Shown piece by piece: positions 1 to 64,000 of a stretch of 64,000 nucleotides of DNA (the first letter of the stretch is position 1; each line of letters opens with the position of its first letter). This stretch comes from an uncultured Rikenellaceae bacterium (GTDB taxonomy: Bacteria > Bacteroidota > Bacteroidia > Bacteroidales > VadinHA17). The stretch is taken from assembly GCA_964596715.1 (NCBI GenBank), contig CAZQVL010000001.1, positions 37,212 to 101,211 of the forward strand. The letters are read 5' to 3'. The position numbers and the translations under genes were made by a program. The notes beneath the pieces were generated by a model. That model worked only from the letters and a program-made list of their open reading frames with translations, did not search any database and had not been told where the DNA came from.

Positions 1-9
1 GTAACGAAC

Positions 10-1566
10 ATGATTGAGAATGTTGATTTGACTCTTGTGGACTGGTCGAGAGCACAGTTTGCCCTGACAGCCATTTATCACTGGCTTTTTGTGCCTCTTA
101 CACTGGGGCTTTCATTCCTGATAGCAATAATGGAGACCATTTATGTAAGGACAGGGAGGGAGGAGTGGAAGCGGCTTACCCGGTTCTGGATGACACTTTT
201 TGGTATTAACTTTGCCATTGGAGTTGCCACCGGTATAATCCTTGAATTTGAGTTCGGGACAAACTGGTCGAGCTACTCCTGGTTTGTAGGAGATATCTTC
301 GGAGCACCACTTGCCATTGAAGGCATTCTGGCGTTTTTCCTCGAATCAACATTTATTGCCGTAATGTTTTTTGGATGGAATAAAGTAGGTAAAAAGTTCC
401 ACCTTGCTTCAACATGGCTTGTTGCTGTTGGAGCCAACCTGTCGGCTCTCTGGATCCTGGTGGCTAACGCCTGGATGCAAAACCCTGTTGGGATGATATT
501 TAATCCCGAAACAGCCCGAAATGAAATGATTAATTTCTGGGAAGTTCTGTTTAATCCGGTTGCGGTTGATAAATTCCTTCACACAATATCGTCGGGTTTT
601 CTGTTGGCCTCAATGTTTGTACTTGGAATAAGTGCATGGTATCTTCTGAAAAAAAGGGAGGAGTGGCTGGCGAAAAGAAGTATTCTCATTGCAGCAATCT
701 TTGGTCTTTTTTCAGCATTGCTGGTTGCCTATACAGGTGATACTTCAGCAAGAACCCTCGCTAAAGTACAACCTGTAAAATTTGCCGCATTTGAAGCTCT
801 GTATGACGGGAAAGAGGATGCTGGCCTGGTGATGGCAGGATTTTTGAAAGATTCTGACAACAGAATAGGACAGAATAACATTAAGGATTTTGTCTTCAGG
901 ATCGAAATACCAGGATTCCTCTCTGTTATGACCGGTGGGAACAGAGATACCTGGGTAGCGGGAATCAAGGATCTCGTTAATGGTAATCCTGAACAGGGAT
1001 TATTGGCTGTCAGGGAAAAAATGGAGCGGGGTAATCTTGCAAAGGACCTACTGCTGGACTATAAAAGAGCCAGGTCTGTGAATGATACTAAGCATATTGA
1101 GACCTTAAAGGAAATTTTCCGGGATAAAGATTTCATTGACAGCTATTTCCGGTATTTTGGGTATGCCTCACTGGGGAGGCCGGAAGATGCAATACCAAAT
1201 GTCCCGATTGCATTTTATAGTTTTCACCTGATGGTTATACTGGGCTTTTTCTTCATACTGGTTTTTGCTCTTGCCCTCTATTATCTTTTCAGAGACTCTC
1301 TTACCAGGCACAGGTGGTTCCTGTGGATTGCTCTTTTCTCAATACCACTGCCTTATATCGCAGGTGAACTTGGGTGGGTCCTTGCGGAAATGGGACGCCA
1401 GCCCTGGATTATACAGGACCTGATGGCGGTGAACACTGCTGTAACACAAATAGATCCTGGAGCAGTAAAAACTACTTTTATTCTGTTTGCAGTTATGTTC
1501 ACTGTATTGCTGTTTACTGAGATCTCAATAATGATAAGACAAATAAAAATTGGTCCAAAACATTAG
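10..1566 (+). CDS. cydA: Cytochrome bd ubiquinol oxidase subunit I
   Basis: 518-aa polytopic protein. It has the CydA-typical N-terminus (WSRAQFALTAIYHWLFVPLTLGL), a long Q-loop and GRQPW near the C-terminus. cydB follows 11 nt downstream. Confidence 0.95.
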   Translation: MIENVDLTLVDWSRAQFALTAIYHWLFVPLTLGLSFLIAIMETIYVRTGREEWKRLTRFWMTLFGINFAIGVATGIILEFEFGTNWSSYSWFVGDIFGAPLAIEGILAFFLESTFIAVMFFGWNKVGKKFHLASTWLVAVGANLSALWILVANAWMQNPVGMIFNPETARNEMINFWEVLFNPVAVDKFLHTISSGFLLASMFVLGISAWYLLKKREEWLAKRSILIAAIFGLFSALLVAYTGDTSARTLAKVQPVKFAAFEALYDGKEDAGLVMAGFLKDSDNRIGQNNIKDFVFRIEIPGFLSVMTGGNRDTWVAGIKDLVNGNPEQGLLAVREKMERGNLAKDLLLDYKRARSVNDTKHIETLKEIFRDKDFIDSYFRYFGYASLGRPEDAIPNVPIAFYSFHLMVILGFFFILVFALALYYLFRDSLTRHRWFLWIALFSIPLPYIAGELGWVLAEMGRQPWIIQDLMAVNTAVTQIDPGAVKTTFILFAVMFTVLLFTEISIMIRQIKIGPKH

Positions 1567-1577
1567 GAGGGATAACC

Positions 1578-2708
1578 ATGGTAACAATAATATCACATCT
1601 TTTTCTTCAGCATTACTGGTGGATAATTATCTCCCTTCTGGCAAGCCTGCTGGTCTTTCTTATGTTCGTTCAGGGTGGTCAATCAATGATATTTTCACTG
1701 CCGAAGAATGAGTCGCATAAGACAATGATAATTAATGCAATGGGAAGAAAGTGGGAGTTCACCTTTACCACTCTGGTTACATTCGGAGGAGTCTTTTTTG
1801 CATCATTCCCACTTTTTTATGCGACAAGTTTCGGTGGAGCTTACTGGGTATGGATCGCAATCCTGTTCAGTTTTATTATTCAGGCAATTGCCTATGAGTA
1901 CAGATCCAAACCTGCCAATATATTCGGGCAAAAAACATTTGATATATTCCTTTTCCTGAATGGTTCTGCCGGACCGTTTCTTATTGGTATTGCGGTTGCA
2001 ACCTTTTTTACCGGGTCCCGGTTCAGTATCAATGCTTTGTATCAGGTAAAATGGGCTACATCGTGGCATGGACTTGAAGCTCTTCTTAATGGCAGGAATG
2101 TTGCACTCGGACTGGCAGTACTGTTTCTTGCCAGAACAAATGGGCTGCTCTATATAATCAATTCAGTTGACAATGAAGATCTTAAGCATAATTCGATTAA
2201 TAAGCTTATAGTCAATTCGATAACATTTCTGATTTTCTTCCTGTTTTTTATAGTAACACTCCTTGTATCATCCGGGTTTGCAGTAAATTACAGTACCGGG
2301 GCTGTTACCATGGAGAGATTTAAATATCTGCATAATCTTATTCAGATGCCGATGGCCCTGATCCTGTTCTTAGCAGGAGTAACAGGGGTTTTATATGGTA
2401 TTGGAGTAACTGTTTTTAAGGGGTGCCGCAAAGGAATATGGTTTACAGGAGCTGGCACTGTGCTGACTGTATTCTCCCTTTTTCTGATCGCCGGATTCAA
2501 TGGAACTGCTTTTTACCCGTCAGTTCAGGATCTGAGTAGTTCATTGACTATCAGGAATGCCTCCTCCAGTTTGTTTACACTTAAAACAATGATGTATGTA
2601 TCATTTATCATCCCGTTCGTTGTCGGATATATCTGGTACGCATGGAAATCGATAAATGACAGGAAAATAACTGAAGAAGAAATGAAATCGGACGGGCATG
2701 TTTATTAA
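1578..2708 (+). CDS. cydB: Cytochrome bd ubiquinol oxidase subunit II
   Basis: 376-aa polytopic membrane protein directly after cydA. Size and hydrophobic pattern are typical of CydB. Confidence 0.92.
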   Translation: MVTIISHLFLQHYWWIIISLLASLLVFLMFVQGGQSMIFSLPKNESHKTMIINAMGRKWEFTFTTLVTFGGVFFASFPLFYATSFGGAYWVWIAILFSFIIQAIAYEYRSKPANIFGQKTFDIFLFLNGSAGPFLIGIAVATFFTGSRFSINALYQVKWATSWHGLEALLNGRNVALGLAVLFLARTNGLLYIINSVDNEDLKHNSINKLIVNSITFLIFFLFFIVTLLVSSGFAVNYSTGAVTMERFKYLHNLIQMPMALILFLAGVTGVLYGIGVTVFKGCRKGIWFTGAGTVLTVFSLFLIAGFNGTAFYPSVQDLSSSLTIRNASSSLFTLKTMMYVSFIIPFVVGYIWYAWKSINDRKITEEEMKSDGHVY

Positions 2709-2749
2709 GGTATCGGATTATTATAAAACAAATGATAAAACAATAACAA

Positions 2750-2887
2750 ATGTATCTTAACGAAATACTACAGTACCTTATCTGGCCGGCATTTATTCTG
2801 GTCAGCTGGTCTGCAATTGAGTTCGCTTTAATTTTCTACGAAAAGAAATTTCAGGAAAAGGAAGAAACATCTGAAAAATCATCGTAG
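2750..2887 (+). CDS. Candidate small single-TM protein downstream of cydB (hand-translated, 45 aa: MYLNEILQYLIWPAFILVSWSAIEFALIFYEKKFQEKEETSEKSS)
   Basis: ATG at 2750 and TAG at 2885-2887, same strand, 41 nt after the cydB stop. One hydrophobic helix is followed by a K/E-rich tail. The ORF is below the length cut-off of the supplied ORF track. No homology is claimed. Confidence 0.35.
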   Translation: MYLNEILQYLIWPAFILVSWSAIEFALIFYEKKFQEKEETSEKSS

Positions 2888-2889
2888 GT

Positions 2890-3201
2890 TTGCGCGATGA
2901 AACAAAGAGTGGTGAATGGAAATCCTGTACGCACCCCGGAACATTCCAGGGAGCCGGAGTAAAAGCATTGAAATGGCTCCAGAGGATTAAGGATGAATTC
3001 AACCTTAAAATTGCAGTTGAAGTAGCCTTTCCGCACCATGTTGAAGTATGTCTAAAGCATGGCATTGATGTATTTTGGATAGGTGCCAGGACTGTATCAA
3101 ATCCTTTTTCTGTTGAAGAGCTGTCCGCAGCTTTTTGTGGAAAAAGTATTGACCCTTATTCATCAGGAATCAATACGTATTCAGACAAATATTCTCAATA
3201 A
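2890..3201 (+). pseudogene. Remnant of a 3-deoxy-7-phosphoheptulonate (DAHP) synthase gene
   Basis: The 103-aa ORF retains only a central block: GEWKSCTHPGTFQGAGVKALKWLQ...VEVA..HHVE..LKHGIDVFWIGARTVSNPFSVEEL. This resembles the Bacteroidota-type DAHP synthase core (..WKPRTRPGSFEG.G..GL.WL...EVA...HVE......D..WIGARTTVNPFSVQE..). The N-terminal and C-terminal thirds are missing, KPRT is degraded to KSCT, and the only start is TTG. Confidence 0.6.
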
Positions 3202-3226
3202 TCTTAAAACAAACAGGGAACGCTGG

Positions 3227-3946
3227 TCAGAAGAGGAGTGATATAAGTGAAACAATAATATAAAGAGGTATTACTAAAGGAGCTGCCTTTATTCCAAATA
3301 TTGCAAGAGAGATAAGTACCAGCAAAGCAAGAAGATACCTGCCTTCGTTACCCTTTATCCTGAAATTCGGAATTTTAAATGAAAGGAATTGCAGATTACT
3401 AACCATAAGGATTGAAAGGATAACAGTAAGAATATCAAGTCCGATGAGCGATCCGGCAAACGATTTAATTATCGAGGAATCTGAATAATTTGCTGCAATA
3501 ACAACTGAAATAACAGCAAGAGCATTTGCCGGCGTGGGTAGACCCCTGAAAGAGGTAGCTTGAGAGGGATCGATATTGAATTTGGCAAGTCTTATAGCAG
3601 CACATACCGGCATTATTACCGGAATAGAAATAATAACAAGGAGCATTATTGCTTCGAGTCCGGAGCTATAAACACCTGGTAAAGGCATGGCATTGCTGAG
3701 AAGCCTGTAGATGATAAATCCTGGTGCAGCACCGAAACTGACAAGATCAGCCAGACTGTCGAGCTCTTTCCCTATATCAGAATAGGCTTTCAGAATTCTG
3801 GCAGAAAAACCATCCAGAAAATCGAAGATCATTGCAACCAGAATGAGCCACGAAGCAGTAGTCAGATCTCCGTTTGCAGCAAAGATTATTGCAATGAATC
3901 CTGAAGCCAGGTTAAGGGAAGTAAGGAAATTGGGAAGATGTTTCAT
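3227..3946 (-). CDS. pssA: CDP-diacylglycerol--serine O-phosphatidyltransferase (CDP-alcohol phosphatidyltransferase family)
   Basis: The CDP-alcohol transferase motif DG..AR........G...D...D is present as DFLDGFSARILKAYSDIGKELDSLADLVSFG. The 239-aa protein is polytopic. Confidence 0.88.
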   Translation of the reverse strand: MKHLPNFLTSLNLASGFIAIIFAANGDLTTASWLILVAMIFDFLDGFSARILKAYSDIGKELDSLADLVSFGAAPGFIIYRLLSNAMPLPGVYSSGLEAIMLLVIISIPVIMPVCAAIRLAKFNIDPSQATSFRGLPTPANALAVISVVIAANYSDSSIIKSFAGSLIGLDILTVILSILMVSNLQFLSFKIPNFRIKGNEGRYLLALLVLISLAIFGIKAAPLVIPLYIIVSLISLLF

Positions 3947-4022
3947 TCCGGCAAAATGAAAATTATTGTACTGGAAGGGAATAAAATTACGATTATTTTA
4001 TTTATAAATATAAACAAATACC

Positions 4023-4180
4023 ATGGAGGGACTTTTTTACCCTTCTCTTCGCTTTCGCGCAGCTCTACGTCTTCCATCGGCCACCAAAGGCTGTCGCTTA
4101 CGCTCCCTAGCTTCAGCGACGGAGCGGGGAGCTTCAGCGTAGGCGCACGGGGAAGCAAGGTCAGCGAAGCAAAGTGGAGG
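4023..4180. repeat. GC-rich intergenic island bounded by TGGAGGG direct repeats, with an internal tandem duplication
   Basis: TGGAGGG occurs at 4024-4030 and 4174-4180. AGCTTCAGCG(A/T)..GG.GC..GGGG is duplicated in tandem at 4109-4129 and 4130-4152. The island is visibly GC-rich against AT-rich flanks in the divergent pssA/HAD promoter region. Confidence 0.45.
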
Positions 4181-4237
4181 TGTGGAGGGTATTTATATTA
4201 CCTTTTTCTTATTTTTGCGTGAATTAACAGAATACAG

Positions 4238-4693
4238 ATGATTGACTTCACTAATGTGAAAATTGCCGTTGATTTTGACGGAACAATTGTTGAACATGAA
4301 TATCCAGAGATAGGCAGGGAGAAGCTTTTTGCTTTTCAGACACTGAAGGAACTTGAGAAAATGGGGGCAAGGCTTATTCTGTGGACTTTCCGTACAGGGA
4401 AGGAATTAGATGAGGCGGTTGAGTATTGCCGCAAGAACGGAATTGAATTTTACGCGGTGAATAAGAATTATCCTGAAGAAATATTTGATGACACTGTAAG
4501 CAGAAAAATTGATGCAGATATCTATATCGATGACAAGAATGTCGGAGGATTTCCAGGCTGGAGTGAAGTCTGGCAGATTCTTGTTCCTTTCGAGATTCAT
4601 GAGAAAGAGGCTGAAAGACGTATTGCTGCAGCAAGGAAAAATAAGATAAAAAGGTTTTTTGGAAAAAAAGATAAACCAGATGAGACCAAATGA
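4238..4693 (+). CDS. HAD-superfamily hydrolase-like protein (small, capless)
   Basis: The N-terminal HAD motif I, DxDGT, is present (KIAVDFDGTIV). The 151-aa size and the later IYIDDK acidic motif fit the family. Confidence 0.6.
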   Translation: MIDFTNVKIAVDFDGTIVEHEYPEIGREKLFAFQTLKELEKMGARLILWTFRTGKELDEAVEYCRKNGIEFYAVNKNYPEEIFDDTVSRKIDADIYIDDKNVGGFPGWSEVWQILVPFEIHEKEAERRIAAARKNKIKRFFGKKDKPDETK

Positions 4694-5804
4694 ATATTTC
4701 GGGTATATTGTATCAGTCTTATTAATGTTGCTTATTATATGGACAATTTCATGTTCAGGTCGACCGGGCAAAACCATAGAACAAAAGCCGGAACCGGTCA
4801 TTACTGAAACTGAACAGCAACCTGCAAGGCTCATAAAAATGTTATCTCCTTCCGAAAATGAGGAATACAAAACAGGAAATCAGATAAAAATATCGGTGGC
4901 TCCTGAAGTCAATGACAGACCTCCTGATTCGGTGATGATATACTTTGATGGCAGACAGGTTTCAGTACTTAACTCCGCACCCTGGGAATATACTGTTCCT
5001 TCCGGGTTTACCGGTACAACAGGCAGAAAATCGGTTAAGGCCGTCGGTTACAGAAATAAAAGATTTCAGACAATTACACTTTTTATAATTGTTTTTTCAG
5101 ACATTATTCCCAAAAATAATGGTTTTAAAATTGTACATACTTATCCTCACGACAGTGAGGCATTTACCCAGGGGCTGTTTTATGATAATGGATTCCTTTA
5201 TGAAGGTACAGGACAGGAAGCTGGTTCAAGTCTTCGGGAAGTTGAGATTGAATCGGGCAAGGTTCTCCGGCAACTCCATCTCGAATCATCATTATTCGGA
5301 GAGGGAATTACCCTTTACGGCGACCGTATTTACCAGGTGACATGGCAGAATAAGGTCGGTTTTGTATATGATAAAAACACTTTCCGGCAGATCAATAAAA
5401 TTTATTACCAGACCCAGGGCTGGGGACTGACGACTATGAACGATAAAATAGTTATGAGTGACGGATCGAATGTTTTGTATTTTTTTGAACCTGAATTATT
5501 TACAGTTGTTTCGCGCATTGAAGTTTACGATCATGAGAAGAAGGTTGACCAGCTTAATGAGCTTGAATACATTAATGGTGAAATCTGGGCTAACGTATGG
5601 ATGTCTGACCTCATTGCCAGAATAGATCCGGCTACCGGCAAAGTAAATTCTTATATCAATCTAACCACCCTTTATCCTGAAGCGCAACGAAGAGAAACAG
5701 GTGCTGATGTTCTGAACGGTATTGCTTACGATCCTCAGGGCAAAAGGATTTTCGTAACAGGCAAGAGATGGCCAAAGCTTTATGAGATAAGGATCACGGA
5801 ATAA
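4680..5804 (+). CDS. Glutaminyl-peptide cyclotransferase (plant/bacterial beta-propeller type) with N-terminal lipoprotein signal and an extra domain
   Basis: The C-terminal ~260 aa match glutamine cyclotransferase (YPHDSEAFTQGLFYDNGFLYEGTGQ..SSLREV...G.). The preferred start is ATG 4680, which gives MRPNEYFGYIVSVLLMLLIIWTISC (signal plus Cys). The track ORF begins at 4659. Confidence 0.85.
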   Translation: MRPNEYFGYIVSVLLMLLIIWTISCSGRPGKTIEQKPEPVITETEQQPARLIKMLSPSENEEYKTGNQIKISVAPEVNDRPPDSVMIYFDGRQVSVLNSAPWEYTVPSGFTGTTGRKSVKAVGYRNKRFQTITLFIIVFSDIIPKNNGFKIVHTYPHDSEAFTQGLFYDNGFLYEGTGQEAGSSLREVEIESGKVLRQLHLESSLFGEGITLYGDRIYQVTWQNKVGFVYDKNTFRQINKIYYQTQGWGLTTMNDKIVMSDGSNVLYFFEPELFTVVSRIEVYDHEKKVDQLNELEYINGEIWANVWMSDLIARIDPATGKVNSYINLTTLYPEAQRRETGADVLNGIAYDPQGKRIFVTGKRWPKLYEIRITE

Positions 5805-6747
5805 GCTTTGTTCCATATACTATTTGTATTGCAGCCGGGATGATGCTGAATTCTACAGGAGTGTGTCCGAGCGATTCCCCGTCAGCTTCTGCAAATAATA
5901 CCTGTTCTGACCGCACTATAAGGTTATTACTGCGGTATCCGTCAACTTTTGGATGGCTTAAGATTGTGCCGTCGTAGAGTATCTTCAGGCTTCTGATTAT
6001 TTCAATCCTTCCCATCTCTCTGATTACTGTAATGTCAAGAAGGCCATCGTCCGGTACAGCATCAGGTGTTTGTCTCATTCCTCCGCCACAATACCTTCCG
6101 TTACCAACATTGATTGAAAAAATCTTACACCTATTCGTATTGCCATCAATGATAATGTCTGCAACTGGCTTTTTATATGAAACAAGACTTGTTAACAGGT
6201 TATAAAAATAAATAGCATTATTGCTTTTTCCCTTGTCTTTCTGTTTATTGGTTTTTCTTACCACCATTGCTTCAAATCCGAGACCGGCTATATTAATAAA
6301 ATATCTCCTGTGAGGTTTGTCACCGTAATAGTAATCTATCACTCCGATATCGTGCAGTAAAAGCTTATTTTCTTTGATTACATCAATTGCTCCTTCATAG
6401 ATAAGTGGGATTCCGAACATACGTCCCCAGTCGTTACCGGTGCCAACCGGCACCATTCCCACTGCAATATCTTTCGGAGAACAGACCTCCTGTATAAAGC
6501 TCCCGTTAACTATCTCATTCAGAGTACCATCACCGCCAACGCAAACTATCTTCCTGAATCCTGCTTTTATGGCATCTCTCGTAAATTCAATTGCATGACC
6601 CTTTTTTTCTGTAAACTTAATATCTAAGGGGATGCCGGCTTTATCAAAAAGAGCAGTAATTCTCTTCCAGTCTTTTTCCCCTTTACCGTTCCCTGCATTT
6701 GGATTAACGATAGTAAACCATTCGTTACGCACTGGATTATCTGGCAT
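5794..6747 (-). CDS. YegS/BmrU-type diacylglycerol/lipid kinase
   Basis: DAGK catalytic-domain motifs are present (FTIVNPNAGNGKG, VCVGGDGTLNEIVNG, VPVGTGNDW). The preferred start is ATG at 6747 (MPDNPVRNEW). The track ORF extends to 6891. Confidence 0.85.
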   Translation of the reverse strand: MPDNPVRNEWFTIVNPNAGNGKGEKDWKRITALFDKAGIPLDIKFTEKKGHAIEFTRDAIKAGFRKIVCVGGDGTLNEIVNGSFIQEVCSPKDIAVGMVPVGTGNDWGRMFGIPLIYEGAIDVIKENKLLLHDIGVIDYYYGDKPHRRYFINIAGLGFEAMVVRKTNKQKDKGKSNNAIYFYNLLTSLVSYKKPVADIIIDGNTNRCKIFSINVGNGRYCGGGMRQTPDAVPDDGLLDITVIREMGRIEIIRSLKILYDGTILSHPKVDGYRSNNLIVRSEQVLFAEADGESLGHTPVEFSIIPAAIQIVYGTKLIP

Positions 6748-7010
6748 GTGTAATTTGATTAAATTTTTTGTAAAGATGTGAATAAAATGGAAAACAGGAT
6801 GTTTTGTTCCTGAACGGCTCAGGGAGGAAAGAAATTTACTGCCACAAACCTGCCTGCTGGCAGGAAGGGGTACAAAGAGACTAAGTTTCACAAAGACAAT
6901 ATATTAAGTATGCGATTGCAAACAAGGTGTGTTAATAAAATGTTGAAAACCGCAAAAAAATTGTTTACAATTACATTATTGGAGTTCGGCACCGCTGGAT
7001 CAATAAATAG

Positions 7011-7018
7011 TAAATTTG
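7011..7018 (+). promoter_or_regulatory. Candidate Bacteroides-type -7 promoter element (TAAATTTG) upstream of parA
   Basis: The sequence matches the TAnnTTTG consensus 38 nt upstream of the parA ATG. Confidence 0.3.
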
Positions 7019-7055
7019 AAGCTCAAAATATTTGAAGAAACATAAATAAATACAT

Positions 7056-7838
7056 ATGGGAATGATCATAGCAATAGCAAACCAAAAGGGTGGAGTAGGG
7101 AAAACAACAACAGCAATAAACCTTGCAGCAAGTCTTGCTGCTCTTGAAAAAAAAGTACTGATTGTTGATGGCGATCCTCAGGCAAATGCAACCTCGGGTA
7201 TCGGCATTGATACCCGCCAGATAAGGTCCACTATTTACGATTGTCTTATTGACGGTCAAGAACCGCATGATGCAGTGCACCAGTGTGGCATTGAAAACCT
7301 GTCAATAATGCCTTCGAATATCGACCTCGTAGGTGCTGAGATTGAGATGCTTGATAAACCTGAAAGGGAAAAAATAATGAAAGGGATTCTTAAAAAAGTA
7401 GAAGGTGATTTTGACTATGTATTTATTGATTGTTCACCATCGCTGGGACTTCTGACCGTTAATGCACTGACTGCTGCACATTCGGTTATTATTCCTGTTC
7501 AATGTGAATATTTTGCACTTGAAGGGCTCGGCAAGTTGCTAAACACCATAAGGATCATTCAGAACAATCTTAACATGGATCTTGAGATTGAAGGTTTTCT
7601 TCTGACAATGTACGATTCAAGACTAAGGTTATCGAACCAGGTTGCAGAAGAGGTTAACAAGCATTTCCAGGAGATGGTCTTCAAGACCATTATACAAAGA
7701 AACATTAAGCTGTCCGAAGCACCTAGTTTTGGCCAACCTGCCATCCTGTATGATGCTGATTCGCGTGGATCGGTTAATTACCTTAACCTTGCCAAAGAAC
7801 TGATAGAGAAACATGAAGTTAAAGTACAGCAAAACTGA
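7056..7838 (+). CDS. parA: Chromosome partitioning ATPase ParA/Soj
   Basis: The deviant Walker A KGGVGKTT is present, the protein is 260 aa, and parB follows. Confidence 0.95.
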   Translation: MGMIIAIANQKGGVGKTTTAINLAASLAALEKKVLIVDGDPQANATSGIGIDTRQIRSTIYDCLIDGQEPHDAVHQCGIENLSIMPSNIDLVGAEIEMLDKPEREKIMKGILKKVEGDFDYVFIDCSPSLGLLTVNALTAAHSVIIPVQCEYFALEGLGKLLNTIRIIQNNLNMDLEIEGFLLTMYDSRLRLSNQVAEEVNKHFQEMVFKTIIQRNIKLSEAPSFGQPAILYDADSRGSVNYLNLAKELIEKHEVKVQQN

Positions 7839-7872
7839 ATAAATCTTAGCATTTACCAGAAATAGTAATTAA

Positions 7873-8754
7873 ATGGCAAAGAAAAATGCGTTAGGAAGAG
7901 GACTCGGTGCGTTAATTGATGGCGTGGAAAAGGAAATCCTTGAAAGGAAAGTGGAAGCTAACCTTGATATTTCTGTAGATTCTATTGATGGTAATCCTTT
8001 TCAGCCCAGAACCAGTTTTGATGAACAGGCAATGGAAGAACTGGCAAGATCCATTAAAAAACTGGGTCTTGTACAACCGCTTACCGTGCGTGAAACAGGT
8101 AATGGCAGATATCAGCTCATTGCGGGAGAAAGAAGACTCAGGGCAGCACGGATAGCCGGTCTTTCACGTGTACCCGCATACATCAGAACTGCTGATGATC
8201 AGGCTATGCTAGAACTGGCACTGGTTGAAAATATTCAACGCGAAGATCTTGACGCCATGGAGGTGGCAATAAGTTTTCAGAGACTCATCGAGGAGTGCAA
8301 ATTAACTCAGGAACAATTGAGCGACAGAGTCGGTAAACAGCGTTCAACTGTCGCAAACTACCTCAGGTTACTCAAGTTACCCGCAGAAATACAGCTTGGA
8401 ATCAGGAACAAGCACCTTATGATGGGTCACGCACGTACCCTTGTTAATATAGAAGATCCTAAAAAACAGATAAACATCTACTACCGTATCATCGACGGTG
8501 ATCTGTCTGTCCGTCAGGCAGAAGATCTGGTCAGATATATCCAGGCTGAGAAAAGCAAAGATCCTGCAAGGATTGAAAAGAAGAAGAAGCTAAATGAAGA
8601 TTTCATACAGCTATCTGAGCATCTGAAAAAGATATTCTCGACCGATGTCAACTTCCGGATCAATGAACAGGGAAAAGGTAAAATAGTTATCCCATTCGAT
8701 AATCCTGAGGAGATGGAGCGCATTTTGAGTGTGTTTGACCGCCTTAACTCCTGA
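7873..8754 (+). CDS. parB: Chromosome partitioning protein ParB/Spo0J
   Basis: The ParB box GERRLRAA and an HTH (TQEQLSDRVGKQRSTVANYLRLLKLP) are present. The protein is 293 aa. Confidence 0.95.
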   Translation: MAKKNALGRGLGALIDGVEKEILERKVEANLDISVDSIDGNPFQPRTSFDEQAMEELARSIKKLGLVQPLTVRETGNGRYQLIAGERRLRAARIAGLSRVPAYIRTADDQAMLELALVENIQREDLDAMEVAISFQRLIEECKLTQEQLSDRVGKQRSTVANYLRLLKLPAEIQLGIRNKHLMMGHARTLVNIEDPKKQINIYYRIIDGDLSVRQAEDLVRYIQAEKSKDPARIEKKKKLNEDFIQLSEHLKKIFSTDVNFRINEQGKGKIVIPFDNPEEMERILSVFDRLNS

Positions 8755-8780
8755 AAATAATTATCTTTGTCGCGCTGATA

Positions 8781-8820
8781 TACAGGTAATGGAGGCAAAT
8801 ACCTGTAAATATTTGTTTTG
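8781..8820 (+). terminator. Possible stem-loop after parB
   Basis: TACAGGTA (8781-8788) pairs with TACCTGTA (8800-8807) across an 11-nt loop, followed by a T-rich stretch. This is a weak candidate because the next ORF starts at 8818 or 8827. Confidence 0.3.
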
Positions 8821-9453
8821 AGCGCAGTGAAAAAAATAGTGATTATTATTCTCATGCAATTATTTTGTGTTCAGCACATGATTTTTGCACAGGATACAAT
8901 CTCTGTTATGTCCCGGAAAAGCAGGACTTTCAAACCGGAACCACTGAAAGCAACTATGCTGGCAGTTGCATTTCCGGGTCTCGGACAGGTATATAACAGG
9001 AAATACTGGAAAATACCGCTCGTATATGCAGGTTTCGGAGGCATCATTTACAGTATAAGTTTTAATACTACGTACCATAACAGGTTTATGAAAGCTTATC
9101 AGGATTTTACAGATGAAATACCCGAGACAGCAAGTTATGCTGAATATATAAGAGGGACCGATCCGTCGGAGTATGATCCTGTTCTTTATCCCGATACATA
9201 TAATCCTTCCACTGCCTCCTGGGTCAGGGATCAGCTCTTATTAAGAGTGGATTATTATAAAAAGTATCGCGATCTTTCGTATATAGGAATTGCAGCCTGG
9301 TATCTTTTATCTATTTTAGATGCGAATGTTGATGCCAGTCTGTTTAATTTTGACATAAGCAACAACCTGGATCTTGAAGTGGTTCCTGAGCAGGTGCCTG
9401 CACCCGGATTCACTGGAGCAGGATTACACCTGAGCCTTAAAGTGACATTTTAA
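8818..9453 (+). CDS. DUF5683-like membrane-associated protein (conserved downstream of parB in Bacteroidota)
   Basis: It has a signal peptide (..MIFAQ) and the block AVAFPGLGQVYNRKYWKIPLVYAGFGG. The start is uncertain (TTG 8818 or GTG 8827). Confidence 0.6.
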   Translation: MSAVKKIVIIILMQLFCVQHMIFAQDTISVMSRKSRTFKPEPLKATMLAVAFPGLGQVYNRKYWKIPLVYAGFGGIIYSISFNTTYHNRFMKAYQDFTDEIPETASYAEYIRGTDPSEYDPVLYPDTYNPSTASWVRDQLLLRVDYYKKYRDLSYIGIAAWYLLSILDANVDASLFNFDISNNLDLEVVPEQVPAPGFTGAGLHLSLKVTF

Positions 9454-9466
9454 TAGTAATTGAATC

Positions 9467-11017
9467 ATGAGACTTAAAGTTTTATTTTTTACCATCTTTT
9501 GTGCGATTCTGCAAGCTTACGGATCTATTGAAAACGATACAATTATTCTTAAAACGGATATAGAAACAGAAAAGATCACGAGAGATCTCGACAGCCTTGT
9601 CAACAGCTGGTATGTAAAAATGGCCCTTAAGGATTTACCTGAGGATTTTATGAGCGATTCGGTCGGAATACAATTCCCTGATTCTGTTTATAGACAGAGG
9701 TTGGGTAACATACACTCAATAATTAATCTGCCATATAACAGCATCATAAGAAATCATATACATGTTTACACCGTTAAGCAAAGGGATAAGTTCAGTGCGG
9801 TGCTGGGATTAAAAGACTATTATTTTCCGATAATTGAAGATATCTTCGATTCCTACGGATTGCCAACTGAACTTAAGTATATGGCTGTGATTGAGTCTGC
9901 ACTTAATACCAATGCAGTTTCGAGAATGGGAGCTACCGGATTATGGCAGTTCATGTACAGTACGGGCAGGTTCTATGGTCTTACTATCAATTCCGTGGTC
10001 GATGAGAGAAGAGACCCTGTCCGATCTACTCATGCAGCAGCAAAATATATAAGAGACCTGTATGATATCTATAACGACTGGATACTTGTGATTGCAGCCT
10101 ATAACTGCGGACCAGGCAACGTTAACAAAGCGATACGCCGCTCAGGGAATAAAAAGAATTACTGGGAGATATATTACAGACTACCGAGGGAAACAAGGGG
10201 ATACATCCCACAGTATGTTGCTGCTGCTTATGCAGTTAACTATTTTGCCGATCATAATATAAGACCTCTGCCACTGAATTTTCCTGTTGCAACAGACACT
10301 ATACTGTTTAACAAAGATATCCACCTTACTCAGATTTCAGAGGTAATGGGCATACCTTCCGGCGAGCTCAGAGCCCTTAATTCACAATACCGGACAGGCC
10401 TGGTTCCCGGTTCTTCCAGACCAATGGCAATTACTTTACCGATAAGCAACCTTGGTGATTTTATAGACCTGAATGACACTATAAGAAACTATAAACAGGA
10501 TGTATATCTTAGTAAAACAACCCGTATAAGTGAACCTTCGCGTTCAACCTATGTTCCGGCTGATGTTAAGGGAAAAACAAGACTTGTTTATACAGTAAAG
10601 GAAGGTGATAATCTGGGCTATATAGCTGAATGGTACGGGATTGGGTTATCCCGGCTCCGTTACTGGAACAACATATACCGGAACAAAATCCTTATTGGTC
10701 AGAAACTGGTGGTTTATGTTGATCCGTCAAAAGCGGATTACTATGCACAAATCAATTCAATGTCGTTTGCCGACAAACAGAAAATGATAGGAAAAACCGT
10801 AACTTCCAATACTGAAAACAGATCAACAGCACTAACAACACAATCGGCTGAAGATGAGGAATATATTACCTATACAGTTCGTTACGGGGATACCATCTGG
10901 GATATAGTAAAAATGTTTGACAATGTAACAACTACCGATGTGTTGAAATTGAATAATATATCTGATCCGGGGAAGATACAGGTTGGACAGAAGCTTAAGA
11001 TCAGGAAAAAAAGCTGA
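9467..11017 (+). CDS. MltD-like lytic murein transglycosylase with two C-terminal LysM domains
   Basis: The SLT domain is present (VIESALNTNAVSRMGATGLWQFM...AAYNCGPGNV). Two LysM repeats are present (YTVKEGDNLGYIAEWYG..., YTVRYGDTIWDIVKMFD...). Confidence 0.85.
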   Translation: MRLKVLFFTIFCAILQAYGSIENDTIILKTDIETEKITRDLDSLVNSWYVKMALKDLPEDFMSDSVGIQFPDSVYRQRLGNIHSIINLPYNSIIRNHIHVYTVKQRDKFSAVLGLKDYYFPIIEDIFDSYGLPTELKYMAVIESALNTNAVSRMGATGLWQFMYSTGRFYGLTINSVVDERRDPVRSTHAAAKYIRDLYDIYNDWILVIAAYNCGPGNVNKAIRRSGNKKNYWEIYYRLPRETRGYIPQYVAAAYAVNYFADHNIRPLPLNFPVATDTILFNKDIHLTQISEVMGIPSGELRALNSQYRTGLVPGSSRPMAITLPISNLGDFIDLNDTIRNYKQDVYLSKTTRISEPSRSTYVPADVKGKTRLVYTVKEGDNLGYIAEWYGIGLSRLRYWNNIYRNKILIGQKLVVYVDPSKADYYAQINSMSFADKQKMIGKTVTSNTENRSTALTTQSAEDEEYITYTVRYGDTIWDIVKMFDNVTTTDVLKLNNISDPGKIQVGQKLKIRKKS

Positions 11018-11031
11018 TCCAGGATTAATAT

Positions 11032-14016
11032 ATGCGCCCTTTCAGATCATTCCTGTTAATACTGATCTTACTGGCCTGTCTGATCGGTCTGAATTATTTC
11101 ATACCGGATAATATTAAATTACCACAGGTCAATGAATTCGTACCGTGGGATCTCATAAAAGGAACATTTACAAGGATTTCCATTGATACCTCTGCCTATT
11201 TCATTCAGGCTCCTGATACATTATCACAGAAATCTGACTATAACCTCAGCACAAAAGATACCGTTCCATCAAGGGAAGAAAAAAAGCCTTCCGGCACCTT
11301 AAAGGATTATTTAGATACTTTAAACTACAGGGACGGACAGATCAGGATAATGTATTACGGTGATTCACAAATTGAAGGCGACCGCATAACCTCTTATCTG
11401 CGGCAATCATTAAGAGAAGATTACGGAGGCAGCGGCCCGGGTCTGTTCCTTCCTGTTATACCAGTTATGTACACCAAATCGGTGTATATCAGATCATCAT
11501 CAAACTGGGAGAGATATAATTACCTGTCATTCCGTGCAGGGGAGATCAGTCACAGGAACCTGGGGCCTTTTATGACCATCTGCAGGTATATGCCGGAAGG
11601 AGAGATATCTTCTGCTCCGGTCAAAGCTTCCGTCAGAATCGTCCCTTCAACTTTTGCAGACTATACAACATCCCTCTTTGACAAACTCAGGATCTTTTAT
11701 GGTAATTCACGGGATATTGTCAAAGTAACGGTCAGAGCAGATGATTACCCGGTATTGTCAGACACTCTGATAAGAGGAAACGGTTTATTTGAGCTTACAT
11801 GTTCACTCTACAAGGCAACAAACATCACAATAGAATTTGAAGGGAGAGTAAGTCCCGACATTTATGGTATAAGCATAGAGGGTGATACGGGACTGGTTGT
11901 TGACAATCTTCCTCAAAGAGGAAGTGCCGGATTAGAGTTTACCATGGTGGAGAAAGATAAACTTAAAAAGTTTTACGATCGGATCTCTCCTGATTTATTC
12001 ATCCTGCATTATGGTCTGAATTTAGTAAAAAGCGTCAGGAAAGAATACTCCTATTATGAAAAAGGTTTATACCGTCAGATCGCCCTTCTGCGGGAAATAT
12101 CGCCAGGTACACCCGTTGTAGTCGTAGGCCTGACAGATATGGCTTTCCATGATGGTGACAGTATCAGGTCATATCCCAACATTCCCTCAATTATTGAAGC
12201 GCAGAAGAAAGCAGCACTGGCGGCTGGAGCCATCTTCTGGGATTCATTCAGAGCAATGGGAGGAGACTCTTCTATAATTAAGTGGGTTGAAAGAGATCCG
12301 CCCCTTGCCCAGAAAGATTATACCCATTTTACCTACCCCGGAGCAGATACAATTGCAAAATATCTTGTTTCAGGATTATTTCGCGGCAGTTATGCAGATT
12401 CATTATTAAAGACTGATTCAGTAGTAACGGTAGAAACTGACCTGTCTGCGGCAATCCATATTCAGGAACAGTCAGAAACGGCTGAAGAATCCGCATTGAT
12501 CGCAAACCTGGTTTCACGAATCTTCAGTTATGATCCAGACAAACCTTTCATTTTTTCAACTCCGGCATTCTGGATATTCTTCCTGCTGGTTCTGGTAGGA
12601 TACAGTGTCGTTTATAAAAAATTGGTTTTGAGGAATTTATATCTTTTCCTCATAAGTCTTTTCTTCTATTTTAAATCAGGAGGATTATTTCTTTTTCTGC
12701 TGATAATCGTTACCAGTATCGACTATTGTTGTGGTCTGCTCATATACCGTTCAAGTACACGTAGCCTGCGGCGGCTTTTTGTCCTCGTCAGTATAATCTC
12801 CAACATTGGACTCCTTGCTTATTTCAAATACACGGGATTCTTCGTCGACACTCTGAATAATCTTCTGGGAACTGATATCAGGGTGTACGACTACCTTGCT
12901 TCCTTTTCAAATAAACATCTTGGAACAAGCTTTAATGTCAGTCATATAATCCTTCCTGTGGGGATATCCTTTTTTACCTTTCAATCGCTGAGTTACACCA
13001 TGGATATGTACCGGAGGAAGCTGGAGCCCGTCAGAAATATTCTGGATTTTGGTTTTTATGTTTCATTTTTTCCCCAGCTCGTAGCAGGACCTATTGTAAG
13101 GGCTTCTGAGTTTATCCCGCAATTATACGCTGAGTTTCATCTTGCACGGAGGGAATTCAGCCATGCTTTATTCCTGATATCCAAAGGATTGATAAAAAAG
13201 ATCATTATTTCTGATTTTATTGCCGTCAATTTCATCGACCGGGTTTTTGAGCTGCCAACCATGTATTCGGGATTTGAGAACCTTATGGCGGTCTATGGAT
13301 ACGGACTCCAGATATATTGTGATTTTTCAGGATATACTGATATTGCTATCGGGCTCGGATTAATTCTTGGTTTCAGGTTGCCTGTCAATTTTAATTCACC
13401 TTATAAGGCCTCGGGAGTTGCTGACTTCTGGAAGAGGTGGCATATATCGCTATCGAGGTGGCTTAAGGATTATCTGTACATTTCTCTTGGAGGGAACAGG
13501 AAGGGAAGATTTCGTACCTTTATAAACCTGATGATCACCATGTTGCTGGGGGGTTTATGGCATGGAGCTGCCCTGCGGTTTATTGTATGGGGAGGTTTAC
13601 ATGGAGTTGGGCTTATATTTAACAAAATATGGAGATACTTACTGGGTGACCGCTTAATAAGGAAAAAAGCCGGGAGAGCATTAGCAGTTTTTATAACTTT
13701 TCAGTTCGTCAGTTTTTGCTGGATATTCTTCAGAGCGTCCGATATGGATACAGCGATACTGATGCTAAGGCAGATCTTTGAGAACTTCTCACCTGGTTCT
13801 TACCAGTCTTTAATTATGGTATACAGCACAGTTTTTTCTCTTATTGCTGCAGGGTATCTTATTCATTTTCTTCCTGAGAGGATCAAAGAGTCCTACCGTG
13901 GCCTGTTTATCAGAATTCCGGTTGTTGTCCAGATGGCAGTAATCCTGCTGATGGCCATTCTGATATATCAGATGAAAACAACTGATATTATGCCGTTTAT
14001 ATATTTCAGGTTTTAA
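11032..14016 (+). CDS. Fusion protein: N-terminal TM anchor, SGNH/GDSL-like domain, C-terminal MBOAT O-acyltransferase (AlgI/PatA/DltB-like)
   Basis: SGNH block I is YYGDSQIEGD and block V is DYTH (..AQKDYTHFT). The MBOAT hallmark FWKRWHISLSRWLKDYLYISLGGNR...GGLWHGA lies in the C-terminal ~490 aa together with many TM helices. Confidence 0.85.
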   Translation: MRPFRSFLLILILLACLIGLNYFIPDNIKLPQVNEFVPWDLIKGTFTRISIDTSAYFIQAPDTLSQKSDYNLSTKDTVPSREEKKPSGTLKDYLDTLNYRDGQIRIMYYGDSQIEGDRITSYLRQSLREDYGGSGPGLFLPVIPVMYTKSVYIRSSSNWERYNYLSFRAGEISHRNLGPFMTICRYMPEGEISSAPVKASVRIVPSTFADYTTSLFDKLRIFYGNSRDIVKVTVRADDYPVLSDTLIRGNGLFELTCSLYKATNITIEFEGRVSPDIYGISIEGDTGLVVDNLPQRGSAGLEFTMVEKDKLKKFYDRISPDLFILHYGLNLVKSVRKEYSYYEKGLYRQIALLREISPGTPVVVVGLTDMAFHDGDSIRSYPNIPSIIEAQKKAALAAGAIFWDSFRAMGGDSSIIKWVERDPPLAQKDYTHFTYPGADTIAKYLVSGLFRGSYADSLLKTDSVVTVETDLSAAIHIQEQSETAEESALIANLVSRIFSYDPDKPFIFSTPAFWIFFLLVLVGYSVVYKKLVLRNLYLFLISLFFYFKSGGLFLFLLIIVTSIDYCCGLLIYRSSTRSLRRLFVLVSIISNIGLLAYFKYTGFFVDTLNNLLGTDIRVYDYLASFSNKHLGTSFNVSHIILPVGISFFTFQSLSYTMDMYRRKLEPVRNILDFGFYVSFFPQLVAGPIVRASEFIPQLYAEFHLARREFSHALFLISKGLIKKIIISDFIAVNFIDRVFELPTMYSGFENLMAVYGYGLQIYCDFSGYTDIAIGLGLILGFRLPVNFNSPYKASGVADFWKRWHISLSRWLKDYLYISLGGNRKGRFRTFINLMITMLLGGLWHGAALRFIVWGGLHGVGLIFNKIWRYLLGDRLIRKKAGRALAVFITFQFVSFCWIFFRASDMDTAILMLRQIFENFSPGSYQSLIMVYSTVFSLIAAGYLIHFLPERIKESYRGLFIRIPVVVQMAVILLMAILIYQMKTTDIMPFIYFRF

Positions 14017-14019
14017 AAT

Positions 14020-14047
14020 GTTGCAGGTTGCGGGTTGCGGATTGCAG
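14020..14047. repeat. Four tandem heptamers GTTGCRG filling the convergent gap between the MBOAT fusion gene and hydF
   Basis: The sequence GTTGCAG GTTGCGG GTTGCGG ATTGCAG is read directly. It is strand-asymmetric (G/T-rich) and cannot form a hairpin. Confidence 0.85.
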
Positions 14048-14048
14048 G

Positions 14049-15278
14049 TTAAAGATATGTTCTGCTATTCTTAACTTCAGAAATAAAAGGTGCAATAGCT
14101 CTTTTATAGATACCCTGGACATAAGCTATTGCCATTCCGTAGTTGGTTACGGGGACACCTGCTTTGATTGCCGGCTGTAACCTGTTGTGAAGCTGCCTCC
14201 TTGTGATCATGCAGCCACCACACTGGATTACCAGGGAATAATCCGTAACCATACGGGGCAGAGTATCGAGCCCTGCAACAACATCATATTCTATCTTTTT
14301 CCCTGTAAAATTTGATATCCATCTCGGAATCTTTGTCCGGCCGATATCATCGCAGGCGACATGATGGGTGCATGATTCGAGGAGAAGAACCCTGTCGCCA
14401 TCTTTCAGATAAGATATTTTAGGAGTGCCCTTCAGGTAACTGTCAAAGTCGCCTTTAAACCGTGCCAGCATTATACTGAAGCTGGTAAGCGGGATTTCGG
14501 GAGGTATTGAAGCGTCGGCCTTTATGAATACCTGGGAATCGGTTATGGCAAGAGCAGGTTTGATTTTTGTTTTTCTGAGGAAGGCATCCACCTCTCTCTC
14601 TTTGAGTACAATAGCAACCGCATCATTATCAATGATATCTCTTATTGCCTGCACCTGTGGAAGGATGAGGCGTCCGGCAGGAGCTTCGACATCTATTGGG
14701 GTGATCAGGATAACAATATCCCCGTAAGAGATGAGATCTCCCAGAAGGGTCGGAGTTTTAAAGGAGTGTTCAGGGATGGATTTACGGATATGGTCTATCA
14801 GCCTTTCATAATTACGTTTATCAATAACGGAGAATTCAAATGGATCAGTTGCTGTAATAGCTTTTATTTTATTTATGAATTCCCCGGTTGGTTGCTGCAG
14901 ATCAGATTTGCTGTGTATTATAATGAATGGGACATCGTATTCACGGAATTTTTTTATCAGATCATCTTCATAACTGTCCCATGAATTGTGTGTTACAACA
15001 AGAAGAGCAAGATCGATTATTTCCAGTGTCCTGACTGTCCGTTCCACCCTTTTTACTCCCAGTTCTCCTGAATCGTCAATTCCGGCTGTATCAATCAGTA
15101 TTACCGGTCCAAAGCCTGTTATCTCGAATGATTTTTTTACAGGATCGGTTGTTGTTCCGGCATGATCGGAAACAATAGCGATATCCTGGCCTGCAAGGCA
15201 GTTGATAAGACTGCTTTTACCGTTGTTACGACGTCCATAAATACCAATATGTGGTTTTGATTCTCTGCCTCTGGACAT
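14049..15278 (-). CDS. hydF: [FeFe]-hydrogenase maturation GTPase HydF
   Basis: The N-terminal GTPase has GRRNNGKSSLIN and DTAG. The C-terminal cluster-binding cysteines are ESCTHH...QCGGCM. The protein is 409 aa. Confidence 0.82.
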   Translation of the reverse strand: MSRGRESKPHIGIYGRRNNGKSSLINCLAGQDIAIVSDHAGTTTDPVKKSFEITGFGPVILIDTAGIDDSGELGVKRVERTVRTLEIIDLALLVVTHNSWDSYEDDLIKKFREYDVPFIIIHSKSDLQQPTGEFINKIKAITATDPFEFSVIDKRNYERLIDHIRKSIPEHSFKTPTLLGDLISYGDIVILITPIDVEAPAGRLILPQVQAIRDIIDNDAVAIVLKEREVDAFLRKTKIKPALAITDSQVFIKADASIPPEIPLTSFSIMLARFKGDFDSYLKGTPKISYLKDGDRVLLLESCTHHVACDDIGRTKIPRWISNFTGKKIEYDVVAGLDTLPRMVTDYSLVIQCGGCMITRRQLHNRLQPAIKAGVPVTNYGMAIAYVQGIYKRAIAPFISEVKNSRTYL

Positions 15279-15338
15279 ATCAGGAATAATTTTGCTGCAA
15301 AATTAGAAATAAAATGAAAAATAAAAGCTGGCAGAGAA

Positions 15339-16514
15339 TTAAGGATTACCAGCGGAGACAGGTCGTGCGTAAGCAGCGACATCAGCTCCAGTTATTTCGT
15401 CTTTGCAGAGGATGATAAGTCTTTCCAGTACATTCCTGAACTCTCGTATATTTCCTGTCCATTCAATTTTCATAAGTTCTTCGATCGCATCCGGTTTTAT
15501 GTCTTTTTTGCTCATCCCGTATTCACTGCAGATCAGCGAGTTAAAGTGTTCGGCCAGAAGGGGTATATCATCCTGTCGTTCATTTAGTGTAGGTATATGG
15601 ATTATAATTACACTTAATCGGTGGTAGAGGTCTTCTCTGAAAGTGTTGGTTTCTATTTCCTTTTTTATGTTTTTGTTGGTTGCTGCAATTACTCTTACAT
15701 TAACATGAATATCTTTATCCGAACCAACTCTTGTGATCTTGTTTTCCTGCAATGCTCTCAGTACTTTTGCCTGTGCTGAAAGACTCATATCGCCAACCTC
15801 ATCAAGAAAAAGAGTACCCTCGTTAGCATGTTCAAACTTTCCTATTCTTTGCTTAATAGCTGATGTGAATGATCCTTTTTCATGTCCGAATAGTTCACTC
15901 TCAATCAGTTCTGAGGGGATAGCAGCGCAGTTGACTTCAACAAACGAAGCTTTTGCCCTGGTGCTTTTTTCGTGTATCTGATGTGCAACAAGTTCTTTCC
16001 CTGTTCCGTTGGCCCCGGTAATAAGAACACGTGCTTCTGTCGGAGCTACTCGGTCGATCATCTCCTTTACTTTAATAATAGCCTCCGACTCACCCACAAT
16101 CTCATACATCTTGCTTACTTTATTCCTGAGGACCTGTGTCTGTGTTATCAGGGTTGATTTATCAGTCGCATTACGAATAGTGATAAGAAGCCTGTTCAGG
16201 TCAAGAGGCTTTTCAAGAAAATCGTAAGCACCTTTTTTTATTGCTTCCACTGCTGTGTCGATATTTCCATGGCCTGAGATCATTATAACAGGGGTATCGG
16301 TTGAAGTTTCAAATATCTTCTGAAGAACCTCAATCCCATCCATTTTTGCCATCTTAATATCGCATAGTACTATGTCGTACGAGTTGGAATTAAACAATTC
16401 AATACCTGATGGTCCGTCTTCAGCAAGATCGACTTCGTGTTTTTCATATTCCAGAACCTCCTTCAGGGTATTCCGGATAGCTTTTTCATCATCAATAACC
16501 AGGATTTTTGACAT
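15339..16514 (-). CDS. Response regulator with sigma-54-interaction AAA+ domain but no C-terminal HTH
   Basis: The REC domain includes the phospho-acceptor context VLCDIKM. The AAA+ domain has Walker A GANGTGKE, a GAFTGA-position loop reading GSFTSA, and Walker B LFLDEV. The protein ends ~20 aa after the AAA+ lid (391 aa total). Confidence 0.85.
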   Translation of the reverse strand: MSKILVIDDEKAIRNTLKEVLEYEKHEVDLAEDGPSGIELFNSNSYDIVLCDIKMAKMDGIEVLQKIFETSTDTPVIMISGHGNIDTAVEAIKKGAYDFLEKPLDLNRLLITIRNATDKSTLITQTQVLRNKVSKMYEIVGESEAIIKVKEMIDRVAPTEARVLITGANGTGKELVAHQIHEKSTRAKASFVEVNCAAIPSELIESELFGHEKGSFTSAIKQRIGKFEHANEGTLFLDEVGDMSLSAQAKVLRALQENKITRVGSDKDIHVNVRVIAATNKNIKKEIETNTFREDLYHRLSVIIIHIPTLNERQDDIPLLAEHFNSLICSEYGMSKKDIKPDAIEELMKIEWTGNIREFRNVLERLIILCKDEITGADVAAYARPVSAGNP

Positions 16515-16561
16515 AGGTCTATTTTTAAAACTTGTATCTTATTCCTGTCAGGCTACATTCC

Positions 16562-17923
16562 TCACCCACTATACCTCAGCCATTTCCACATTTCTTTCCA
16601 GGAGGTTTTCTTCCCGTACATCAGTATTCCGGTACGGTAAACCTTTGCTGCCATCCATACAAATGCCATGAATGTTACTATCATCAGAAGCATTGATACA
16701 GCCAGTTGCCAGTAGGGAACACCGAATGGTAGCCTGGCCACCATTACAATGGGTGAAGTTAGAGGGATCATTGAGCACCAGAATGAGAGTGAGCTCTCGG
16801 GATTTTGCATTGTTCCTATGGCAACCATCAGTGCCAGAATAATTGGTATTGTAACAGGCAGCATGAATTGCTGGGTTTCTGTTTCGTTATCAACTGCGGA
16901 ACCAATTGCTGCAAATATTGAAGCATAGAGAAGATAACCTGTAATGAAATAAAATATAAATGAGATTATTATCAAACCCCATTGCTGGTTCATAGCGCTG
17001 TTCAGCAGTCTTGTGACTTCAGCAAGTTCGGGAGAAACCTCAGTTGTATTTGCAGAGGTAATCGCATTCTGTTGATCGGTTGTCATCAGGTTTTGAGTTA
17101 CGCTCTGCGAGACTTCCGTAACGTTGCTTTTCTGAAGCACCGTTGTTTTAAGCACTAACAATATGGCCATTGTAAGAACTACCCATATCATGAATTGCGT
17201 GAGACCAACCAGAGCAATACCTACAATTTTTCCCATCATAAGTTGAACAGGTCTTACCGATGAGACGATTACCTCGACCACTCTGCTAGTTTTCTCTTCA
17301 ATAACACCTCTCATTACCTGAGAGCCAAATATGAAAACCAGCATATACATCAGGAATCCGCTGATATATGCCAGAGCCATGGCAATACCTGTACTTGTCT
17401 CCTTAACCTGTCCTGAGGCATCAATTTTAATAGTCTGCACAGAAACCTTTGTCTGAACATTCTTCATTATTTCATCGAGGTTTTCAATATTAAAGGCCTG
17501 AAGTTTCTGTGTTTCAATCTCTTTTTCGAGAGAATTCTCAATATGTTCCAGCAGTCCGATAGGGGGTTGTTTTTTTGATATTAGCTGAATAGCGTTGGGC
17601 ACGTTTATCACATCAGGTGAAATATAAAGTATCCCATAATACCCTGCCTGTTCAAAAGTGTTCTTAAGATCATCAATTTTTGCATCTTCAAGATACACGA
17701 AATCGGCTTCTTTAGTGTCAGGTATTACATCCTTGAACAGATCGGAGTTATCTTCTATAACAGCAATCTTCTTATGATCCTGGTCCTGGTTCAGCATGAC
17801 AACTGTGGGAACGAAAATAAGTGCTGCCATAAGAACAGGTGCAAGAATTGTCATGATGATAAATGATTTTTTTCTTACCCTTGTTAAATATTCCCTCCTG
17901 ATAATTACTGATATCTTGCTCAT
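16562..17923 (-). CDS. ABC-2 type transporter permease (NatB-like, large extracytoplasmic loop)
   Basis: The 453-aa protein has an N-terminal TM helix, a ~150-aa loop, then 5-6 TM helices. It lies directly downstream of an ABC ATPase. Confidence 0.8.
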   Translation of the reverse strand: MSKISVIIRREYLTRVRKKSFIIMTILAPVLMAALIFVPTVVMLNQDQDHKKIAVIEDNSDLFKDVIPDTKEADFVYLEDAKIDDLKNTFEQAGYYGILYISPDVINVPNAIQLISKKQPPIGLLEHIENSLEKEIETQKLQAFNIENLDEIMKNVQTKVSVQTIKIDASGQVKETSTGIAMALAYISGFLMYMLVFIFGSQVMRGVIEEKTSRVVEVIVSSVRPVQLMMGKIVGIALVGLTQFMIWVVLTMAILLVLKTTVLQKSNVTEVSQSVTQNLMTTDQQNAITSANTTEVSPELAEVTRLLNSAMNQQWGLIIISFIFYFITGYLLYASIFAAIGSAVDNETETQQFMLPVTIPIILALMVAIGTMQNPESSLSFWCSMIPLTSPIVMVARLPFGVPYWQLAVSMLLMIVTFMAFVWMAAKVYRTGILMYGKKTSWKEMWKWLRYSG

Positions 17924-17950
17924 GGTTTATTAGTTACGAAGTTTGGTTTA

Positions 17951-18859
17951 TTAATTGCGGGCCTCAACCACCCTGATAAAAATCTCGTTCATTGAAGGAA
18001 GAGCAGGATTAAAGGATATCACCCTGCCTGACTTGACAGCTGTTTTAAGAATCTCATTTGTCCCGATATCACCGGTTGTTTTTAACCGGATAATTGTCTT
18101 CCCGTTCTCTTTTTGATTGTTAGTGATGCTAAAATGTCCGTTTCCCTCTATTTTAATATCTCCCCCAAAAACAAGTTCATATTCATTAGCGGCCCATTGA
18201 TTGCGTATTTCATCAACGCTTCCCTCAAGTATTGTTTTTGCTTTGTCGATGAGTGTAATATTGTCGCATAATTCTTCAACCGATCCCATGTTATGAGTTG
18301 AAAAAATTACTGTGGCGCCTCTTTCCCTCAGGAAAAGTATCTCATTCTTGATTATATTGGTATTTACCGGGTCAAATCCTGTAAAGGGCTCATCGAATAT
18401 CAGGAGTTTTGGTTCGTGGAGGACTGTTATTACGAACTGGACTTTCTGCTGCATTCCTTTTGACAGTTCTTCGACTTTCTTACCCCACCAGTCGATAATA
18501 TCGAGTTTTTTAAACCAGTATTTCAGTCTCTTCATGGCCTCAGACTTTGACAATCCCTTAAGCTGGGCGAAATAGAGAGCCTGTTCTCCGACCTTCATTT
18601 TTTTATACAGACCTCTTTCTTCAGGAAGGTAACCAATGATCAGTACGTCATCAGATTTAAGTTTCTTCCCTTCCAGGAACAGTTCGCCGGAGTCAGGTCC
18701 GGTTATCTGGTTAATGATTCTGATCAGTGTTGTTTTACCTGCTCCGTTTGGTCCGAGGAGTCCGAAAATTGATTGTTCCGGAACAGATATACTGACTTTG
18801 TCAAGCGCTGTCACTGGTCCGAACTGTTTTGTAATGTTCTTTGCTTCAAAAAGTGCCAT
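17951..18859 (-). CDS. ABC transporter ATP-binding protein
   Basis: Walker A GPNGAGKTT, signature LSKGMQQK and Walker B LLIFDEP are all present. Confidence 0.92.
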   Translation of the reverse strand: MALFEAKNITKQFGPVTALDKVSISVPEQSIFGLLGPNGAGKTTLIRIINQITGPDSGELFLEGKKLKSDDVLIIGYLPEERGLYKKMKVGEQALYFAQLKGLSKSEAMKRLKYWFKKLDIIDWWGKKVEELSKGMQQKVQFVITVLHEPKLLIFDEPFTGFDPVNTNIIKNEILFLRERGATVIFSTHNMGSVEELCDNITLIDKAKTILEGSVDEIRNQWAANEYELVFGGDIKIEGNGHFSITNNQKENGKTIIRLKTTGDIGTNEILKTAVKSGRVISFNPALPSMNEIFIRVVEARN

Positions 18860-18970
18860 AGGAGTGTATCTATTTTTTAAAAGAATGGTAAATATATAAA
18901 ATCTGTGAATAAAAAATATGAATAACTTACACAGAGTTTTGGATATACAATCATTTGATTATGATGAATT

Positions 18971-20116
18971 CTATTCGAAATACCCTCTCATCCTTTCAAA
19001 GAAACCCTTATCGTGTTTATCGGGTTTTGGTCTGAAGGAATCTGCATCTTTGAATCTTTCTATTACCTTCATTTCCTCTCCGGAAATATTTTTAGGTATC
19101 CAGACATTGACGTTCACCAGCAGATCACCTCTTCCGTATCCATTTACTTCAGGCAGCCCTTTCCCCCTGAGGCGAAGAATTTTACCTGGTTGAGTGCCGG
19201 GTTCGATTTTGATTTTTACGTTATTATCAACGGTTGGTATTTCAGCCTGAGTTCCGAGTATTGCATCAGGTATGCTAATGAACAAATTATATATCAGGTC
19301 ATTACCTTCCCTTATGAGTTCAGGATGTTCATCCTCATCGATCATAACAAGGAGGTCGCCATTGACTCCGCCCCGCCGGGGTGCATTTCCTTTCCCTGCG
19401 ACGGTCATCTGCATACCTTTTCCGACACCTGCGGGGATATTTATTTTGATGATTTCTTCCTTCTTAACAATACCTTCACCATAGCAGACCGGACATTTAC
19501 GAGTGATTGTCTTCCCTTCTCCTCCGCAGGAAGGGCAAACGGTAGTCGTCTGCATCTGTCCCAGAAGTGTGCTTGTAAGTTTTGTAACATGACCTGTTCC
19601 GTGGCATGTTGAGCAGTTGGTAACACTGTTTGAATCGGCTGCGCCTGATCCTCCGCATGCATCGCATGTTGAATACTTGGCTACCCTGATCTTTTTTTCC
19701 GTACCTGTTGCGATCTCGCGCAGGTTAAGCTTTACTTTTACTCTGAGGTTACTGCCTTTATTGACCCTTCTGCTACGGCGGGAACTTCCAAAAGCTCCGA
19801 ATCCGCCAAAGGCATCACCAAATATATCACCGAAAGATGCGAAGATATCTTCCATGGTCATCCCACCGCCGCCAAATCCGCTGCCCATTCCTCCAAGTCC
19901 TTCATGTCCGTACCTGTCGTAACGGGCTCTTTTTTCATCGTTACTTAAAACTTCATAGGCCTCGGCAGCTTCCTTAAAATTTTCTTCTGCTTTTTTATCT
20001 CCAGGATTCTTATCGGGATGATGCTTCAATGCCTGCTTCCTGTAAGCCTTTTTTATATCCTCCTTAGTCGCCCCTTTTGATATACCAAGCACTTCGTAAT
20101 AATCTCTCTTTCCCAT
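18971..20116 (-). CDS. dnaJ: Molecular chaperone DnaJ
   Basis: It has a J domain with HPD (KHHPDKNPG), a G/F-rich linker and four CxxCxGxG zinc-finger repeats. Confidence 0.97.
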
Positions 20117-20167
20117 CCCTTTATATATTACTTAAGGCCGGTCAGCTGCACAACTGAATGATAAGAT

Positions 20168-20812
20168 TTATTCACCTACTATTACTTTTGAGTGTCTTAT
20201 TACCTTATCCATCAGATAATAACCTTTTAAGACTACCTCTACCACCTTGCCTTTCTTATCTTCTTCCTGTACAGGTACTGTTCCGACAGCTTCATGAAGA
20301 TCAACATCAAAACTGCTGTTCATAGATTCGATCTCTTTTACACCGTTTTGTTTCAGAAATTCAGTCAGTTTCACGTAAATAAGATTAACTCCATCTTTCA
20401 GTGCGACACTATTCTCAGATGTAACAATATGTTTAAGAGCCCTCTCGAAATCATCCATGAAAGGCAGGATGTTGATGAGAAGACTTTCTCCGGCATATTT
20501 TGACAGTTCGATCTTTTCCCTTAATGTTCTCTTTCTGTAATTATCAAATTCAGCGGAAAGACGCAAGTACTTATCCTGCATCTCTGACAGTTTTTCTTCA
20601 AATGATTTTTCTTCAGTAACAACTTTGTCAGCAGCAGCAACGGTATCACCACCGTTGTCAGGAGAAGTCTCCGGTGATTTCTCTCTGGTTGTACTTTCTT
20701 CCTGATTGTTCTCCTCTATTAACGGTGCTTCACCAGTTTCTTTATTATCAGTTGGTTGGATATGTTTTTTCTTTTTTGTCTCTTCCTGATCCGGTTTCTT
20801 TTTAGTTGTCAT
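20168..20812 (-). CDS. grpE: Nucleotide exchange factor GrpE
   Basis: The GrpE core is present (YLRLSAEFDNYRKRT...) with an acidic low-complexity N-terminus. It lies upstream of dnaJ on the same strand. Confidence 0.95.
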   Translation of the reverse strand: MTTKKKPDQEETKKKKHIQPTDNKETGEAPLIEENNQEESTTREKSPETSPDNGGDTVAAADKVVTEEKSFEEKLSEMQDKYLRLSAEFDNYRKRTLREKIELSKYAGESLLINILPFMDDFERALKHIVTSENSVALKDGVNLIYVKLTEFLKQNGVKEIESMNSSFDVDLHEAVGTVPVQEEDKKGKVVEVVLKGYYLMDKVIRHSKVIVGE

Positions 20813-20937
20813 TACTCACACAATTTCAGTTTGCTATTTCATTTTTTAACAAATAACCTGCCAAGAAAATCGGATTGACAAAATGGCAGGACTAACGGGG
20901 AAGGAATGTATTATAGGCGATGTATGGCAAAGGTTGA

Positions 20938-20990
20938 TAAGCGGAAGCGGAGGGGCCGCTGAGCCTTTACGCCGATTCGCCTTTGTGCCT
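20938..20990. repeat. Short GC-rich island between the murA stop and the grpE promoter
   Basis: GCGGAAGCGGAGGGGCCGCTGAGCC is followed by a direct repeat, GCCTTTACGCC (20963-20973) and GCCTTTGTGCC (20979-20989). It is GC-rich against AT-rich surroundings. Confidence 0.4.
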
Positions 20991-20999
20991 TATTAATCT

Positions 21000-22304
21000 T
21001 CAGATTCTTTGAATATCGGCTCCGAGTGCGTTGAGACGTTTATCTATGTTCTGGTAGCCTCTGTCGATCTGTTCAATATTATGAATTATACTTTTACCTT
21101 CGGCTGACAATGCGGCAATAAGCAAAGCTACTCCGGCCCTGATATCGGGTGATGACATTGTTGTTCCTTTGAGCCGTATCATTTTGTCAAGACCGATTAC
21201 TGTGGCTCTGTGAGGATCGCAGAGTATGATCTGAGCGCCCATATCAATAAGCTTATCAACAAAGAACAGGCGGCTCTCAAACATCTTCTGGTGAATAAGC
21301 ACAGCTCCTTTGGCCTGAGTTGCGGTAACAAGAAGAACACTGATGAGGTCAGGGGTGAGTCCGGGCCATATTGCATCAGCAATAGTCATTATTGATCCGT
21401 CAATAAATGTCTCAATTTCATAATGTTCCTGATGAGGAATAAAGATATCATCACCTCTTCTCTGAAGAGTGATCCCAAGCCGACAGAAAGAATCAGGAAT
21501 TATCCCAAGATTATCATAAGAAACATTTTTAATGGTAATTTCTGATTCCGTCATAGCAGCCAGACCGATGAAAGATCCGATTTCGATCATATCGGGCAGG
21601 ATTGTATGAGTGCACCCTTTGAGGCTTGTGACACCTTCGATATGGAGCAGGTTTGATCCAATGCCTTCAATTTTTGCCCCCATGGACTCCAGCATTCTGC
21701 AGAGTTGCTGTACATAGGGTTCACATGCCGCATTGTAAATAGTTGTATGACCACTGGCAAGTACTGCAGCCATTATTATATTGGCGGTTCCTGTAACTGA
21801 TGCTTCGCCGAGATGTATATAAGTTCCTTTAAGCAAGGGTGCTTCGACCCTGAAAAAGGGATCACCAGGATCAAATTCAAACTTTGCTCCCAGTTTGTGA
21901 AAACCTGTGAAATGAGTATCAACTCTCCGGCGGCCTATTTTATCCCCCCCTGGTTTGGGAATAAAGGCTTTACCGAACCGGGCCAGCAGTGGTCCTCCAA
22001 TCATTATTGATCCTCTTATACTCATACTCCTGGTACGGAAATCATTAGTCTGCATATAATCGAGATCGATTGTATCAGCCTGTAGACTTATCACTGAGTC
22101 AGACTCTTTTATGATTTTGACACCCAGTGAATTAAGTAATTCAATCAGCCTGTTGACATCGCTGATATCCGGAAGATTCTTAATTGTTACTTTCTGTGGG
22201 GTAAGGAGAGATGCACAAATTACCTGCAAAGCTTCATTCTTGGCTCCCTGCGGGAATATATCTCCTTTAAGCGTCCTGCCGCCCTGAATGATAAATGTAC
22301 CCAT
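21000..22304 (-). CDS. murA: UDP-N-acetylglucosamine 1-carboxyvinyltransferase
   Basis: The protein is MurA-like over its full 434-aa length. The active-site loop reads KPGGDKIGRRRVDTH, with Asp at the position of E. coli Cys115. Confidence 0.95.
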   Translation of the reverse strand: MGTFIIQGGRTLKGDIFPQGAKNEALQVICASLLTPQKVTIKNLPDISDVNRLIELLNSLGVKIIKESDSVISLQADTIDLDYMQTNDFRTRSMSIRGSIMIGGPLLARFGKAFIPKPGGDKIGRRRVDTHFTGFHKLGAKFEFDPGDPFFRVEAPLLKGTYIHLGEASVTGTANIIMAAVLASGHTTIYNAACEPYVQQLCRMLESMGAKIEGIGSNLLHIEGVTSLKGCTHTILPDMIEIGSFIGLAAMTESEITIKNVSYDNLGIIPDSFCRLGITLQRRGDDIFIPHQEHYEIETFIDGSIMTIADAIWPGLTPDLISVLLVTATQAKGAVLIHQKMFESRLFFVDKLIDMGAQIILCDPHRATVIGLDKMIRLKGTTMSSPDIRAGVALLIAALSAEGKSIIHNIEQIDRGYQNIDKRLNALGADIQRI

Positions 22305-22951
22305 TAATGACGGTTATGTCCTTTTTTCTTGTTGTATTGTTTGCTTTGCTGTTTACTATGTTGTTTGCTCTGCTGCGGTTTCCTTCTAACAGGAGGTACG
22401 AGATCCTTGGCTTCGAGCAATTTGACGCCATCGGTCATTTTCAGACGGCCGGCAGACAAGAATTTCATATCACTTATTATTACTTCATCACTGACCTGAC
22501 TTCTGTTCCAGGTTATGTACGCTTTTTTCATCTGGTTCACTATGAGGTTAGTAAGATACTCTTTTTCTTCTCCGTCATCCATTTCTGAAGCTGCTTCAAT
22601 CAAAAGTTCAATAATACGGCCATAATGCAGGTATCTGATGTTGCCTTGCTGATATGGTATCTCATTTGGCTTTTCGTGGAATTTAGCCTGTTCCGGCGGG
22701 GTATATGGAGAATCAATATCCAGATCAAAATCGGCCATAAGTGCAAGATGATCCCATAATTTATGCTTAAAATCTCCTATATCGCGAAGATGTGGGTTGA
22801 GATTCCCCATTATCTGAATGATTGTCCTTGCCGCACTGTTCCTTTCATCCCTGTCTTCAATGGTCTTGATATGATCAACCATTTTCTGAACATTTCTGCC
22901 GTACTCCGGCAGATTCATTTTCTTGCGCTGGGTATTATAATCGTATGTCAT
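22304..22951 (-). CDS. DUF4290-like protein (conserved upstream partner of murA in Bacteroidota)
   Basis: The N-terminus is YNTQRKKMNLPEYGRNVQKMVDH. Its stop overlaps the murA start by 1 nt (TAATG). The C-terminal tail is basic and Q/K-rich. Confidence 0.72.
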   Translation of the reverse strand: MTYDYNTQRKKMNLPEYGRNVQKMVDHIKTIEDRDERNSAARTIIQIMGNLNPHLRDIGDFKHKLWDHLALMADFDLDIDSPYTPPEQAKFHEKPNEIPYQQGNIRYLHYGRIIELLIEAASEMDDGEEKEYLTNLIVNQMKKAYITWNRSQVSDEVIISDMKFLSAGRLKMTDGVKLLEAKDLVPPVRRKPQQSKQHSKQQSKQYNKKKGHNRH

Positions 22952-23283
22952 AACTGGTTTAGAATATTTTATGCAAAGCTAATAATTTAAAAATAATTCG
23001 ACTATCAGTAATCACTAACAATATACTTCACACAAAAAAAACATAACTGTATAATATTGATATTTATTTTATTTCGCCCCTGCCGGGGTTGATTGGATTA
23101 TTAGCAAAGAGAAGTGCTGAGGAATTCAGAAGTCGGAGCTCTCACTGCGCAATTGCTTCCATCAAAGCAGGAAAAAAATGATTGCTGCCTGTTTTGCAGA
23201 AGGCATAGAGTATTTGATTACCTTTGGATATTAGTCATCCATCTTGTTAGTATATAAGAATAATAACCATAGGTATTAGAGTT

Positions 23284-24891
23284 ATGCTTAATAATATTTT
23301 GAGAAGCCTGTTATCAGTTATTTTAGTATTCATTTCATTTCTCAACAGTGCAGGAAAGGATGGTTATAAAAGGTATCTTTTTATTGACATCATTCATTAT
23401 GGATTCAATATCAGTATTAGCGACAGCAATGACGTTATTTACGGACAGGCAGAAATCTTAATCAAGTTTTCAGGCCCCACCGGCACTATTGAATTTGACC
23501 TTAAGAATACTACATCTGACGGGAAAGGCATGAAGGTAAATTCAGTTTCACTCAGCACAGATAGATGTACATGGATTCATGAGGGTGACCGGATTATCAT
23601 TACCACCGGGGAGCCGGTAAAAGCCGGTTCAGAACTGACCGCATATATTGATTATCAGGGTGTTCCTGCGGATGGCCTTATCATTGCGAATAACAAATAC
23701 AAAAGCCGTACCTTTTTTTCTGACCACTGGCCCGACAGGGCAAGTAATTACCTTCCCTGCATTGATCACCCTTATGATAAAGCAACAGTCGATTTTATTA
23801 TCACTGCTCCTGTCCATTATGAAATAGTTGCAAACGGTTTTCTTACTGAAGAGAGCTTTATACATGAGGGTACCAAACTTACCCACTGGAAGACAGATGT
23901 ACCTCTTTCAACAAAAGTAATGGCGTTCGGAGCTGCACCTTTTGCCGTGCAGTTTGCAGGGGAGGTTAACGACATACCTGTATGGACCTGGGTATTCAAA
24001 GAAAACAGGGAGGAGGGTTTTTCCGACTATACAGCAGCTCTTAAGCCGTTATCTTTTTACAGTGAATTAATTGGTCCTTATCCCTTCATGAAGCTTGCAA
24101 ATGTACAATCGAAGACAATTTTCGGGGGACTTGAAAATGCCGGATGCATCTTTTATTCAGAAAGATCGGTAACAGGGAATGGTAAGGTTGAAAACCTGAT
24201 GGCACATGAGATTGCTCATCAGTGGTTTGGGAATTCAGTAACAGAAAACGACTGGCATCACATCTGGCTCAGCGAAGGATTTGCAACATATCTGACAACT
24301 GTTTACCTGGAGATGAATTACGGGAGGGAAAAGCTGGAGGAAAACATGAAAACTGCCCGTAACCGGGTACTGGAATATTTTATGCGGTCACCCAGGCCGG
24401 TTATTGACAGTACCATTAACAACCTTATGAAACTCCTGAACGATAATTCATATCAGAAGGGAGCATGGGTTCTTCACATGCTGCGGTTTGAACTTGGGGA
24501 TGATCTGTTCTGGCAGGGAATCAGACTCTATTATGATCGTTATATGTATCGGAATGCACTAACGGAAGATTTTAAGAATGTAATGGAGGAGGTAAGCCAC
24601 AGAGATCTTGATCAGTTCTTCTATCAGTGGCTCTATATTGCAGGTCAGCCTGACCTGAAGTTTGGCATTATTCAATTACCCGGGAAAGGGAGAACTGAAA
24701 TAATCATTGAACAGCAACAGGATTACCTTTTTCAGTTTAATATTGAGCTTTCAGTAAAGTATGCCGGGAAGCAGGTTTTGAAAAATGTGCCTGTTAATGA
24801 AAGAATTACGAAGATAACATTAAAAACCAGAGACAAGGTTGAGATAATCCCGGATCCCTTTACAAATCTATTATTCAGGATTATGCCGTAG
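23284..24891 (+). CDS. M1-family zinc metallopeptidase (aminopeptidase N-like), secreted
   Basis: GLENAG (the GAMEN-position motif) and HEIAHQWFGN-x18-E (WLSEGFATY) are present, along with an N-terminal signal peptide. Confidence 0.9.
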   Translation: MLNNILRSLLSVILVFISFLNSAGKDGYKRYLFIDIIHYGFNISISDSNDVIYGQAEILIKFSGPTGTIEFDLKNTTSDGKGMKVNSVSLSTDRCTWIHEGDRIIITTGEPVKAGSELTAYIDYQGVPADGLIIANNKYKSRTFFSDHWPDRASNYLPCIDHPYDKATVDFIITAPVHYEIVANGFLTEESFIHEGTKLTHWKTDVPLSTKVMAFGAAPFAVQFAGEVNDIPVWTWVFKENREEGFSDYTAALKPLSFYSELIGPYPFMKLANVQSKTIFGGLENAGCIFYSERSVTGNGKVENLMAHEIAHQWFGNSVTENDWHHIWLSEGFATYLTTVYLEMNYGREKLEENMKTARNRVLEYFMRSPRPVIDSTINNLMKLLNDNSYQKGAWVLHMLRFELGDDLFWQGIRLYYDRYMYRNALTEDFKNVMEEVSHRDLDQFFYQWLYIAGQPDLKFGIIQLPGKGRTEIIIEQQQDYLFQFNIELSVKYAGKQVLKNVPVNERITKITLKTRDKVEIIPDPFTNLLFRIMP

Positions 24892-24907
24892 CGGGAAATT
24901 TTGATTT

Positions 24908-25618
24908 TCAAAGCCCCAGAAACTGAATAGCAATCCCTGAAAAGAAAATCATTGCACCGGCGATGAGATTGCTGTATTTCTCAACAGGTTTGAGGTTTAT
25001 CCTGCTCAGGCCCAGCTTAAATGCCAGCACTATCGATATCATTGTAGCAATGGTTACAATAGAAAAAAGTATTGACACCGTTACAGTTCCGGTAATATTG
25101 TTTTCAGCTGCCGGATACATTAAAAGAGGGATAAGAGGTTCGCACGGGCCAAATACGAAAATAAGGAAGAGTATCCATGGAGTTGTTTTTACAACATTAC
25201 TTTCGTGGATATGAGTATGTTCATTACGGTGATTATGTTCATGAGAATGTACACTGTTGTTCAGATGAAAATGAGAGTGGGAATGAGTTCTTTTCCTGTA
25301 AAGATTCCTGATACTTATTATCATGTAAACCAGACCGAAAGCAATAAATAACCATGCGGCAATACTACCTCTGAACGATTCGACCGAGACCAGCCTGTTG
25401 ACGGAGATACCAACTGCGATACCTGCAAATCCCAGTACCACAGAGCTGAGCACGTGTCCCAATCCGCACAGAAAGGTGATGATTACTGTCTTTTTCAACG
25501 ACCATTTTTTTGCCTCACTGAGTACAATAAACGGAAGATAATGATCAGGGCCAAGAAGTGTATGAAAAAATCCCAGCGAGATGGCAGTTACCGAAAGAAG
25601 TGTTATTGAGTTATCCAT
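24908..25618 (-). CDS. Putative metal (Ni/Co-type) transporter with His-rich cytoplasmic loop
   Basis: It is a six-TM protein with FFHTLLGPDH in TM1 and a central loop HSHSHFHLNNSVHSHEHNHRNEHTHIHE. The family assignment (NicO/UreH-like) is tentative. Confidence 0.5.
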   Translation of the reverse strand: MDNSITLLSVTAISLGFFHTLLGPDHYLPFIVLSEAKKWSLKKTVIITFLCGLGHVLSSVVLGFAGIAVGISVNRLVSVESFRGSIAAWLFIAFGLVYMIISIRNLYRKRTHSHSHFHLNNSVHSHEHNHRNEHTHIHESNVVKTTPWILFLIFVFGPCEPLIPLLMYPAAENNITGTVTVSILFSIVTIATMISIVLAFKLGLSRINLKPVEKYSNLIAGAMIFFSGIAIQFLGL

Positions 25619-25762
25619 AAATCACGTTCATTCTTTAAAAAACCTTGTTTTTCCCGCTGCAATTATATTCAAAAAAATCCAAAAACCGCAATAATTTAAT
25701 CACCGGGTTTTATAGACACCTTTAAAGTGATATTTGTAAGTACCGGGTGGTTTGATATGAGA

Positions 25763-26902
25763 TTACCGGTTCAGCACCCATTTATTGCCAGAAAAAATGT
25801 ACTCATCAACGTTGATATTTTGATTATTGAGAAGGGCTCTTGAATCATTAATAAATGATTTCATCTGAGAATAATCACCGGGGTTGGAGAAAAATTCCGG
25901 TCTGTTCTCATATTTTGAACAGGGAAGAATGTAGTACTTCTTCCTGTTGTCCTCTTCAGGAGTATAAACCCATGTAAGATAATAACCAGCTGTTATTATT
26001 TCGAGAGAATCACTGGTTTTTAAAACGTTGATTTGAACAATTGCTCCGCCGTCGGTTTTGGGTTTTCTCTGGTTTGAGACAAAATTGCCGAGTGAGTAGA
26101 TCAGAAATCGGTTTCTTTTGATAGTATCGCTTTTAACCATAACCATTTTCTGAATTACATGGGGATGGGATCCTACAATAAGGTCGGCACCCAGACTGAA
26201 AAAATAATCCGCCAGGTCGGTCTGATTTTGAGATGGAATGGTATCATATTCGTTTCCCCAGTGAAGAAAAATGATAATCAGATCGGGATTTTTACTTTTT
26301 GCCTTCAGGATATCGCTTCCAATCAGATCCTTATCAAGCATATTGACAATAACCGGCTCCTCCGGCTTTTTACCGTTGATACCATAGGTATAGTTTAAAA
26401 GGGCAATAGTTGTACTCTCTTTTTTTATTATCAGAGGATATAGATTATCTCTTGCGGTTTTGTCCTGAAATGTTCCGGTATGACGCATACCTGTGCTGTT
26501 GAGCTTATTTATTGTATTGATAATTCCTTTTTTACCCCGGTCGGCTGAATGATTATTTGCCGTAACAAGGCAGTCTACTCCTGCATCACGGCATGCAACA
26601 GCAAGCTCAACAGGAGAACTAAATTGAGGATAACCTTTAAAAGGGGGACCGGCAAGTGTTACTTCCAAATTTGCAATTGATATACCGGCCCCTGAGATTT
26701 CATCTTTGATATATCTGAATACATCTGCGTAATCATAAATGCCTGTCAGGGTGTCCTCTGCTGACCGTATCTGGCTATCATGACCCATTATGTCGCCAAT
26801 GAAAAGAAGCGATAAGGTATCAGATGTAATTTGAGCATTCTGACCTGAGATCCTGTAGAAAATAAAATTCAGGAAAACCAGGAAAATGATCTTTCTGAAC
26901 AT
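25763..26902 (-). CDS. CapA-family metallophosphatase-like protein (PGA_cap domain)
   Basis: A signal peptide is followed by FIGDIMGHD...NLEVTLAG...ANNHSADRG...HWGNEY...GSHPH. Confidence 0.8.
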   Translation of the reverse strand: MFRKIIFLVFLNFIFYRISGQNAQITSDTLSLLFIGDIMGHDSQIRSAEDTLTGIYDYADVFRYIKDEISGAGISIANLEVTLAGPPFKGYPQFSSPVELAVACRDAGVDCLVTANNHSADRGKKGIINTINKLNSTGMRHTGTFQDKTARDNLYPLIIKKESTTIALLNYTYGINGKKPEEPVIVNMLDKDLIGSDILKAKSKNPDLIIIFLHWGNEYDTIPSQNQTDLADYFFSLGADLIVGSHPHVIQKMVMVKSDTIKRNRFLIYSLGNFVSNQRKPKTDGGAIVQINVLKTSDSLEIITAGYYLTWVYTPEEDNRKKYYILPCSKYENRPEFFSNPGDYSQMKSFINDSRALLNNQNINVDEYIFSGNKWVLNR

Positions 26903-27031
26903 GCTTAAAGATATTCTGCCGCAGGAAATATAATTAAATTAATCGTAATCAAACAGATTTAAATACTATTAATTATTAAATTTGGCAGTTTTTCCTTCAT
27001 ATTTTGACCAGCAACTTAAAAAAGAAGTATC

Positions 27032-28975
27032 ATGAGCGGGTCAGTTAATAATCAGGATATCAGGAAATTTTCTTTTGCTGCTGCAATAATAACACTGGGC
27101 ATGGTTTTCGCGAGCATTGCAACCAGTCCTCTTTACGTTATGAATGCAGTTATTGCAGGAGGTAACGAAATAAATGAGCTTCTTATTTATGGCTCCCTGT
27201 CGTGTATATTCTGGACATTAACCCTTCAGACGACGATCAAGTATGTAAGTGTTGCTTCCACAGTCAGCAATAAAGGAGAGGGGGGGATATTTGCCCTTTT
27301 TACCCTTATTAAGCATAAAGCATCATGGATAGCAATCCTTACAATGACAGGTGCAAGCGTTCTTCTTGCCAATGCAGTTATAATGCCTGCCATCACGGTA
27401 ACTTCTTCAGTTGAAGGATTGAGATTGTTTGATCCTGATTTTCCGGTTATTCTGGTAATACTGATAACCTTTGCTCTGTGTTTTTTTATTCAGCAATTCG
27501 GGGCAAATGTTTTAAAAGTTACGATCGGTCCCATTATGGTTATATGGTTCTTAATGCTTGGCTTCACAGGTATTATTCATCTCGCCGGTTATCCTGTCAT
27601 TTTCAAAGCACTGAATCCGGAATATGCTGTGAGGTTTCTTTCGGAGTATCCGGGAGGATTTATTCTTCTGGGAGCTCTGTTTCTCTGTGTAACGGGAGCA
27701 GAAACACTTTATTCAAATCTGGGACAGATCGGAGCAAAAAACATGAGAGTTATCTGGATATTTGTAAAAGTCGTATTAATTGTCAATTATTTCGGGCAGG
27801 GTGCATGGCTGCTTACGCAGGGTGATCCAGGCAGGAATGTCAATCCGTTTTACGGAATGATGCCTGAATGGTTTCTAATTCCCGGTATAATTATTTCAAC
27901 GGCAGCTGCAATTATAGCGAGTCAGGCGCTTATACGAGGATCCTATACACTTCTCAGTGAGGCAATTTCGCTCAATTTCTGGCCAAGAATACACGTATTT
28001 CATCCGACACAACAAAAAGGTCAGGTTTATATTCCTTTATTAAACTGGTTCTTGTGGATTGCATGCAGTTTTGTTGTGATCTTTTTCAGGGAATCGCTCA
28101 ATATGGTGGGAGCTTACGGATTGTCGGCAATAATACCGATGATAATAACAACTCTTCTTCTCTCCTTTTATCTTTATAAAAGTGGGGTCAATCACCGGCT
28201 TGTTCTGTTATTCCTGATGGTTTTCCTGACATCGGAAGTAAGTTTCCTGATTGCCTACTTACACAGGGTTTTTAACGGTGGTTGGTTAACCATTATTCTT
28301 GCCTCTCTAATCTTTACTTTTATGTATGGATGGTATTTCGGAAGGAAAATCAAGAACAGATATATTACTTTTGCCGACCTGAATAAATATATTGATCTTT
28401 TCAGGGATCTGTCGCAGGACCAGTCAGTACCTAAAACTGCAACAAATATGGTTTATATCATTCGTGCCAACAAACACGATCAGGTTGAATCAAAAGTGGT
28501 CTATTCAATTTTTCACAGGCAACCCAAGCGTGCTGATACTTACTGGTTTTTGCACATCGACAGGATTGATGAACCCGGGAGGTTTGAGTATCAGGTAAGT
28601 CATATTATTCCGGGTGTGTTGATAAGGATTGATTTTCATATCGGATTTAAAGTTGAGCCAAAGATAAACCTGTATTTCAAAGAGGTGCTCGAAGATCTTG
28701 TGAACTCTGGTGAGATTAAACTTGAGAGCAGTTATGATTCACTTAAGAAACACGATTTCCCGGGAGATTTCAAGTTTATTCTTCTGGACAGAATAATGCC
28801 CCGCGATTTCAACCTGTCGAACTGGGAAAAGATCACACTTGTACTAAACAATATCTCTAAATATCTTAGTATTAGTGATATTAAGGCGCTCAAGCTTGAT
28901 TCCACAAGTACTATTGTTGAGCAGATTCCCATTACAGCTGATCAGCCTTATGGCCAGCGGATAAAAAGGATTTAA
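27032..28975 (+). CDS. kup: KUP/HAK/KT family potassium transporter
   Basis: The 647-aa protein has 12 TM helices plus a cytoplasmic C-domain. TSPLYV and GEGGIFAL motifs are present. Confidence 0.92.
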   Translation: MSGSVNNQDIRKFSFAAAIITLGMVFASIATSPLYVMNAVIAGGNEINELLIYGSLSCIFWTLTLQTTIKYVSVASTVSNKGEGGIFALFTLIKHKASWIAILTMTGASVLLANAVIMPAITVTSSVEGLRLFDPDFPVILVILITFALCFFIQQFGANVLKVTIGPIMVIWFLMLGFTGIIHLAGYPVIFKALNPEYAVRFLSEYPGGFILLGALFLCVTGAETLYSNLGQIGAKNMRVIWIFVKVVLIVNYFGQGAWLLTQGDPGRNVNPFYGMMPEWFLIPGIIISTAAAIIASQALIRGSYTLLSEAISLNFWPRIHVFHPTQQKGQVYIPLLNWFLWIACSFVVIFFRESLNMVGAYGLSAIIPMIITTLLLSFYLYKSGVNHRLVLLFLMVFLTSEVSFLIAYLHRVFNGGWLTIILASLIFTFMYGWYFGRKIKNRYITFADLNKYIDLFRDLSQDQSVPKTATNMVYIIRANKHDQVESKVVYSIFHRQPKRADTYWFLHIDRIDEPGRFEYQVSHIIPGVLIRIDFHIGFKVEPKINLYFKEVLEDLVNSGEIKLESSYDSLKKHDFPGDFKFILLDRIMPRDFNLSNWEKITLVLNNISKYLSISDIKALKLDSTSTIVEQIPITADQPYGQRIKRI

Positions 28976-29065
28976 TTTTAATAATATATTTTTATTAAGG
29001 ATAAAATTTTATATTGTAATTGTAATATTACGATTAGCCATTATATAATGTTAACAATCAATGTC

Positions 29066-30649
29066 ATGAAAAAAACTTGTTTCTTTTTAGCCTTTTTTGC
29101 TGCAGGTATCTGCAGTTTCAGTCAGTCTTCAGTCGCTCTGCTGGTAGATGCAGGAGCATCCGAACACATCATCAGCAGGCATATTTATGGCCATTTTTCA
29201 GAACATCTCGGAAGGTGTATTTACGATGGATACTGGGTCGATGAAAGCATGCCTGTCCCCAAAGATGATAGAATACGCATTGATATAGTGGATGCTTTGA
29301 AAAAGATAAATATCCCCAATCTGAGATGGCCCGGGGGATGTTTTGCAGATGAATACCACTGGCGTGACGGTATAGGACCCAGGGATCAGCGTCCGACCAT
29401 GATCAATACTAACTGGGGCAATGTTACGGAGGATAACAGTTTTGGAACACATGAATTCCTTAAGCTCTGTGAACTGCTTGGTACCGAACCTTTTATTGTC
29501 GGGAATCTGGGAAGTGGTACTATTGTGGAGATGTCTAACTGGGTAGAATACATGAATTTCAACGGTATTAGCCCGATGACCAACCTCCGCAGACAGAATG
29601 GACGCGAGGAGCCGTGGGGTGTATCATTCTTTGGTATCGGGAACGAAAACTGGGGTTGTGGTGGCAGTATGACACCGGAATATTATGTTACACAATACAG
29701 GCGGTATTCAACTTTTGTAGAGAATTACCCCGGGGCAACTCTCAGAAAGATAGCCTGTGGTCCGAGTTCGTTCAATTATCAGTGGACTGACGTAATTATG
29801 CAGGCGTTAGGTACCGGCAGAGGGGGAATGTGGGGAATGGATCTACACTATTACACTCGTCCTCCAAGAGGTCCGCGGGGCGCCCAGGGCCAGCAGAGTC
29901 CCGGGAGACAAAGCCAGGGTTCAGCTACCGACTTTACCGAAGAAACCTATTTCGGAACATTGCAGAATGCCCTTCGAATGGAAGAGATCATCATCGGACA
30001 TGATTCAATTATGACAAAGTATGATCCCCGCAAGAGAATAGCCCTTGTTGTAGGAGAATGGGGTATTTGGACAGATCCCGAGCCCGGAACAAATCCAAGG
30101 TTCCTTTACCAGCAGAACAGTCTTCGCGATGCCATAATTGCAGGATCAACATTAAACATATTCAATAACCATTGCGACAGGGTCAGAATGGCACAGCTCG
30201 CCCAGACAATCAATGTTCTGCAGGCTCTTGTTCTTACTGAAGGACCAAAAATGATTCTGACTCCTACATATCATGTTTTTGATATGTATAAAGTGCATCA
30301 TGATGCAAAAATGTTACCTGTTACATTCACAAGCCCCGATTATATTATGGGAGACCGGAAACTGCCTGCATTAAATATTTCTGCTTCTCAGGATTCACTG
30401 GGTACTATGCATATTACTCTTGTTAATATTGATCCCAATAATTCCATTAGTATAAGTACAACCGTGAATCAGATTAAATGGTCAACAGTTACCGGGCAGA
30501 TATTGACCTCAGCAAAGATTACGGATATTAATACATTTGACAAGCCCGGCACTGTTGTGATATCAAAATTTGACGGAGCCAGGAGGAGGGGAGAGCTTCT
30601 GAATGTTGAATTACCGGCGAAATCGGTTGTTATGCTTGAATTAAAATAG
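29066..30649 (+). CDS. GH51 alpha-L-arabinofuranosidase, secreted
   Basis: HIYGHFSEHLGRCIYDGYWV, RWPGGCFAD, GNENWGCGG (acid/base Glu) and VGEWG (nucleophile Glu) are present. The preferred start is ATG 29066 (MKKTCFF..). The track ORF begins at 29048. Confidence 0.9.
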   Translation: MKKTCFFLAFFAAGICSFSQSSVALLVDAGASEHIISRHIYGHFSEHLGRCIYDGYWVDESMPVPKDDRIRIDIVDALKKINIPNLRWPGGCFADEYHWRDGIGPRDQRPTMINTNWGNVTEDNSFGTHEFLKLCELLGTEPFIVGNLGSGTIVEMSNWVEYMNFNGISPMTNLRRQNGREEPWGVSFFGIGNENWGCGGSMTPEYYVTQYRRYSTFVENYPGATLRKIACGPSSFNYQWTDVIMQALGTGRGGMWGMDLHYYTRPPRGPRGAQGQQSPGRQSQGSATDFTEETYFGTLQNALRMEEIIIGHDSIMTKYDPRKRIALVVGEWGIWTDPEPGTNPRFLYQQNSLRDAIIAGSTLNIFNNHCDRVRMAQLAQTINVLQALVLTEGPKMILTPTYHVFDMYKVHHDAKMLPVTFTSPDYIMGDRKLPALNISASQDSLGTMHITLVNIDPNNSISISTTVNQIKWSTVTGQILTSAKITDINTFDKPGTVVISKFDGARRRGELLNVELPAKSVVMLELK

Positions 30650-30664
30650 GTTGTTTTAAATTAA

Positions 30665-31285
30665 ATGGAGATATTTCATTCTGTACTTGACTGGTACATG
30701 GCCAATCTGGACTATTTTACTGTTGCCCTGCTGATGACCGTTGAAAGTTCATTTATTCCATTTCCTTCAGAAGCCATTGTCCCATTTGCAGCATATAAAG
30801 CCGCCCAGGGTAACCTGAATATCTTCGGTGTTGTTGTCGCCGGTACTGTCGGTGCTCTCGCAGGTGCCCTGATCAACTATTATCTTGCCAGATATCTTGG
30901 ACGACCACTGGTTTATAAATTTGCAGATTCCACCGTAGGAAGGATGTTACTTCTTTCGAAAGATAAAGTCCGGCATGCAGAAGATTATTTCATCAGAAAT
31001 GGTAAATCATCCACATTCGTTGGCAGACTTGTTCCGGCTGTGCGCCAGTTGATATCGATCCCTGCAGGGCTTGCGGAGATGAATATAAGGGATTTCATCA
31101 TCTATACAGTTGCAGGAGCAGGGATATGGAATATTATACTGGCTGTTATTGGTTTCTTTCTTTATGAAGTAAGGGAGCAGATCTTCCCTTATCTTGGACA
31201 CATTCTGGTGTTACTTGGAGCCGGCTTTATCGTTTATCTTGTTATTAAAGCCCGAAAATCACGAAACAGGAATAAAAAGCAATAA
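30665..31285 (+). CDS. DedA family membrane protein
   Basis: ESSFIPFPSEAIVPFA...GR.VP.VR..IS.PAG are typical DedA/SNARE-associated motifs. Confidence 0.85.
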   Translation: MEIFHSVLDWYMANLDYFTVALLMTVESSFIPFPSEAIVPFAAYKAAQGNLNIFGVVVAGTVGALAGALINYYLARYLGRPLVYKFADSTVGRMLLLSKDKVRHAEDYFIRNGKSSTFVGRLVPAVRQLISIPAGLAEMNIRDFIIYTVAGAGIWNIILAVIGFFLYEVREQIFPYLGHILVLLGAGFIVYLVIKARKSRNRNKKQ

Positions 31286-31373
31286 CCTCTATAACACGGT
31301 CAGATGATGTCAGTTTGATTTTTACTTTCGAACACACTCTTTTTGTCAGATTATATGGTTAGCATAATGAACT

Positions 31374-33212
31374 TTATTTCAACCATTTATTTAGAATAGT
31401 AATTTGTTGGGCAGTTGGATTGTTCAAAGGTTTTATTTCAAAACTTCTTGTTGTTCTTTCTCCGAGGATTATTTCAAATGTATTAAATATTTCCCTGTGA
31501 GTCACCGATATTGTGACCTTGTCTCCTGGTTTTGCTGATGAAAGTCTTTCATTCAACAATTTATCAGTAGCTTTAACTCCGTCGATTTCCTTAATGACAT
31601 CCTGGGGACTTAATCCTGCCCAATAGCCGGGAGAATTCCATTCCACCGTGGTAATCAAAAGGTTATCAGCCTCTTCGCGAGTGGAAATTCCAAGCCAGCC
31701 TCCGGTTAATAAAACAGGACTTGTATTGATGTTTAAACCTGCATATGCGAGGTATTTTGAATAGTCAATATCCTGAGTTGTTGAAACATAAGTATCAAAT
31801 ATTTCGTCAAGAGAACAACCCGCTATTTTTTCACAGACATCACGAAACTCCTTATCAGTAAATCCCCGATCTTTCTCCTTATAATAAACCATATAAAGAG
31901 TCTTCATCACATCATCAAGAGAGCGCTTATTATCTGATTCATATCGGATTTTCAGATCGAGCAGCATCCCAAGAGCGCATCCCTTATCATAATAGGATAT
32001 TGTGGTATTAAATGAGTTTTCAGACCTGTTAAGGAAATATAACCAGGCATCAAAGCTTGATTGAGCTGCTGACTGGAATAGATGCCCTGGTATATTTTCA
32101 TAATTTGTTATACTCTTTTGTAATTCATTAAGAACATCCTCTCTTGTGCATAATCCGGCACGGTTCAATATAAGGTTCTGGTAATAGGATGTAACACCTT
32201 CCGAAAACCAGAGCATTGTGGTGTAGTTTTCCTCATCATAATCGAAGGGGCCAAGCTCTTCAGGCCTTATAGTTTTTACGTTATAAAGATGGAAGAACTC
32301 ATGTGCAACAAAACCAAGCCATCTCTTATATCCATCCCGGGTGTCAAAACTTGATGGATTCGAAAACACTGCCATTGAGTTTGTATGTTCAAGCCCTCCG
32401 CCACCTCTGTTCATTATAAGAAATGTATAATGTTTATAAGGTTTCTCTCCGACCACTGCTGTTGCAGCTTCAATAATCTTTTTATGGTCTTCAATAAATT
32501 TTGATCTGTCGATGTTGCCCGGATTTTCAACTGCCATCGTATAGGGAATTCCATCGATTTCAAATGATAGTATCTCGTGGTTTCCGACAAGTATTGGTGA
32601 ATCGTATAAGACATCAAAGTCGGCAGCAAAAAATGTGGTTTCTATATCAGGAACAGGATCAAGTCCTGTGGACACCTTCGTAAACTTTTCGTGAGGTACT
32701 ACTGTAACTGATACAGGATGATCTTTTTCTCCGGCTGGATGCATATATATTCCAGTCGGTGAGATAAAACCGCGGCCATCATCAAGAAAAGAATCAGCTA
32801 CGGATATTCTGAATGAATAGACATCATAACTTACTTTTACAAAACCTCGGGTTATTGAATTTACCTCCCATCTGTTTTTTTCAGTCTTTTTCCACGGGAG
32901 GCTTTTCCCGTTAATATCGAAAGCTTTAAAATTAACAATGTTCTTAGCGTAATCCATTATCATATAATACCCCGGGGTCCATGAGGGGAGTTTGAATTCC
33001 ACAGTTTTATCCTTCATTCCGGTGTAGGTAAAAGAAACATGGAAATAATGATTATTGGGATTTTCCATGGAGATGGTATACTCAATCCTGCTGGAAGGTT
33101 CCTTTTTCAGATCACTTTTCCAGGAAGCAAGTATCAGGATTCCTAATATAATATTAATTAGAATCCGATACTTCTGAATAGGAAGATTAATAATTCGGAT
33201 AAAAGTTTTCAT
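31374..33212 (-). CDS. M61 glycyl aminopeptidase family protein with C-terminal PDZ domain
   Basis: The HEFFHLYNV zinc motif, GGLEH and a C-terminal PDZ-like segment (GLSPQDVIKEIDG) are present. Confidence 0.85.
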   Translation of the reverse strand: MKTFIRIINLPIQKYRILINIILGILILASWKSDLKKEPSSRIEYTISMENPNNHYFHVSFTYTGMKDKTVEFKLPSWTPGYYMIMDYAKNIVNFKAFDINGKSLPWKKTEKNRWEVNSITRGFVKVSYDVYSFRISVADSFLDDGRGFISPTGIYMHPAGEKDHPVSVTVVPHEKFTKVSTGLDPVPDIETTFFAADFDVLYDSPILVGNHEILSFEIDGIPYTMAVENPGNIDRSKFIEDHKKIIEAATAVVGEKPYKHYTFLIMNRGGGGLEHTNSMAVFSNPSSFDTRDGYKRWLGFVAHEFFHLYNVKTIRPEELGPFDYDEENYTTMLWFSEGVTSYYQNLILNRAGLCTREDVLNELQKSITNYENIPGHLFQSAAQSSFDAWLYFLNRSENSFNTTISYYDKGCALGMLLDLKIRYESDNKRSLDDVMKTLYMVYYKEKDRGFTDKEFRDVCEKIAGCSLDEIFDTYVSTTQDIDYSKYLAYAGLNINTSPVLLTGGWLGISTREEADNLLITTVEWNSPGYWAGLSPQDVIKEIDGVKATDKLLNERLSSAKPGDKVTISVTHREIFNTFEIILGERTTRSFEIKPLNNPTAQQITILNKWLK

Positions 33213-33393
33213 GATAAAATGATTTAATTCAAATATTAAAGATAATTATTGGAATTGAATAGATAAATCTCCATTGGAAATTTAAAGAATGTGGTATTGA
33301 GTAAAAATCCTGGCAGAGGAGAATTGTTTTAAAACCTTAATGAAAGACAACTCAGACCACCATCGAGTTTGCGGAATTCAGACATGGGGGATG

Positions 33394-33750
33394 TTATTCC
33401 ACGATCTCTGCATTATCAAATTTATCAGTTTTAATATTCACGCTGGTATGGTGAACCTGCCGCACTCCCCGGCCTCCAAAGAATCCCCAGCCCCCGCTGC
33501 CCAGAAGGAATCCAAGGGCATACAATCCACCATTATTATTTTGAGCATACATTGTAATGTTATCATTGAACAGCATTCCTATAAAATCAAAAGGAGCAAT
33601 GAATCCATGCCATAATCCACCAAAGAATCCATAGGTATGTCCCGTCAGACATTGTTCAACGGATTCACTGTGAGCACATCCTGTCAGAGCAACAAGTAAG
33701 ATCAGTGCAAGAAACAAAAAAGAACCTGTTTGTAAAAAATTGTTTTTCAT
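33394..33750 (-). CDS. Hypothetical small lipoprotein, Gly/aromatic-rich
   Basis: It has a lipoprotein signal (LVALTGC) and GFFGG repeats. No family was recognised. Confidence 0.5.
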   Translation of the reverse strand: MKNNFLQTGSFLFLALILLVALTGCAHSESVEQCLTGHTYGFFGGLWHGFIAPFDFIGMLFNDNITMYAQNNNGGLYALGFLLGSGGWGFFGGRGVRQVHHTSVNIKTDKFDNAEIVE

Positions 33751-33773
33751 TGGAAGGATTATTAGATTTTAAT

Positions 33774-34202
33774 TTATTTTTTGCCCGGAAATCTGCCCGA
33801 AGTCGATTTAATGAACTTGATGTTTCTGAATCTCATAGCTGACCAGTTATCATCAACCGAGACTATACGAATGCCATAAAAGCCGCATTCGTTCAGTGAT
33901 TCCCAGCCGTGATCGCGATTGATATTCGAAGAATATTTTTTTGATGTCTTTTTAGGATAGCAAAACCATAAGATCCCGTCAACCTTAAGGTTGTGAAGCG
34001 CCAGTGGTGCCAGCTTTTTGACTTCAGTTACTTTTTTTACAAATATTATCATGAACTCGTAAGGGTAACGCTGGTCGATCTCCGTATCGATCTGTATATC
34101 CCTAAGCTCGTCCGACTGAGTAAAGGTAAAATCCTCTTCAGCATTTATAATTGCAATTCTATCCTGTCCCTTAAAATTTAACCTGGTAAAGAGGCTTTTC
34201 AT
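33774..34202 (-). CDS. Hypothetical cytoplasmic protein (142 aa)
   Basis: It is a clean ORF 23 nt upstream of the lipoprotein gene on the same strand. No family was confidently recognised. Confidence 0.5.
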   Translation of the reverse strand: MKSLFTRLNFKGQDRIAIINAEEDFTFTQSDELRDIQIDTEIDQRYPYEFMIIFVKKVTEVKKLAPLALHNLKVDGILWFCYPKKTSKKYSSNINRDHGWESLNECGFYGIRIVSVDDNWSAMRFRNIKFIKSTSGRFPGKK

Positions 34203-34994
34203 ACAATTTTTACGATTTAATTGCTAATTTAATATAAAATTGAGTATCTGGAATCATAAACATAGTTTTATTGATTTTCAAGCACCATGTAGATATTGTT
34301 AATGTAACAGAGGCCGGTAACCTGTCGCCAATGACATATTCAAACATCGAAAATGAAGAGTTGTAAAAACATAATTCGGGTCAGGGTCAGTTTAACTCCA
34401 TCGCTGGTTGAGACTTCTGAAGCCGGCAACGGTATAGGATATACGAGCTTCAGGAGCTGGGGTATTAGGGCAGCAGGATAATGGAATATTTTATAAAATT
34501 ATTCGAAAAATTTACTTATGACTAAAATACTCAGATATTTATTTGGTGGGTATAAATTTTTTTTATAAATTACACAATCTGAGATTTGTGCGTATTATTA
34601 TATGGTCATAAATATTAAAAAGAAAAGACACACGTATAGATCAGAAGGATAGCAATGCTTTTTTACAGTATTGCAAAGTGTTGATTGAGAAGGTTTTCAT
34701 GGATATTGTGATTTTACTAATGATATAATCTGGAAGAAATTATAAATTCTACAACTAACCTAAAAGTAAAAACCATTAATCGACTTGCCTATGAAACAAT
34801 CCAGATCACCCATTCCTAACAGAAAATTATTTCTAATTTATTAATTCTCTATGGGCAATAATGATTCCCTATGAGAGGGAATTTTATGCTTTTCCATGAA
34901 ACATCATGTAAAAAACTAACTTTAATACATAAAAAGTATGAGAAGAAAAATCCCACTAGTTGTTTCATTATCAGGAAAAAGATCAAAACTGATT

Positions 34995-37900
34995 ATGAAA
35001 CTAATAACTATGTTATTGTTATTTGGGGCAATTCAGACAATTGCTGCAGCAAGTACACTTGATGCCGGTATTGTCGCCTCAAACGATATGCAACAACAGC
35101 GGTTAGTCACAGGACAGATTACCGATGCTGCTGGTAATCCGCTGCCTGGTGTAAATATTATAGAAAAAGGCACTGTTACCGGTGCAATTTCAGGAGCAGA
35201 TGGCAACTATACCATTACTGTTGCTTCTGGAAGTTCAACTCTGAATTTTTCTTTTATAGGGTATGTCACTCAGGAAATTCTTGTCGGAAATCAAAACACT
35301 ATAGATGTGGTCCTTGTTGAAAGCGTTTCAGCATTGGATGAGATTATCGTTATCGGTTATTCAACTCAGGCAAGAAGATCTCTTACAGGTGCCGTTTCAA
35401 CGGTTAGTAGCGAAAGCTTGGCTGATAATACGGCACCCAGTGCAATTACCCGTTTACAGGGCCAGGCTGCCGGTGTGCAAATTCTCGGTTCACACACTCC
35501 GGGAGCTGGTGCAACTATCAGAGTTCGTGGTATGGGTACCATTAATGACAGTAATCCGCTTTGGGTAGTCGACGGTGTTCCCGGACAACTCGAAGTTCCC
35601 CCAAATGATATTGAATCAATTACTGTATTGAAAGATGCAGCAGCACAGGCTATTTATGGAGCAAGGGCTGCTAACGGGGTTATACTTGTCACAACAAAAT
35701 CCGGCAGAAGAAATCAGGCCGCCCAGATTAATGTAAATGTGAGAGGTGGTATAACACAGAACTCGAATTATTATGATCTGTTAAATACCGAGGAATATGG
35801 TGAAATGCTTTGGCTTGAAGCAGCAAACGCTGGAATTGTAGGTTTCGATCATGTGTTGTATGGCGATGGTGCTACACCTGACATACCTAAGTATATCAGG
35901 CCTGCAAGGGCTACAAGTGTAGATCTCAACCTGTATGATAACAAAATGGTTCACGAGGACGGAGATGATACATACCTCATTATGGAAGCCGCTGTACCAG
36001 GTACAGAATGGTTAAAAGTGATAGACCGGAATGCAAAGTATCAGGAGGTTACCGCTGATGTTTCCGGTGGTTCTGCAAATACTACCTATGCATTTCAGCT
36101 CGGCTACCTGTTAGAAGAAGGTATTTTGAAATATACCTCATTTGACCGGTATAGTTTCCGTTCCAATATTACCACTAATCCCGCTAAATGGATTGAAATT
36201 GGAGAAAAAGTTGGTATATCCTTCACTCAGGATCATGGTACCCAGGGAGACAACTCTGAAAGTACGATGATATCCCAGGCATATCGTATGCAACCAATAG
36301 TGCCGGTTTATGATGTAATGGGAAATTATGCCGGAACAAGAGCTGAAGGTACCGGAAACGGCAGGAACCCATTATTCCAGCTTGATGCCAATCAGCATGA
36401 TATTGACAAGAGAATGAACTTAAGTGGTAATATTTATTTAAAGCTTACCCTTTTGGAGGGATTATCAGCCCGTTCTCTTATTGGCGTTAGTTACTATTCA
36501 AGACATAATAAAAATTATGGGTTTGTTGAAGTTGCGTTTTCGGAAAGAGGTAAATATCCTTCTCTGAGTGAAACCGCCAATTATAACCTGAATTGGATCT
36601 GGACCAATACGATAGAGTACTCCAAACTTTTTGCCGGAGTACACGATCTTAAGGTAATTCTTGGTTGTGAAGCAATTGATAATAACAGTAATGATTTCAA
36701 TGGATCGAGATCGAACTTTTTCTCCCAGGAGATCAACTATATGCAGCTTGACACCGGTCTGGAGAGTATTAATAACGGAGGAGGCAGCAGTTCATGGAGT
36801 CTGTTCTCACTATTCGGACGTTTTAATTACAGTTATTCAGACAAATATATGATTGAAGCAGTTGTCCGTCGTGATGGTTCATCCCGTTTTGGTGAAGGTA
36901 ACCAATATGGTATTTTCCCCGCAGTTTCGGTTGGATGGAGAATATCAAACGAGAATTTCATGGCAACCACTTCCGACTGGCTGGATGAATTGAAGATGCG
37001 TGTCGGTTATGGTGAAACCGGAAATGACCGTATGGGTAATTATAACAGTTACACCAATTTTGATATCAATTACTATGACTCATTTTATCCTATCGATGGT
37101 GCCAATGCCACAACCGGTGCAACCGGGTTCTATAAATCCTCATTGGGTAATCCGAATGTAAAATGGGAGACCACAAAAACCACCAATATTGGTCTTGATG
37201 CAACCTTATTCTCGAGCCTGAATGTAAGTTTTGACGTATGGCAGAGGGTAACAACAGATATGCTTTATCCAAAGGAGATACCAATGGTATTGGGTCGGGT
37301 CTCTGCACCTTCAATTAATATCGGTGAGATGAAGAACAAGGGATTTGATCTTGAATTGGGATACACAAACAGTGCATTAAATGGCGATCTCAGGTATAGC
37401 ATTGATATGGAATTATCTCACTATAAAAATGAAATTGTAAAACTTACTGATAAAGAGACTGAGTTTATGCAAGGCGGTGGTTATCGTGAGATGATATATA
37501 CAAGAACTGAGACAGGACACGCTTTCCCTGAGTTCTTCGGATATTATGTTGATGGTATTTTTATGACCCAGCCGGAAGTTGACGCACATGCTCCGGCATT
37601 TGGACCTTTAGGGGATTATAACGAGCCTGGACGCTGGATTTACAGAGATACCAATATTGACGGTGTAGTTGATGCTGATGACCGTGATTATATAGGATCT
37701 CCCCACCCTGATTTTACAGCTGGTATGAATATCAATGTTGCCTACAAAGATCTCTCCGTGACAGCCTTCCTGTATTCCAGCTATGGCAACGAAATATGCA
37801 ACTATGTGAGCAGGTGGATTGATTTTGTCAATTTCCAGGGAGGACGTAGTCATAACAGGCTGTATAAATCATGGGGTAGCCCCTATCTTAGTGACAACGC

Positions 37901-38204
37901 CGATGCTGTACAGCCAAAGGCCGAAAACGACGATGTCGACAGCCAGTACCCTTCTACCGCATTTATAGAGGATGGTTCTTACCTTCGCCTGAAAACTTTG
38001 AGGTTGAGTTACAATTTCAACAGGCTTTTGGGAAACAGGTTCAGAAACCTGCAGGTTTTCGGACAAGTATCCAATCTGTTCACTATAACCAAATATTCGG
38101 GATTAGACCCTGAAATTGGTGGTGGTGGAATCAATATGGGTATAGATGCAGGAGCATGGCCAACACCAAGGCAATTCTTGTTTGGTATTACCCTTGGCAT
38201 TTAG
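34995..38204 (+). CDS. SusC/RagA-family TonB-dependent outer-membrane transporter
   Basis: It has a signal peptide, a carboxypeptidase-regulatory-like domain (VTGQITDAAGNPLPGVNIIEKGT), a plug (IVIGYSTQ) and a C-terminal beta-barrel ending ..FGITLGI. The preferred start is ATG 34995. Confidence 0.93.
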   Translation: MKLITMLLLFGAIQTIAAASTLDAGIVASNDMQQQRLVTGQITDAAGNPLPGVNIIEKGTVTGAISGADGNYTITVASGSSTLNFSFIGYVTQEILVGNQNTIDVVLVESVSALDEIIVIGYSTQARRSLTGAVSTVSSESLADNTAPSAITRLQGQAAGVQILGSHTPGAGATIRVRGMGTINDSNPLWVVDGVPGQLEVPPNDIESITVLKDAAAQAIYGARAANGVILVTTKSGRRNQAAQINVNVRGGITQNSNYYDLLNTEEYGEMLWLEAANAGIVGFDHVLYGDGATPDIPKYIRPARATSVDLNLYDNKMVHEDGDDTYLIMEAAVPGTEWLKVIDRNAKYQEVTADVSGGSANTTYAFQLGYLLEEGILKYTSFDRYSFRSNITTNPAKWIEIGEKVGISFTQDHGTQGDNSESTMISQAYRMQPIVPVYDVMGNYAGTRAEGTGNGRNPLFQLDANQHDIDKRMNLSGNIYLKLTLLEGLSARSLIGVSYYSRHNKNYGFVEVAFSERGKYPSLSETANYNLNWIWTNTIEYSKLFAGVHDLKVILGCEAIDNNSNDFNGSRSNFFSQEINYMQLDTGLESINNGGGSSSWSLFSLFGRFNYSYSDKYMIEAVVRRDGSSRFGEGNQYGIFPAVSVGWRISNENFMATTSDWLDELKMRVGYGETGNDRMGNYNSYTNFDINYYDSFYPIDGANATTGATGFYKSSLGNPNVKWETTKTTNIGLDATLFSSLNVSFDVWQRVTTDMLYPKEIPMVLGRVSAPSINIGEMKNKGFDLELGYTNSALNGDLRYSIDMELSHYKNEIVKLTDKETEFMQGGGYREMIYTRTETGHAFPEFFGYYVDGIFMTQPEVDAHAPAFGPLGDYNEPGRWIYRDTNIDGVVDADDRDYIGSPHPDFTAGMNINVAYKDLSVTAFLYSSYGNEICNYVSRWIDFVNFQGGRSHNRLYKSWGSPYLSDNADAVQPKAENDDVDSQYPSTAFIEDGSYLRLKTLRLSYNFNRLLGNRFRNLQVFGQVSNLFTITKYSGLDPEIGGGGINMGIDAGAWPTPRQFLFGITLGI

Positions 38205-38242
38205 CCGGTACATTTATTTATAAATATTTAAAAAATATAGAT

Positions 38243-40000
38243 ATGAAGCGAATATTCATTATAATGTTTATTACTGCGTTAACCGTAAGTATGCTAACAA
38301 TGAATTCCTGTAACGAAGATTTCCTTGTAAAAGAGCCACCTGGAGCTGCGGCCGAGGCTGTGATGCAAACCTCTGAAGGTGTTGAAGCTCTCTTGATTGG
38401 TTGTTACAGTAATTTGCAAGGACGCTCCAGATTTGGAGATTGCCTGGGAACGGACTGGACTTATGGAAGCGGTGCGTCTGATGATACCTACAAAGGTACA
38501 TCAACAGGTGACCAGACTGCTTTTAATTTGGTTGAGAGGTATGAAGCTCTGCCGAGCAACCCATATATGCGTGACAGATGGCGGGGCTGTTTTGACGGTG
38601 CTGCCCGTTGTAATACCAGTCTGGAATTATTAAAGGCAACACAGCAAGGGGCAAAACCTCTTACCGCTGCCCGGGCAACAGAAGTTGAGGCAGAGCTAAA
38701 GTTTTTAAGAGCCTGGTTCCACTTCAAAGCTACTTTGGTTTTTGAAAAAATTCCATACATCAAAACTCAAACTGAATTAGGAGACGTATTACCTGAAGAA
38801 GTTCCTAATGACTCCGAGGGTTGGGATGATATTGAGGCTGACCTGCAGTTTGCCATCGATAATTTACCTACAACTCATCCGTTAGGCGAAGTTGGTCGTG
38901 CAACTAAATATTCTGCTATGGCCGTAAAAGCGTATGTCCATATGAATCAGGGTGAATTTAGCCTGGCTAAACCCCTGCTGGATGCTATAATAAGCAGCGG
39001 TGAGTTTAGTCTTGTCAGTAATTATTTTGATAATTACGATATGACGCATGAGAATAATTCAGAATCCATTTTTGAATTACAATGTGCCACCAGTGGAAGT
39101 AATAACTCTTCTATGTTAGTGGCAGGTCCTTCTATGCACCAGTCTGGTCCGGCAGGTCTTGGCTGGGGATTCCATCAACCTTCTCAAAACCTTTTCGAGG
39201 CTTTCCAGGTTGACGTTAATGGTTTACCAGTTTTGGACGTAGCTGCTCGCGATCCCATTGTTAATGACATGGGTGTGGGCAGTGGTGAGAATTTCGTACC
39301 AACCAATCACCTGATTGATCCCCGTTGTGACTGGACCATTTCCCGTCGTGGAGTTGATTTCCTGGGCTGGGGTATTTGCGAAGGTGCGTCATGGATTCGT
39401 GAACAGTCAAATGGCGGCCCTTACATGACCAAGAAATTCATGCAAAAATCTTCTGAACAAAGTTTGAATTTTGCTGGAAGAGGTTTTGATAATGGTAAAA
39501 ACTACAGGGCTTATACTTTAGGACATGTATTATTATGGAGAGCTGAAATACATGTAGAAGATAATGAACTTGATGAAGCACGACTGCTTGTAAATCAGAT
39601 CCGTGACCGTGCCAAAAGCAGCGATGTGGTTATGGGACTTTGTACGTCTTACACATTCGGAGCTGGTGACCCTGTTGTAGACTGGAACCAGCCTGCTGCC
39701 AATTATCTGGTAGAACCTTATCCGGCCGGGCACGCTGCTTTCGCTACTCAGGAAGAAGCGAGAAAAGCAGTAAGGCTTGAAACAAGGCTGGAATATGCAA
39801 CCCAGGGTTTCCGATACTTCGATCTGAGACGCTGGGGCATTGCTGATCAGGTGCTGAACGACTATATTGCAGAAGACTCTCAATTCAGGATATTCTTGCA
39901 AGGAGCATTGTATGATCCTGTCCAGGATGATTATTGGCCATTGCCACAAGATCAGCTTGATATTCAGAAAGGTATACTACAACAGGATCCTTCATATTAA
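38243..40000 (+). CDS. SusD/RagB-family nutrient-binding outer-membrane lipoprotein
   Basis: It has a lipoprotein signal (MLTMNSC) and the conserved C-terminal block ER..E...QG.RYFDLRRWG. It lies directly after SusC. The preferred start is ATG 38243. Confidence 0.9.
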   Translation: MKRIFIIMFITALTVSMLTMNSCNEDFLVKEPPGAAAEAVMQTSEGVEALLIGCYSNLQGRSRFGDCLGTDWTYGSGASDDTYKGTSTGDQTAFNLVERYEALPSNPYMRDRWRGCFDGAARCNTSLELLKATQQGAKPLTAARATEVEAELKFLRAWFHFKATLVFEKIPYIKTQTELGDVLPEEVPNDSEGWDDIEADLQFAIDNLPTTHPLGEVGRATKYSAMAVKAYVHMNQGEFSLAKPLLDAIISSGEFSLVSNYFDNYDMTHENNSESIFELQCATSGSNNSSMLVAGPSMHQSGPAGLGWGFHQPSQNLFEAFQVDVNGLPVLDVAARDPIVNDMGVGSGENFVPTNHLIDPRCDWTISRRGVDFLGWGICEGASWIREQSNGGPYMTKKFMQKSSEQSLNFAGRGFDNGKNYRAYTLGHVLLWRAEIHVEDNELDEARLLVNQIRDRAKSSDVVMGLCTSYTFGAGDPVVDWNQPAANYLVEPYPAGHAAFATQEEARKAVRLETRLEYATQGFRYFDLRRWGIADQVLNDYIAEDSQFRIFLQGALYDPVQDDYWPLPQDQLDIQKGILQQDPSY

Positions 40001-40028
40001 TTAATAATGAAGTCCGTATTATTAAAGA

Positions 40029-40058
40029 AAGAGGCTGCATTTGTGGCCTCTTTTTTTT
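40029..40058 (+). terminator. Rho-independent terminator after the susD-like gene
   Basis: AAGAGGC (40029-40035) pairs with GCCTCTT (40046-40052), followed by a T-run to 40058. Confidence 0.6.
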
Positions 40059-40096
40059 GACTGTTCAATACGGCTATTGAATTAAAAAATTAATTT

Positions 40097-41248
40097 ATGA
40101 AATTATTATCTGCAATTACTTTTGGACTTTGCATGCTTCTGCTTGTTAAATGCAATAGTGGTCATTTAAATCATGCATCGGATTTTTTAATCCCCGTCAC
40201 TAAGAACTCAGAGTTAAATCCCGTTTTGAATCCCAGGGCAACCAGTGAATTTTATTGCCCTGTGCGTCAACAACTTGTCAGGTGGGAGGAAAAAGATGTC
40301 TTTAATCCGGCCAGTGTAGTAAAAGGTGATACTCTCTTTTTACTTTACCGTGCTGAAGATACTCTTGGAAAGTATAATGGCACCTCAAGGATAGGGCTGG
40401 CTTATAGCCTTGACGGATATCATTTTAACAGGAAGGATAAACCGGTTCTTTTCCCCTCTGAAGATGAGTACCTCAAGTATGAATGGGAAGGGGGATGTGA
40501 AGATCCGCGCATAGTGGGAGATAAAAATGGGACCTATTATATGACATACACTGCTTATGATGGAGACAAAGCACGTTTATTTATAGCCACATCTGAAGAT
40601 TTAAGGCATTGGACCAAATATGGATCAGTATTCCGGAAAGCCGGTGAAGAGTATATAAATATGTGGTCTAAATCGGGATCAATTATTTGTAATGAACATA
40701 ACGGAAAACTTATTGCAACAAAAATCAATGGAGAATACTGGATGTACTGGGGAGAATCAAACATTTATATGGCTACCTCAAAAAATCTGATCGATTGGAC
40801 TCCTTTGTTGGAAATGGATCCGGCCAAACAGCAACTGGATACAATGAGAAAATACACGAGATCATTCAGGATATTGTTCTCAACAAGGAACGGGATGTTT
40901 GATAGTGAGTTAGTAGAACCAGGTCCCCCGGCAATAATAAGAAAACAGGGAATTCTTTTTATTTACAACAGCAAAAACAGTCCTTCAAAAGGCGATAAGA
41001 ATCTGGCACCCGGAACATATGCTGCCGGGCAAATAATAACTGATAAGGATGATCCAACGAAAGTACTGAAAAGAATGGATAAATGGTTTATCACTCCCGA
41101 TCAGCCGTTTGAGATAACAGGTCAGGTAAATAATGTATGTTTTGTTGAGGGATTGGCATTTTTTAATAATAAATGGTTGTTTTATTATGGCACGGCTGAT
41201 TCTAAAATAGCGGTTGCAGAATCAGATATAAAGAAATCAACCGAGTAA
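40097..41248 (+). CDS. GH130-family glycoside hydrolase/phosphorylase with lipoprotein-type signal peptide
   Basis: The five-bladed-propeller GH130 blocks are present (FNPASVVKGDTLFLLYRAED, EGGCEDPRIV, YYMTYTAYDG, GPP). The N-terminal signal is MLLLVKC. Confidence 0.85.
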   Translation: MKLLSAITFGLCMLLLVKCNSGHLNHASDFLIPVTKNSELNPVLNPRATSEFYCPVRQQLVRWEEKDVFNPASVVKGDTLFLLYRAEDTLGKYNGTSRIGLAYSLDGYHFNRKDKPVLFPSEDEYLKYEWEGGCEDPRIVGDKNGTYYMTYTAYDGDKARLFIATSEDLRHWTKYGSVFRKAGEEYINMWSKSGSIICNEHNGKLIATKINGEYWMYWGESNIYMATSKNLIDWTPLLEMDPAKQQLDTMRKYTRSFRILFSTRNGMFDSELVEPGPPAIIRKQGILFIYNSKNSPSKGDKNLAPGTYAAGQIITDKDDPTKVLKRMDKWFITPDQPFEITGQVNNVCFVEGLAFFNNKWLFYYGTADSKIAVAESDIKKSTE

Positions 41249-41284
41249 CAATATGATATAATAGTCTGGGTGTTTGGGCGACCA

Positions 41285-43063
41285 CTAATTGAAATGAAGA
41301 TAGAACCAGAAAGTGTCACCAAATTCTTTCTGCATTTGTTCTTTGCTTAAAGCCTGGATTTGTCGCAATCCGATATATCTTTCAACATACTGTTCAAAAC
41401 GTAACCGGGTTTCGTTGCTTATTGTAAGTCCACCAAGATCAGGAAGAGCTCCCTTACTGTCGAAATAAGTTAAAGCTGCTTCTTCAATATGACGTGGAAT
41501 TCGCTTATAACCCATGGTTCTCATTTTTTTGATATTATTTACTATTGCCTCAACATTTTTTGTCAGCAAGTGCCAGGCCATTTCATATTCAAATGCTTTT
41601 CTATTATCCGGATTGGTCTGCAATAGCATTGTAAGATTGTTCTGCGGCGATTCCAGCTGGATAAAGAAATTGTTCCCGGGAAGAATCTTAATCATTTCAC
41701 CCAGCTCAGGATGAGCTTTAATACGCTCAGGATCATCAAGCAGCTTTTCATATTCTGCTGCCCAGGTATTATACCAGATGGTCCTTTTCAATATGTTAAT
41801 GTATTTCTCTGCCATCCGGTAATTTCCATTCATAAGGTCGGTTTGAACAAGTAATTTGACATTTTGCGGACGGTAACCATAAACCACCATTTCTTCATAA
41901 GCCCAGCGGTGGGCCTCGTTTATCAGCCCAACAGAATAGAAGAAATAAGCCCCCCACCCGAGGTGTTCGTTGCTCCACGGCAAAATAAGTGAACCAGCGC
42001 CGAAATCCTGCCTTCCTTTGAACAACCTGTCGCATAATTGTTCAGTTTCAGAGAGCGCAATATTATAAAAGTACTGACCGATCCTGTTCCGGGAAGGAAA
42101 ACCTTCATGAAACTCAATCGCTTCATTCCATTTCTTTTCAAAAATAAATTTTTCAAGCTTAATTACCCTGGCAGTCTCGGGATTATAATTTTTAACCATG
42201 AGCAGTATGGTCACAACCAAAACAATTCCGGAGAGGATAATTGTGAAAAACCTGGTATTTATCCATTTGTTTTTTACTGAAACAGCAATTTTTCCGGCAG
42301 CAAGATATAATATCACAATCGGGACAAATAAGCGAAATATGAACTTATGTGTTGGATCATTTATGAAGGGAAGCGGGTACAAGATGAGCTGCCCGACAGA
42401 TTGCAGGAAAAGAATTTCCTTGAAGATGATGAACGAACCGGCAGCTACGCTCAGCAGAATAGCAGGATACAGATACTTTTGTTTCCCTTTAATATAAAAT
42501 AAGCTATACATAACATACATGCCCAGAAAAATCCATGCATAAGCGCCGGTCAGGAAATAGAATAAAGGAAACAGAATTAACATAGTATAGCGATAGCTTC
42601 TTCTTTCGGAATTTATGGTCAGCAGGAAATATAAAAAAACCAGTAGAAATCCGAGATTGTACTCCATCATATGATAATAGTAAGCCTGCATCAATAAAAG
42701 CAGGCAGATGGTTATCAGCAGCAAAATAAATGAAGCTGGTTTACCGGTCATCAACCGCTTGTTGATATTCAGTAGTATAAGTCCCGGTAAGGTCAGAATA
42801 ATAGCGAGGATCAATGACCCCAGTATTTTGCTGGCATAGAACTGTGCAAGAAATTTACCTGCAAGTTCAAGCAAGCCACCAGGCTTTGTTAAGAATTCAT
42901 AAAAGTAATCCCCGGAAAAAATAAACAGAGATTGCTGTTCCTGAAAAAAAAGCAAATAGTCGCCAATCCAGTAAAAATATACGAATACCGCAATGCAGAA
43001 GAATGCAAGTAAATAATGCACATAAGCATCCCCTTTTATTTTTACCTTAGGAAACATCTTCAC
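41285..43063 (-). CDS. Large polytopic membrane protein of unknown function (DUF6057-like): ~9-10 N-terminal TM helices plus a ~290-aa helical C-terminal domain
   Basis: The first ~300 aa are hydrophobic and the C-terminal half is soluble. A GTG start at 43063 overlaps the upstream gene's TGA (GTGA). An alternative ATG lies at 43057. The family name is from memory and was not verified. Confidence 0.7.
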   Translation of the reverse strand: MKMFPKVKIKGDAYVHYLLAFFCIAVFVYFYWIGDYLLFFQEQQSLFIFSGDYFYEFLTKPGGLLELAGKFLAQFYASKILGSLILAIILTLPGLILLNINKRLMTGKPASFILLLITICLLLLMQAYYYHMMEYNLGFLLVFLYFLLTINSERRSYRYTMLILFPLFYFLTGAYAWIFLGMYVMYSLFYIKGKQKYLYPAILLSVAAGSFIIFKEILFLQSVGQLILYPLPFINDPTHKFIFRLFVPIVILYLAAGKIAVSVKNKWINTRFFTIILSGIVLVVTILLMVKNYNPETARVIKLEKFIFEKKWNEAIEFHEGFPSRNRIGQYFYNIALSETEQLCDRLFKGRQDFGAGSLILPWSNEHLGWGAYFFYSVGLINEAHRWAYEEMVVYGYRPQNVKLLVQTDLMNGNYRMAEKYINILKRTIWYNTWAAEYEKLLDDPERIKAHPELGEMIKILPGNNFFIQLESPQNNLTMLLQTNPDNRKAFEYEMAWHLLTKNVEAIVNNIKKMRTMGYKRIPRHIEEAALTYFDSKGALPDLGGLTISNETRLRFEQYVERYIGLRQIQALSKEQMQKEFGDTFWFYLHFN

Positions 43064-44637
43064 TGATGGCTTGCTCTTATACTTTGTGTGCTGTCAACAA
43101 TTGTCTTACTACCAATCCATTCCGGCAGGGAATCCAGAGGATTTGCGGGATTTGCCTGAACCGGTTCCTGCTTTGCTGCATCTTCAAAATCCCGGGGTAC
43201 AAGCCTGATTTTTCCACTTACAAATTCAGGAATATTAAAGGATTCCAGCATCCGGTTGTAAAGTGTCGGATCTTTCTGTGGCAGAACAAAAGGTTTCCTA
43301 TTCTGATCCAAAGAATCAATATACGCAAAATAAGGCCTTGTGCTTCGACCGTCTGATCTTTTACTGCTAAAGACCAGCCATTTACTATTGGTCGACCATG
43401 TGTGGTAACTTTCAGTCTCATCACTGTTCAGGGTCATTTCCCTGATCTCTCCATTTTGAAGGTTAAGTAAATATAAGTCTGCTTCCCGGTGCCAGATCGG
43501 GAAAGTGCCGTAATCATGAAGAGTGAAAATCAAATATTTACCATCAGGAGAAATTCTTGGAAAAGAGACACTTTTGTTTCTTTCATCAGCATTGAAAATA
43601 ATTTCGGTTTTACCGAATGTGCCCGTCGCGGGATCAAATGATTTTCTTGCAAGATTATAATGGGTTGATTCAATATCTTTTAGATCCGGATTGGTGCTTT
43701 TATACCTGTATTCTGCCCTGCAGAAGTATAAATATTTACCATCAGACGACCATGAAGGAAAGGTTTGCAAATAAATCAGAGAGTCCTGGTCCAGTATGTT
43801 TATTATTTCATTCTTTTCCCTGTCATACAGAATCAGAGTGGAAATAAGGTCATAAACCTCAATACTTTTTTTTGCTTCAGCATAAAAGCTCTGTCTTACC
43901 TGATTGGATGAAAATGCCACATATCTTCCATCGGGATGCCATGACGGATAGGTAGCACCGCCAGGCATGGTTTCTATTTTTAGATTTGTCCTGGTTATTT
44001 TCTTATCTTCAACGAAATAGGTTCCGCCTTTCGATCCACGGATGTGAACCAGGAATCTTGCCGGATTATTCTGGTTGAAGGAGTGACAGTTGATACAATT
44101 ATATTCTAGTATCTGATTTTCGATCAGGGATTCTTCCTCGAAACTTTCAATAGACCTCTGTACTATCTTGATCCTGGACCAGCTATAATAACCCGGATGA
44201 ATTACCCGGTAGGTCAGGTAGGGATCAATTGGCTCATTGGATACATACATGAAGAAAGGCTCATATTCTATCATGTTTTTTTTATCCTCACCTGCAGAGT
44301 AAACCTTAACCGTGATTTTGTCACCTTCACAATCCCTGATCAGTTTTTTCCATGATTTTTCAGGAAATCTTATAACTCCATCTGACGATTTTAAATCAAT
44401 CCGGTACTTATTTGTACTACCGGTTGCAGTTACTTTAAAAAAATATCCATCCTCCTTAATAACAAAATTCATCGGGGCAATATTGGGAGGGATGGTTACA
44501 TCAGAATAATCCGGTTCGATATATGGCTTATAATCTATCTTCTGTATTTTTTCGTTGATTTCTGTTTTACAGCTAATTAGAAAAAGAATCCCAGAAAATA
44601 AAATAAACAGCTTATAAAGAATTTTTTTTGATTTCAT
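43060..44637 (-). CDS. TolB-like (PD40 repeat) beta-propeller lipoprotein with a single CXXCH motif
   Basis: It has a lipoprotein signal (FLISC) and CINCH at residues 181-185 (nt 44083-44097). Four PD40-like repeats are visible (PSWHPDGRYVAFSS, PSWSSDGKYLYF, ISPDGKYLIF, WSTNSKWLVFSSKRSDG). Confidence 0.75.
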   Translation of the reverse strand: MKSKKILYKLFILFSGILFLISCKTEINEKIQKIDYKPYIEPDYSDVTIPPNIAPMNFVIKEDGYFFKVTATGSTNKYRIDLKSSDGVIRFPEKSWKKLIRDCEGDKITVKVYSAGEDKKNMIEYEPFFMYVSNEPIDPYLTYRVIHPGYYSWSRIKIVQRSIESFEEESLIENQILEYNCINCHSFNQNNPARFLVHIRGSKGGTYFVEDKKITRTNLKIETMPGGATYPSWHPDGRYVAFSSNQVRQSFYAEAKKSIEVYDLISTLILYDREKNEIINILDQDSLIYLQTFPSWSSDGKYLYFCRAEYRYKSTNPDLKDIESTHYNLARKSFDPATGTFGKTEIIFNADERNKSVSFPRISPDGKYLIFTLHDYGTFPIWHREADLYLLNLQNGEIREMTLNSDETESYHTWSTNSKWLVFSSKRSDGRSTRPYFAYIDSLDQNRKPFVLPQKDPTLYNRMLESFNIPEFVSGKIRLVPRDFEDAAKQEPVQANPANPLDSLPEWIGSKTIVDSTQSIRASHQ

Positions 44638-44780
44638 CCGGTATTATTAATAGCTAAAATTGCTATGCTTAGCGCAAAATTGTTCATAGTATTAAAAGGC
44701 CGCATAATTTGCAATAAAGTCAGATTTTGTTTTAATATTAAAGAGCACCTTTAAAAACTACTTTTTCGCAATGTCATTAA

Positions 44781-44899
44781 TCCGCCTTCGCGTAAAGCTT
44801 CGGCGGACGCGAAGGAAAGGTATAATTGGCTTCGCCGAGCTCGTAAACTCGGTTCCTCGGTGCTTGCACCGTTTTTAGAGTCCAGAGCTTGCTCTGGGG
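44781..44899. repeat. GC-rich hairpin-rich island in the 660-bp gap between the LuxR-type gene and the PD40 operon
   Basis: Three stems are read directly: CCTTCGCG/CGCGAAGG (44785-44792 with 44808-44815), CCGAG/CTCGG (44835-44839 with 44848-44852), and CCAGAGC-TT-GCTCTGG (44882-44897). The island contains AAGCTTCGGCGGAC, related to the AGCTTCAGCG words at 4109-4139. Confidence 0.45.
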
Positions 44900-45297
44900 T
44901 TAATACCGTTTATTTAAAACAAATATATTTATTAGTTTTCTGTAAACCTAATTGTCCCTTCTTCACTCCAGTTAATTTTATTATAATCATTTATACGATA
45001 ATTACATATACATATATTATTATGTCTTTCATATCCGGACATAACTAGTCCATAGCAACAACTGTTTTTAAATGAATAAATCGGCAAATATTGTAAATTA
45101 ATTCATCGGCCTGTACAACCATTCGGCTATTTCTTATTGTTTGTTTTCTGCATATATTCAATTGTATTATGTCGTTTGCAGGACTTAAGGCATGGGAAAC
45201 TTCATTATATTGTGAATCCCGAAAAGAAATTCGAATATCTTTCCTGCCTAAATCATTTTTTAAGAGTTGCAGAGTATCCTCGTCACCCGGACAGGAA

Positions 45298-46230
45298 TCA
45301 TAGTCTTTTCATTTCCTTTACAATATTTATCAGTTGTACCCTGCTTTTAACATTGGTCTTTATATAGATTCTGTGAGTGTGGTCCTTTACTGTTTGAAGG
45401 CTGATAAATAGTTTACCGGATATTTCTTTATTGCTCAGCCCGTTGCAAATTTCGCGGATGATATCTGTTTCCCGGGCCGAGATTTCGAATTTCTTGCAAA
45501 ATTCTTCGAACGATAAATCCCTGGCACCCTCTTCACTAAAGACTGTTAAAAGAGTACCATAAGTAAGATAGACCGGCAGAAATGTATTTCCAGCAAAAAA
45601 TGTGAAAACGAATATTAGTCCAAGGTAAACCTGTGATTTATAGAACAGGAGAGGGGTGATTTGTGCCAGCATAGCAAATATTATTGCCAGGGAGATAACT
45701 TTCCCATCGTAATCATGAATAACTGATTTTTTTCTGACCGGGAATAATAGCAAACCTGCAGCAATGACAGAATAGAGGCAATTCATGAAGATAAAGTAAT
45801 ATCTGATAAGAGTAGCCGGATTTATTTCACTGGTTCTTGCTATCAGAAAGCCTGCAACGAAAATCACAGCAAAATTGATCAGGAGAAACCAGAATATCAA
45901 CCAGTTGTTTTTTCTTCTTCCTGAGATAGTCCCCGAAAACTGAACAAGCATGAGCCATGCAAATATCAGGAAAGGTAATCCCAGAAGGATTGAGATGTTA
46001 GTGATTCTCATAAGAAGGTCGCCGGAAATATAAGGTGAGAGAAATGACCTGATTACTACCTGTCCCCAGATACCGTAAAAGCCGAAAGTAAAAATAAAGA
46101 CCTGGAAATAAAGAAGGGTAGAGAAGATCTCCGACCTGTATTTATTCCGTAACCGGGATGCAAGTACTATTCCTCCCGCAGCCATGGCAACCGACAGAAT
46201 AAAGATCAGATATACCAGGTATTGTAACAT
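45298..46230 (-). CDS. Membrane-integral (about 7 TM) LuxR/NarL-family HTH transcriptional regulator
   Basis: The C-terminal ~60 aa form a LuxR-type HTH (ISARETDIIREICNGLSNKEISGKLFISLQTVKDHTHRIYIKTNV). The N-terminal ~240 aa are hydrophobic helices. There is no receiver domain. Confidence 0.8.
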   Translation of the reverse strand: MLQYLVYLIFILSVAMAAGGIVLASRLRNKYRSEIFSTLLYFQVFIFTFGFYGIWGQVVIRSFLSPYISGDLLMRITNISILLGLPFLIFAWLMLVQFSGTISGRRKNNWLIFWFLLINFAVIFVAGFLIARTSEINPATLIRYYFIFMNCLYSVIAAGLLLFPVRKKSVIHDYDGKVISLAIIFAMLAQITPLLFYKSQVYLGLIFVFTFFAGNTFLPVYLTYGTLLTVFSEEGARDLSFEEFCKKFEISARETDIIREICNGLSNKEISGKLFISLQTVKDHTHRIYIKTNVKSRVQLINIVKEMKRL

Positions 46231-46280
46231 TCTATAAAGATATAAAAATAGCTGTAAACCTATCGGATAAAGTTAAACAC

Positions 46281-46337
46281 TACTAAAGTATTGTAATCCA
46301 TACTTAAGTAGGAAATTTTATAATCACTACTATAGTA
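46281..46337. promoter_or_regulatory. Three 10-bp palindromes TACTnnAGTA in the divergent promoter (candidate operator sites)
   Basis: The sites are TACTAAAGTA at 46281-46290, TACTTAAGTA at 46301-46310 and TACTATAGTA at 46328-46337. Sites 1 and 3 share the extended sequence CACTACTA.AGTAT. Confidence 0.4.
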
Positions 46338-46404
46338 TGAAGTCTGTTAGAAATAGTGGGTTTACATTTGCCTAAGACAATGTTCATAAATTTATTAATA
46401 AAAA

Positions 46405-47151
46405 ATGTTAAGTATGGAAACAGTTAATGATTACAAATTAATTCCGACCTTCGGGGACAGCTTCGGAACAGGTTGGAGGGTAATGATGGATAATTTTCTC
46501 AGGTTGTTACTTGTTGTATTTATCCTTGCCATTGTTGCAGCTCCTTATAAGATATTCGATATTAAAATCGATCCTTCAGATTTTCCCTGGTCGCCCTGGA
46601 AATGGAATGGTGACTGGGAACACTTTTTCGGATTGGCTTCTCTGGGGATTTTTGCAGCATTCTTTGCACTGATTGCATTTCTCTATTCTTTTCTTGTTGC
46701 ACCTGTGTTTCAATATGGAGGGAAGCTGATATTTGTAGAATCTGTAAGAAGGAAAAAGCCCGATTTTGAGATTCTGATCAGGGGATTCATGGATAATTAC
46801 CTGCATATCATCCTGGCTAATCTGCTGGTTTTTGCCCTGGTTATCATGGGGATCTTTGTACTCATCATTCCAGGGATAATTATAGCATGCAGGCTTGCCT
46901 TCGTATCATATATTGTGATGGATAAAAAGCTCGATCCTATTGAAGCTGTGGAGCTAAGCTGGAAGCTTACCCGGGGTCATGGCTGGACGATCTTTCTGAT
47001 GGGTTTTGTATCATTCTTCATCATAATATTGGGACTTTGCCTTCTTATAGTAGGAATTTTTCCTGCAATAATGTGGGTATCAAGTTCATTTGCAACTCTT
47101 TATCAGTCGGTTCTGCTTGAAAAGGAGAAACCTGCTGAGCAGTTGACATGA
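46405..47151 (+). CDS. Integral membrane protein of unknown function (DUF975/YciC-like topology)
   Basis: The 248-aa protein has about 5 TM helices and is divergent from the LuxR-type gene. The family assignment is tentative. Confidence 0.6.
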   Translation: MLSMETVNDYKLIPTFGDSFGTGWRVMMDNFLRLLLVVFILAIVAAPYKIFDIKIDPSDFPWSPWKWNGDWEHFFGLASLGIFAAFFALIAFLYSFLVAPVFQYGGKLIFVESVRRKKPDFEILIRGFMDNYLHIILANLLVFALVIMGIFVLIIPGIIIACRLAFVSYIVMDKKLDPIEAVELSWKLTRGHGWTIFLMGFVSFFIIILGLCLLIVGIFPAIMWVSSSFATLYQSVLLEKEKPAEQLT

Positions 47152-47214
47152 CCTCATCCCCCTGGCCTCCTGAGGTAAAAACACACTCATTATCTTAAAG
47201 ATAATTTTCTGGTC

Positions 47215-47244
47215 AAAGAGGCTGTATAAGAATGCAGCCTCTTT
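47215..47244. terminator. 10-bp stem-loop in a convergent intergenic region (possible bidirectional terminator)
   Basis: AAAGAGGCTG (47215-47224) pairs with CAGCCTCTTT (47235-47244). Only a short T tract follows on the plus strand. Confidence 0.45.
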
Positions 47245-47285
47245 GAATTAGACTTTGTTTTACATTGGTAAGCCCCCCTAAATCA

Positions 47286-47413
47286 GGGCTGTTGAAAAAG
47301 TCCCTCCTGGTTTTTTCACCCCTAAATCCCCCAAGGGGGACTTATTGATATACTGAATGTTACAACTCCCCCTTTTGGGGTTGGGGGGTAAAGCAAAACT
47401 TTTTCAACAGCCC
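47286..47413. repeat. Element bounded by a perfect 16-bp inverted repeat enclosing C5/G5 mini-hairpins
   Basis: GGGCTGTTGAAAAAGT (47286-47301) is the reverse complement of ACTTTTTCAACAGCCC (47398-47413). Internal mini-hairpins are TCCCCCAAGGGGGA (47327-47340) and CCCCCTTTTGGGG (47368-47380). Confidence 0.55.
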
Positions 47414-47424
47414 CGGAAAGATTT

Positions 47425-49704
47425 TCAGATCTTTCTCAGTTTTGCAAACCTGAGAAGTAGCTTTTTTCTTCCGTTATTTTTAAATTCAACGGTAGCAGTA
47501 ACATTAGGAGGGCGACCTTCAATCGTTAATATTTCTCCGTCGCCGAAACGTTCGTGCTGAACATAATCTCCTTCAGAAAACTCTGAAGGATCACTGCCAT
47601 TAAAAGGCGTAACTGTTACGGATTCAGTACTTCTTATCTTTTTTAATTTTCTGCTATAAGAATAATCAGGCTGTTCTTCGCGGAATGATGTGAATCTGTT
47701 TCCGGCTAAATTCCTTGATGTGAAAGGTTTTCCCCCTGTCTGGGGATAATCCAGAAACTTCTGATCGACCTCACGCAGGAACCTGCTGGGATTGCTTCTT
47801 TCGAGGTTGCCCCATTTGTATCTGTTAAGTGCATAACTCAGAGTAACCATCTCTTTAGCCCGGGTTACAGCTACATAGAACAGACGTCTTTCTTCTTCAA
47901 GCTCACGAGGATTCCCGGATGACATGGGTGAAGGGAAAAGTGTATCCTCCATTCCGGCAATATATACATGTTTGAATTCCAGTCCTTTAGCTGAGTGCAT
48001 TGTCATTATTGTGACTTTATCCCGATCTTCCTCTTTTTCATTATCCTGGTCTGTAAGAAGAGCAACATTAGCCATATATGCTTCGAGAGTAGATGGTTCA
48101 CCATTTGTTTCAGCTGCTTCAGTAAATACTTTTATGGCATTCAGTAACTCTTCGAGATTTTCATACCGGCTTACCTCCTCAGGTGATTTACCCTCTCTCA
48201 ATTCTCTAACAATCCCGGAGCCCATAGCAATTTCTCTTGCTTTTGTAAAAGCATCACTAACATCGGAACCAAGTGCCAGGGTATTCAACAACTCTACGTA
48301 AAGGAATAATTTTCTGACAGTTCCGGTATTAAAATGTCCGGAGTATTTGTCTGCCTCCTGAATTATATTCCAGGGTGTGACATTCAGTCTGGCAGCAAGT
48401 TCAAATATTTTGCTGACGGTTGTATTACCAATTCCTCTTTTGGGGTAATTTATTGTTCTTTTCAGGGCTTCTTCATCTTCATGATTAATGATCATTCTGA
48501 AGTAGGCGAGAATATCTTTTATTTCTTTCCGTTCATAGAAGGATAATCCGCCATAGATCTTGTAAGGTATGTTTTTCCTGCGGAGAGTCTCTTCAAATAT
48601 TCTCGATTGGGCGTTGGTCCTGTATAGTATTGCAAAATCCGACCAGTTATGCTGTAACGAGAATCTCTTGTCGAAAATATCCGATGCGATGTTGAAACCC
48701 TCTTCGGCATCGGTAACAGCCTGCATAACCTGGATTTTTTCACCGGATTCATTCTCTGAAAAAACTTTCTTATGAATCTGACCTTCATTATTGGCTATTA
48801 TTGCGTTTGCGACGTTTACAATTGTCTGCGTTGACCGGTAATTTTGCTCAAGCTTGAAGAGCCGGTAACCGGAGTAGTCGTTTTTGAATTCGAGAATATT
48901 CTCAAGTCTTGCTCCGCGGAAAGAATAGATACTCTGGGCATCATCCCCGACCACACAGACATTATTATGAACCTCTGCAAGTTTATTAATGATCAGGTAT
49001 TGTGAATAGTTCGTATCCTGGTATTCATCCACAAGTATATAGCTGAATTTCTCCTGATATCTGGCCAGCACGTCAGGAAAATCCCTGAAAAGTATGTTTG
49101 TATTCAGTAGCAGATCATCAAAATCCATTGCATTTGCTTTAAAGCATCTTGCAGAATAGTGTTTATAGACCTCAGTCAGCAATGGCATCCGCACCGATCT
49201 GTCATACTCCTGATAAGAGAGATCGGCAGCGTATATACTGGCGGTGATAAGATTATTTTTTACAGTTGAGATTCTTGAAGCTATAAATCCCGGTTTGTAA
49301 ATATTGTCATCAAGATTCAGTTCCCTGATGATGGTGCGTATCAGACTTTTTGAATCGGTTGTATCGTAAATGGTATAATTTGATTTGTATCCCAGTCTGG
49401 ATCCTTCTAATCTGAGGATTTTTGCAAAGATTGAGTGGAAAGTACCCATCCAGAGGTATCTGGCAATTTCGAAACCTGCTATTTTAATGATCCTTTCCTT
49501 CATTTCCCTTGCAGCTTTATTGGTAAAGGTAAGGGCCATTATCCTGGACGCAGGAATACCATTATTAAGGAGATGAGCTATCCGGTAAGTCAGGACTCTT
49601 GTTTTACCGGCGCCAGGGCCCGCTATTACAAGGGCAGGACCCTCGGTGTTAATAACTGCTTGCTGTTGGGCATTATTGAGGTCGTTAAGGTAATTATGAG
49701 TCAT
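47425..49704 (-). CDS. UvrD/PcrA/Rep-family ATP-dependent DNA helicase
   Basis: Walker A AGPGAGKTRVLT, motif II VDEYQDTN, helicase motifs III-VI, and a C-terminal Tudor-like tail (GDYVQHERFGDGEI) are present. The preferred start is ATG at 49704 (MTHNYLNDLN..). Confidence 0.93.
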   Translation of the reverse strand: MTHNYLNDLNNAQQQAVINTEGPALVIAGPGAGKTRVLTYRIAHLLNNGIPASRIMALTFTNKAAREMKERIIKIAGFEIARYLWMGTFHSIFAKILRLEGSRLGYKSNYTIYDTTDSKSLIRTIIRELNLDDNIYKPGFIASRISTVKNNLITASIYAADLSYQEYDRSVRMPLLTEVYKHYSARCFKANAMDFDDLLLNTNILFRDFPDVLARYQEKFSYILVDEYQDTNYSQYLIINKLAEVHNNVCVVGDDAQSIYSFRGARLENILEFKNDYSGYRLFKLEQNYRSTQTIVNVANAIIANNEGQIHKKVFSENESGEKIQVMQAVTDAEEGFNIASDIFDKRFSLQHNWSDFAILYRTNAQSRIFEETLRRKNIPYKIYGGLSFYERKEIKDILAYFRMIINHEDEEALKRTINYPKRGIGNTTVSKIFELAARLNVTPWNIIQEADKYSGHFNTGTVRKLFLYVELLNTLALGSDVSDAFTKAREIAMGSGIVRELREGKSPEEVSRYENLEELLNAIKVFTEAAETNGEPSTLEAYMANVALLTDQDNEKEEDRDKVTIMTMHSAKGLEFKHVYIAGMEDTLFPSPMSSGNPRELEEERRLFYVAVTRAKEMVTLSYALNRYKWGNLERSNPSRFLREVDQKFLDYPQTGGKPFTSRNLAGNRFTSFREEQPDYSYSRKLKKIRSTESVTVTPFNGSDPSEFSEGDYVQHERFGDGEILTIEGRPPNVTATVEFKNNGRKKLLLRFAKLRKI

Positions 49705-49795
49705 GTGTTGTTTAGATTTACAGCGTACAGGGCGAAGCAAATTTAACAATAACAGATTTTATCAAACAGGAAACCGTAATTATTTATTAACAGGT

Positions 49796-49916
49796 AGAGA
49801 CGCGCAATTTGCGCGTCTCTGTAAGGACGGAATTTGTAACCCAGGAGACGCGCAATTTGCGCGTCTCTGTAAGGACGGAATTTGTAACCCAGGAGACGCG
49901 CAATTTGCGCGTCTCT
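49796..49916. repeat. 48-bp tandem repeat (about 2.5 units) carrying three copies of the perfect palindrome GAGACGCGCAA-T-TTGCGCGTCTC
   Basis: The palindromes lie at 49797-49819, 49845-49867 and 49893-49915. The two intervening 25-bp segments are identical (TGTAAGGACGGAATTTGTAACCCAG). The repeat sits between divergent start codons at 49704 (minus strand) and 49946 (plus strand). Confidence 0.9.
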
Positions 49917-49945
49917 ACGTAACATGGTTTTTATTATAATTGCAT

Positions 49946-51223
49946 ATGGTTATACCATGCAGCAGTATAATACGTTATTTTACAAAGAACGAATTGCCTG
50001 TGCGTTTTTTATTTTTTATAGCGGTACTGTTTCAGCCGTTAATTACTTTAGCTCAGCTTACTGCTCCTGATGTGAGTGCAGTAAGATACACATCATACCC
50101 CTCAGCTCCGGGTATTAAGGATCCGGTTTTCATTTACTGTAATTCCACCGGAGTTCAGAAGGGCACACTCAATGCTGTCAGTCCGGGAGGAACAGGTCCA
50201 TTTGATTTTTTATGGTATAAATGGAGCGATGTTACCCGAAGTTTCAGTATATTTCTTAAATCAGAAACCGGAGCGATGAGTTCATCAGCAGAAAACCTTG
50301 AAGAGGGAGGCTACAGAGTTGACATCAGTGACGGCGGAGGTTACAATACCAGCCTTGTTGCATGGATTTTCCTTGACACTCCTTATACTCAGGCATCTCT
50401 TTTGAACCGAACTTGTGATTATGTTGCATTAAGTGGCAAAGTTGCAGTTGACACCTTTTTTTATAATGATCCGTCAAATGGCAATCCGGTACAATTAGCT
50501 AACGGAGTGAGATTCCTCTGGTCGTCCGACCCAGTATCGTCTATACCTTATCCCGACATAGAACTTAATCCACAGACTTTTAATCCTCCCCTTGTTGATG
50601 TTACATACATGCTTGAGGTCACTGACAGTTTTGCCTGTAACAACACATCTTCATTCTTTTATGAGTCGATTCACGTTAAGGCTGATTTCTCAGTTTATCC
50701 TGTACAGGGTGAAGCTCCGCTAGAAGTGACTTTTACAGATAAATCGATAAGAGGTGTTGAGTACAAATGGGAGTTTGGGGATGATACCATTTCAGTATTG
50801 AAGGATCCTGAACCGCATACTTATTATATACCGGGTGAATACACGGTAAAGCTCACTATTGAAAGCGAACTTCACTGTATTAATTCATTGAGATATGATA
50901 AAATTATTGTTGATCCCTCTCTACTTTATATCCCGAATGTGTTTACTCCTGATGGTGACGGTTTGAATGACTATTTTATTGTAGAATCGCAATCATTACG
51001 ATTTATTAATGTTGAAGTTTTCAGTCGAAGCGGACTGAAGGTTTATAGTTTTTATGGACAGGGAGAAAAACTTAAGGGCTGGGAAGGCTGGGATGGAAAT
51101 GTCAATAAATCATCAATTAAAGCGAGTCCGGGTATCTATTTTTATATCATCCGGGCCAGGGGCTGGGATGATGTGGAATATGACAGTAAGGAGTACAGGG
51201 GATTCGTGTATCTATACCGGTAA
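49946..51223 (+). CDS. Secreted protein with PKD-like domain and T9SS type-B C-terminal sorting domain
   Basis: The C-terminal motif IPNVFTPDGDGLNDYF....G.Y.Y is present. A PKD-like block (APLEVTFTDKS..YKWEFGDD..HTY..PGEYTVKLT) and a signal peptide ending LITLAQ are also present. The track start at 49940 is TTG, and ATG lies at 49946. Confidence 0.85.
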   Translation: MVIPCSSIIRYFTKNELPVRFLFFIAVLFQPLITLAQLTAPDVSAVRYTSYPSAPGIKDPVFIYCNSTGVQKGTLNAVSPGGTGPFDFLWYKWSDVTRSFSIFLKSETGAMSSSAENLEEGGYRVDISDGGGYNTSLVAWIFLDTPYTQASLLNRTCDYVALSGKVAVDTFFYNDPSNGNPVQLANGVRFLWSSDPVSSIPYPDIELNPQTFNPPLVDVTYMLEVTDSFACNNTSSFFYESIHVKADFSVYPVQGEAPLEVTFTDKSIRGVEYKWEFGDDTISVLKDPEPHTYYIPGEYTVKLTIESELHCINSLRYDKIIVDPSLLYIPNVFTPDGDGLNDYFIVESQSLRFINVEVFSRSGLKVYSFYGQGEKLKGWEGWDGNVNKSSIKASPGIYFYIIRARGWDDVEYDSKEYRGFVYLYR

Positions 51224-51317
51224 GGGCGCAGCAGTACAGATGCACAGAGATGCAGTAGGCCTGCCATCATTTACACATCGTCTATAATGCATAATACATT
51301 TCTTCGCCGTTACACCT

Positions 51318-52418
51318 TTAAATTGTAATTCTTCTTGTTCTGGCCTCAACTTTCCACTGGTCAGTGACTTTTCCCTCCCTTACAACATACACTGAATCAA
51401 AGCGGTCGACAGTGGGACATATATGCCAAGGGATCCCGTATAATACATCTCCAATATTAAGGTTAACGGATTCGGGAGTCCTGATGACCATGTGTTCTTC
51501 ATTATGATTAATAATAGTATAATTTTCAAGTCCAATTATTTTTATTCTTGGTTGAGGCATTTCCGAAGCAATGGCTTTGGTCCCAAGATCGAGACATAAT
51601 AAGTTTTTGTCTGGTTTGCTTATAATACGCGTCATAAGTATAGCAGAATGTAAGAAGTCCATGTCAGTAAAGGAGCTGCTGTAACCGTAGTCCCATAAAA
51701 TAAGAGTTCCGGGACTTGTTTCAACTCTTCTTCGTCTGGCATGAATCGGGAATGTAGGTGTTCCACCTGCTATAACTTTCAAGTTGGGAATACCTTCATT
51801 TTTAAGTTCTTTTATAAGATCAGTTACCCGGGCATATGACTCGTTGCATAATTTCTGCCGGAGGGAAAAATCCTTTTCATGAATATGACCATCATACACA
51901 TGCAGACCCTCTGCCTTCAGGTTGGGTAAATCAATAATCATCCTGAAAAGCTGTACTGCATTTTTCCCCGGGATTATTCCGGTACGGTCCATTCCGTTAT
52001 TAATATCGATCCAGACGAGGGCTTCAGTACTATTTCTCCGGGCTGCCTCAGATAATTGCTTTGTTACAACCCGGGAGTCAGCAAGGCATGAAATTTTTGT
52101 GTCGCTGAACTCTTGCTGTAGCCTGAAAAACCTTTCTATATTGGGACCGACGGGCTGATATGCCAGAAGAACTTCGGATGCACCGCACCTTGCTACCATC
52201 TCGGCTTCAGAAATAGTGGCGCATTTGAACTTATATATGCCATATTTCATTTGCAACCGAATGATTTCAGGTGTTTTATGTGTTTTTACATGTGGCCTGA
52301 TCCGGTTAACACTACCACAAATTTTAATCATTTTCCGGATGTTCTTTTCAATCCGATCGGGATAGACCAGGAGGGCAGGGGAAAAGACATCGCCCTCATT
52401 ATCAATTTTATACCACAT
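51318..52418 (-). CDS. PLP-dependent D-threonine aldolase / D-serine dehydratase-like enzyme (alanine racemase N-terminal fold)
   Basis: It has the PLP-lysine context RIRPHVKTHKTPE and is 366 aa with a C-terminal beta domain. Confidence 0.78.
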   Translation of the reverse strand: MWYKIDNEGDVFSPALLVYPDRIEKNIRKMIKICGSVNRIRPHVKTHKTPEIIRLQMKYGIYKFKCATISEAEMVARCGASEVLLAYQPVGPNIERFFRLQQEFSDTKISCLADSRVVTKQLSEAARRNSTEALVWIDINNGMDRTGIIPGKNAVQLFRMIIDLPNLKAEGLHVYDGHIHEKDFSLRQKLCNESYARVTDLIKELKNEGIPNLKVIAGGTPTFPIHARRRRVETSPGTLILWDYGYSSSFTDMDFLHSAILMTRIISKPDKNLLCLDLGTKAIASEMPQPRIKIIGLENYTIINHNEEHMVIRTPESVNLNIGDVLYGIPWHICPTVDRFDSVYVVREGKVTDQWKVEARTRRITI

Positions 52419-52433
52419 AATCAGGATTTTGTA

Positions 52434-52802
52434 TCATACAAGCAGAGTGACTCTGAATATTGTTCTGGCCTGTCCTGAAATCTCGACCCTTTTTTCTTTG
52501 AGTGAGATTTTTAAAACACCTGTCCGTTTTGAAACCTGATGCGAAATAAAGTCTGTCCTGTTTGTTTTCATATGCCAGAACGGAGCGAGAGCGCAATGAG
52601 CCGAGCCCGTAACAGGATCTTCATTAATGCCCAGAGAAGGGACGAAGCAACGCACACAAAAGTCAAAATTCATTTCAGTTGCAATATTTTGCATCCATTC
52701 TGTTGTCGTCTCTTCATTGATGATGCAAACCCCGGCAGGATTACCTTTAAAGGGTTCGCTGGTAAACGCATCAACATGGTAAATATTCTTCTTCTCAGCC
52801 AT
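52434..52802 (-). pseudogene. PhzF-family gene with a large in-frame internal deletion (122 aa instead of ~260-300)
   Basis: The N-terminal 46 aa (YHVDAFTSEPFKGNPAGVC....WMQNIATEMNF) join directly to the C-terminal block (R.F.PSLGINEDPVTGSAHCALAPFW....ISGQA). The middle ~150 aa expected for the family are absent. Confidence 0.62.
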
Positions 52803-53085
52803 TTTAAATATGGAATAATTATAAAAGCAATATAAGAATTTTTATTACTATTTAGCAGCTATCAAATAAAAGAGTGAATTATTCCCCCTTCAGGGGGAAC
52901 ACAAGGGGGCAAAACAACCAACAGAAAGATTTCCTTGTTCCTGTAATCCATTCTTTTTGCGTTATCCATTTTCGTTATTCACCGGTATTTTCCCGCATTC
53001 CCCGGGATGTAACCACAATTTAACAAATAAAACTTTGTAAACTAAATAAGTTTTCACATTTTTGCAGGGTTTATTTCGGAAATTA

Positions 53086-53691
53086 ATGGACAACAGGAAC
53101 AGGATAATCACAGAAGCAGCAGGACTATTCAGAATTTATGGAATTAAATCAGTAACGATGGATTCTCTTGCCAATCATCTTGGTATGTCGAAGAGGACTA
53201 TTTATGAGATTTTTGCGAATAAGGATGAATTGTTGGTAGGGGTTTTGAACTGGATGACTGAGAAGCAGAATGATTTAATCAGAAAGGTCCTTAACGAATC
53301 AGAAAATGCAATTGTGGCAATATTCAGGTTACTTGAGTTTAACAGGGATCATTTTCTGAATATGAGTCCTGCTTTTCAGGAAGATATGAAGAGGTTTCAT
53401 CAGGAGGTTCTGGTAAACAAAGCTTTCAAATGTGAAATGCCTGATTATAAAAATAATATTCAGGTTATTGAAAGAGGAATTAAGGAGAAACTTTTCAGGG
53501 ATGATATTAATCCTGATCTGGTTAACCGTTGTCTCTATCAACTAGCAAAATCAGTACTGGACAACGATTCATATCCCATTGAACAGTTTTCAAGGCGTGA
53601 TGTTATAAAGAATGTTTTTATAAATTATCTGAAAGGTATATCCACTTTTAAAGGGATTGAGCTGATTAACAGCCTGGAACCAGATTTTTGA
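53086..53691 (+). CDS. TetR/AcrR-family transcriptional regulator
   Basis: The N-terminal HTH is ITEAAGLFRIYGIKSVTMDSLANHLGMSKRTIYEIF. It lies upstream of an efflux operon. The preferred start is ATG 53086, and the track start at 53062 is TTG. Confidence 0.88.
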   Translation: MDNRNRIITEAAGLFRIYGIKSVTMDSLANHLGMSKRTIYEIFANKDELLVGVLNWMTEKQNDLIRKVLNESENAIVAIFRLLEFNRDHFLNMSPAFQEDMKRFHQEVLVNKAFKCEMPDYKNNIQVIERGIKEKLFRDDINPDLVNRCLYQLAKSVLDNDSYPIEQFSRRDVIKNVFINYLKGISTFKGIELINSLEPDF

Positions 53692-53750
53692 GACATATAA
53701 TAATTAATATTTTATTACAAACAGCAGACTGGAAAAAACATTATACAAAT

Positions 53751-55085
53751 ATGAAAAACAAACAGTTATTTACCACAACACTATTTTTTCTATTGTCAGG
53801 GGGAATAGTTTTTTCACAAACCGGCAGTGAATTAACCCTTTCTCTGAAAGACGCCCAGGAATTTGCAATACAGAATAACAAGAGGATAATTTCAGCCAGG
53901 CTGGAGGTGGAGGCATCAAGAGTGGCAATATGGGAGACTATATCCAATGCACTGCCTCAGATAACTACATCTGGTTCGTTTACCGATAACCTTAAACTTA
54001 TGACCACTCTTTTACCCGGCGAGTTTTTTGGTCAGCCCGGGGAAAAGATACCTGTTACTTTTGGATCTCAGTTTAACTCGAGTGCCAGTGTTCAGGCAAG
54101 CATACTTCTGTTTAACGCTCCTTTGTATCTGGGAATTGAAACCACAAAGCTTGCCAAACAACTGAGTGAACAAAACCTTGAGAAATCAGAACTTGATACC
54201 AAAGAATTGGTGAGTAATGTATATTTTCTTATACTGCTTTCTGAGCGGTCGAGAGAGATAATTGTGAAGAATATTGAAAATCTTAACGAAACTCTTAAAG
54301 CCACTAATGTGATGTATGCAGCCGGTATGGCTGAAAAGACAGATGTGGACCAGATGCAGCAGAATGTAACCATGGTTGAGAACAGCCTCAGTTCACTTGA
54401 CCGCACGATTGAAGTAAATTATAATCTCCTGAGGTTTCAGCTGGGAGTGGCCCCTGACACCAGGATTATACTTACAGAAACTCTCGAAGGCCTTACTGCT
54501 GAAATTAATGTTGAGGCTTTATTATCCCAGGATTTTGATCATACAGAAAATGTGGATTACAAACTTATTGAGGGGCAGGAACAAATGTCGCTGCTTGCAC
54601 TTAAAACACAAAAAGCTTCGGCTCTTCCTACCCTGTCAGGATTTTATAATTATGGCACAAACGGGATGGGTGACAAGATATCTGAGCTGAGATGGTTCCA
54701 GAACTCGATGGCCGGACTGCAGCTTACTCTTCCCATCTTTGCAAGCGGTCAGAGGTATACCCGGATCAGGAAAGCCCAGATTAATCTCGAGAATGCCAGA
54801 AATACAAAAGAAATGGTTGAGGATCAGTTGCTCCTCCACGAAAAACAGCTTCGGTATAACCTTGTAAATGCTAACCTTCAGTACAAAAGTCAGAAAGACA
54901 ATGTTGAAGTATCCATGAGGGTATACACGAATATGGAAAATAAATACAAACAAGGTATGGCCTCAAGCCTTGATCTGACACAGGCAAATTCGCTCTACCT
55001 CCAGGCTGAAAATAATTATGTTTCGGCACTTATGAACCTTCTGCAGACAAAGCTTGCATTAGATAAATTGTTAAATAATATTTAG
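53751..55085 (+). CDS. TolC-family outer-membrane efflux protein
   Basis: It has a signal peptide (..GGIVFSQ) and the duplicated OEP repeat architecture. It is the first gene of an OMP-MFP-RND order typical of Bacteroidota. The preferred start is ATG 53751. Confidence 0.88.
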   Translation: MKNKQLFTTTLFFLLSGGIVFSQTGSELTLSLKDAQEFAIQNNKRIISARLEVEASRVAIWETISNALPQITTSGSFTDNLKLMTTLLPGEFFGQPGEKIPVTFGSQFNSSASVQASILLFNAPLYLGIETTKLAKQLSEQNLEKSELDTKELVSNVYFLILLSERSREIIVKNIENLNETLKATNVMYAAGMAEKTDVDQMQQNVTMVENSLSSLDRTIEVNYNLLRFQLGVAPDTRIILTETLEGLTAEINVEALLSQDFDHTENVDYKLIEGQEQMSLLALKTQKASALPTLSGFYNYGTNGMGDKISELRWFQNSMAGLQLTLPIFASGQRYTRIRKAQINLENARNTKEMVEDQLLLHEKQLRYNLVNANLQYKSQKDNVEVSMRVYTNMENKYKQGMASSLDLTQANSLYLQAENNYVSALMNLLQTKLALDKLLNNI

Positions 55086-55118
55086 ATGATTTAATAAGTA
55101 ACCTTCAAAATAAATATA

Positions 55119-56183
55119 ATGAATCACATTAAAAGAATTTTGACAGTATTTATCACCATGATCATTCTGTCAGGCTGCACATCGAATAAAAACACAGCAA
55201 CCGATAATAACCAGGCGTCTGCAGAGGAGGCTGATACTGCCACAATCTATGTAAAAGTGACAACTCTGGCAAAAACAAAAATTGCCAGAACCATTGATTA
55301 TACTGCGACTATTCTGCCTTTTGAGGAGGTTAATATGGCTCCCTCAACTCCGGGCAGGATTGACAGGATATATGTTGAAGTCAGTGACCGGGTTAACAGG
55401 GGAGATGAACTTTTCCTTATGGACCGGACTCAACTTTATCAGCTTAAACTGCAACTTAGTAATCTTGAAAAGGATCTCAGCAGGCTGGATACTCTTTTAA
55501 AAACAGGTGCTGTTAAGCAACAGGATTATGACCAGATGAAAACACAATATGATGTTTTAAAGACAAATGTCGATTTCATGGAAGAGAATACCCTCCTTAA
55601 AGCTCCATTTTCAGGGGTTATTACCGGAAAATATTTTGAGGACGGCGAGATGTATTCCGGCACACCAACTACTACAACCGGAAGATCTGCAGTGGTAACT
55701 CTTATGCAGGTAAATCCATTAAAGGTGAATGTTAGTATATCCGAACAATACTATCCTTTGTTAAAAAGAGGAATGAAAGCTACAATAACGGCTGATGTAT
55801 ATCAGGATGAGGTCTTTACCGGAACAGTGATTCTTGTAGCCCCAACCGTGAATGCAACAACGCGTTCTTTTAATGTTGAGCTTGAACTTGCGAACAGAAA
55901 TAATCTCTTAAAACCAGGTATGTTTGTAAGAGTTTCAATGTATTTGGGTGAAGTTGAGACATATGTTGTTCCTGCCAATACCGTGCTGATGCAGGAGGGA
56001 ACAAATATCAGGTATGTTTTTGTAGCAAGCGGCGGAGTAGCCAGAAGAGTGGAGGTGTTAATCGGTAAAAGGTTTGATGATAATCTTGAAATCATTTCGG
56101 AAAATTTGAAAGAGGGTGACCTTGTCATCACTGAGGGCCAGTCGGGGCTGATAAGCGAAGATAAAATTGAAATAGTACAATAA
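55119..56183 (+). CDS. Efflux RND periplasmic adaptor (membrane fusion protein)
   Basis: It has a lipoprotein signal (LSGC) and biotinyl-lipoyl-like, hairpin and beta-barrel segments (APFSGVITGKY..., LKPGMFVRV). Confidence 0.9.
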   Translation: MNHIKRILTVFITMIILSGCTSNKNTATDNNQASAEEADTATIYVKVTTLAKTKIARTIDYTATILPFEEVNMAPSTPGRIDRIYVEVSDRVNRGDELFLMDRTQLYQLKLQLSNLEKDLSRLDTLLKTGAVKQQDYDQMKTQYDVLKTNVDFMEENTLLKAPFSGVITGKYFEDGEMYSGTPTTTTGRSAVVTLMQVNPLKVNVSISEQYYPLLKRGMKATITADVYQDEVFTGTVILVAPTVNATTRSFNVELELANRNNLLKPGMFVRVSMYLGEVETYVVPANTVLMQEGTNIRYVFVASGGVARRVEVLIGKRFDDNLEIISENLKEGDLVITEGQSGLISEDKIEIVQ

Positions 56184-56208
56184 TCGTTGGAATCTCAAAA
56201 ATATAAAA

Positions 56209-59200
56209 ATGAGTATATATAGTTCTTCTGTAAAACGACCTGTTACAACCATCCTGATTTTTATAGGTATGATTGTTATAGGATTATATTCGCTGGTAAA
56301 CCTGCCGGTGGATCTTTACCCCGAAATAGAATTGCCGTTCGTTTCAGTTCTTACAACCTATCCCGGGGCTAGTGCATCAGATGTTGAGACCAATGTAACC
56401 CGTCCGCTTGAAGATGCCCTTAATTCTGTGAGTAATCTTAAAGAGCTTATTTCTACCTCAAGCGACGGAGTTTCGGTGATTTTCCTGAGTTTTGAATATG
56501 GTTCAAATCTGGATGAGGCAATGAATGATATCCGGAGTAACATGAATTTTGTGTTGAATTTTTTGCCGGAGGATTGTGAGGACCCGACGATAATAAAATT
56601 TAACTCGAGCATGATGCCAATAATTTTCTATGCTGTGACAGCCAGTGAAAGTTATGCAGGGCTTGAAAAGATCCTTGATGAAAAAATCGTCAATCCGTTA
56701 AACAGGATTGAAGGTGTTGGTAATGTTTCACTTACTGGTGTGCCCGGGAGAAGAATATACATTGATGTCGATCCCCGCAAGATGGAGGCTTATCATCTGA
56801 CCATTGAGCAGATTGGTAGTATTCTTGGAGCTGAGAATATAAATATGCCTGCAGGATACCTTGAAATGGGACAGACAGATTATCCCCTTCGTATCCAGGG
56901 CGAATTCCCTGAAAGTGATATAGTTAAGAATATTGTAGTCAGTAACTATAATGGTAATGCAGTATATCTGAAAGACATAGCTGAAGTAAGGGATACCATC
57001 CGCGAATCAAAGCTTGATACCAAGATTAACGGAGAGCGCGGAATGGGAGTCTTTGTTCAGAAACAGTCAGGTGGTAATACGGTTAAGATTACAAGGGAAA
57101 TTGAAAAGTCTTTAGAGGATCTGCAAAAGGATCTTCCTCCCGACATAAAAATAGAGAAGCTTTTTGACAGTGCTTCTTTCATAACCGATTCGATTAACAA
57201 CCTGTCGCACACATTATTGTATGCTGCAATTTTTGTTGTTCTTGTTGTTCTTTTCTTCCTTGGAAGGTGGAGAGCGACAATAATAGTAATATTTACAATT
57301 CCTGTTTCGCTGGTAGTTGCGTTCATATATCTTTTTGTATCAGATGCTTCGATTAATATAATCTCACTTGTCTCACTTTCCATTGCAATCGGTATGGTGG
57401 TCGATGACGCCATTGTTGTTCTGGAGAATATAGCGAGACATATCGAAAGAGGAAGCCGGCCCAGAGAAGCAGCAATTTATGCGACAAATGAAGTATGGCT
57501 TGCGGTAATAATAACAACCCTTACTGTTGTTGCAGTCTTCTTCCCCCTTACCTTCGTTAAAGGTCTTACAGGAGTTCTTTTCAAGCAGCTTGGGATGAGT
57601 GTTACAATCATCATTGTAACTTCCACGGTTGCAGCAATAACCCTTACTCCGACATTAAGCGCCCTGATGCTGAAATACCGGCCGGTTAAACGGAATCCTC
57701 CATTATGGACATATGACGGAAGTATAAGAAAAGGTCTGGACCTGTTCGATAAATTCTATGAAAAAACCCTGCGATGGGCGTTGCATCATAAGAAGGTTGT
57801 CACAATTCTTTCGATAATAGTCTTTATTATATCAATGAGCCTCTTCGGTGTAGTCGATACCGAGTTTTTCCCGGAAGCGGATGAATCAACGATTTATGCC
57901 ACAGTAGAGCTTCAGACCGGAACAAGAGTGGACAAATCAGTCAGATTAGCTGATATGCTTGACAGTCTGGTCAAGGCAAAATATCCTGAGATTGACCTGA
58001 TTTCGACCTCCACAGGAAGTGATGACCAGGGAGGCTGGAGCTCGATATGGAGTGCCGGTGCAACACATATAATTCAAAGTACTTATAGTTTGATCCCTGT
58101 AAATGAGCGTAACAGAAATGTGTGGGATATTGCTGAAGAAATGAGAAAGGATTTTGCTGTTTATCCTGAAATAGTTGATTTTAATATATCCACAACAGCC
58201 GACATGGGAAGTTTTGGAGGAAACGTTGTGGAAGTGGAGGTTTATGGGTATGACATTACCGCAACAAACATTGTTGCAAAAGAACTTGCAGATAAGATAG
58301 AAAAGATAGAGGGAGCAAAGGACGTTACGATAAGTCGTGACAGGTCCAAACCAGAGCTTCAGATTATATTCGATCAGAATAAAATGAGTTCCAGCGGGCT
58401 GAATACGGCCATGGTTGCTGCAGCTGTCAGGAACAGGGTCGCAGGGCTCACTGCTACCAGATTGCGGCAGTTCGGAGATGAATATGATGTGGTTGTCAGG
58501 TATAAAAAGAATGCAAGAAGCACGCTGACTGACATAGAGAATATAGGGATAACCAATCAAATGGGACAGATTGTCAGGCTGGGTGAAATAGCTGAGATAA
58601 AAGAGTTCTGGGCTCCGCCAAGCATTGAACGTAAACGAAAAGAAAGGATCGTCAGGGTCTCCCTAACTCCATATAAGCGATCACTTACTGATCTCCAGAA
58701 AGATATCCAGGATGCAATTGATTCAACTCCAAAGCCTTCAGGAGTAATGGTCCAAATATCCGGAGCAATAGAGGAGCAGATGGAGGCATTTATGGATATT
58801 GCACTGCTTCTGGTTGTGAGCCTTATACTCGTGTATCTGGTCATGGCTTCGCAGTTTGAATCGCTCAAGATGCCATTTATCATAATGTTCTCTATCCCGT
58901 TTGCCTTCTCGGGCGTGGCAATAGCCTTGTGGGTCACAAGTACTACCCTGAGTGTAATCTCAGGAATCGGGGCTGTATTGCTCATAGGTATTGTTGTAAA
59001 GAATGCCATTGTGCTGGTTGATTTTATTAATCTGATGCGCGAGAGAGGTCTCGAATTATATGAAGCTATTGCAGTTTCAGGAAGGTCCAGGCTCAGACCT
59101 GTCTTTATGACCTCTGCCACAACTATTCTCGGAATGCTGCCACTGGCTTTAAGCAGTGGTCCGGGTTCAGAGCTCTGGAGTCCGATGGGTATTTCTGTTA

Positions 59201-59352
59201 TCGGAGGGCTGGTATTCTCAACTTTCGTTACACTTGTTCTTGTACCTGTAATTTATGCAGTTTTTGCAAAACATGGGGAAAGGAACAAACATCTTGCAAT
59301 ATATTCTGAGTTAAAGTTTCTTAACGGAGAAAATGAAAATGAGAATCAATAA
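56209..59352 (+). CDS. RND efflux transporter permease (AcrB/HAE1-like)
   Basis: The 1047-aa protein has 12 TM helices and two large periplasmic loops. It begins with RPV.T..I....I..G and contains GMVVDDAIVVLENI. Confidence 0.95.
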   Translation: MSIYSSSVKRPVTTILIFIGMIVIGLYSLVNLPVDLYPEIELPFVSVLTTYPGASASDVETNVTRPLEDALNSVSNLKELISTSSDGVSVIFLSFEYGSNLDEAMNDIRSNMNFVLNFLPEDCEDPTIIKFNSSMMPIIFYAVTASESYAGLEKILDEKIVNPLNRIEGVGNVSLTGVPGRRIYIDVDPRKMEAYHLTIEQIGSILGAENINMPAGYLEMGQTDYPLRIQGEFPESDIVKNIVVSNYNGNAVYLKDIAEVRDTIRESKLDTKINGERGMGVFVQKQSGGNTVKITREIEKSLEDLQKDLPPDIKIEKLFDSASFITDSINNLSHTLLYAAIFVVLVVLFFLGRWRATIIVIFTIPVSLVVAFIYLFVSDASINIISLVSLSIAIGMVVDDAIVVLENIARHIERGSRPREAAIYATNEVWLAVIITTLTVVAVFFPLTFVKGLTGVLFKQLGMSVTIIIVTSTVAAITLTPTLSALMLKYRPVKRNPPLWTYDGSIRKGLDLFDKFYEKTLRWALHHKKVVTILSIIVFIISMSLFGVVDTEFFPEADESTIYATVELQTGTRVDKSVRLADMLDSLVKAKYPEIDLISTSTGSDDQGGWSSIWSAGATHIIQSTYSLIPVNERNRNVWDIAEEMRKDFAVYPEIVDFNISTTADMGSFGGNVVEVEVYGYDITATNIVAKELADKIEKIEGAKDVTISRDRSKPELQIIFDQNKMSSSGLNTAMVAAAVRNRVAGLTATRLRQFGDEYDVVVRYKKNARSTLTDIENIGITNQMGQIVRLGEIAEIKEFWAPPSIERKRKERIVRVSLTPYKRSLTDLQKDIQDAIDSTPKPSGVMVQISGAIEEQMEAFMDIALLLVVSLILVYLVMASQFESLKMPFIIMFSIPFAFSGVAIALWVTSTTLSVISGIGAVLLIGIVVKNAIVLVDFINLMRERGLELYEAIAVSGRSRLRPVFMTSATTILGMLPLALSSGPGSELWSPMGISVIGGLVFSTFVTLVLVPVIYAVFAKHGERNKHLAIYSELKFLNGENENENQ

Positions 59353-59367
59353 TTTAACAAATTAAAG

Positions 59368-59664
59368 ATGATGAAGGCAATAATGATAATTTATAATCAG
59401 GCTCACACAGAGAAAATAGAGTATATGCTGGACAAACTTGGTGTCAGAGGTTATTCGCTGTGGGAGAACATGCAGGGAAGAGGCACCAGTACCGGTGTTC
59501 CGCATCTTGGTACACATACATGGCCGGAGATCAACAAAGGAGTTCTTACCATTGTTGAGGATGATATTGTAGAGACAGTACTAGATAAAGTGAAAAAAAT
59601 TGATGTTATGAACGAGGATGTCGGCATCAGGGCATTTGTCTGGGATGTTATAATGACTGTATAG
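59368..59664 (+). CDS. Small PII-like, transporter-associated protein (PG0541-like family, tentative)
   Basis: The 98-aa soluble protein starts 15 nt after the RND pump stop. Its beta-alpha-beta periodicity (MKAIMIIYNQAH.EKIEYMLDKLGVRGYS....GRG...G...G.H.WP) resembles that family. The family name is from memory. Confidence 0.6.
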   Translation: MMKAIMIIYNQAHTEKIEYMLDKLGVRGYSLWENMQGRGTSTGVPHLGTHTWPEINKGVLTIVEDDIVETVLDKVKKIDVMNEDVGIRAFVWDVIMTV

Positions 59665-59730
59665 GTTTGACATGCACTCACTCCCAACCCCCTCTCTGCT
59701 TTGAATAAAGTGTGCTTAAAATACTGAGTT

Positions 59731-61887
59731 CTATTCCTCTTCCTCCTCTTCAGCGTAAGCTTTGATTACAGCATCCTGAACATCTCCGGGAACCTGGGAA
59801 TATTCCGCAAACTTCATGGAATACATTGCACGTCCTCCGGTTAATGAGCTCAGAGCAGTTGAGTATTTATTCATTTCCGCGAGGGGTACTTTAGCCTTAA
59901 TAATTTCAAATCTTTTTTCACTTGACATACCAAGTACCAATCCGCGACGACTCTGGAGATCGCTTATGACATCTCCCATACGATCTGACGGAACCATGAT
60001 CTCAACATCATATATTGGCTCAAGGATTTTAGGACCGGCATTCTTGAATGCTATGCTGAATGCATTACGTCCGGCAAGCCTGAAAGATATTTCATTGGAA
60101 TCTACTGGATGCATCTTTCCGTCGTAAACATAAACCCTTATATCCCTTGCATATGATCCTGTCAGCGGACCAACTTCCATCTTTTCCATTATGCCCCTCA
60201 GTATTGCCGGCATGAAACGGGCGTCGATCGATCCTCCCACAATGCAGTTTACATAAACAAGTTTTCCTCCCCACTGAAGATCGATCTCTTCCTTATCTCT
60301 TACTGAAAGTTTGATCTCCCTACCTGCAATCTTTTGCATTGATACTTCACGGGAACCCTCTTCATAAGGTTCAATGATCATATAAACCTCACCGAACTGC
60401 CCGGCACCACCAGATTGTTTTTTATGACGGTAGTCCGCCTGTGCGGCTTTAGTTATTGTCTCCCGATATGGGATCTTTGGAGTATTTAAGTTGGCAGGAA
60501 TTCTGTAAATATTATCGAGGTGCCATTTCATTATGTTAAGATGATATTCCCCCTGTCCGTGTACTATGATCTGTTTCAGTTCCTTGGAATACTCAATAAT
60601 GATTGTTGGATCTTCAAGATGTATCTTATTGAGGGCTTCGCCAAGCTTCTCATCATCACTCTCACTCTGTGCTTTGATGGCTGTACGATATTTGGGTTCC
60701 GGAAATCTTATTTCCTCATATTTCCAGTCATTGCCGGGAGCATTCAGAGTATGATTTGTTCTGGTATTTTTAAGTTTAACTAAAGCTCCAATGTCACCGG
60801 CATATAGTTCCGACACTCTTGTCCGGTTCTTACCTGCGCAGATATATAGCTGTGAGAGCCTCTCCCTTGTACTGTTATTACTATTGATAACATCAAGGTT
60901 TTCAGTAACCTTGCCGGAATAAACCTTGAAGTAGTTTATCTCTCCAATGTGTTCTTCAATTGATGATTTAAAGATAAATACAGAAGCAGGACCTGCCGGA
61001 TCTGGTTTTACCTCTTTTCCTTTGCTGTTCACCGGTGCCGGTAAATCAGTAACTGACGGTGCTTCATTTACAATAAAATCAAGGAGTGAATCCACTCCGA
61101 CATTATTTTTCGCTGAGATACAGAACACCGGAAACATACCTCTTGTTACAATACCTTTTGCAATTCCTTTTTTTATTTCATCCTCAGTAAGGGTATCGTT
61201 TGAAAAGAAGAGTTCCATAAGTGATTCATCGCTCTCAGCTGCCTTTTCGATAAGGGCATTATGTAATTCGGCAGCTTTGTCTTTATGTTCGGCCGGTATA
61301 TCAACAATCTTTGCTGCTCCTCCCTCGCTGGGATACTGGAGCATTTTCATCTTAAGGATATCAATAATTGAATTAAATCCAACACCTTCATTAGCAGGGT
61401 ATTGAATAAGAACAACATCGTTGCCAAAGCGTTCCTTCATCATTTCAACTGACTTCTCAAAGTTGGTTTTTTCATGATCCAGGCCATTGACAACCAGAAT
61501 AAGCGGTTTATGAACGTTTTCCGCATGACGGAAATGTATATCAGAACCTACTTCAACACCATTCTGTACGTTGATAACCATTAGAGCACAGTCAGCAGCA
61601 TGCAGGGAAGAGATCACACCGCCACAGAAATCGTCTAAACCCGGTACGTCGAGGATATTAATTTTTTTGTTCTGTAATTCAGTATAAAGAACGGTTGAGA
61701 AGACAGAGTTCCCATTCTCATGTTCAATCGGGCGATAATCCGAAACTGTGTTTTTACCTTCGATTGTACCGCGTCGCTCTATAGCGCTGCCATTAAAGAG
61801 CATTGCTTCTGCAAGGGTTGTTTTTCCTGATCCGGAGTTACCAAGCAGACAAAGGTTCTTTATCTGGTCAGTCTGGTATGTTTTCAT
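59731..61887 (-). CDS. Elongation factor G paralog with divergent GTPase motifs
   Basis: It has the five-domain EF-G length (718 aa). G1 is GNSGSGKTT, G3 is DVPGLDDF (Leu84 where canonical EF-G has His) and G4 is NGLD instead of NKxD. Compare canonical fusA at 63200, which has [17 protein letters not shown] and NKMD. Confidence 0.9.
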   Translation of the reverse strand: MKTYQTDQIKNLCLLGNSGSGKTTLAEAMLFNGSAIERRGTIEGKNTVSDYRPIEHENGNSVFSTVLYTELQNKKINILDVPGLDDFCGGVISSLHAADCALMVINVQNGVEVGSDIHFRHAENVHKPLILVVNGLDHEKTNFEKSVEMMKERFGNDVVLIQYPANEGVGFNSIIDILKMKMLQYPSEGGAAKIVDIPAEHKDKAAELHNALIEKAAESDESLMELFFSNDTLTEDEIKKGIAKGIVTRGMFPVFCISAKNNVGVDSLLDFIVNEAPSVTDLPAPVNSKGKEVKPDPAGPASVFIFKSSIEEHIGEINYFKVYSGKVTENLDVINSNNSTRERLSQLYICAGKNRTRVSELYAGDIGALVKLKNTRTNHTLNAPGNDWKYEEIRFPEPKYRTAIKAQSESDDEKLGEALNKIHLEDPTIIIEYSKELKQIIVHGQGEYHLNIMKWHLDNIYRIPANLNTPKIPYRETITKAAQADYRHKKQSGGAGQFGEVYMIIEPYEEGSREVSMQKIAGREIKLSVRDKEEIDLQWGGKLVYVNCIVGGSIDARFMPAILRGIMEKMEVGPLTGSYARDIRVYVYDGKMHPVDSNEISFRLAGRNAFSIAFKNAGPKILEPIYDVEIMVPSDRMGDVISDLQSRRGLVLGMSSEKRFEIIKAKVPLAEMNKYSTALSSLTGGRAMYSMKFAEYSQVPGDVQDAVIKAYAEEEEEE

Positions 61888-62248
61888 TGTTACCTGGAAA
61901 TTTTATATTATACTTTTAATATACCCTGATTTTGAGGGGACAAAATTAATAATTTTTTAAAAACAGTTTAAGAAAGAGGTTATAATTACAAAATTATTAT
62001 TTTCTTTGCACAAGTTTTTTGAAATACAGGAGTACCGGTTTTTCTTTCCAGGTAAGTTTACAAAATTTTTTCGCGGGGAAAGATCGGGAAGGTACCTGTT
62101 AGTAGCTTACATCATTAAGTAAGAAATATTGTCTAAGAATAAAACTCAATAGCTGATTATTGTTAATGGTCAGGATTGTTAAGCCTGGATAATATGGTGT
62201 TATGAAAAAATTATGATGCTCGTTAGTAAATTAAGAAATAAAAAACAA

Positions 62249-62256
62249 TACCTTTG
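62249..62256 (+). promoter_or_regulatory. Candidate Bacteroides-type -7 promoter element (TACCTTTG) upstream of rpsL
   Basis: The sequence matches TAnnTTTG 47 nt upstream of the rpsL ATG. Confidence 0.35.
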
Positions 62257-62302
62257 CACACCATTTTTTTGAGTAAAAATTAATGCTAAAATAATTGGAT
62301 TT

Positions 62303-62677
62303 ATGCCGACAATACAGCAGTTAGTAAGAAAAGGCAGGAAAATTCTCGTTGATAAAAGTAAGGCACCTGCTCTGGATGCATGTCCTCAAAGAAGAGGGGT
62401 GTGTGTTCGTGTTTATACTACCACACCCAAGAAACCTAATTCAGCTATGAGGAAGGTAGCCAGGGTAAGGCTTACCAACCAGAAAGAAGTTAATGCTTAT
62501 ATTCCCGGGGAGGGTCATAATCTCCAGGAACACTCCATAGTACTTATCAGAGGCGGAAGGGTAAAAGATCTGCCTGGCGTCCGATACCACCTTATTCGTG
62601 GTGCACTGGATACTTCGGGAGTTGACGGACGTACTCAGAGAAGGTCGAAATATGGTGCAAAAAGACCAAAGAAATAA
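62303..62677 (+). CDS. rpsL: 30S ribosomal protein S12
   Basis: [12 protein letters not shown]...[15 protein letters not shown] is a near-universal S12 sequence. Confidence 0.98.
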
Positions 62678-62699
62678 CAACAGTTAAAGGAATAAGATA

Positions 62700-63176
62700 A
62701 TGAGAAAGACAAAACCCAGAAAGAAGATTCTGTTACCGGATCCTAAATACAACGATCCGTTTGTAACAAGGTTTGTTAATAATCTTATGCTTAATGGCAA
62801 AAAAAACCTCGCTTTTAAAATTTTCTACGACTCCCTTGATATTGTTGGTGAAAAATTCAAGAGTGAAGGCAAGACTCCTCTTGAGATTTTCAGGCAGGCT
62901 CTTGATAATGTCACTCCTCAGGTAGAAGTAAAAGCAAGGAGAGTTGGTGGTGCTACATTCCAGGTACCAATGGAGATTCGTACCGACAGGAAGGTAAGTA
63001 TCAGCATGAAAAACATGATATCCTTTGCAAGGAAAAGATCAGGCCATTCAATGGCTGAGCGGCTTGCTGCTGAGCTAATGGCCGCATATAAACTTGAAGG
63101 CGGAGCTTATAAAAAGAAAGAAGATACTCACAGGATGGCAGAGGCTAATAAGGCCTTCGCTCATTTCCGGTTTTGA
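62700..63176 (+). CDS. rpsG: 30S ribosomal protein S7
   Basis: MRK...[17 protein letters not shown] sequence, 158 aa, in str operon order. Confidence 0.98.
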
Positions 63177-63199
63177 TTATCTGATTGGCAGAAGAAAAG

Positions 63200-64000
63200 A
63201 TGGATAAAAACCTGAAATATACCAGAAACATCGGGATCATGGCCCACATCGATGCCGGCAAGACCACTGCTACAGAACGTATTCTGTATTATACCGGCCG
63301 GACTCATCGAATGGGAGAGGTACATGATGGCAATGCCCAGATGGACTGGATGGTTCAGGAGCAGGAAAGAGGTATTACAATAACTTCTGCCGCCACGACA
63401 ACATACTGGAAATACAAAGGCGAAGAATTTAAAATTAATATTATTGATACTCCCGGTCATGTTGATTTTACTGTTGAAGTTGAGAGGTCACTGAGGGTGC
63501 TTGATGGGGCAGTTGCCATCTTCTGTGCAGTCGGGGGTGTTGAACCACAGTCGGAAACTGTCTGGAGACAGGCAAATAAATACCGTGTTCCACGAATTGC
63601 CTTTATCAATAAAATGGATCGTGCAGGCGCAGATTTCTTCAATGTTGCCCACCAGATTAAAACGAAACTGGGAGCTAATTCAGTCCCTATACAAATACCC
63701 ATTGGTTCAGAAGAGGATTTCAGAGGGATTGTAGATCTTATAAGGATGAAGGCAATTGTGTATTACGAGAACGATATAACAGGTTCAAATTTTGAAGTTG
63801 AAGATATTCCGGAGGAACTTCTTGAAGAAGCAAATGAATGGAGAGGTAAACTTATTGATTCTGTGGCTGAGGTTGACGATTCAATTCTGGCCAGATACCT
63901 CGAGGATCATGATTCAATTACAGTGGATGAAGTATTAACAGCACTAAGAAAATCAGTTAATCAGAGGCTTACAGTACCGGTCCTGTGTGGAGCTGCTTTG
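63200..64000 (+). CDS. fusA: Elongation factor G (canonical), 5' partial; continues beyond the window end
   Basis: Hand-translated from ATG 63200 as [33 protein letters not shown]...[25 protein letters not shown]...AFINKMDR. It is open to position 64000 and is not in the ORF track because no stop is reached. Confidence 0.95.

Follow-up and report, generated by a model that had tools for sequence, protein, structure and literature searches.

Two adjacent genes on the minus strand occupy positions 41,285 to 44,637 of the window, the 64,000-nucleotide stretch of uncultured Rikenellaceae DNA that was analysed, and all window coordinates given here belong to features on that strand. In the ORF list, the upstream gene (43060..44637) encodes 525 aa from an ATG start, a lipoprotein (here PROP) with a beta-sandwich, a CxNCH motif and a PD40 propeller. 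The second gene (41285..43063) encodes 592 aa from a GTG start, a polytopic inner-membrane protein that belongs to the DUF6057 family. The junction (43057..43063) reads CAT CAG TGA AG ATG in the sequence, and the 4-nt GTGA start/stop overlap at 43060-43063 that the sequence-only reading had described is real. In public gene calls (P0121, L001) the DUF6057 start codon is the ATG at position 43057, 2 nt past the TGA, which gives a protein of 590 aa. Both start choices imply tight coupling of the pair, and the commonest PROP/DUF6057 spacing among 77 homologous pairs is -4 nt.

The two genes remain together across genomes. DUF6057 was the same-strand neighbour of PROP in 77 of 80 species-representative genome loci and in 77 of 79 diverse metagenome loci (69 DUF>PROP, 8 PROP>DUF); synteny had been proposed as a check on the pairing, and this adjacency, together with the modal spacing, supports the view of a translationally coupled, co-inherited pair. 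The distance matrices of the two proteins correlated with r = 0.86, a value reached by 0 of 999 Mantel permutations. Both Bacteroidota and Phycisphaerae have such pairs, in many cases arrayed in tandem, and one Phycisphaerae MAG has three of them in a row with housekeeping genes alone on either side. The only fusion comes from one metagenomic contig: a 1068-aa ORF (L086:5158-8364) joins a full DUF6057 protein in frame to a PROP, with a non-hydrophobic linker replacing the PROP signal peptide and the lipobox absent. Relatives are present in at least 502 GTDB species, the N-terminal and heme region of PROP matches over 1000 clusters defined at 50% identity, and a protein identical to PROP (P0001) is present on 18 contigs. 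Bacteroidales with the module come from sediments, digesters, rumen and human gut (Parabacteroides). Both gene orders, the tandem arrays, the fused ORF, the hosts outside Bacteroidota and the proximity to SusC/SusD genes described below all go beyond the initial reading.

PROP begins with a signal peptide and lipobox (residues 1-23, 44569..44637) of sequence MKSKKILYKLFILFSGILFLISC, in keeping with the lipoprotein assignment made from its FLISC ending. Residue C23 does not vary among 34 close homologs, and its conservation among diverse homologs is at least 90%. Structure prediction with AF2 gave models of medium quality for both proteins (pLDDT 75.6 for PROP, 71 for DUF6057). In the PROP model, a confident N-terminal beta-sandwich at residues ~30-135 (44233..44550; pLDDT 85-96) is followed by residues 142-183, modelled with low confidence, and by a propeller (~182-440; 43318..44094) with five blades or more. 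The N-terminal domain that had been placed ahead of the CINCH motif is modelled as this beta-sandwich, and the low confidence falls exactly around the motif, as expected for a fold that depends on a cofactor. The most conserved PROP motif, PDY..IPxNIAPxNF, lies within the beta-sandwich; across 85 sequences of 26-42% identity, P42 and P50 are 100% conserved and D43, Y44, N52, I53, A54, P55, F58 and W96 at least 94% conserved. The four PD40/TolB-like repeats first read from the sequence were also detected by Pfam (PF07676, PD40; E 7e-20, 70.9 bits vs a cutoff of 20.9), and the top Foldseek matches of the model were TolB and S9-peptidase propellers at probability 1.0. In the alignment, the propeller surface is conserved less than the heme and N-terminal region. 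Precomputed annotation also lists Tricorn_N matches.

A single c-type heme attachment motif, CINCH (C181, C184, H185; residues 181-185, 44083..44097), was found at the position first given for it, and the only other CXXCH among the window ORFs is in a DnaJ zinc finger. Conservation of the motif had been named as a decisive check, and CxNCH is present in 120 of 120 close and 110 of 112 distant PROP homologs. With a chance expectation of ~5e-4 per 525-aa protein, CXXCH is conserved far beyond chance. In the alignment of 85 sequences (26-42% identity) C181, C184 and H185 are 100% conserved; in the homolog alignment R144 and R200 are likewise at 100%, N183 is at 96%, and candidate distal heme ligands reach 86-92%. 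PROP combines two hallmarks of c-type cytochromes, a conserved CXXCH and a Sec-type export signal in the form of its lipoprotein signal peptide. Absolute conservation of the two Cys, the His and two Arg in a multiheme-type C-x-N-C-H context is typical of a functional heme site, and we infer that heme is attached to PROP. Pfam and NCBIfam scans of PROP gave no cytochrome domain family at E <= 1, and the sole cytochrome among its PDB phmmer matches was cytochrome c7 (E 0.97). No ORF with the WWD motif of cytochrome c maturation turned up in the window or in 1.9 Mb of flanking DNA, a negative that carries no information about whole genomes.

The membrane protein matches Pfam PF19529 (DUF6057) over profile positions 9-569 of 569 (E 2.8e-135, 452.9 bits vs a cutoff of 29.8) and has no match in NCBIfam, PDB or PADLOC. 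Its 9-10 membrane helices and ~290-aa helical domain, as first read in the 592-aa product, were resolved by AF2 into nine TM helices (42188..43057) and an all-helical, solenoid/TPR-like domain of ~300 aa (41288..42187). Hydropathy and K/R distribution agree with a cytoplasmic N-terminus, and the K/R-rich loops alternate in a pattern that fits N-in, C-out. Because of this topology and the fusion to PROP, the C-terminal domain is probably periplasmic. Foldseek gave nothing better for that domain than weak TPR/PPR/solenoid matches. Conserved residues are found in the first periplasmic loop (F45, P59-G60-G61, Q72) and in the C-terminal domain (W310, N332, A334, Q350, G377, E388, P521, E526, Y586). 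Among the homologs aligned, no charged residue is conserved inside the TM helices, and the conserved-residue lists contain neither a His nor a WWD motif.

The neighbours of the pair in the window are LuxR, GH130 and SusC/SusD genes, the latter two adjoining the pair in convergent orientation; SusC/SusD genes are also convergent with the pair in human-gut Parabacteroides. A SusD-like gene lies within the locus in 53 of 80 close loci. Same-strand SusC-SusD genes sit directly upstream of DUF6057-PROP in ~8-12 of 80 diverse loci, SusD accounts for 7 of 68 immediate neighbours, and the SusC/SusD adjacency, which shared ancestry among Bacteroidales inflates, is missing from many loci, including all of those in Phycisphaerae. 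The 7-TM LuxR-type regulator reported upstream does exist, as a 310-aa GerE/LuxR protein with 6-7 hydrophobic segments, but it is not a component of the system, as it was found beside the pair in just one other species locus, L008. A promoter-like element upstream of PROP (44911..44952), containing TATATTTG, shows ~90% identity to the DNA that immediately precedes the start of PROP in L037, L045 and L008. A universal third partner was rejected, since neighbour clustering and Pfam counts gave minority associations alone: chorismatase-like/RidA genes in 15 of about 160 loci, and CBM9 with a T9SS tail and GDSL-TPR genes each in a few. Neither a redox partner nor a quinone site nor another cytochrome is conserved beside the pair, and flippase, priming transferase and other glycan-biosynthesis genes are likewise not conserved near it. 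An Rfam scan of the whole window gave no match.

Neither protein falls into a characterised family. Pfam and NCBIfam searches, which had been suggested for both, returned DUF6057 and PD40 matches only, and the generic PD40 signal lies far below the TolB equivalog cutoffs (TIGR02800, 43.7 bits vs 343; PRK01029, 27.5 vs 405). PDB sequence and profile searches with both proteins and the N-terminal region yielded weak TolB repeats and noise only, and the only PADLOC hit of PROP (PDC-M58B, E 0.006) falls short of a defence-model assignment. We found no paper on DUF6057 or PF19529, and nothing relevant on PD40 with heme or on lipoproteins with CXXCH. The pair remains a candidate for an undescribed system, with no match for either protein to a characterised family, solved structure or publication.

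Several known systems share parts of this architecture. TolB, the best Foldseek match (E ~1e-10), is likewise a periplasmic PD40 propeller behind an N-terminal domain, but PROP differs in being lipidated, in its N-terminal beta-sandwich, in its CxNCH and in its obligate DUF6057 partner. The TolB cluster genes tolQRA, pal and cpoB are not near PROP, and no Tol genes occur in about 160 related loci. Some databases name PROP homologs 'TolB family protein'. Periplasmic heme c and a beta-propeller are combined in NirS (cytochrome cd1 nitrite reductase), quinohemoprotein alcohol dehydrogenases and hydrazine synthase, and the hydrazine synthase beta subunit is among the Foldseek matches of PROP (5c2v_B, E 1.5e-7). 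In contrast to these enzymes, PROP carries one minimal heme motif, situated within a linker, lacks a cytochrome c domain, gives no indication of a second cofactor such as d1 heme or PQQ, and has a polytopic partner; it bears no sequence or HMM relation to their cytochrome or catalytic domains. MsrQ-MsrP and NrfEFG/CcmFHI pair a polytopic membrane protein with an adjacently encoded periplasmic protein that bears a cofactor, and NrfG and CcmI use TPR domains. DUF6057 differs from their membrane components in having no conserved heme-ligating His, no WWD and no sequence similarity.

We tentatively propose, as a reading with a little less than an even chance of being right, that DUF6057 and PROP form a 1:1 inner-membrane/periplasmic hemoprotein complex that is probably redox-active and loosely linked to SusC/SusD import loci. 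DUF6057 would span the membrane nine times and expose its conserved loop 1 and ~300-aa solenoid to the periplasm. PROP would be exported by Sec, lipidated at C23, fitted with one covalent c-type heme at C181-x-N-C184-H185, presumably by the cytochrome c maturation system of the cell, and docked on its cognate DUF6057 protein as the second subunit. The best-conserved parts of both proteins (the PROP post-anchor motif, R144, CxNCH and R200; DUF6057 loop 1 and solenoid) would lie near the membrane, which puts the putative heme centre where the inner membrane faces the periplasm. Since almost no polar residues are conserved in the DUF6057 helices, this subunit may serve as anchor and as scaffold for substrate or partner, with PROP as the active subunit. 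The most likely chemistry would be redox: PROP would transfer electrons, or would oxidise or reduce a substrate in the periplasm or close to the membrane. With no distal heme ligand universally conserved, the heme may be accessible, catalytic or ligand-binding. Both the recurrence beside SusC/SusD and the expansion into paralogous pairs in tandem among anaerobes that degrade glycans favour a part in handling imported nutrients over a single housekeeping role. Against a redox reading, the DUF6057 helices offer no conserved His or charged residues for electrons or quinone.

An alternative is a non-redox envelope scaffold or binding machine, in which propeller and solenoid bind protein, peptide or glycan in the way of Tol, Tricorn or TPR proteins, CxNCH is structural (holding heme, a metal or a disulfide) and staples the beta-sandwich to the propeller, and the complex captures, retains or passes on periplasmic cargo such as material released by SusC. 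The nearest propeller folds, TolB and S9 peptidases, do bind peptides or proteins; Tricorn_N matches are listed; the conservation of DUF6057, with few polar invariants, is scaffold-like; and SusC/SusD genes, but no conserved redox partner, are seen in the neighbourhood. However, the absolutely conserved heme-site residues and two Arg speak for a functional heme site, and a propeller surface that varies more than the heme and N-terminal region would be surprising for the business end of a binding machine. We consider this alternative unlikely.

The sequence-only reading had likened the membrane protein to GT-C glycosyltransferases and O-antigen ligases, and DUF6057 might on this basis be a divergent GT-C-type enzyme acting on lipid-linked sugars, or a ligase/polymerase-like one, with the helical domain and PROP choosing the acceptor. 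Like ArnT/PMT/TMTC-like enzymes and STT3/PglB, DUF6057 is polytopic and N-in, with a conserved outward loop 1 (in DUF6057 a long one that includes two short helices and the conserved motif K/Y-P-G-G) and a large outward C-terminal domain, here of helical repeats; STT3B was its highest-probability Foldseek match (prob 0.54), and E40 does not vary among close family members. The STT3B match is nevertheless not significant (E 0.75, TM-score 0.25), no GT-C, Wzy or PMT signal appeared even at E <= 10 when 39 members of DUF6057 were scanned with Pfam, and NCBIfam and PDB profile searches gave no GT-C match. E40 was rejected as a catalytic loop-1 acid, being present in 35 of 67 diverse homologs (52%), and no other loop acid is conserved. 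With the heme left unexplained and glycan-biosynthesis genes not conserved nearby, the resemblance is unsupported and the reading improbable. It is more improbable still that DUF6057 is a dedicated heme lyase, chaperone or insertion factor for PROP, analogous to NrfEFG/CcmFHI, and not its partner in function: the strict 1:1 pairing with cognate paralogs, the polytopic part with a TPR-like periplasmic domain and the legacy name 'cytochrome C biosynthesis protein' of one homolog (P0059) would fit, but the protein lacks a Trp-rich WWD motif and conserved histidines, the canonical CXXCH of PROP should suit a general maturation system, and a permanent in-frame fusion speaks for partners that stay in complex and against a maturase that acts transiently.

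The redox-active complex can also be taken a step further, to a proposal that we regard as doubtful: the pairs would form a new class of membrane-tethered periplasmic hemoprotein machine, using an open-site c-type heme on the periplasmic side of the inner membrane for redox chemistry on substrates delivered by SusC/SusD or on membrane-embedded lipid- or quinone-like ones, with paralogous pairs specialised by substrate in anaerobes that degrade glycans in gut, rumen and sediments.

The pair is a widespread, uncharacterised two-part cell-envelope module, abundant and phylogenetically broad yet without an assigned function, structure or literature. Its strict pairing, the fusion, the invariant residues C181, C184, H185, R144 and R200 of PROP and the PGG loop and E526 of DUF6057 provide experimental handles, and cultured hosts include Tangfeifania diversioriginum, Mariniphaga anaerophila and Parabacteroides. 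Should the pair instead belong, as a divergent member, to an enzyme class already known, thousands of hypothetical proteins would gain an annotation. If a heme lipoprotein is indeed obligatorily paired with a nine-TM protein, the module would be a new component of the Bacteroidota envelope. SusC/SusD importers define how Bacteroidota feed, and redox chemistry on the substrates that they deliver would add a new biochemical step to nutrient processing in this phylum.

Both of the overlapping minus-strand genes that the sequence-only reading had picked out are in the ORF list: PROP, a lipoprotein gene encoding a beta-sandwich, a heme motif and a PD40 propeller (43060..44637, 525 aa, ATG start), and DUF6057, its polytopic membrane partner (41285..43063, 592 aa, GTG start). 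The junction between them reads ...CAT CAG TGA AG ATG TTT..., and the GTGA overlap is present in the sequence. In public annotations of the identical protein, DUF6057 begins instead at the ATG at 43057, which shortens it to 590 aa and leaves a spacer of 2 nt. Both starts point to tight coupling, and the pair is translationally coupled.

PROP is an exported lipoprotein with the N-terminal signal MKSKKILYKLFILFSGILFLISC, and the single CXXCH motif and four PD40 repeats that had been described were all seen, the motif as CINCH at residues 181-185 (nt 44083-44097, minus strand) and the repeats as four Pfam PD40 matches. The chance expectation for CXXCH is ~5e-4 per protein of this size, and the sole other occurrence in the window is in a DnaJ zinc finger. 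Family matches were restricted to generic PD40 repeats; identity as a TolB equivalog was rejected at 43.7 bits versus the 343-bit NCBIfam TolB cutoff, and PROP matched no cytochrome family. Databases name its homologs 'PD40 domain-containing protein', 'TolB family protein' or 'hypothetical protein', and once 'cytochrome C biosynthesis protein'. The AF2 model (pLDDT 75.6) contains a confident beta-sandwich at residues 30-135 and a propeller with five or more blades at residues 182-440, with Foldseek matches to TolB and S9-peptidase propellers. Confidence is low at residues 142-183 around the heme motif, as expected of a cofactor-dependent region.

Conservation of the CXXCH among homologs held at all depths searched. 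C-x-N-C-H was found in 120/120 of the nearest homologs (55-100% identity), and a search with PROP residues 24-215 against 1.84 billion cluster representatives returned 1041 clusters at E <= 1e-3, with the motif in 110 of the 112 listed members long enough to span the site. Across 85 full-length sequences of 26-42% identity, C181, C184 and H185 of this c-type heme motif are 100% conserved together with P42, P50 and two arginines, R144 and R200; N183 reaches 96%. Conservation peaks at a membrane-proximal N-terminal motif (PDY..IPxNIAPxNF) and the heme segment, not in the propeller. Among possible distal ligands, conservation reaches only 86-92% (H198 in 73/85, H234 in 78/85, H412 in 75/85), and position 195 is Met in 50/85, so PROP has no universal sixth heme ligand. 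This pattern suggests that PROP binds one heme c, which within our overall picture we consider likely, and PROP would then be the chemically active subunit, with redox as its most likely activity, perhaps at an open heme site. The same invariant residues could instead form a structural cofactor site in a non-redox binding scaffold, a reading that we consider unlikely.

The membrane protein matches Pfam DUF6057 (PF19529) over its full length at E 2.8e-135; searches of NCBIfam, PADLOC and the sequences behind solved structures gave no match, and our literature search found no paper mentioning DUF6057 or PF19529. With matches limited to DUF6057 and generic PD40, neither protein belongs to a characterised family, in line with the earlier view. 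About 9-10 TM helices followed by a soluble helical domain had been proposed; nine are predicted, followed by an all-helical region of ~300 aa, and K/R-rich loops alternate as expected for an N-in, C-out protein. The conserved features of this 9-TM protein face the periplasm: among 67 sequences with a median identity of ~22%, they comprise F45, P59-G60-G61, Q72, G80 and P116 in the first periplasmic loop and the start of TM2/TM3, and W310, N332, A334, L335, F346, Q350, G377, E388, P521, E526, T582 and Y586 in the periplasmic domain. No charged or His residue is conserved inside a TM helix in this set. Because few polar residues are conserved, DUF6057 would serve mainly as an anchor and scaffold.

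The sequence-only reading had likened the layout of this protein to GT-C glycosyltransferases. E40, which would be the candidate for a GT-C catalytic acid, is invariant in the close family but kept in only 35/67 diverse homologs, and a Pfam scan of 39 DUF6057 members at E <= 10 gave no GT-C HMM signal. The AF2 model (pLDDT 70.6) matched nothing in the PDB at E <= 1e-3 using Foldseek; weaker matches were to TPR, PPR or solenoid proteins, and the top probability went to STT3B (prob 0.54, E 0.75, TM 0.25). On these grounds the GT-C idea is without support, and a divergent GT-C-like enzyme is improbable.

DUF6057 lies directly downstream of PROP on the same strand in 77/80 species-representative genome loci, which comprise Bacteroidales MAGs, Tangfeifania diversioriginum and Mariniphaga anaerophila. 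Of the three exceptions, L012 and L075 are at a contig end; in L060, 6 kb remain downstream, but the PROP match is split and incomplete. In 80 more divergent metagenome loci, a same-strand DUF6057 neighbour accompanies 77 of the 79 assessable PROP genes, with DUF6057 preceding PROP in 69 versus the reverse order in 8, and with a 4-nt overlap as the most frequent spacing. The pair is thus syntenic in other genomes and co-inherited. It also co-diverges: in 49 pairs, the distances among PROPs track those among the DUF6057 proteins (r = 0.86, reached by 0/999 Mantel permutations). Tandem arrays of 2-3 pairs are common (e.g. L159, L151, L163, L165, L170 and L081). A Phycisphaerae MAG (GCA_012729015.1; L091, 8005-18797) carries three consecutive, mutually divergent DUF6057-PROP pairs, in which every PROP shows a lipobox as well as a C[IVM]NCH motif at the same position; the flanks hold only housekeeping genes (tRNA synthetases, PPK2, MutY), and a chorismatase-like/RidA gene lies directly downstream. 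Such tandem paralogs are old, with PROP copies sharing 48% identity and DUF6057 copies 31%. Separately, a 791-aa ORF (L109:3337-5712, minus strand) matches the PROP HMM on the opposite strand without its own DUF6057, and may represent another architecture within the family.

One 1068-aa frame (L086:5158-8364) aligns with DUF6057 residues 23-589 and then PROP 38-485, with a 45-residue non-hydrophobic linker in place of the signal peptide and the heme motif kept as CMNCH. The gene caller had shortened this fusion to 787 aa, and a separate DUF6057 and PROP pair comes after it. Since free-standing PROPs are exported, the fusion puts the C-terminal domain of DUF6057 in the periplasm, which agrees with the topology. 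Found on a single metagenomic contig, it is supporting, not decisive, evidence for a physical complex. We propose that each PROP binds its own DUF6057 in a 1:1 ratio on the outer side of the inner membrane, and a stable two-subunit complex appears highly probable within the overall picture. That the pairing instead reflects a dedicated maturation factor for PROP seems very improbable.

The LuxR-type regulator noted upstream is indeed present (45298-46230, minus strand, 310 aa), with 6-7 N-terminal hydrophobic segments and a C-terminal GerE/LuxR HTH that make it a membrane-embedded one-component regulator, but L008 is the only related locus in which it stands beside PROP and DUF6057; it therefore does not belong to the module and is probably unrelated to it. 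A conserved promoter-like element at 44911-44952 (minus strand, ATTAGGTTTACAGAAAACTAATAAATATATTTG), with a TAnnTTTG box of the Bacteroidetes type, is probably the module's promoter; in L037, L045 and L008, a stretch ~90% identical to it directly precedes the start codon of PROP. Between this element and the PROP start, in the 660-nt luxR-PROP gap, are 4-5 short GC-rich hairpins (44770-44905, minus strand; MFE -44.9 kcal/mol, z -3.6 versus shuffles) that match nothing in Rfam and are not repeated elsewhere in the window. Because the element directly abuts the start codon in related loci, the hairpins look like an insertion in the 5' leader.

SusC/SusD pairs are the most frequent neighbours, occurring in 53/80 close loci and often convergent, as they are in human-gut Parabacteroides and in the window, where a SusC-like TonB-dependent transporter (34938-38204, 1088 aa), a SusD-like lipoprotein (38243-40000, 585 aa) and, between these and DUF6057, a GH130 enzyme (40097-41248) occupy 34938-41248 on the plus strand. 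The GH130 scored 420.7 bits with the NCBIfam BT3780-type beta-1,2-mannosidase model, under its 550-bit cutoff. In some 8-12 of 80 diverse loci, SusC/SusD immediately precede the pair and share its strand. With loci that are phylogenetically non-independent, this enrichment is suggestive only.

Minority neighbours include a cytoplasmic protein of ~370-400 aa, a distant relative of FkbO/Hyg5 chorismatases and RidA that scores well under the family cutoffs, in 15 of ~160 loci from both phyla (L020:4100-5221, L011:8910-9998, L034:7316-8404, L066:5664-6794 and L093:9532-10728, among others). Large GDSL/SGNH-hydrolase plus TPR proteins adjoin the pair on some Bacteroidota-like contigs (L085:1793-4045, L089:9626-11539, L090:2242-4155). 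CBM9 proteins that carry a T9SS sorting tail are a further minority neighbour. No neighbour occurs throughout, and SusC/SusD, GDSL-TPR and CBM9 genes are all missing from the flanks of the Phycisphaerae arrays; a third core member was rejected, and the module core is PROP and DUF6057 alone. Many Bacteroidales relatives (L023:1851-5144 and the corresponding place in many close loci) also carry a cluster of genes upstream or downstream of the pair, for ~1100-aa FG-GAP/VCBS plus ASPIC/UnbV proteins, a Fib_succ_major lipoprotein, a 175-aa lipoprotein without a Pfam match, a BNR_4 protein and an Amidohydro_2 protein. Elsewhere in the window, cytochrome bd oxidase subunits I and II (10-2708) and the [FeFe]-hydrogenase maturase HydF (14049-15278) suggest a fermentative anaerobe with oxygen tolerance, and in a 994-aa protein (11032-14016, plus strand) an MBOAT acyltransferase domain covers only residues 669-872, the large N-terminal part being unannotated.

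The overall picture of a heme c-bearing PROP on a DUF6057 scaffold, with a redox activity and a nutrient link, is one that we advance tentatively, at a little short of even confidence. The link to nutrient import is itself tentative and rests on SusC/SusD adjacency, paralog arrays and the habitats of the pair, which are those of anaerobic glycan degraders. Both families are catalogued, one as a DUF and one as generic PD40 proteins; the obligate pairing, conserved heme site, fusion and cross-phylum distribution are not described in the literature and databases searched. No known system has this composition, and we consider the pair new as a system. Given a good structure or phenotype, it could yet fold into a known enzyme class; it represents a widespread, experimentally tractable, uncharacterised envelope module.

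Follow-up and report, generated by a model that had tools for sequence, protein, structure and literature searches.

RESULTS

Head-to-head arrangement of fusA2 and the str operon

The window (the whole 64,000-nucleotide stretch of DNA that was analyzed) carries two genes for EF-G-type proteins in divergent orientation: fusA2, which encodes the EF-G2 protein, and the canonical fusA gene, which follows rpsL and rpsG in the str operon (Table 1). Canonical fusA extends beyond the end of the window; in the genome it is a full-length open frame of 705 aa. Among NCBIfam models, its N-terminal fragment best matched TIGR00484 (EF-G) at 404 bits, which is below the 659.4-bit cut-off because the fragment is too short. 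The G4 motif of this canonical EF-G is INKM, and the switch-II His is present. The fusA2-rpsL spacer (positions 61888 to 62302) is 415 bp long. The original prediction had described both the head-to-head placement with rpsL-rpsG-fusA over 415 bp and an adjacent canonical EF-G that keeps the switch-II His and NKM; the former was confirmed by Pfam, NCBIfam and the coordinates, and the latter by alignment.

Table 1. Features of the fusA2-str region, in window coordinates
Feature	Position	Strand	Basis or remark
str operon: rpsL 62303-62677, rpsG 62700-63176, fusA from 63185	62303..64000	+	Pfam S12, S7; NCBIfam
fusA2, encoding EF-G2	59731..61887	-	718-aa ORF and translation
G1/P-loop GNSGSGKTT, residues 16-24	61816..61842	-	Gly-initial, vs AHIDAGKTT in EF-G1
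Leu84 codon, site of the catalytic switch-II His	61636..61638	-	DVPGLDDF vs DTPGHVDF, gap-free
G4 NGLD, residues 134-137 (N134-G-L-D137)	61477..61488	-	vs NKxD
EF-G2-specific domain IV insertion, ~27 residues (~513-539)	60271..60351	-	EF-G1 without it
Probable fusA2 promoter -7 box, TAATTTTG	61941..61948	-	~53 nt upstream of ATG, fits TAnnTTTG
Probable distal str-operon promoter P1, -7-like box TTTCTTTG, then conserved TTTTTTGA	62001..62008	+	
Structured RNA element, ~100 nt, candidate str-operon leader	62024..62122	+	conserved fold
RNA element, helix 1	62027-62030 with 62095-62098	+	
RNA element, helix 2	62035-62046 with 62076-62087	+	
RNA element, possible pseudoknot, GUAAGU with GCUUAC	62052-62057 with 62105-62110	+	arms invariant
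Probable proximal str promoter P2, -7 box TACCTTTG	62249..62256	+	~47 nt upstream of rpsL ATG

The same synteny was observed in all 80 of the related loci whose upstream DNA reaches as far as rpsL (synteny sample: 72 loci with spacers of the window's length, 20 from other genera), and both the divergent arrangement and the spacer length are conserved within a family of uncultured Bacteroidales. In one genome of the family, fusA2 is inverted and lies at a distance of approximately 900 bp, with P1 and the RNA element remaining at rpsL. The divergent fusA2/str arrangement was found in none of the 20 other Bacteroidota genomes checked. The head-to-head placement of fusA2 and rpsL-rpsG-fusA is fixed across this uncultured family. 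The isolate names of related assemblies refer to lake sediment, fen and bioreactor (AnMBR) sources rather than to the gut.

EF-G2 has the five EF-G domains but lacks the switch-II histidine

All five EF-G domains were recognized in the EF-G2 ORF by Pfam, each above its own cut-off: GTP_EFTU (PF00009), EF-G_D2 (PF22042), EFG_III (PF14492), EFG_IV (PF03764) and EFG_C (PF00679). Translation upheld the motifs read in the original prediction, namely, GNSGSGKTT, DxxG, DVPGLDDF and NGLD, and the position of Leu84. The P-loop and DxxG are retained, and switch II reads D80-V-P-G-L84-D-D-F. A His displaced by an indel had been named as the finding that would count against this reading; the alignment of the EF-G2 and EF-G1 paralogs is gap-free around switch II, and therefore the His has been substituted, not shifted. 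In the alignment, the His was absent from all 101 EF-G2 sequences, where it is replaced by L, S, Y, F, A, M or T, and present in all 59 EF-G1 sequences.

The G4 motif is more variable. Of the 101 EF-G2 sequences, 79 have NG[LM]; the five Bacteroides-like loci (L089-L093) have NQ[LV], and NK[LCVI] was read in 13 of the 20 wider loci. G2 is also relaxed, to NGNSV, compared with RGITI in canonical EF-G. The recurrence of these motifs in 80 related species indicates that they are not due to chance.

The domain IV insertion was delimited in two ways: the HMMER alignment to Thermus thermophilus EF-G is broken between query residues 512 and 540, and the MAFFT alignment has 28 gap columns in EF-G1 at this point, with the segment aligned to the same one in 7uvp. 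It is 9 residues shorter in 13 more distant EF-G2 proteins (loci L096-L108). Han et al. reportedly found in 2023 (EMBO J) that a 26-residue region of EF-G2 is essential for function.

The protein belongs to the Bacteroides-type EF-G2 family

The EF-G2 ORF matched the NCBIfam model NF058620, "elongation factor G2," at 1205.8 bits over positions 1 to 717 of 717 (cut-off, 1000). In a genome-wide search with this model (EFG2_Bacteroid), it was the sole copy over the cut-off, at 1205.5 bits, and among 14 control genomes only that of Bacteroides thetaiotaomicron passed. The best PDB match was 7uvp/8dmf (E value, 1.7e-292), collinear from residues 1 to 718 against 1 to 718, which we take to be B. thetaiotaomicron EF-G2. 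In a tree rooted on LepA, EF-G2 was monophyletic (support, 0.997), as was EF-G1 (0.998), and the clade of the window was sister to the remaining Bacteroidales EF-G2 proteins. The genome contains exactly one EF-G2 and one EF-G1, which share approximately 32% identity. A full-length EF-G2-like gene is present in approximately 110 of the 301 Bacteroidota genomes sampled.

By model score, structural match and tree position, the predicted protein falls within the Bacteroides-type EF-G2 family, which has been described before, and its orthology to B. thetaiotaomicron EF-G2 (fusA2, BT2167), which the original prediction had put forward, is strongly supported. Placement with Tet(M) and other ribosomal protection proteins (RPPs), LepA or BipA had been named beforehand as the outcome that would contradict it. 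In the tree, which was built without RPP sequences, the protein fell in the EF-G2 clade, and the NCBIfam LepA, TypA and RF3 models scored far under their cut-offs. That the ORF encodes a tetracycline ribosomal protection protein is extremely improbable. The depositors did name the 7uvp/8dmf molecule "Tetracycline resistance protein TetQ," and RPPs are relatives of EF-G, but the tet_protect model reached only 250.7 of the 775 bits that its cut-off requires and tet_protect_Q 113 of 1425, the TetM and TetO structures match residues 9 to 162 only, and it is the EF-G2 model that exceeds its own cut-off. The TetQ name on these entries is probably an inherited annotation error.

Promoter-like boxes in the spacer

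TAnnTTTG is the Bacteroidota -7 consensus. The box upstream of fusA2 that fits it lies in a stretch that hardly varies among 72 spacers and is retained at the same place in other genera; it is the probable fusA2 promoter. The P1 box stands back-to-back with it, with 52 bp between the two, and the P1 block, which is conserved in all genera immediately before the RNA element, probably acts as a distal promoter of the str operon. A box like that of P2, the probable proximal promoter, was found in some but not all other genera of the family.

Two further lines of analysis were set aside. A scan for sigma-70-type promoters and terminators was uninformative for a Bacteroidota genome. The motif CTTTGCA-N4-7-TTTTTTG was rejected as a general translation-gene promoter, as it has merely five copies in the genome; of the three outside the spacer, one precedes an uncharacterized 279-aa ORF, two have no convincing downstream ORF and none precedes a recognizable translation gene.

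A conserved structured RNA element precedes rpsL

The most conserved part of the spacer is an RNA element that always lies upstream of rpsL and on the same strand. RNAalifold gave -12.2 kcal/mol on the plus strand versus -3.9 on the minus strand. In the close clade (68 sequences), 98.3% of the RNA-element cells are paired, and none of 500 shuffles reached the observed values; among divergent genera, compensatory changes occur at 7 of the 11 pairs of helix 2. The same fold was obtained from a MAFFT alignment, which is not model fitted. The element is present as a single copy per genome in 101 of the 151 family genomes, representing 8 of 20 genera; no copy was found in the remaining families of the order that were sampled. 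A search for a diverged copy in the family genera that lacked a model match gave one filters-off match (E value, 0.12), which was judged spurious because it is antisense and within the fusA2 coding region.

No match to Rfam 15 was obtained at E values of up to 1 with the window spacer and four divergent loci. Mimicry of 16S rRNA was likewise not detected: local alignment of the RNA with a same-genus 16S rRNA scored 20, compared with a shuffle mean of 18.1 (standard deviation, 2.1), and the GGAGUAC common to the element and 16S helix 27 was not significant. A primer-site search of the window's own genome found no 16S rRNA, which is probably unassembled.

Judged by its fold and position, the element is probably a str-operon leader, and it most likely regulates the str operon rather than fusA2. 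It resembles the Bacteroidia S4 and L13 leaders (Eckert and Weinberg 2020, PMC7247131) in lying in the sense orientation upstream of a ribosomal protein operon, in being lineage restricted with one copy per genome, and in its covarying hairpin and invariant loops; it differs in having neither an Rfam 15 match nor significant 16S rRNA similarity. The 20 leader candidates of that study include none that regulates rpsL or rpsG.

The Cur box is missing upstream of fusA2

The Cur (BT4338) box, TATGTTnTAnAACATA, through which fusA2 is controlled in Bacteroides, was not found in the window spacer with three or fewer mismatches, the best spacer site having five, and the whole window contains 9 matches where 6.6 are expected by chance. 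In 77 close-clade regions of 300 bp or more upstream of fusA2, the best sites had 3 to 5 mismatches, which is the background level. The positive controls, three Bacteroides-like genomes (L089-L091), had a Cur box with 1 or 2 mismatches 106 to 142 bp upstream of the ATG. Its absence means that the predicted control of fusA2 in this family must differ from that in Bacteroides, pointing to rewiring.

DISCUSSION

In this study, we have identified an EF-G2 gene whose predicted product closely resembles the B. thetaiotaomicron protein: both are collinear proteins of 718 aa with five domains and a Gly-initial P-loop, both lack the switch-II His and the G4 Lys, both have the same domain IV insertion, and both are encoded once per genome, alongside an essential-type EF-G1, with a similar identity to that paralog (31% reported for B. 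thetaiotaomicron; PMC6989115). The His position is Leu here and Ser in Bacteroides EF-G2, and G4 is NGLD here and NQLD in 7uvp. The locus differs more markedly, in that the gene is head-to-head with the str operon and has no upstream Cur/BT4338 box, and the host is an uncultured lineage whose relatives bear sediment, fen and bioreactor names instead of gut ones.

The protein also fits the divergent EFG II type of Margus, Remm and Tenson (2011, PMC3150367). A Gly-initial G1 is typical of that subfamily (PMC3150367; PMC12172202), and the further points of agreement are the GhxxxGKT type of G1, the relaxation of G2 from RGITI to xxxSx, the constant presence of an EFG I gene and the divergence of domains I to III (PMC3150367). 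The exception is G4, as NKxD is conserved according to PMC3150367 but is NGLD in this clade. This placement rests on motifs and not on the tree of PMC3150367, in whose main text "Bacteroid" does not occur.

B. thetaiotaomicron EF-G2 supports GTP-independent translation and is induced on carbon limitation (PMC10294740, PMC12775393, PMC6989115). By orthology, the EF-G2 protein described here would bind the ribosome, drive slow tRNA-mRNA translocation without GTP hydrolysis and replace EF-G1 under carbon or energy scarcity. This prediction rests on approximately 60% identity to the characterized protein, counted over the first 102 aligned residues only. The protein could instead have a different specialization, for example, in recycling ribosomes together with RRF, as in Borrelia EF-G2, mitochondrial EF-G2mt or Pseudomonas EF-G1A/1B. 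Such a division of labor is described for several EF-G paralogs (bioRxiv 10.64898/2026.05.25.727771), and the functions of EFG II proteins vary widely and have for the most part not been tested (PMC3150367). We consider such a role very unlikely, given that the protein shares its curated family, its clade and its domain IV insertion with the B. thetaiotaomicron factor, a reported GTP-hydrolysis-free translocase.

Without a Cur box, the starvation induction seen in Bacteroides is not simply transferable to this fusA2 gene. We postulate that fusA2 would be driven from its own canonical Bacteroidota -7 box and that, on the opposite strand of the spacer, a distal str promoter would precede a structured leader RNA acting on the str operon. 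Whether the two sides are coupled is a separate matter. In line with the reciprocal regulation suggested in the original prediction, it can be envisioned that the fusA2 promoter and P1 compete for RNA polymerase or share a regulator, such that EF-G2 rises as EF-G1 and S12/S7 fall. The conserved arrangement with its spacer of approximately 415 bp and the presence of both promoter-like boxes in nearly invariant blocks are consistent with such reciprocal control, as are the opposite shifts of fusA and fusA2 mRNAs in B. thetaiotaomicron on carbon limitation (PMC6989115). However, the fall in fusA mRNA in that organism is independent of the fusA2 activator (PMC6989115), in four genera the RNA element lies 229 to 388 bp from the fusA2 ATG instead of approximately 130 bp, P1 and the RNA stay at rpsL in the genome with the displaced and inverted fusA2, and no shared operator was identified. 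Direct reciprocal control appears unlikely. The more elaborate proposal, in which the fusA2 promoter, the back-to-back distal str promoter and the leader RNA would form a single switch that replaces Cur control and sets the EF-G1:EF-G2 ratio and S12/S7 synthesis by energy state, is distinctly doubtful. Taken as a whole, the explanation that we regard as highly probable combines an EF-G2 ortholog, a function deduced from orthology, the head-to-head arrangement and regulation other than by Cur.

The protein alone adds little, since a curated family model, two PDB entries and published biochemistry for EF-G2 exist already. Less ordinary are its head-to-head placement in one uncultured Bacteroidales family and the Rfam-unmatched structured RNA in the gap, an undescribed, well-supported and family-restricted element before rpsL. 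In this family, fusA2 is locked beside the operon of the factor that EF-G2 would replace. The relatives with lake-sediment, fen and bioreactor names extend the reach of EF-G2 beyond gut bacteria and, together with its occurrence in more than one-third of the Bacteroidota genomes sampled, suggest that GTP-sparing translation may serve the phylum in general as an adaptation to starvation.

Identity and distribution of the fusA2 product

The original prediction described a 718-residue open reading frame with an intact P-loop, a leucine (Leu84) in switch II and NGLD as G4, divergent from the str operon. Open reading frame analysis, translation, and Pfam and NCBIfam searches bore out this description throughout, including the 415-bp spacer between fusA2 and rpsL. 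In the canonical EF-G (EF-G1) encoded by fusA, G4 reads INKM.

Features of the fusA2-str region (window positions; residue numbers are those of EF-G2)
Feature	Position	Strand and placement	Basis
fusA2	59731-61887	(-)	stop-free translation, 718 residues
G1/P-loop GNSGSGKTT	residues 16-24	(-)	translation
Switch II DVPGLDDF	residues 80-87; Leu84, nt 61636-61638	(-)	translation
G4 NGLD	residues 134-137	(-)	translation
-7 box TAATTTTG	61941-61948	(-), fusA2 side	fits Bacteroidota TAnnTTTG consensus
-7-like box TTTCTTTG, then TTTTTTGA	62001-62008 (box)	(+), directly 5' of RNA element	
Structured RNA element, ~100 nt	62024-62122	(+), upstream of rpsL	fold and covariation
rpsL	62303-62677	(+), divergent upstream of fusA2	Pfam S12
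rpsG	62700-63176	(+), divergent upstream of fusA2	Pfam S7
fusA	start 63185	(+), divergent upstream of fusA2	fragment; top NCBIfam model TIGR00484

All five EF-G domains were detected by Pfam, and the NCBIfam model NF058620 (EFG2_Bacteroid, "elongation factor G2") matched with 1205.8 bits over positions 1 to 717 of 717, the cut-off being 1000 bits; among 14 control genomes, only Bacteroides thetaiotaomicron passed this cut-off. A whole-genome search of the window genome (3.35 Mb, 77 contigs, 99% complete) found a single copy above it, and the only other EF-G was the neighboring fusA product. The closest solved relative, PDB 7uvp/8dmf (718 aa; E 1.7e-292; residues 1-718 against 1-718), carries GSSGSGKTT, DCPGSDDF and NQLD; we take these entries to be structures of B. 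thetaiotaomicron EF-G2. Their molecule name, "Tetracycline resistance protein TetQ," is probably an inherited label and could mislead annotation transfer. As an identity for the window protein, a tetracycline-protection protein was rejected (250.7 bits versus a cut-off of 775), as were LepA, TypA and RF3, whose NCBIfam models all scored far under their own cut-offs.

In a FastTree phylogeny (LG+gamma; 33 EF-G2 and 11 EF-G1 sequences) rooted with LepA of the window genome, EF-G2 (support, 0.997) and EF-G1 (support, 0.998) were each monophyletic; the window protein grouped with EF-G2, and the sister group of its clade comprised other Bacteroidales EF-G2 sequences. Tetracycline ribosomal protection proteins were left out of the tree, and their exclusion comes from the NCBIfam scores. 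The model score, the end-to-end match to 7uvp/8dmf and the monophyly of EF-G2 together support the predicted orthology to the B. thetaiotaomicron factor. The window protein is a further member of an already known family, which will not surprise a specialist.

Across 301 Bacteroidota genomes, the NF058620 cut-off was exceeded in 21, and approximately 110 had a full-length match scoring 747 bits or more; a clear gap separated this class from the next, at approximately 580 bits. Many Bacteroidota genomes outside the taxonomic class of the window genome carry a different EF-G-like paralog (530 to 580 bits on NF058620, positions 1-511 only), a second and more distant type of EF-G duplicate. The 80 nearest fusA2 loci (81 to 85% identity) all came from uncultured Bacteroidales metagenome-assembled genomes, some labeled Rikenellaceae by NCBI, whose isolate names indicate sources such as lake sediment, fens and a bioreactor. 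In one complete-looking genome of the same family (G462, genus g303), neither EF-G2 nor EF-G1 was matched at E ≤1e-40; fusA2 may be missing from this genus or may have escaped the search.

Loss of the switch-II histidine

An alignment of 101 EF-G2 and 59 EF-G1 proteins from the fetched loci was gap free across switch II. All 59 EF-G1 sequences read IDTPGHVDF, whereas the histidine occurred in none of the 101 EF-G2 sequences; it has therefore been lost rather than shifted by an indel, in agreement with the original prediction. Its position is occupied by Leu in most of the window clade, by Ser in Bacteroides-like genomes, and by Tyr, Phe, Ala, Met or Thr in the remainder. For G4, the window clade has NGL or NGM and Bacteroides-like genomes have NQL or NQV, and NKL predominates among the more distant members. 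The G2 motif, RGITI in EF-G1, is NGNSV in EF-G2, consistent with the EFG II subfamily signature xxxSx (PMC3150367). Relative to EF-G1, domain IV of the window protein contains an insertion of approximately 27 residues (513-539); 7uvp has the same segment, and the 13 more distant EF-G2 sequences (L096 to L108) have a version shorter by 9 residues. A 26-residue EF-G2-specific region is reportedly essential (Han et al. 2023).

A candidate leader RNA and the putative promoters of the spacer

An alignment of 72 spacers revealed a strongly conserved central block. Folding of the RNA element is far more favorable on the plus strand (-12.2 kcal/mol) than on the minus strand (-3.9 kcal/mol), a difference due to G-U pairs. 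Across 68 close sequences, pairing held in 98.3% of cells, double changes occurred at four pairs, and the observed scores were attained in 0 of 500 shuffles. Among 18 distinct sequences from more divergent genera, helix 2 showed compensatory changes (such as CG to UA) at 7 of 11 pairs, and the covariation score was 0.354, compared with 0.20 for shuffles and approximately 0.13 for slid controls; a model-independent MAFFT alignment yielded the same fold with seven covarying pairs. A covariance model detected the element in 101 of 151 family genomes (8 of 20 genera), each with exactly one copy, always upstream of rpsL on its strand, and found none in approximately 150 genomes sampled from other families of the order. 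The element had no match in Rfam 15 and no significant similarity to 16S rRNA, and it is not one of the 20 r-leaders of PMC7247131. We regard it as a candidate leader that would regulate the str operon in cis. In several genera, no second promoter-like box lies between the element and rpsL, and the element would there be part of the sole 5' leader.

On the fusA2 side, a box of the TAnnTTTG form stands at a constant distance from the fusA2 ATG in all genera. The motif CTTTGCA-N4-7-TTTTTTG has five exact copies in the genome, and two of them fall within the spacer (62004-62021 and 62252-62271, plus strand), each before a presumed transcript start; these may be tandem str promoters, distal (P1) and proximal (P2).

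In B. thetaiotaomicron, fusA2 is activated by BT4338/Cur via a 22-bp site (PMC6989115). The window spacer contains no site with three or fewer mismatches to the Cur consensus TATGTTnTAnAACATA; its best site has five, and the 3 to 5 mismatches of the close clade represent background. The scan is valid, since three Bacteroides-like genomes show sites with one or two mismatches 106 to 142 bp upstream of the fusA2 ATG. Bacteroides-type Cur regulation is therefore not indicated here.

Genomic coupling of fusA2 to the str operon

Wherever enough upstream DNA was available among the 80 close loci, the str operon lies divergently upstream of fusA2, with a spacer of 405 to 425 bp in 60 of 72. Of 20 representatives of seven further genera, 19 have this arrangement, as do three genera without the RNA element. 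None of the 20 other Bacteroidota genomes examined, which included seven Bacteroidales of other families, had it, and it is thus a derived trait of the family. In the twentieth representative, L112 (G499:C1:598600-605700), fusA2 is inverted relative to the str operon: it precedes rpsL in the same orientation, approximately 900 bp from the RNA element, while the promoter-like box and the element have stayed with rpsL. At L132 and L135 (G458:C22, genus g299), an insertion separates fusA2 from the str operon, the distance to fusA being approximately 5.3 kb rather than approximately 1.3 kb. Tail-to-tail with fusA2, at 56209-59664 (plus strand), are genes for an RND efflux pump (AcrB family, 1,047 aa) and, after 15 nt, a 98-aa P-II-like protein (Pfam P-II, E 4.5e-9); the pair also follows fusA2 in most related species.

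It can be envisioned that the divergent arrangement places fusA2 and the str operon under reciprocal control, and in the window genus the two -7 boxes do stand back-to-back, 52 bp apart. Such control is possible but unlikely: against it, the spacing exceeds that in the window genus by 100 to 250 bp in four genera, the inversion in G499 parts fusA2 from the str unit, and in B. thetaiotaomicron the fall in fusA mRNA does not depend on the fusA2 activator (PMC6989115).

On carbon limitation, B. thetaiotaomicron fusA2 is the most strongly induced gene (238-fold) and fusA mRNA drops 10-fold; fusA2 is also required for gut colonization (PMC6989115). The encoded factor "enables GTP-independent translation" (PMC10294740) and "catalyzes translocation without GTP hydrolysis" (PMC12775393). 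What is modestly new is the family-wide genomic coupling of fusA2 to the str operon, together with the missing Cur box and the undescribed candidate leader RNA. By orthology, EF-G2 of this uncultured Bacteroidales family member most likely plays the same role as its B. thetaiotaomicron counterpart.
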